20,000 nt of DNA from an uncultured virus (IMG/VR IMGVR_UViG_3300042886_000689) (taxonomy: Duplodnaviria > Heunggongvirae > Uroviricota > Caudoviricetes), in IMG/VR virus record IMGVR_UViG_3300042886_000689, one strand, 5' to 3'. Both the position numbers and the translations under genes were made by a program. Numbering within the stretch: position 1 is the stretch's first letter; each line of letters opens with the position of its first letter. Shown here piece by piece: positions 1-20,000 of this stretch. A model generated the notes under the pieces. That model saw nothing but the letters and a program-made list of their open reading frames with translations, searched no databases and had not been told where the DNA came from.

Positions 1-2214
1 GACGATGTTAGATTTCGTGCCACAAAAGATGGAAACATTGATCTTTCTCAAGATTCATTAATTTTATTGAAAATAATGAAGCTCTGCCAAATGGCAAATC
101 CTAAATTTAATGCCGATGGAACGGTTTTATCCGTTGACCCAATATCATATTGCTACGATGTGACGAGTGATCAGATTATTGCAACAATAAATGATTTTGT
201 TAAATACGGTGCGACTTCAATGGATGCCGGTTCTTCTCAAACAACTTATAACTTGCTAAGAAGTAACCAGTTAAATCTCGCTCGCATGGGGCTTTTTGTT
301 GTTAACTCTGGAGTAGATTCCTACGCGACTCAGAGGGGTTATTACAGTTCAAGAGTGTCCTCGGAGAACGACCCTTCACTGACAAGTATCCCTCCGGTGT
401 ATGCTGTTTTTACTTGCAACTTAGCAGGAAGGTCATACATTGCATCTAATCCTATGTACATTTACCAGAGCAATTTCGGAGATGGAAAAACTCTTAGCTC
501 GGGGTTTACTTACGCCCCCTTGGACTTGTTGAAGAAAACGTCTAACTCAAAAGCATATATATTGGCTCAATCTTATATATTCAACAATTATACTGGGCGA
601 TATAGTAATGGGCCATTAAAGCCAGTTGAGCTTGGTGTGCGAATTCTTGAAGCAACAAAAGCCATTGGTTCGCAATTTAGAGATGCGCCTATGGCTGGCT
701 CTAGCTTTTTCATCGACACTTCTTATTCTTCTGTGCCGACTATCTACAATGCGTTGATTGTCCTTGCTGATGTTGAAATGATGACTGGGTTTAATTCTGA
801 ATATCTTAAAACCATTCCATTTATTTTTGCGTCAAAGCCTGTAAGTGAAGTAATGGGTGATTACATCGCTGTGACTGAACCAAATTTCTTTTATGGCAAA
901 GATGTTCCAGTTGCAAAGTACGCAATGAAAACACCAACCGCCTCGTACACGCAAGATTTCGTAACCGCTGGCCCTACGTTTGCCGAATGGTTTCAGCGAA
1001 TAACCGTAACTCTAAACAATGGAAAGTCATTTGTTTTTCCAAAACAGTCAATTTCTCCGTCAATAAACGTGGGATTTATTTCCCCGTTGAGTATGAATGA
1101 TAATCTTATTACTTATTGGAAAAATTCATTTACTTTTTTATTCACTGATACTTATACATACCAACCTACGCTTGCTGCCCTTGAAATGAATAAATCGAAA
1201 TATCCGTTTCCTCTTCAATTTCCAAGAAAGCTGGTGGAAGGTGATTTCCGTATCCGTAACGGATTATTGTATTCAGACGCATCCAAGTTTTACGCTCTTG
1301 AATTTGTAAGATTTTCACAAAATACAATTGATGCACTTACCACACTTGCAATTCTTCAAACATCTATTGATGAAGTTCAAAAAGATGTAGCAAGTGGTAT
1401 CATTATAAGGGAAGGCAATGGCCAAACAAGGACTTCATGGTATTGGGAGCTTGGAACAAAGATGCCATTCATTCATCCAGTAAGCTTGAAACCCATTGCG
1501 GCAGATCAATACATTGCAGAATTAGTGGTCGAGTCAGCTATTAGTTGGAACAATGCCCTTGCTGGCATCAACACTCTTACTGCTAATTTAAAAGCTCAAA
1601 ACGATGCTTCGTACCAGAGAGCATACGAAGCATATCTTCGCGGCGAAGCTCAAGCGAAGGGGCCTGAAGCACTTGCAGACTACGAAAGAAAGCTCGCTAC
1701 AGGATTCTTTTACACTGACAATGGCTTTAATTATTGGAGGCCATTTACTCCACTAGAAATTTCTCTCATCCAATCATTTAAAGATCAAGCACAATTGTCA
1801 CTCACGATTTCAAATGAAAATATTCTAATCCTTGCTAAAAACAGACTTGATCAAGACGCAGTAAACGCCGCCGTGATTCAGGCCAACCAAGACAAGATGG
1901 AACTAGCTCGGGTTATGGCCAATGTTGAACTAAAGCAAATAGCCGATACCGAGCTTTCAAAAATGATTGTTCCGACACTCTCGTATATTATCGCAAGAGC
2001 GGAAATCGAGGGGGGTGTCCCTACTTCTATTCTTGAGAAATGGACTCAAGAGAATCCATATTATTATCTCAGACAAGACACAAGCGATGCAGTTAATACT
2101 CTTCTTGGTTATTTAACGAGTGCTGAGCAAAAAGTGACTACCGCCCTAGTCGCTGATGCTATTGCCGAAATTGAATACACTAAGGCCCTTCAAGAATTAT
2201 TCACCATAATATAA
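1..2214 (+). CDS. Large hypothetical protein, probably virion-associated; 5'-truncated
   Basis: Frame 1 is open from base 1 (DDVRFRATKDGNIDLSQDSLILLKIMK...), so the start probably lies upstream of the window. N-terminal part is aromatic/beta-rich; C-terminal ~230 aa is Ala/Gln/Leu-rich and helical. Confidence 0.8.
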   Translation, partial: DDVRFRATKDGNIDLSQDSLILLKIMKLCQMANPKFNADGTVLSVDPISYCYDVTSDQIIATINDFVKYGATSMDAGSSQTTYNLLRSNQLNLARMGLFVVNSGVDSYATQRGYYSSRVSSENDPSLTSIPPVYAVFTCNLAGRSYIASNPMYIYQSNFGDGKTLSSGFTYAPLDLLKKTSNSKAYILAQSYIFNNYTGRYSNGPLKPVELGVRILEATKAIGSQFRDAPMAGSSFFIDTSYSSVPTIYNALIVLADVEMMTGFNSEYLKTIPFIFASKPVSEVMGDYIAVTEPNFFYGKDVPVAKYAMKTPTASYTQDFVTAGPTFAEWFQRITVTLNNGKSFVFPKQSISPSINVGFISPLSMNDNLITYWKNSFTFLFTDTYTYQPTLAALEMNKSKYPFPLQFPRKLVEGDFRIRNGLLYSDASKFYALEFVRFSQNTIDALTTLAILQTSIDEVQKDVASGIIIREGNGQTRTSWYWELGTKMPFIHPVSLKPIAADQYIAELVVESAISWNNALAGINTLTANLKAQNDASYQRAYEAYLRGEAQAKGPEALADYERKLATGFFYTDNGFNYWRPFTPLEISLIQSFKDQAQLSLTISNENILILAKNRLDQDAVNAAVIQANQDKMELARVMANVELKQIADTELSKMIVPTLSYIIARAEIEGGVPTSILEKWTQENPYYYLRQDTSDAVNTLLGYLTSAEQKVTTALVADAIAEIEYTKALQELFTII

Positions 2215-2223
2215 GAGATACCT

Positions 2224-4350
2224 ATGACCATTATAAATGTTGGCCGTAGACAAGAAAAATCAGGCCCTACATATCAATTCAAAGATACTTTAGGCATGAT
2301 GCCTGAAAAAATGGCAAGCAAGCTTTATATGCAAGCGTATCACTTTCATCATGATTACAAAGTTATCGAAGACGAAACAATGGGATGGGGGATTAGTTTT
2401 AAGCGAGTCATAAGTGATATTGGAAAAACCATCAATCGTGCATTTAGGGATACGAATAATTTTATTGCAAAAGCAGCAAAGGATATTGCTAAAGTCGCTG
2501 AACCAGTAATGGTTGTCGTTAAAGACGTTGGCTCATTCACAGAAGATGTTTACGCCGCTGCCAAAAAAACTGCCTTGGCCGCGCTCCCTCCTTCTCTTCG
2601 GACATTTGTTGGCACCGCTGTGACACAACTAGAAAACAGGGTCACAAACCCAGCCGCAACGGTTGTGGCTATTACTCAGTCGGCTGGTGAAGTTGCTCAT
2701 AATATTGTAAAAGAAACAGGAAACGCTACAGAGGTTGTTTATAGGGAAGTTACAAAGCCAGCATTTAAAATAGCTAGAAATGTTGCAAACGAAACTATCT
2801 GGCAACCAATTCATAAAGTTGTCGATGTTGCTATCCTTCCAATTCTTCCAAAATCACTCAGGGACAAGGTTGAAAAAGTAATGGACATTCCTGATGGAGC
2901 ATTTAGAGGGAAATTAACCGATAAAGATGTTCTTGCAGGATTAAAGGCATACGTTCAAATCGCTACGCTTCCGGCTGCTACGGCAGGGCGATTTTCTAAC
3001 GATGTTATCAATAGATTAAAAAAAGATGCAATCCTTGGCCCTTTCTTGGAAAAAGTTGATATGTATTCTGGGGGCCTTCTTACTTCGGCCCAGAGTCTCG
3101 CCGCTACTCCTGATGATATTTACAATGATAGAAATATTGACTGGAAAGCAAGGCTCATTGATGCTCTTAAAATATACCTAGCAACTGTCTCCGTTACGGC
3201 CCTCATGAGAAGCACAGCCGTTACGGCTGTTGGAACCGAAACGGGCTTAAATACAACACCGATAGGTAGGGCTGCGCTTGCCGTTGGCGTAGCTTATGGC
3301 TCTGCTTATGCTGGTGGAAGCCTGACAAATCTTACTGTCAAAATTGGAACCGATGCGGCCAAGGATGCTGCCATAAATGAAGCCAAAGCCGCCACGATAA
3401 AAGAAGCTGTTAAAAAAGGCTGGGTTGACGATGCCTATACAGCACGAATGATTTTGTCGGCTGGTGGGAAGTTTTATACCGCTAGTGGCACAGATCAAAC
3501 ATTGATGCAAACAATGGGTAAAGTTCATGATGGTGAATTTCAAAGCCTAGTAAATCGCGAAATTCAACAAAGAACAGGATTGCCAATAACTTATGCACAC
3601 TTGGTTGATGTTTATAACACCGACTGGGCCACACTTGCCGAGGACTTGAACAGACAAATGGCCAGAATGGTGCCGACAATGGGCACATCTGATGGCGAAT
3701 TTTTAACACAAATGGGAAGAAACTTTGTAGATGAAATGAGAAGAATTCCTGCTAATTTCTCAAATATTGGAAGCAATGTTTTAGATGAATTGCAAAGAAC
3801 TCCTGAAAACATGGCAAGACTCGCAAGTATTGTGGCTAAAGAAGCTGATAGAACACCAGAAAATATTGCACGAATCGCCACAAACATTGCTAGAGAGTCA
3901 GTAATTGCCTCTCAAAACGCCGCTGAAGCCGCTGCGCAAGCCGCCAAAGATGTTGCAGCCGAAGCCGCAAGAACACCGGCCAACATTGCAACGGTGTCTG
4001 AAAATGTCGCCACAACGGTTATTAAGGCCGGTGGAGATATTGCATCCGAAGTCGCAAAAACACCTGAGAATATTGTAAACCTAGTTTCCAACGTATCAAT
4101 CACTCCCCCTAGTGTTTCTCCTCCCAAGATTGACTTATCAAACCTTGATGACTTGCTTAAAAAGTATGGCCCAGACTTACTTGCATACCTACAGTCAACC
4201 CATGGGCCTAACTACGCTCAAATGTCGTTCACACCGAGCCAGTTAAGCGATATTGAATTAAATTTTAATCAAAAGAAGAAGAGTAAAGCACCACTTCTTG
4301 TTGGAATTTTTGCGATACTTGCCGCTGGATATGTCGCAACTCAGGATTAA
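2224..4350 (+). CDS. 708-aa Ala-rich helical protein with amphipathic repeats and C-terminal membrane anchor (putative virion membrane/entry protein)
   Basis: Long ORF 9 nt after the previous stop; ExxRTPEN-type repeats; C-terminal KKKSK followed by hydrophobic APLLVGIFAILAAGYVA. Confidence 0.8.
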   Translation: MTIINVGRRQEKSGPTYQFKDTLGMMPEKMASKLYMQAYHFHHDYKVIEDETMGWGISFKRVISDIGKTINRAFRDTNNFIAKAAKDIAKVAEPVMVVVKDVGSFTEDVYAAAKKTALAALPPSLRTFVGTAVTQLENRVTNPAATVVAITQSAGEVAHNIVKETGNATEVVYREVTKPAFKIARNVANETIWQPIHKVVDVAILPILPKSLRDKVEKVMDIPDGAFRGKLTDKDVLAGLKAYVQIATLPAATAGRFSNDVINRLKKDAILGPFLEKVDMYSGGLLTSAQSLAATPDDIYNDRNIDWKARLIDALKIYLATVSVTALMRSTAVTAVGTETGLNTTPIGRAALAVGVAYGSAYAGGSLTNLTVKIGTDAAKDAAINEAKAATIKEAVKKGWVDDAYTARMILSAGGKFYTASGTDQTLMQTMGKVHDGEFQSLVNREIQQRTGLPITYAHLVDVYNTDWATLAEDLNRQMARMVPTMGTSDGEFLTQMGRNFVDEMRRIPANFSNIGSNVLDELQRTPENMARLASIVAKEADRTPENIARIATNIARESVIASQNAAEAAAQAAKDVAAEAARTPANIATVSENVATTVIKAGGDIASEVAKTPENIVNLVSNVSITPPSVSPPKIDLSNLDDLLKKYGPDLLAYLQSTHGPNYAQMSFTPSQLSDIELNFNQKKKSKAPLLVGIFAILAAGYVATQD
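3727..4095 (+). repeat. Degenerate ~18-aa coding repeats (ExxRTP[E/A]N[I/M])
   Basis: EMRRIPANF, ELQRTPENM, EADRTPENI, EAARTPANI, EVAKTPENI in the translation. Confidence 0.8.
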
Positions 4351-4352
4351 AG

Positions 4353-4380
4353 TTGCACAGAGCTAGGAAACTGCTAGAAT
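4353..4380 (+). promoter_or_regulatory. Candidate sigma70-type promoter with extended -10
   Basis: TTGCAC (4353-4358), 16-nt spacer, TAGAAT (4375-4380) preceded by TGc, in the intergenic gap before 4402. Confidence 0.5.
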
Positions 4381-4401
4381 AATATTCCGTAAGAGGTTTT
4401 G

Positions 4402-5028
4402 ATGAAATATGTGAAAAATGATTTTGGTTCAATGGGGACACTTGGCATCTGGCCATTTGACTCTGCTAAAACATTCACAAAAGCTCAAGACCTTGCAGCC
4501 GGAAAAGCTTGGATTCAAAAAATTTACACCACCCTCAAACCAAATGTTACTTTTGCACAATTTGTAACAACTCTTCGCAAAGGTTCTGCAAACAATCCAA
4601 CTCCATTGTCAGACGCGGAGTATGATGCTTGGCTAACATCTAAAGGTTTCGCAGTAAATCTTCAGCCTGAAACACCGGCCAAAGTTCTAACTTCAATGGC
4701 AAGGGCTTTTGCTGCAAATAAAAATATGCTTCCAACAAGAGAATCAATTGATTCAGCATTTTTAAATCCAAATGTTATCAAATGGACATACTGGGATGCG
4801 GCAAAAATAACAGCTTCTCAAACAGCAACACAAGCAGCGGCAATAGTTTCCGATGTTGGAACAGTTCTTGAGACTTCTGGTTCAGCACTTGCCTTTATTA
4901 TCAAATACAGAATACCGATTATTCTTCTTGCCCTTGGTGGAATTGGATATTTTGCCTACTTAAACAAGGGCGAAATAAAGTCTCGTATAAAAGAAAAAAC
5001 ATATAAGAAACTAGGTCTAGGGAAATGA
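4402..5028 (+). CDS. Putative virion membrane protein (208 aa) with C-terminal TM segment
   Basis: AAGAGG SD before ATG 4402; hydrophobic IPIILLALGGIGYFAYL followed by a basic tail; N-terminal DFGSMGTLG motif. Confidence 0.8.
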   Translation: MKYVKNDFGSMGTLGIWPFDSAKTFTKAQDLAAGKAWIQKIYTTLKPNVTFAQFVTTLRKGSANNPTPLSDAEYDAWLTSKGFAVNLQPETPAKVLTSMARAFAANKNMLPTRESIDSAFLNPNVIKWTYWDAAKITASQTATQAAAIVSDVGTVLETSGSALAFIIKYRIPIILLALGGIGYFAYLNKGEIKSRIKEKTYKKLGLGK

Positions 5029-5423
5029 ACTTCTTTAAATGGGTGAATATTTTCTTTTGTGGCGATCAAAACGACAGAAAAAAAGTTGTTCAGGCCGTAC
5101 TTGAATCAATTTCAATTTTTAAAAAAGGCAAACCATCAAAACAGGGCGATGAAGCTGCAAAACTTCTCACTTCTGATAAAGTTGAGTTAATTGGTGTTGT
5201 TCCGCATATTGAGTACATTCGTGTATCAAGTAGAAGTGCGGAAGATTTAGAAGTTATTTGGAATCACCGCTTTTCAGTACCAACACTTTTGTACAGAATT
5301 AAAGACTCACCTTTTTTACTTCTTGCAAACCCCAATATTGAGTATAATGATTCTAAGCTTCTTGAGATTCCAGAAAATGCTGATCTTAAAGAGTTACAAG
5401 ATATTTTAGGAATAATAGGATAA
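5025..5423 (+). CDS. Hypothetical protein (132 aa)
   Basis: ATGA overlap with the upstream stop; fills the gap up to the next SD; ends in GIIG. Confidence 0.8.
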   Translation: MNFFKWVNIFFCGDQNDRKKVVQAVLESISIFKKGKPSKQGDEAAKLLTSDKVELIGVVPHIEYIRVSSRSAEDLEVIWNHRFSVPTLLYRIKDSPFLLLANPNIEYNDSKLLEIPENADLKELQDILGIIG

Positions 5424-5435
5424 TCGGAGGAATTT

Positions 5436-6851
5436 ATGGATTTGCAAATTTTGTATAATAATCCAAGTAGAAAGAAAAAATCGTTTAGATCAAAGCTTAA
5501 TCCATCAAAAAGATTAAAAGCTTCCAAGAGAAGTAAGCTTCGCTCCTCTGGTAAGTCATTCTTTGGCATGAAGAAGAATCCTACTACTGGCAAAGTATCA
5601 TTAATAGAAAGAGCGTTAGGTGTGTTCAAAGCTAAAAAAGAAGAAATTCTTAATAAACCAAAGGAAAAAATCGTGGCTAAGAAAAAAAAGAAGTCAACAA
5701 AGAAAGTTGCTAAAAAAGCAACTAAAAAAGCAACTAAAAAAGCCGCTCCGAAAAAAGCGCGTAAAAAAGTTGCTAAAAAAGCAACAAAGAAAGTTGCTAA
5801 AAAAGCAACAAAGAAAGTTGCTAAAAAAGTTGCCCCTAAAAAGGCTAGAAAAAAAGCAGCTAAAAAAGCAGCTAAAAAAGCAGCTCCGAAAAAAGCGCGA
5901 AAAAAAGCGAGTAAAAAAGCTCGTAATAAAGCAGCTAAAAAAGCTGGCACTTTACCACCGCCAATTCCTACTGCTTCTAACCCTAAGAAGAAAAAAGCTC
6001 GTAAAGTTAGAAGAAAAAAAGGTTCAAAGAAGTCATCTTCCAAGAAAAAATCTTCTAAAAAGAAGAAAGCAACAAAAAAGAAAGCAACAAAAAAGAAAGC
6101 AACAAAAAAAGTTGCCAAAAAGTCTACTAAGCCTAGCTATAAAAAAGCTATGAAGAGTAAATCTCGTAAGTCGAAGAAGAATCCATCGTATAAGAAGAAA
6201 AATTATTCATTAAAAAACAATCCAATCGGAGGAGCTATGTCAAAGGTATCAAAATTTACAAAAAATGTTCTAGCACATGATCTTGGTGAAGCTGGTGGTC
6301 TATTAGCTGGTGGAGCGGCAATCCAAGGGATTCGTCACCTTCAAGCTAAATTTGCCCCACAATTAAGCTCAACTATCGCTCAAATTCCTTTGATCGGTAA
6401 TTTCCTTGCTTCTAACCTTGATGCAATCATTCCTTTGACTGTAGGTGCTATTGCTCACAAATACGTTAAAAATGCTAACGTAAAAATGCTCGCTAAAGGC
6501 ATCATCGGTGCTTCAGTAGTTGGAATCGGTTCTAAAATCTACGCTTCAGCCGCTCAAATGGCCGGTGCTAACATGGCAGGAATCATCGCTGTTCCTTCTA
6601 TGAACGGAATTATCGCTGTTCCTTCAATGAACGGTTTCGGAGCAATGAAAATGACTAACGATTTCGGTTCATCACCGGCTTCGATTTCATCTTCTGACTT
6701 CGGTGCATACGGTGTTGGTCTATCTGGTGAAGGTGGATACTTACAAGATGCTGATTTTGATTCTGCTGGCCCTCGCATGGTAGTTGCTCGTCAACCAGAT
6801 TCATTAAACGGTTACGAAAATGTTGATTACGACGATATGGGTGAATTTTAA
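5436..6851 (+). CDS. Histone H1-like Lys/Ala-rich DNA-condensing region fused to a hydrophobic Gly/Ala-rich membrane-type domain and an acidic Gly-rich tail (putative core protein)
   Basis: GGAGG SD at 5426-5430; KKATKK/KKVAKK/KKAAPKK repeats over aa ~80-260; hydrophobic helices aa ~283-380; acidic C-terminus. Confidence 0.85.
   Translation: MDLQILYNNPSRKKKSFRSKLNPSKRLKASKRSKLRSSGKSFFGMKKNPTTGKVSLIERALGVFKAKKEEILNKPKEKIVAKKKKKSTKKVAKKATKKATKKAAPKKARKKVAKKATKKVAKKATKKVAKKVAPKKARKKAAKKAAKKAAPKKARKKASKKARNKAAKKAGTLPPPIPTASNPKKKKARKVRRKKGSKKSSSKKKSSKKKKATKKKATKKKATKKVAKKSTKPSYKKAMKSKSRKSKKNPSYKKKNYSLKNNPIGGAMSKVSKFTKNVLAHDLGEAGGLLAGGAAIQGIRHLQAKFAPQLSSTIAQIPLIGNFLASNLDAIIPLTVGAIAHKYVKNANVKMLAKGIIGASVVGIGSKIYASAAQMAGANMAGIIAVPSMNGIIAVPSMNGFGAMKMTNDFGSSPASISSSDFGAYGVGLSGEGGYLQDADFDSAGPRMVVARQPDSLNGYENVDYDDMGEF
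5695..6120 (+). repeat. Low-complexity tandem coding repeats (12/15/24-nt units such as GCAACTAAAAAA, AAAGTTGCTAAAAAAGCAACAAAG, AAGAAAGCAACAAAA)
   Basis: Directly visible A-rich tandem repeats encoding KKAT/KKVA/KKAA. Confidence 0.9.
6579..6632 (+). repeat. 27-nt tandem duplication encoding GIIAVPSMN twice
   Basis: ggaatcatcgctgttccttctatgaac / ggaattatcgctgttccttcaatgaac; the two differences are synonymous. Confidence 0.9.
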
Positions 6852-6856
6852 TTTGC

Positions 6857-6956
6857 ATTTTTGCAAAAATTAACGAGAATAAAAGAGTAAATAAAAGTCG
6901 GCGTATTAATCGCAACAACAAAGAACCGACTCTATAAATGAAACGACTTCATTTAT
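6857..6956 (+). promoter_or_regulatory. Structured intergenic leader upstream of candidate capsid gene
   Basis: Perfect 14-bp palindrome ATTTTTGCAAAAAT (6857-6870); AGTCGG/CCGACT inverted repeat (6896-6901/6926-6931); 9-bp stem ATAAATGAA/TTCATTTAT (6934-6956). Confidence 0.5.
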
Positions 6957-6981
6957 TAACAGATGTTCTAAGGAGAACCAC

Positions 6982-7581
6982 ATGGCATCGACACAGTTAA
7001 ACGAAGTAGGCGGCGTAGCCCTTCGTGACCAAATCAAACAACCGTTATATGATAGTATTGACATTTCGTCAGCATCATCAATAACAGAAGAACGTCAGTT
7101 TTTCGCTAACACTCAAGGTAAGTCTCTAGTTCAGTCTAACCTTCGTGGTAACGGTTCTCTTGAGCGTAACAAGTCTTTCCGTATTATGGGAATTCAAGTT
7201 GACGCGATTTCTCAAGATGCTGACAAGCAAGAACTTCTTGCTCTTTTCTCAACTTATTCTTATGTTCAACTTTGGTTGGCTGAGAAGCAATACTGGGAAT
7301 CACCTCTTCGCTTTGTAACTGGTAAGATTCGTTCTACAGTTGCTCTAGCTGGTGCTACTGATGCTGCTTCAGTTTATAACCAATTTGGTGACGCTGGTTG
7401 TAACCCAGTATCTTTCCAAGGTGAACAAACTTTGGATATTGGCCCTTTAACTAATTTCTACTTGGTTTTCAAAGTAGAAGGTGCTTCTGCTGGTCAGATC
7501 ACTAAGATGACTCCATCTGCTGATTACCCAATCCGCTTTGTTGCATCTCTTAAAGGTATTCTTCGTCGTCCAGTTCAATAA
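6982..7581 (+). CDS. Candidate major capsid protein, putative single jelly-roll fold (199 aa)
   Basis: Strong TAAGGAG SD; codon choice typical of high expression (CGT, AAC, GGT, GCT); alternating beta-strand patterns (FRIMGIQVD, YVQLWL, FYLVFKVE, IRFVASLKG); strong terminator immediately after. Fold is inferred. Confidence 0.65.
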   Translation: MASTQLNEVGGVALRDQIKQPLYDSIDISSASSITEERQFFANTQGKSLVQSNLRGNGSLERNKSFRIMGIQVDAISQDADKQELLALFSTYSYVQLWLAEKQYWESPLRFVTGKIRSTVALAGATDAASVYNQFGDAGCNPVSFQGEQTLDIGPLTNFYLVFKVEGASAGQITKMTPSADYPIRFVASLKGILRRPVQ

Positions 7582-7594
7582 TCTGGAATTGTTT

Positions 7595-7626
7595 GGAGAG
7601 GGAGCTTCGGCTCTCTCTCCTTTTTT
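7595..7626 (+). terminator. Rho-independent terminator
   Basis: 11-bp stem GGAGAGGGAGC/GCTCTCTCTCC (one G-U), cUUCGg tetraloop, followed by T6. Confidence 0.92.
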
Positions 7627-7682
7627 AAAACTTCTTCACTTTGAATAAAGCCTTGATTGGCTTTGAAAAAAGGGAACCTCGT

Positions 7683-8351
7683 ATGGACGCTAAGTCACAA
7701 TTAATCCAAGATATTCTTGGAATTCAAGATGGAATCTCAAAAGTAAGAGCGCGTGAACGTCAAGTTCAGAAGCTCGAAAATTCTAATCCGTTAATGTATT
7801 CACAACCTGCTGTGAAAACAAATTCATTAGAAGATCATCTCGCTGGAATTCTTCCACCAGAACTAATCCCTTCAAACGTAGGGGATATTAATCAAGTTCA
7901 GTGGGGATTCTTTTACGAAGTTGATTTTGACTTTGGTACAGACCCAACTTTTGATGCCAATACGGCACAAAGAAAAAGCTTTAAAGTTTCTTCGGAAGCG
8001 GCTTTTTTAATCACTCGAATTTATCGCGATCAAGATGACACTGGTGTGGCTGGCTACGAGGCCCCACTTACTCTTACTCTTCGCGACCTTCAATCTAGTC
8101 GTCAATTTATGGATAAAGGTATTCCGCTTCAATCTATCCCTTCTAAAGGATATTTTTACGAGCTACCTGTTCCATTTCTTTTATATCCTGCCGCAAGTGC
8201 TGAACTTGAACTTAAATGTTGGCTTCCGAATGGAATCAACTTAGAGACAGAAGGCTCAAGCAAACAAAGCTTTACTCTTTACGGGGCAAAAGTTCGTGTT
8301 CAAAGCCCTGATGCTATTTTCAAGGCAATGTTTCAAAAGCATAACGGTTAA
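7683..8351 (+). CDS. Beta-rich virion protein, putative single-jelly-roll minor capsid protein; paralogue of 8361-9008
   Basis: ATG 7683 after AAGGGA is preferred over the TTG at 7641; shares INxVxWxFF, SFxVxxEAAF, LxDxxSSRxFM and GxxxRxQ motifs with the next gene. Confidence 0.7.
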   Translation: MDAKSQLIQDILGIQDGISKVRARERQVQKLENSNPLMYSQPAVKTNSLEDHLAGILPPELIPSNVGDINQVQWGFFYEVDFDFGTDPTFDANTAQRKSFKVSSEAAFLITRIYRDQDDTGVAGYEAPLTLTLRDLQSSRQFMDKGIPLQSIPSKGYFYELPVPFLLYPAASAELELKCWLPNGINLETEGSSKQSFTLYGAKVRVQSPDAIFKAMFQKHNG

Positions 8352-8360
8352 GGAGTATTT

Positions 8361-9008
8361 ATGAGTAACGGAATTAATTTAAAAGATATGTCTCTTGAGC
8401 AACTTGCAAAAGTCAAAAGAGATATGATGATCAAGCAAGCCCAACTAAAAGCAGCCGTTGATATTCGCGAAAGCGAAGTAAAGGCACCAGTTGGAGCTTC
8501 AAAATATTTTCGCGATCTTGCAAACGGCGATGCCCTTGCAATCAACAACGTAATCTGGCCATTCTTTTTCACAACATCTTCAGACGTTTTACGCGCTGGT
8601 GGTGGACAACAACAAGTTAGCTTTCAAGTAACTCAGGAAGCCGCATTTGTTTGGACTGAAATGGTTAAAGTTGTTTACGCTGTTGATTTCGATGCCCCTG
8701 TTCCAACGATTGAATACATTGACCCAAATGGTGCCGGAAACTCTGATGCCAACGGATTAAGATTTACTCTTTCTGATGGTGACTCCTCAAGATCATTCAT
8801 GAATGATTACGTTCCTCTCGATCAAGTTGGTTCACCTACTCAAGCATTTGTCCCTGATCGCCCAATGTTTTTATTGCCTCTACAATTAATGAATATCAAT
8901 CTTATCAACAATAACCCATCTCGTGATTTTGTTGTTTTCATGATGTTCAAAGGTTATAGACTCCGAATCCAAGGAACGAATGATCTCCAAAACCTTGTAA
9001 CGCGGTAA
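8361..9008 (+). CDS. Beta-rich virion protein, putative single-jelly-roll minor capsid protein; paralogue of 7683-8351
   Basis: TAAGGAG SD; collinear shared motifs with the upstream gene; helical N-terminal arm. Confidence 0.7.
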   Translation: MSNGINLKDMSLEQLAKVKRDMMIKQAQLKAAVDIRESEVKAPVGASKYFRDLANGDALAINNVIWPFFFTTSSDVLRAGGGQQQVSFQVTQEAAFVWTEMVKVVYAVDFDAPVPTIEYIDPNGAGNSDANGLRFTLSDGDSSRSFMNDYVPLDQVGSPTQAFVPDRPMFLLPLQLMNINLINNNPSRDFVVFMMFKGYRLRIQGTNDLQNLVTR

Positions 9009-9018
9009 GGAGTAATGA

Positions 9019-9606
9019 ATGAGCGATTACGGATACAAGAAGAATGACCCTCGAAATCCAGACAGGATTCGTTTTTCTCCACAAGAAATAATTGATGCTT
9101 TTCTTCAAGGTGATTTTGGAAAGGTTTTTAGAGGAGTCGAGAGTAAAATTAACTCTCCCTTTATCAATCTTCCTAAAAATGCTGAGTCAATTGATATAAG
9201 ACGAGTTTCGGATGCAACCGCCGGAACCTTTGAAGAATTATTTTTAAGCTATCAGCCGCCTAAAGGCTTTGAAGCAATCATTACTGGTTATGGTATTTTT
9301 TCAGATGCTCAATTTGCAATCTCTACTGAATTTATTCCAAAGGTAAATGGTTCGCGAGTTTTTCCCTACCATGGACAACCTCGTGACGTAACAAATCCAA
9401 GAATTCTTCCTTATAAAATTTGCTTGGGCCTTGGGCCTGACTTGACCGATGTTTCATTGGTTGAGTGTTCATTAAGATTAAAAGAAACTGATCTTTTGAC
9501 TTGGCAATTGACCAACGCAAGCATTGTTTCTCAGACTATGGGGGTTCGATTTAAAGGATACTTAAGGTCAATTAATGAAGCTCGTGATTATAAAGTAGGG
9601 GGATAA
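9019..9606 (+). CDS. Beta-rich virion protein (possible penton/vertex jelly-roll protein)
   Basis: TAAGGAG SD; LSYQPPKGFEAIITGYG strand-turn-strand; terminal strand GVRFKGYLR resembles FMMFKGYRLR and VASLKGILRR of the neighbours. Confidence 0.6.
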   Translation: MSDYGYKKNDPRNPDRIRFSPQEIIDAFLQGDFGKVFRGVESKINSPFINLPKNAESIDIRRVSDATAGTFEELFLSYQPPKGFEAIITGYGIFSDAQFAISTEFIPKVNGSRVFPYHGQPRDVTNPRILPYKICLGLGPDLTDVSLVECSLRLKETDLLTWQLTNASIVSQTMGVRFKGYLRSINEARDYKVGG

Positions 9607-9607
9607 T

Positions 9608-9931
9608 ATGTCATTTATTGATCTTGCATCATTCCCAAATTCACGAATCAAACCTCGTCCGGCCACAAGAATATGCTCAATTGATGAGATGAATATTCCG
9701 GCAAATACACCAACTTTAGTTCGTGGTGTATTGGACGAGAGAACTTATTTAACAATTTATAATCAATCTACAACGGCTCCCCTTCGTTATCTTCGCGGAA
9801 CAAACGTAAATATTTCCACCGAAGGATTTTATTTAAGTGCTGATCGCGCCGTTGATTTAGAAGGCCCACAAGATTTGTGGGTTTGGAGTCCATCAAACAT
9901 TATCGTGAGCATTGATGAGGGGATAGGTTAA
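9608..9931 (+). CDS. Small beta-sandwich virion protein (107 aa)
   Basis: Starts 1 nt after the previous stop; RTYLTIYNQS...LRY...GFYL...LWVW strand pattern. Confidence 0.7.
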   Translation: MSFIDLASFPNSRIKPRPATRICSIDEMNIPANTPTLVRGVLDERTYLTIYNQSTTAPLRYLRGTNVNISTEGFYLSADRAVDLEGPQDLWVWSPSNIIVSIDEGIG

Positions 9932-9934
9932 TAT

Positions 9935-10225
9935 ATGCCATCTCCTCGGATATATTTTGGAACCTCAACCGTATCTCCTGTCTCTGATAACATTGTTATC
10001 GAGAGTCATACGCTTAGTGGTGCCGAAGTATTGGCAAAACAATTTGATCTCGCCTTCGCTCCTGTAGACTCCCTTAATATTGTCGGATGGGTTGATGGAG
10101 GAAGTACATTTCTCTCAACCGTTGACTTTACCATAACTGGCACTCTAGTCGATTGGACGATAAGTTCTTACGCTTCATTGTTTGTCGCTGGAAATATAAT
10201 TCAATTCATTTATAAGAAAGCATAA
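9935..10225 (+). CDS. Small beta-rich virion protein similar to the C-terminal domain of the downstream fibre
   Basis: TVDFTITGTLV...GNIIQFIY resembles GTDYTVSGTTL...GDFVALQY at the end of the 842-aa protein. Confidence 0.7.
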   Translation: MPSPRIYFGTSTVSPVSDNIVIESHTLSGAEVLAKQFDLAFAPVDSLNIVGWVDGGSTFLSTVDFTITGTLVDWTISSYASLFVAGNIIQFIYKKA

Positions 10226-10237
10226 CAAGGAAGTTCT

Positions 10238-12766
10238 ATGAGTTTAATTAATGGTAAATTTATCCTCGGAAGTACGGTCACAGGCTCGGCTATTCGTCTA
10301 GACAATGATCAATTTCTACGCGCAAGAAACGCTGCTGATACTGGTGACATTAACATTTTAAAAGTAAATGCAAGCGATGAGATTGAATTTTCTCAAATTC
10401 CAATAGTTACTGGCCTTGGTGCTCTTGCTCTTGATTCTGATGTTGCCGCACTTCAAGGCGATGTTTCTACTCTTCAATCACTTCAAGCTGACTATTTACT
10501 CCTCGACGGAACAAGGGCCATGACTGGTTCCTTGAACATGGGTACTCATACAATTACAGACGTAGTTGATCCGGTTGATCCGCAAGATGCAGCAACTAAA
10601 TCATGGGTTGAGGCGCAGATTTCTGCTGGTGATCCTAATAAGGCAAATACTAATCTCGATAACTTAGTTGCAAGTGCTGATGCTACTTTTGGATATAAGC
10701 TTTACTCGAACGTCACGTTCGATAAAGGGGCAGGGGTAGCAGTAAGTATTTTCGGAAAAGAAAATATTGCTGGTCAAGCGTCTGGTAGCATGAGTGTCAA
10801 CTCAGGAAATATTACTGGTGGTTCCGCATTAACTTCAGGATTTAATCTTATTTCATCTGGTGCCGTAACTGGTTCTGGGAACGGAACTTCTGGTGCTGTT
10901 CAATTAAGTTCCGGTAATACAATTACAGGCAACTCGGGCCAAGCTGGTTTGTTTTCAGGTGTTTCTTCTAATGGTGGAAATACTGGCCCTGCCACTGTTC
11001 AATCTGGGGCTGTAACTTCTGGCCTGTCTGGTAATGCCACGATGAGTTCTGGTAATGCTTCAACAACTGGTTCGTCTGGAAGTCTATTTATTAGAAGTGG
11101 AACAGTTTTAAATGGAACTTCTGGTAACGCTCAAATGTTTTCAGGAAGTGCTACAACAGGTACGTCTGGAAATGTTGCTGCCCAGTCAGGTTCAGCGACT
11201 ATAGGCAGTACAGGCCCTAGCTTTATGGGGTCGGGAAGTATCACGGGTATAAGCTCAACTGGTACTTCGGGAAGCGCAAATCTATATACAGGAAGCTTAG
11301 TAGGAATAAATTCAACTGGTGAAACAGGCCCAATCGAAATAACTGTCGGTGATATTCTTGGTGCCGGTGGAGTCGGTAACTCTGGTTATGTTTTACTCCG
11401 CTCAGGTAATACTCTTGCTGGAAATTCTGGCATAGTAACAATTAACTCTGGTGAATCTAGTCTTGGCAACTCTGGTGACATTAATGTTGCTACAGGTATA
11501 TCAACCGTTCTAACGGGTCAAGTTAGAGCGGCTTCTGGTAACGCAACTGGTTCTGGAAATACTGGTGAGGCAATTTTTGAATCAGGCTCATCCGATAGCG
11601 GTACTACAGGTGTGGCCGTTTTAAATTCTGGTGATACTCAAACAGGATTCACTGGTGAAGTTTATGTTCAAACAGGTGAGGCTTTAGCCTCTGGTGGTTC
11701 TTCTGGTGCCATGATTATTCAAACAGGAAATGCCGTTGATACGATAACGGGTGCTCTTTCAATTTTTACAGGCTCATCTATTGATTCTTCTGGTGAAGTC
11801 TTAATCTATTCAGGAAATTCTGTAGATGAAATAACTGGCAACGCATCTCTTTCAAGTGGTGACAGCACAAACGCAGCTTCAGGCGCGGTCATTTTAAAAA
11901 CAGGTTCAGGTGTCGGGTCAGGGGTTGTTCAAATTTTTTCAGGTGAGTCTACGTCAAGTGGTGCTGCATCTGGTGATATTTTTATGTCAACTGGAACTGT
12001 GCCTGTTGATACAAACACTGGTTCAATGTTCTTTGCTACTCTTGCCGTTACAGGAACAGGAGAATCAGGGAAGCATGAATTCACTACTGGTTCTTCGGAA
12101 ACAGGCGCGACAGGATTGTTTAACGTAACTACAGGGTACTCGGAATCTGGTGCCACTGGAACAATTGAACTTTATACAGGTGGAACAAACACTGGCAGTA
12201 CGGGTGGAATATATCTCCTCACTGGAACAACGATAGCCTCTGGGGTGGCCCCTGTAAGTGGTGTAGTACAGATTGGTACAGGTGGTGGCAATGGTGATGG
12301 TGTATCGGGTGCAATCTACATAGTCACTGGTGGAACGCTTGGCACAGGAAATTCGGGCGATGTGTTCATCGGTACTGGTGCCTGTACTGGTACAGGTGTT
12401 AAAGGTATTGTTCACATCGAGACAACTCTCACGATGTTCAACAATTACATTTCAGACGTTCTCGACCCTGCATTGCCTCAAGATGCTGCGACGAAGGCAT
12501 ACGTTGATGCACAGGTAATCGGTGGAGGCTTAACGCCATTTAAGCAATCGTACACTGTTTTAGGCCCTATCCTTGTGAATACTGCCGTTACACTGACTCA
12601 TTCATGTATTGCAGATTCAATGCTTGCCGTAATTACTTCAGGCCCAATTTTGGAAGAAGGAACTGATTATACAGTTTCAGGAACAACACTTACTTTGCTT
12701 GCTGCGTCACCAGTAATCGCTCTCTTGGATTTAGGTGATTTTGTAGCACTTCAATATGCTTATTAA
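10238..12766 (+). CDS. Gly/Ser/Thr-rich repetitive fibre/spike protein (842 aa)
   Basis: AAGGA SD; short N-terminal coiled coil; two DPxxPQDAATKx[WY]V[ED]AQ motifs flanking ~550 aa of [ST]GxhxhxSG repeats; C-terminal GTDYTVSG domain. Confidence 0.8.
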   Translation: MSLINGKFILGSTVTGSAIRLDNDQFLRARNAADTGDINILKVNASDEIEFSQIPIVTGLGALALDSDVAALQGDVSTLQSLQADYLLLDGTRAMTGSLNMGTHTITDVVDPVDPQDAATKSWVEAQISAGDPNKANTNLDNLVASADATFGYKLYSNVTFDKGAGVAVSIFGKENIAGQASGSMSVNSGNITGGSALTSGFNLISSGAVTGSGNGTSGAVQLSSGNTITGNSGQAGLFSGVSSNGGNTGPATVQSGAVTSGLSGNATMSSGNASTTGSSGSLFIRSGTVLNGTSGNAQMFSGSATTGTSGNVAAQSGSATIGSTGPSFMGSGSITGISSTGTSGSANLYTGSLVGINSTGETGPIEITVGDILGAGGVGNSGYVLLRSGNTLAGNSGIVTINSGESSLGNSGDINVATGISTVLTGQVRAASGNATGSGNTGEAIFESGSSDSGTTGVAVLNSGDTQTGFTGEVYVQTGEALASGGSSGAMIIQTGNAVDTITGALSIFTGSSIDSSGEVLIYSGNSVDEITGNASLSSGDSTNAASGAVILKTGSGVGSGVVQIFSGESTSSGAASGDIFMSTGTVPVDTNTGSMFFATLAVTGTGESGKHEFTTGSSETGATGLFNVTTGYSESGATGTIELYTGGTNTGSTGGIYLLTGTTIASGVAPVSGVVQIGTGGGNGDGVSGAIYIVTGGTLGTGNSGDVFIGTGACTGTGVKGIVHIETTLTMFNNYISDVLDPALPQDAATKAYVDAQVIGGGLTPFKQSYTVLGPILVNTAVTLTHSCIADSMLAVITSGPILEEGTDYTVSGTTLTLLAASPVIALLDLGDFVALQYAY
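10770..12420 (+). repeat. Roughly 30-35 degenerate 15-18 aa coding repeats ([ST]G-x-hydrophobic-x-hydrophobic-x-[ST]G)
   Basis: e.g. SGAVQLSSG, SGNATMSSG, SGSLFIRSG, TGEVYVQTG, SGDVFIGTG. Confidence 0.85.
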
Positions 12767-12806
12767 TCGCTAATGGGTTTAGCCATTTCCTATTAGTTGA
12801 TGAAAG

Positions 12807-12837
12807 AGGGGCGACATTATGTTGCCCCTTTTTATTT
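12807..12837 (+). terminator. Rho-independent terminator
   Basis: Stem AGGGGCGACA/TGTTGCCCCT followed by TTTTATTT, ~40 nt after the fibre stop. Confidence 0.85.
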
Positions 12838-12842
12838 GAGCC

Positions 12843-12871
12843 TTGATGGTCGGGATTATGTGAGTTAAAAT
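12843..12871 (+). promoter_or_regulatory. Candidate sigma70-type promoter for the second spike gene
   Basis: TTGATG (12843-12848), 17-nt spacer, TAAAAT (12866-12871), directly after the terminator and upstream of GAGGT SD and ATG 12898. Confidence 0.55.
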
Positions 12872-12897
12872 TTAAGAAGAAACAACTCGAGGTCATT

Positions 12898-14604
12898 ATG
12901 ATATTTAACGGAAAATTTGTAGCCTTCAATTCTTTAACTGCAAGTAGAGCGGTTATGTCAAACGGTTCTGGTAATTTAATTACGGCAAACGGTTTAACTT
13001 CGCAATATCTTCGTGGCGATGGCTCACTTGCCAACTTTCCAAGTTCAGGCGGTGGAGGAAGCTCTGTTAGTTATTATCTCAATGGTGGAACGGCTTCAGA
13101 TATTGCTACTTACTATCAAATGTCGAAAATAGCTGTTGTTGGAACTGGTGCAGACTTTACCGCATCTTCGGGAACCACAGTATTGATTGCACAATTTATG
13201 ACCGATGCTGGCGACCCATCTCTTTTAAATATTCCTGCCGGAAATTGGAATTTTGAGATGTACTTCAGTGCAAGCTCAAGTGGTGGTACGCCTAGCTTTT
13301 ACGTTGAATTATACAAATACGATGGTGTTAGTTCTACCTTGATTTCTTCAAACTCGGCCACGCCAGAAGGGATTACAGGAGGTACAGCTATTGATTTGTA
13401 TTTTACGGCCCTAGCGATTCCATTAACAACTCTAACTTCAACTGACAGGCTAGAGATTCGCGTTTATGTTACAAGAAGTGGAAAAAATATAACCCTTCAC
13501 ACACAAGATTCACATCTTTGTCAAATTATAACCAATTTTTCATCGGGACTCTTATCACTAAATGGTCTAGTTGCTCAGAATCAATTCTTTGCAACTGGCA
13601 CGACTGGCACTGATTTTAATATTAGCTCATCTGGATCAACACACACTTTCAATATTCCTGTTTCATCTGCAACAAACACTGGCCTTCTTAGTTCATCTAA
13701 TTGGACTACGTTTAATAATAAGCTTTCAAAAGGCGTGAAAACGATTTTCTGTATTGATAATGGTGACTATGCAAATGGGCAAGCGGCCATTGATGCTGCT
13801 TCTCAAGGAGATGCAATCGTATTCGGAGCAAAGGCAGGAGGGTGGGGTGATCTTGTTATCCCATCGGGAAAAGGTATCTCTATTCTTGGCCTTCAAGCAG
13901 ATGATTCAAAATATGTTAGAACTGGCTCTATAACTTTTAGTCCAACAACGGGAACGATTGGAGTCAACGAAGTTTATATAAGTAATCTTTATATCACTTC
14001 GGCAACACAAGCGGCTGTTCTTTTTGGCGGTACAGTGGCCGCAAGGCTCAGGGTTTTTAACTGCTACATTGCCCCTACTTCAAATCAGAAAGCAGTTTCT
14101 CTTACGAATACGGTAACTACATCGCCATCGGTTTACTCGTCTGTTTACTTTAATAGCTGTGTTATTGATGCAGGGATTTCAACTTCATCGGTTTTTGAAA
14201 GCAATACTCCATACGTTAGAATAACTCACTCTACAATTGATGGCGGCTCAATGTCCTTGCAGTTAAATGCTGGGACTCTCGAATCAGACAACAATGCCTT
14301 TTCACTTGACCGTCTTGGAGAGATTATCAACATTGCAGGAGGCACCCTTCTTTGTACAAGATCGACAATTGCAAACGCTACGACAAATGGTTCTGGGATA
14401 CTTGTTGGAGCGGCAGGGGTTATCGGAAATGTTAGTAACGCATTTTCCGTAGCAACCGGCACAGGCTACTGCCTTCGCGGAACTGGTATTCACGCTTATG
14501 CTTATATCACTTTTGCAAACTCGGCTTTATTGGCATACAACGTGAAAGTACAAAGCACATTAACGTCTGTTCCATACACAACAGCATTTACCCTTGCACC
14601 ATAA
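12898..14604 (+). CDS. Putative receptor-binding spike/fibre protein with C-terminal beta-helix-like region (568 aa)
   Basis: Fibre-type motifs TASRAVMSNGSGNL, YLRGDG, SLNG and GLLSSSNWTTFNNK; QAAIDAA...GDAIV helix-cap followed by repetitive beta-helix-like strands (ISNLYI, VFNCYI, FNSCVI, ITHSTI). Confidence 0.75.
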   Translation: MIFNGKFVAFNSLTASRAVMSNGSGNLITANGLTSQYLRGDGSLANFPSSGGGGSSVSYYLNGGTASDIATYYQMSKIAVVGTGADFTASSGTTVLIAQFMTDAGDPSLLNIPAGNWNFEMYFSASSSGGTPSFYVELYKYDGVSSTLISSNSATPEGITGGTAIDLYFTALAIPLTTLTSTDRLEIRVYVTRSGKNITLHTQDSHLCQIITNFSSGLLSLNGLVAQNQFFATGTTGTDFNISSSGSTHTFNIPVSSATNTGLLSSSNWTTFNNKLSKGVKTIFCIDNGDYANGQAAIDAASQGDAIVFGAKAGGWGDLVIPSGKGISILGLQADDSKYVRTGSITFSPTTGTIGVNEVYISNLYITSATQAAVLFGGTVAARLRVFNCYIAPTSNQKAVSLTNTVTTSPSVYSSVYFNSCVIDAGISTSSVFESNTPYVRITHSTIDGGSMSLQLNAGTLESDNNAFSLDRLGEIINIAGGTLLCTRSTIANATTNGSGILVGAAGVIGNVSNAFSVATGTGYCLRGTGIHAYAYITFANSALLAYNVKVQSTLTSVPYTTAFTLAP

Positions 14605-14612
14605 GAGATAAT

Positions 14613-14849
14613 ATGATGAAAAAAACAACTCTTTTGGGATTGCTTGCCGTAGGTAGCACACTTGCCTACCTATGGCTCAAGAAGCGAGAAGACAATAACG
14701 ATGGCCTTCAGGGTGTAGACATAACAGTAAACCCTCAAAAGCTTATAGACGGTGCCCTAGCGATGACAAGCATTAATCCGATTGCCAAAGAAGGAATCAG
14801 GAGCTTAACATCTCGGGCATTATCGAAATATTACGAGCATGAAGACTAA
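14613..14849 (+). CDS. Small membrane-anchored protein (78 aa)
   Basis: N-terminal TM LLGLLAVGSTLAYLWL followed by KKR; starts 8 nt after the spike stop. Confidence 0.8.
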   Translation: MMKKTTLLGLLAVGSTLAYLWLKKREDNNDGLQGVDITVNPQKLIDGALAMTSINPIAKEGIRSLTSRALSKYYEHED

Positions 14850-14961
14850 TTCAATTGATGTTTCAAACAACATAACAACTCAAGAAGTCCCTCCGAACTT
14901 ATCTGACATTACCACTCTTCTTATCGTGTTGGTCTTTATTCACAGGATGATATTTCGATGA
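14839..14961 (+). CDS. Putative 40-aa micro-protein with C-terminal hydrophobic segment (not in ORF track)
   Basis: Hand translation MKTNSIDVSNNITTQEVPPNLSDITTLLIVLVFIHRMIFR; overlaps the upstream stop by 11 nt; no clear SD. Confidence 0.45.
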   Translation: MKTNSIDVSNNITTQEVPPNLSDITTLLIVLVFIHRMIFR

Positions 14962-14987
14962 AATCGAAATTGTGTTATCATTTTTAA

Positions 14988-15134
14988 ATGAAAGAAGACA
15001 AATACACATTCACGTTTTTATTCCTTGGTATGGCCGGAGTGGTTTGGCTTGCTTATTATTTAAAGGGCAAGCAATCATTTAGGAGTGGTTCTAGGCCTAG
15101 TGGTGAATCAACCGTCTTTGGAGTTCGAGGGTGA
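14988..15134 (+). CDS. Putative 48-aa single-TM protein (not in ORF track)
   Basis: Hand translation MKEDKYTFTFLFLGMAGVVWLAYYLKGKQSFRSGSRPSGESTVFGVRG; its TGA overlaps the next GTG start (GTGA). Confidence 0.7.
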   Translation: MKEDKYTFTFLFLGMAGVVWLAYYLKGKQSFRSGSRPSGESTVFGVRG

Positions 15135-15523
15135 ACCTGAACGAAATTTGCGTACAGCTATCTCGTGAAGTTATTATCTTTTTAAAAGAATGGTTAAAGA
15201 TTTGTGAAGAACCAGAGTCAATGTTTCACAAATACCGCATGAGACTCTTGGAAATAGCGGCCAACGAAGGTAGCGACATTTCCACCAAACTTCTTGCTGT
15301 TTGCAAAAAGTCAGGAGCTAGAGTACATTTTGAAATAAAAGAAGTAATTAGCGACAAATTAATTGGTGAATCAACCGCAAGTTATATTTTCGCAAAACTA
15401 ATTGAAAGCCTTAATTATGAATACATGGACATTCTTGAAAGAGAGATGGACGTTGTTAAAAATGAAAATGATCGCATGAAAGACAAAATTACAAACATGA
15501 GTATTCGCTTAGGCGTACACTAA
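15131..15523 (+). CDS. Hypothetical protein with C-terminal coiled coil (130 aa)
   Basis: GTG start coupled to the upstream stop, GGAG upstream; heptad-like LEREMDVVKNENDRMKDKI. Confidence 0.75.
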   Translation: MNLNEICVQLSREVIIFLKEWLKICEEPESMFHKYRMRLLEIAANEGSDISTKLLAVCKKSGARVHFEIKEVISDKLIGESTASYIFAKLIESLNYEYMDILEREMDVVKNENDRMKDKITNMSIRLGVH

Positions 15524-15529
15524 GGTTAT

Positions 15530-16150
15530 ATGGCAAAAAAAGTAACTCTCCCAATTGGAAATAAAGCAATTTTTGATTCACTGGCAAAGATCGCCCTCAA
15601 AGTCGAAAAAAAGAGGCCGGACAATGTTCAAGAGTTTATGAAAGAAGTCAGCGACGAACTTGCCGAAGAAGCTTTTCTTTTTAGCTTTACCCCATCAGGA
15701 GAGATTGGCGACAATCCAAGAAATAAAAGCGAGTCAGAAGTATTTCTTAAATCATTTGATAATATCTTTTCAAAAAACTATGGCGTAATTGCTCTGGCCA
15801 TGAAAGGTGAGTCTAGGGCTAAAATAAATAACGCCATCAGAAGAGTTAAGGCCGCATTGGTTGAATTATCAAAAATTTATACAAAAGAAATGCTACCAGT
15901 AAGAGATAGCCGCTCATCAAGTCAGGTTAATACCGAAATTGATAAATATTTAAACCTGTTTATAACCACGCTACTCTTTAACCAAGTTGGAAATGTTTTA
16001 TCAATCGAGCCTTCAGACATTTTAAGAGAGATGAAGAAATTTAAAACTCTTGGAATTAGCGATGCAATGACTGATAAAGAAAAATTAAAGATTTTAAAAA
16101 GCTCTGAAAATAAAAAAAGGTTCATCGACAAAATTAAAAAATTTCAATAA
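15530..16150 (+). CDS. Hypothetical helical protein (206 aa)
   Basis: TAAGG SD; long ORF ending just before a hairpin pair. Confidence 0.8.
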   Translation: MAKKVTLPIGNKAIFDSLAKIALKVEKKRPDNVQEFMKEVSDELAEEAFLFSFTPSGEIGDNPRNKSESEVFLKSFDNIFSKNYGVIALAMKGESRAKINNAIRRVKAALVELSKIYTKEMLPVRDSRSSSQVNTEIDKYLNLFITTLLFNQVGNVLSIEPSDILREMKKFKTLGISDAMTDKEKLKILKSSENKKRFIDKIKKFQ

Positions 16151-16153
16151 ATA

Positions 16154-16210
16154 GGGTATCAGGTGTGATTTGATACCCCATTTACCGAATTGTACCCTAT
16201 TTAAAGGGTA
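16154..16210. terminator. Hairpin pair between convergent genes, probable terminator(s)
   Basis: GGGTATCA...TGATACCC (16154-16178) and TACCCT...AGGGTA (16193-16210); U-tracts are weak. Confidence 0.55.
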
Positions 16211-16608
16211 GCTTGGTCTTCATCTTCGTATTCAATTTCTTCGTCTTCTTCATCTTCATCAGCCGCTTCAATTATTTGTTCAGCCTCGGATAAAAGAATT
16301 TTATAAACTTCAGGGTAGTCGCTTTCAAGAAGCTCAACGATTGTATCATTCAATTCATTGTCATCTTCTTCTTCCCCATTGTTATCGTCTTCAGGGACGT
16401 AAACATTTGTGAAGGCAAGGCTCTCGCTCCATTCTTCGTGAACAAACGGAACTGGAATTGTGGGCCAGTGAACGAAGTTCAATCTTTTTGGGATTACAGC
16501 AATCGAACCATCGGCTTGCTGGATTTCCACGTTGATCATTTGATAGCTTTCTACAAGGCCATCAGTTTTGTTTTCATCGGTTGCGTGATTCACTACGAAA
16601 TATGCCAT
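16201..16608 (-). CDS. Highly acidic hypothetical protein (135 aa)
   Basis: AAGGAG SD 6 nt before ATG at 16608 (MAYFVV...), preferred over 16641; D/E tracts EDDNNGEEEDDNE and DEDEEDEEIEYEDED. Confidence 0.85.
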   Translation of the reverse strand: MAYFVVNHATDENKTDGLVESYQMINVEIQQADGSIAVIPKRLNFVHWPTIPVPFVHEEWSESLAFTNVYVPEDDNNGEEEDDNELNDTIVELLESDYPEVYKILLSEAEQIIEAADEDEEDEEIEYEDEDQATL

Positions 16609-16875
16609 TTTTTTCTCCTTAGAGGGGTTTCTATGCCCCATAGCTTATCAAGCCTTCCCCACTCCTGAAAAGCCCTTAATTGCCCAAAAAACAAGGCACT
16701 TTTGCCAACTGCCTCCTAAAATGGGCACCTTTTAAGGGTGTCTAAAAGATAGACACTTTTTAACATTCGTAGAATCAGCTACTTATCGGTTTAATCATAA
16801 TGTTTGACACAAAGCGTCTGGAATCGGGTTTTCGTGAGATAATCTAAAAATAAGAAAACAACAAATGGAGTTTTT
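16609..16875. promoter_or_regulatory. Divergent control region with operator-like inverted repeat
   Basis: Non-coding gap between divergent genes; GTGTCTA-N5-TAGACAC (16738-16756); TGaGATAAT extended -10 candidate (16835-16843); clustered GGCA/TGCC motifs (16680-16730). Confidence 0.55.
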
Positions 16876-17256
16876 ATGCCAGTCGGCTCACTCATTAATC
16901 ACTTGGCAGTAAATTCAAAACACCTTTTTAATATGCCTGTAATTGGCACAGGTGTAACTTTTTATTCATGGTCTGATAGATCGGCTGGAACCGTTGTCGG
17001 AATTTATTGCTCATCTAAAAAGATAATTGAAATCAAGCATGATACGGCCACAAGAATTGACAACAATGGAATGTCAGATTGTCAGAACTATAGTTATGAA
17101 ACAGATATAAATTCTCGCTCAGTATTCTATCGTTGGAGCGACAAAAAATCTCAATGGCAAAGTGTAGAGAAAAATGACAAGGGCCGTTGGGTTCTTTCTC
17201 GTGGCCAGCCAATCAGTGTTGGGAATAGAGATGCACATTACGATTACAGTTTTTAA
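16876..17256 (+). CDS. Phage-type hypothetical early protein (126 aa)
   Basis: GGAG SD; GxGxT...SDRxxxTV and terminal RDxHYDYSF pattern recalled from uncharacterised phage proteins (not searched). Confidence 0.8.
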   Translation: MPVGSLINHLAVNSKHLFNMPVIGTGVTFYSWSDRSAGTVVGIYCSSKKIIEIKHDTATRIDNNGMSDCQNYSYETDINSRSVFYRWSDKKSQWQSVEKNDKGRWVLSRGQPISVGNRDAHYDYSF

Positions 17257-17299
17257 TACTTAATAAAATCTTAGCCCCTAAAATCAACAAGGAGAATTT

Positions 17300-17494
17300 A
17301 TGAAACTTTTTAAAACTCAGATTTCAAAAGAAGAAACATCGGAACTGGTTGCAAGACTCAATGAGAAAGGTGTGATGACTGATGTTGAAAAAAATGGGAA
17401 ATATTTTGACCTATATGTGAGTGAGCACTGTCTTAATCAGTTGGATGAGAGTGATGTTGTTTACTGTTATTTTGGACAAAATCAGTCAAACTAA
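17300..17494 (+). CDS. Small hypothetical protein (64 aa)
   Basis: AAGGAG SD with good spacing. Confidence 0.8.
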   Translation: MKLFKTQISKEETSELVARLNEKGVMTDVEKNGKYFDLYVSEHCLNQLDESDVVYCYFGQNQSN

Positions 17495-17596
17495 TGAGTG
17501 AAGTACAAGGCTCTTATTATAGTCCTTTCTTGTATGATTGCGAAAAAGAATAGGCATAAAAATAACAGAAGTAAGAGAATAATTAAGGAGCATACT

Positions 17597-17833
17597 ATGA
17601 GAACAAAAGAATTTAAAGCTGGGGAAGTTTATTTTTTCAACCAAAACGGAAAGCTAAAAATGGCCGTATTGCAGTATTGCGAAAAATGTGGAAAGGCTTG
17701 CCACGTTAATGCCGTATCTGTAACCAGAGCCTCACCAGAAATCGTTGCAGAGAAATACAATAGCAATATGGATGAAAGCGAAATGATGAACTATGACGAA
17801 GAAACCGGCTTAAGTGTTTGCGAGAATTGTTAA
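17597..17833 (+). CDS. Small putative zinc-binding protein (78 aa)
   Basis: TAAGGAG SD before ATG 17597 (preferred over GTG 17498); CEKC and terminal CENC pairs. Confidence 0.75.
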   Translation: MRTKEFKAGEVYFFNQNGKLKMAVLQYCEKCGKACHVNAVSVTRASPEIVAEKYNSNMDESEMMNYDEETGLSVCENC

Positions 17834-17854
17834 AAAATAAAAAGGGAGCATAAA

Positions 17855-18244
17855 ATGAGAGATTCAAAAAGACGACTTATCCATAAGGTTTTTCAAATAG
17901 CCAAGGCAACCAATCGCTTTGTTCACATGAGCGAGTCAAATTTTAAAGAGTTTTATAAGTCATGCCAGATGGATGACTTTAATGGAGCCGAATACTGCAA
18001 GAAATTAGTTATTCATGATTACGACGAAGCTTGCAATGCTCACGCGCTTCACCTTGAATATGCGGCTTGTTATGGCGGTTATAGGCTCGACTATTACTGC
18101 AATGGCGGCGGCGGCATGAGCCACTTTATGTCGTCCTCGCGCACGAGTGCTGAATCACTCTCCGACATTCTTGAGGCGTTTATCCTTGGATACCAGAGAG
18201 CAACCGAACACCACGAAGAAAATAAAACATTGGAGGCTGTATGA
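17855..18244 (+). CDS. Hypothetical protein (129 aa)
   Basis: GGGAG SD; Cys/His/Tyr-rich with YGGYRL motif. Confidence 0.8.
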   Translation: MRDSKRRLIHKVFQIAKATNRFVHMSESNFKEFYKSCQMDDFNGAEYCKKLVIHDYDEACNAHALHLEYAACYGGYRLDYYCNGGGGMSHFMSSSRTSAESLSDILEAFILGYQRATEHHEENKTLEAV

Positions 18245-18426
18245 GTAGCTTAAGATCATACTTAAAAGAAATTGAACCGACACACACAAATAAGCAGATA
18301 CTAGATGCTCTATGCGATGGATATTTTTTATCTAAGTTTTTTGACAATAATGACGAAGAGACAAACATTGAGAATCAACAAGAAGTAGAAGAACTTTATG
18401 CACACTATCAGGCAAAGGGTAAATAA
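18241..18426 (+). CDS. Small acidic hypothetical protein (61 aa)
   Basis: GGAGG SD and ATGA overlap. Confidence 0.75.
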   Translation: MSSLRSYLKEIEPTHTNKQILDALCDGYFLSKFFDNNDEETNIENQQEVEELYAHYQAKGK

Positions 18427-18427
18427 A

Positions 18428-18655
18428 ATGAAAAATAAATCAAACCTAGAGGACGTATTTGACAATGGTGGATATGACCACTTTACTCACTTCGACTATC
18501 TTAAACAGCTAATTGAAAACGGTCAATTGGGAGCCTTTAAAGATCACTTGAAAGAAATGAGTAATGAAGCTTTGGTTTCACTTGCCAATAATGTAGAGGG
18601 GTATTCATACCAGAACAATGTCAAAGTAGAACTTCTAAACAGAATGGAGAAATAA
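18428..18655 (+). CDS. Small hypothetical protein (75 aa)
   Basis: ATG 1 nt after the upstream stop, with AAGGGT upstream; preferred over 18398. Confidence 0.7.
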   Translation: MKNKSNLEDVFDNGGYDHFTHFDYLKQLIENGQLGAFKDHLKEMSNEALVSLANNVEGYSYQNNVKVELLNRMEK

Positions 18656-18657
18656 AA

Positions 18658-18876
18658 ATGAAAAAGAACATGGTCATCGAAATTGGATTACTGCCTGAAC
18701 AAAAAGCATACTTTTGGCATAAGGAAAGAATTGAAACAAACATTGAAAGACTCTCAAATCAAATTGCCTACGAGGGAGGTCTTGACGAATTAACTTTATT
18801 GAATTTAAGAGATTCTATTGAAAAATTTTTAGAGCTTAAAAAATCACCAGCAAACCAATTCAAAATAGGAGAATAG
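18658..18876 (+). CDS. Small helical hypothetical protein (72 aa)
   Basis: GGAG SD; starts 2 nt after the previous stop. Confidence 0.75.
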   Translation: MKKNMVIEIGLLPEQKAYFWHKERIETNIERLSNQIAYEGGLDELTLLNLRDSIEKFLELKKSPANQFKIGE

Positions 18877-18879
18877 GTT

Positions 18880-19677
18880 ATGAAAAATCACAAACTTGAT
18901 TGTCCATGTTGTTTTGCCAGAAATTCGCTTGGACTAACCTACCAAGCTCCAAAGACTACTTGCTATCAAGAAATTATAGAAAACTTGTCAAAGACGAGCG
19001 AGGATATAGTTAAAGTTGTAAACGAGTGCCACCCATTCATATTTGCTAAAAAGGATTACGACGAAACAGTTGACCCTGAAGAATATCATGGAGAAATTGA
19101 TATTCCGTTCCCAGTTATATCAATTGAAGTTATTGGCGAGCCAATTTCAAGTCCGAGAATGGGCGATAGCGACAAGGTATGGATTAGCTCAATAATTGTT
19201 CACGAGTACGCGCCAAAGAGCTATGACTTCGTTCTTTACTTTCAGAGGGACATTGATGGGGGAATTGAAAAAGGATTGTTACCCATCAGGAAAGAAAGCT
19301 TGGCTTACCCCTCAATAAATGGCCTTGTTAATAATTATATGCAAAGACTAAGCAAAGAAAAAATAGGTGTCACTGGAAGAGGTCAAAAAGTAAAATATAA
19401 AACAAATGGCGAGAAGAAATATTTCAAACCAAAAAATATTACCTATGTTTCTTCAAAGAAATACATCTCTAGTGTTAATGAAAAATCTGAAAGACATATT
19501 GAATGGACACACCGATGGGAGGTGCGAGGAACGTGGAGAAAAATAAAAGGTATTGGCAAAGATCGAACAGGAAATTATTGTATCCAAGGTTACACTTGGG
19601 TTATTCCTTTTGTTAAAGGGCCAGAAAACTCTCCGTTGATAAAAAAATCAAGAGTCGTTACCGAGGAAACAATATGA
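18880..19677 (+). CDS. Phage hypothetical protein with C-terminal VRG[H/T]WR...WVxPxxKG motif (265 aa)
   Basis: AGGAG SD; HRWEVRGTWR...TWVIPFVKGP basic C-terminal motif recalled from a widespread phage/plasmid family; N-terminal CPCC. Confidence 0.8.
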   Translation: MKNHKLDCPCCFARNSLGLTYQAPKTTCYQEIIENLSKTSEDIVKVVNECHPFIFAKKDYDETVDPEEYHGEIDIPFPVISIEVIGEPISSPRMGDSDKVWISSIIVHEYAPKSYDFVLYFQRDIDGGIEKGLLPIRKESLAYPSINGLVNNYMQRLSKEKIGVTGRGQKVKYKTNGEKKYFKPKNITYVSSKKYISSVNEKSERHIEWTHRWEVRGTWRKIKGIGKDRTGNYCIQGYTWVIPFVKGPENSPLIKKSRVVTEETI

Positions 19678-19901
19678 AAAGAACTTGTGCAGTATTGGTT
19701 GTCTCAGGAAGAACAGCAACAATTAAAGAAGATTTAAAAGAACGCGGTTTTAAATATAATGCGGCAAGAAAGTCTTGGGCAAAATTCGATGAAGTTGAAA
19801 ATATTGAATCACTCTCCAAAGAAGGAAAAGAAATTGCAATGAAGTATCTTGGAAATGTTTTGATTGATGTTTTTCTCTCAAATCAAATCAACGAATTTTA
19901 A
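19674..19901 (+). CDS. Small putative nucleic-acid-binding protein (DUF5710-like pattern)
   Basis: GAGG SD and ATGA overlap; GxTxxIKExLKxxGFKYNxxxKSW pattern. Confidence 0.7.
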   Translation: MKRTCAVLVVSGRTATIKEDLKERGFKYNAARKSWAKFDEVENIESLSKEGKEIAMKYLGNVLIDVFLSNQINEF

Positions 19902-20000
19902 TCATCTCACCATTCCCTTATTCCACCAAGTTCTCCCCCCCACCCTCACGCGGTTCTCCCAACACTATCTCCCAGTTATCCCCTCGTTATCTCGCCGTGA
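19902..20000. repeat. C-rich non-coding stretch with degenerate GTT[CA]TC[CT]C-like repeats
   Basis: GTTCTCCC at 19930 and 19953, CTATCTCCC at 19965, GTTATCCCC at 19975, GTTATCTCG at 19986; all three minus-strand frames stop within ~36 nt of the window end. Confidence 0.5.

Follow-up and report, generated by a model that had tools for sequence, protein, structure and literature searches.

The prevailing view of bacterial dsDNA viruses is that naked DNA is pumped into a shell that has been formed beforehand; the contrast is laid out in PMC12090768. The window analyzed here, that is, the whole 20,000-nt stretch of DNA from an uncultured virus, raises the question of what a protein with a long polycationic region would do when it is encoded directly ahead of a capsid gene. 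In the preliminary description this product was read as one fusion protein, with histone H1-like repeats condensing the genome and a membrane-type domain tethering it to an internal membrane, and assembly around a nucleoprotein core instead of motor-driven filling alone was raised as a possible consequence. Our analysis suggests that it is probably not a single protein: an internal start, itself conserved, speaks for a second product that lacks the arm.

Architecture and Conservation of the Long ORF

The ORF at positions 5436-6851 (plus strand) encodes, in its long form, 471 aa (50.4 kDa, pI 10.8) and is preceded by a GGAGG ribosome-binding site (5426-5430, plus strand) located 5 nt before the start, with an anti-Shine-Dalgarno (anti-SD) duplex energy of -9.5 kcal/mol. 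The long form is built of a Lys/Arg arm (aa 1-262), a Gly/Ala helical domain (aa 263-400 are Gly/Ala-rich), and an acidic repeat tail. Features added here to the earlier reading are six Asn-Pro (NP) motifs, a start at codon 268, a possible start at codon 80, and a 2x9-aa repeat.

The ORF is genuine, and it is conserved. Contigs of run X10 cover positions 5000-6092, including the arm part of the ORF, by tiling with zero differences, and zero indels are listed inside the ORF in contigs from four lake-water runs, although the whole gene is found on no single contig. The repeat region breaks contigs and draws unrelated K-rich reads. All 24 datasets listed as containing the sequence are lake metagenomes, with no RNA dataset among them; eight of the 24 are possible sources. 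A search of Pfam, PHROG, and NCBIfam with the 471-aa protein yielded no family at E 0.1, where low complexity may mask weak repeat-only matches, and PDB sequences gave no match (best E 0.48). No description of a family combining such an arm with such a helical domain was found in the literature covered, most subscription papers and bioRxiv supplements lying outside that coverage; the accessible parts of PMC8328091 and of a Hawaiian fumarole preprint contain nothing relevant to the family. The protein combines two known kinds of virion protein, is absent from the libraries and papers searched, and has a function that we infer. Our analysis contributes a test of the internal start at the level of DNA, and it connects the family with SSIP-1 and with the gene slot of VP12, VP15, and gp44, both discussed below.

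The Polycationic Arm and Its Family

The arm (5436-6224, plus strand) contains 100 Lys, 14 Arg, and 5 Asp/Glu residues (43.5% K+R), giving a net charge of +109; within aa 81-260, K+R reaches 50% and acidic residues are absent. The motifs KKAT, KKVA, and KKAAP occur seven, six, and two times, respectively, and their region (5676-6209, plus strand) is also repetitive at the DNA level, with tandem periods of 12/24 and 15. The H1-like repeats had been said to extend over approximately 260 aa; a Lys-rich arm of that length is indeed present, but the repeats themselves fill only aa ~81-230. K/A/P-rich repeats are shared with the histone H1 tail, chlamydial Hc1/Hc2, and AlgP, so the likeness to H1 holds in composition, but it does not go further: the protein has no globular H1 domain, nothing in Pfam, PHROG, or NCBIfam matches it, and its homologs often use Arg.

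Searching 1.84 billion representatives with aa 262-471 gave 73 matches, and a profile search added 37; the resulting family (n = 110) includes the 471-aa protein and excludes one 95%-identical copy. In line with the expectation that homologs of the C-terminal domain would carry basic N-terminal extensions, an arm was found in 93 of the 110 proteins. The remaining 17 are short or fragments and were not counted as natural arm-less genes; one of them falls into the same 90% cluster as a member of 505 aa. Family arms span 51-435 aa (median 273), with a median K+R of 0.40 and a median net charge of +96, and those of at least 180 aa (n = 85) carry +67 to +167. Since the arms are unalignable and many are Arg-rich (up to 47 Arg), it is, judging from the sequences, the charge of the arm that is conserved and not the H1-like motif. 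Scans of viral_contigs found no relatives except SSIP-1 itself, those of genome_contigs none, and tblastn of the capsid protein and the helical domain against cultured phages returned nothing significant. One tail-only family fragment is labeled as coming from a Bdellovibrionaceae MAG, which is too weak a hint for host assignment.

The arm of the 471-aa protein is interrupted by NP at aa 9, 22, 48, 182, 249, and 262, the first of which lies at the end of a conserved N-terminal leader (5436-5465, plus strand); in 76 of the 93 arm-bearing proteins, an NP is found no later than residue 16. Across family arms, 340 of 763 Asn residues precede Pro, compared with 22.5 expected, while the other proteins of the window (n = 15) have Asn before Pro in only 15 of 262 cases. 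The residues ahead of NP in family arms are basic, and NP stands immediately ahead of the helical domain in 61 of 63 family proteins. The motifs are under strong selection, and we think it most likely that they serve as docking or processing marks, a role that we propose. A short basic stretch with NP, resembling the arm motif, was also observed at the N-terminus of the protein encoded by L005:11170-12024, a homolog of window ORF 15530-16150.

Helical Domain and Tail

The preliminary description had suggested a structure prediction of the C-terminal region. For aa 262-471, with a 72-row alignment, AlphaFold2 modeled helices across aa ~264-375 (block pLDDT 73-97), followed by a low-confidence tail. 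The confident part of the model, with pLDDT above 90 over most of its length, has three main helices (aa 283-306, 328-343, and 347-375; 6282-6560, plus strand). The tail (6579-6848, plus strand) comprises the 2x9-aa repeat (aa 382-399), DFG-type motifs, and an acidic end, aa 401-471 having a net charge of -9, in line with the acidic tail described before. Of the hydrophobic helices reported earlier, the helices are supported by the model, but their hydrophobicity is borderline: the best 19-residue Kyte-Doolittle window of the protein scores 1.49, below the usual cut-off of 1.6 for a transmembrane helix. In the family, the median of this maximum is 1.68, and 72 of 110 members reach at least 1.6; the corresponding values for the membrane-associated or structural proteins VP12, VP15, and gp44 are 1.95, 1.75, and 1.21. 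The hydrophobicity of the helical domain looks marginal for membrane insertion.

No fold in BFVD matched the C-terminal model at E 0.001. The best VIA match (Z 6.6) was to unspecific helical membrane proteins, and no identity was assigned from it; the Atlas feature search returned only unnamed, mostly viral clusters (0.88-0.90), with structure TM of at most 0.44. Runs of small genes whose products have C-terminal hydrophobic anchors were observed at L006:3102-6851 and L004:341-2523, and several of these genes open with a MK/MR..GHFG/DFG motif, echoing the DFG motifs of the tail.

A Predicted Internal Start at the Arm/Domain Junction

At the junction between the arm and the helical domain, a second GGAGG is located 4 nt ahead of the ATG of codon 268 (6228-6239, plus strand). 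Its anti-SD pairing equals that of the gene's own start (-9.5 kcal/mol), and it ranks first of the 16 internal starts. The predicted short product (aa 268-471; 6237-6851, plus strand) would have 20.8 kDa and pI 5.8. Optimal codons make up 30 of 45 past the Met268 start, the highest share in the window, compared with 6 of 25 before it; the capsid gene has 19 of 37. Other lineages show less of a difference (14/33 after vs. 14/50 before, 9/37 vs. 6/32, and 13/33 vs. 10/26). A possible weaker internal start, AAGGA followed by GTG at codon 80 (5661-5675, plus strand; -5.6 kcal/mol, rank 3 of 16), may give rise to a third form; in two close relatives, Met stands in its place.

In the loci L003/L009 and L004/L005/L006, the junction has TAAGGAG 6 nt ahead of an ATG, the encoded residues being different, and this ATG ranks first of 10 to 27 in-frame internal starts. 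Altogether, the junction ATG is the top in-frame internal start in six of six genes, which represent only three lineages (-9.2 to -9.5 kcal/mol, on a par with the gene's own start). At the protein level, where counts were taken over related sequences, an SD-coding stretch is possible before the first Met past the junction NP in 58 of 77 cases vs. 174 of 1137 for other Met residues; allowing every Met of the junction gives 79 of 88. The junction residues of the 93 arm-bearing proteins fall into the classes GG (48), RR/RS-NP-M (18), xE (5), RG/GE (4), and other (18), and all classes except the last permit the same DNA signal in different frames. There are four amino-acid solutions at the junction, and the classes switch repeatedly on a quick, weakly resolved tree. 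Because the signal is kept while the encoded residues change, the gene probably gives two nested products, a short membrane/scaffold protein and a long DNA-binding form. In L009 (positions 960-1062) the family gene appears frameshifted right after the junction, as seen on a single contig.

The junction Gly-Gly could also be taken for a protease site, the adenain cleavage consensus being of the Gly-Gly type. The junction does not fit an adenain-processed core precursor: 27 of the 93 proteins have xE, RG/GE, or RR where GG would stand, and no protease family was found among the window proteins scanned.

The Capsid Gene and Its Neighborhood

The ORF ends 130 nt ahead of a capsid-type gene (6982-7581, plus strand), and its position directly upstream of a capsid gene, noted earlier, stands. 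The 199-aa protein, probably the major capsid protein, has 33 listed homologs (53-99% identity) and was modeled as an all-beta single jelly roll (pLDDT 75). In a Foldseek search against PDB the top match was SPV1 (6oj0, E 5.9e-4), and VIA gave Z 8.0 for SPV1 (rmsd 3.6, 140 aligned) and also 8.0 for satellite panicum mosaic virus, a plant satellite virus, followed by HHIV-2 (7.1), HCIV-1 (6.2), P23-77 VP17 (5.9), and VP16 (5.6). In these model comparisons the middling Z scores set the fold class, single jelly roll, and not the family. No significant sequence match was obtained among cultured phages, nor was the profile comparison with SSIP-1 gp45/gp46 significant. The top BFVD match of the capsid model, the unnamed I1ZBH9, may be SSIP-1 gp46, to which it is equal in length (211 aa).

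An alignment search with the capsid protein yielded ten metagenome loci; synteny is judged here on close relatives only (capsid 75-88% identical). The family gene lies directly upstream of the capsid gene in seven of them (six by BLAST, the seventh by its tail only), and the other three are too short, so the proposed association of C-terminal-domain homologs with the capsid gene is borne out among these relatives. The upstream neighbor, a conserved gene for 132 aa (5025-5423, plus strand), keeps its place in L004 and L006. A motif common to L003-L006 was recognized by eye in the intergenic region (6901-6926, plus strand) and is a candidate promoter of the capsid gene; in the same interval (6852-6981 in the window, and L003-L006), a hairpin right past the stop codon and this motif together make a candidate terminator plus late promoter. 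Behind the capsid gene a strong intrinsic terminator was predicted (7595-7620, plus strand), followed by two conserved genes starting at 7683 and 8361 (7683-9008, plus strand), candidates for further capsid proteins, whose homologs match each other with roughly 30% identity. In L004 (10686-11713) and L005 (2363-2812), the capsid gene is separated from the conserved gene that follows by an insertion of one or two unrelated genes.

Elsewhere in the window, two 700-aa genes (67-4350) are present in L004 and missing at the same place in L006. A 107-aa beta-rich protein (9608-9931) is a candidate penton by its SSIP-1 gp48 position (22% identity, not significant). Two long Gly/Ser/Thr-rich genes (10238-14604) are fiber- or spike-like; the L005 homolog of the first encodes 1632 aa, with only the N-terminus in common. 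A very acidic 146-aa ORF (16201-16641, minus strand) lies where the structural genes meet small genes of early type.

Outside the window, a transglutaminase-like gene (Cys-His) was found upstream of the family gene in L006 (2512-3105). Among 50,697 phage records it matches only gp34 of SSIP-1 (39%, E 5e-17), which makes SSIP-1 the only cultured phage to match this gene of the module. It is preceded by a Gln-rich 644-aa ORF, as the SSIP-1 structural protein gp34 is preceded by ORF33. A further 128-aa protein (L006:242-628) may resemble the four-helix-bundle proteins of 23S rRNA intervening sequences.

Comparison With Proteins in the Same Slot

In cultured single-jelly-roll viruses, the product encoded right before the first capsid gene is a small virion protein, namely VP12 in SH1, VP15 in P23-77, ORF12 in IN93, VP6 in SNJ1, and gp44 in SSIP-1; the gene for the 471-aa protein occupies the same slot as VP12, VP15, and gp44, ahead of a single-jelly-roll capsid gene. 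VP12 is the major membrane protein of SH1 (PMC5332951), and VP15 of P23-77 is membrane-associated (PMC12429598). The slot proteins of Helvetiavirae (VP15, ORF12, VP12, and VP6) share their position with the family and have short hydrophobic helices, and an NP pair is invariant in VP15 (two NP in 71 of 71 relatives). They differ in having only 94-138 aa, with neither a polycationic arm nor an acidic repeat tail. SSIP-1 gp44 also has two NP, is annotated as structural, and is encoded directly before gp45/gp46; the NP are followed by three hydrophobic, Gly/Ala-rich stretches and then by a Gly-rich tail, a layout that recalls the family, but it lacks a basic arm (17 K+R, 26 D+E) and an SD at the internal Met.

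Sequence comparison gave no significant homology to these proteins. Profile-profile alignment (hhalign) with VP12, VP15, and gp44 gave E 0.1, which is not significant. The domain profile ranked the five slot genes 1/389, 2/233, 3/270, 10/604, and 16/221 (rank/frames), but the same scores were matched by 13, 6, 9, 25, and 121 of 300 shuffles (same order), and reversed gp44 and reversed SNJ1 VP6 scored above the real sequences. The 471-aa protein sits and looks like a slot membrane protein, its likeness to VP12, VP15, and gp44 being one of position and appearance.

More distant parallels exist for the arm. SPV1 (Portogloboviridae) has a single-jelly-roll shell, a layer of lipid on the inside, and a genome condensed by protein (PMC8459092), but there the DNA is condensed by a separate nucleocapsid protein, VP1, and the virus has a 20-kb genome and an archaeal host, while the capsid relatives found here are on contigs of 45-74 kb. 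Adenovirus VII, V, and mu (PMC12090768) and ascovirus P64 (PMC6163548) are large cationic DNA-condensing virion proteins too; these belong to eukaryotic viruses and have no membrane-type anchor, nested start, or family match.

Virus Affiliation and Packaging

In our reading, the virus is tailless, SSIP-1-like, unclassified, and of the single-jelly-roll type, with a place near Singelaviria (PMC12714852). No tail, portal, or terminase family was found among the window proteins, except for a short PHROG "tail" match in the 842-aa fiber-like protein. Because contigs with close capsid relatives reach 74 kb (including one of 71,774 bp in the 90% cluster), the window is part of a genome. SSIP-1 itself is described in PMC6260650 and PMC6356626 as an unclassified, membrane-containing virus with a T=49 shell and a 44-kb genome.

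In this partial genome no Walker A motif was detected in the window or in L002-L006, which cover some 8 kb ahead of the gene and 13 kb behind it, and 1259 frames of five cultured viruses gave no match. For this part of the genome, the result is compatible both with core-first assembly and with a motor encoded elsewhere. Between the transglutaminase-like gene and the family gene of L006 there is no ATPase motif, whereas SSIP-1 has one there, in a Walker A protein annotated as structural. Packaging ATPases are annotated in the records of SH1, P23-77, and SNJ1. The Odin group lacks an ATPase (PMC5894146). Among single-jelly-roll viruses, Helvetiavirae use a motor, whereas the core of SPV1 is condensed by protein and a packaging ATPase is absent; SPV1 is a proposed ancestral form (PMC8812541). 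As adenovirus shows, core proteins as such do not decide the packaging mode (PMC12090768).

Proposed Function and Alternative Explanations

The reading that we favor, with somewhat better than even confidence, is that of a nested-start virion gene encoding a short membrane/scaffold protein and a long arm-bearing anchor that neutralizes, partly condenses, and tethers the genome. The short product (Met268, 21 kDa) would be the abundant, bulk helical membrane/scaffold protein in the major-membrane-protein slot of Helvetiavirae, and the long product (50 kDa) would add to this anchor a disordered arm carrying a charge of about +100. The arm would neutralize and partly condense the genome, tying it to the membrane or to the inner face of the shell, and the ratio of the two starts would set the number of arms per particle. 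With one long copy per hexamer in a T=49 shell (480 copies, T being taken from SSIP-1), the arms would neutralize 36-58% of the charge carried by a genome of 72-45 kb. Topology imposes a constraint on this scheme. During PRD1-type assembly the lumen of the vesicle corresponds to the non-cytoplasmic side, and an arm of +109 that lacks a signal peptide should be unable to get there, which counts against the tether. By our own reasoning, an arm made in the cytoplasm would meet DNA only on the same side of the membrane, which favors co-assembly as in SPV1.

The topology problem is avoided if the protein is a membrane/scaffold component whose arm lies between membrane and shell as an electrostatic adaptor to anionic lipid and capsid protein, like P23-77 VP11, and the genome is pumped by an ATPase encoded elsewhere; we regard this as possible, though considerably less probable than the nested tether. 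VP11 is likewise basic (50 K+R of 187 aa), and the title of the paper on it, as cited in PMC6356626, names lipid-protein interactions. The packaging ATPases of SH1, P23-77, and SNJ1 also fit an adaptor, as do the empty procapsids of HCIV-1/HHIV-2 (PMC6414509). Yet an arm of this size (~270 aa, +100), unconserved in sequence, seems larger than such a role would need, the slot proteins of cultured viruses have no arm, and L006 lacks the ATPase motif where SSIP-1 has it. More doubtful is a membrane-less particle with a core polyprotein cut at NP into basic peptides and an amphipathic helical module for scaffolding or membrane penetration (cf. adenovirus pVII/mu and VI), the transglutaminase-like protein being the protease. 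The excess of NP in the arms, the basic residues before it, the marginal hydrophobicity, and the Cys-His gene in the L006 module would all suit such processing. Against it, the junction Gly-Gly is better read as ribosome-binding codons, because KE, RG, or RR substitute for it while the DNA signal stays; moreover, the NP pairs of VP15 are kept in a virus whose record lists no transglutaminase-like enzyme, the transglutaminase-like gene lies outside the window, and the best structural relatives of the capsid protein include internal-membrane viruses.

A non-virion protein that, in the infected cell, holds DNA of virus or host at the cell membrane would have a compatible composition, and the hairpin and conserved motif ahead of the capsid gene suggest separate transcription control; we consider it improbable, as the fixed place before the capsid gene is a virion-protein slot in four cultured viruses and the codon bias is capsid-like. 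An artefact of low complexity or assembly, which the broken contigs and the unrelated reads drawn by the repeat region might suggest, has a negligible probability and is refuted by conservation: 93 independent records share the layout, and the four runs show no indels in the ORF. The most far-reaching reading, about as doubtful as the core polyprotein, is a widespread lineage of large (45-74 kb) tailless viruses of bacteria in which single-jelly-roll shell and membrane assemble around a genome already condensed by a membrane-anchored polycation, with no packaging motor, nested starts setting the ratio of arm to scaffold and the transglutaminase-like enzyme later cutting the arm at NP.

By the analysis of the internal start, the most conserved junction residues of the family, which might be supposed to form a protease site, are reassigned to ribosome binding. 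Should the nested tether be correct, the virus would belong to a bacterial lineage in which the membrane-protein slot bears a +100 arm and the share of copies with the arm is tunable. Such a lineage would link the core and motor modes of genome packaging and make the question testable in vitro with one protein.
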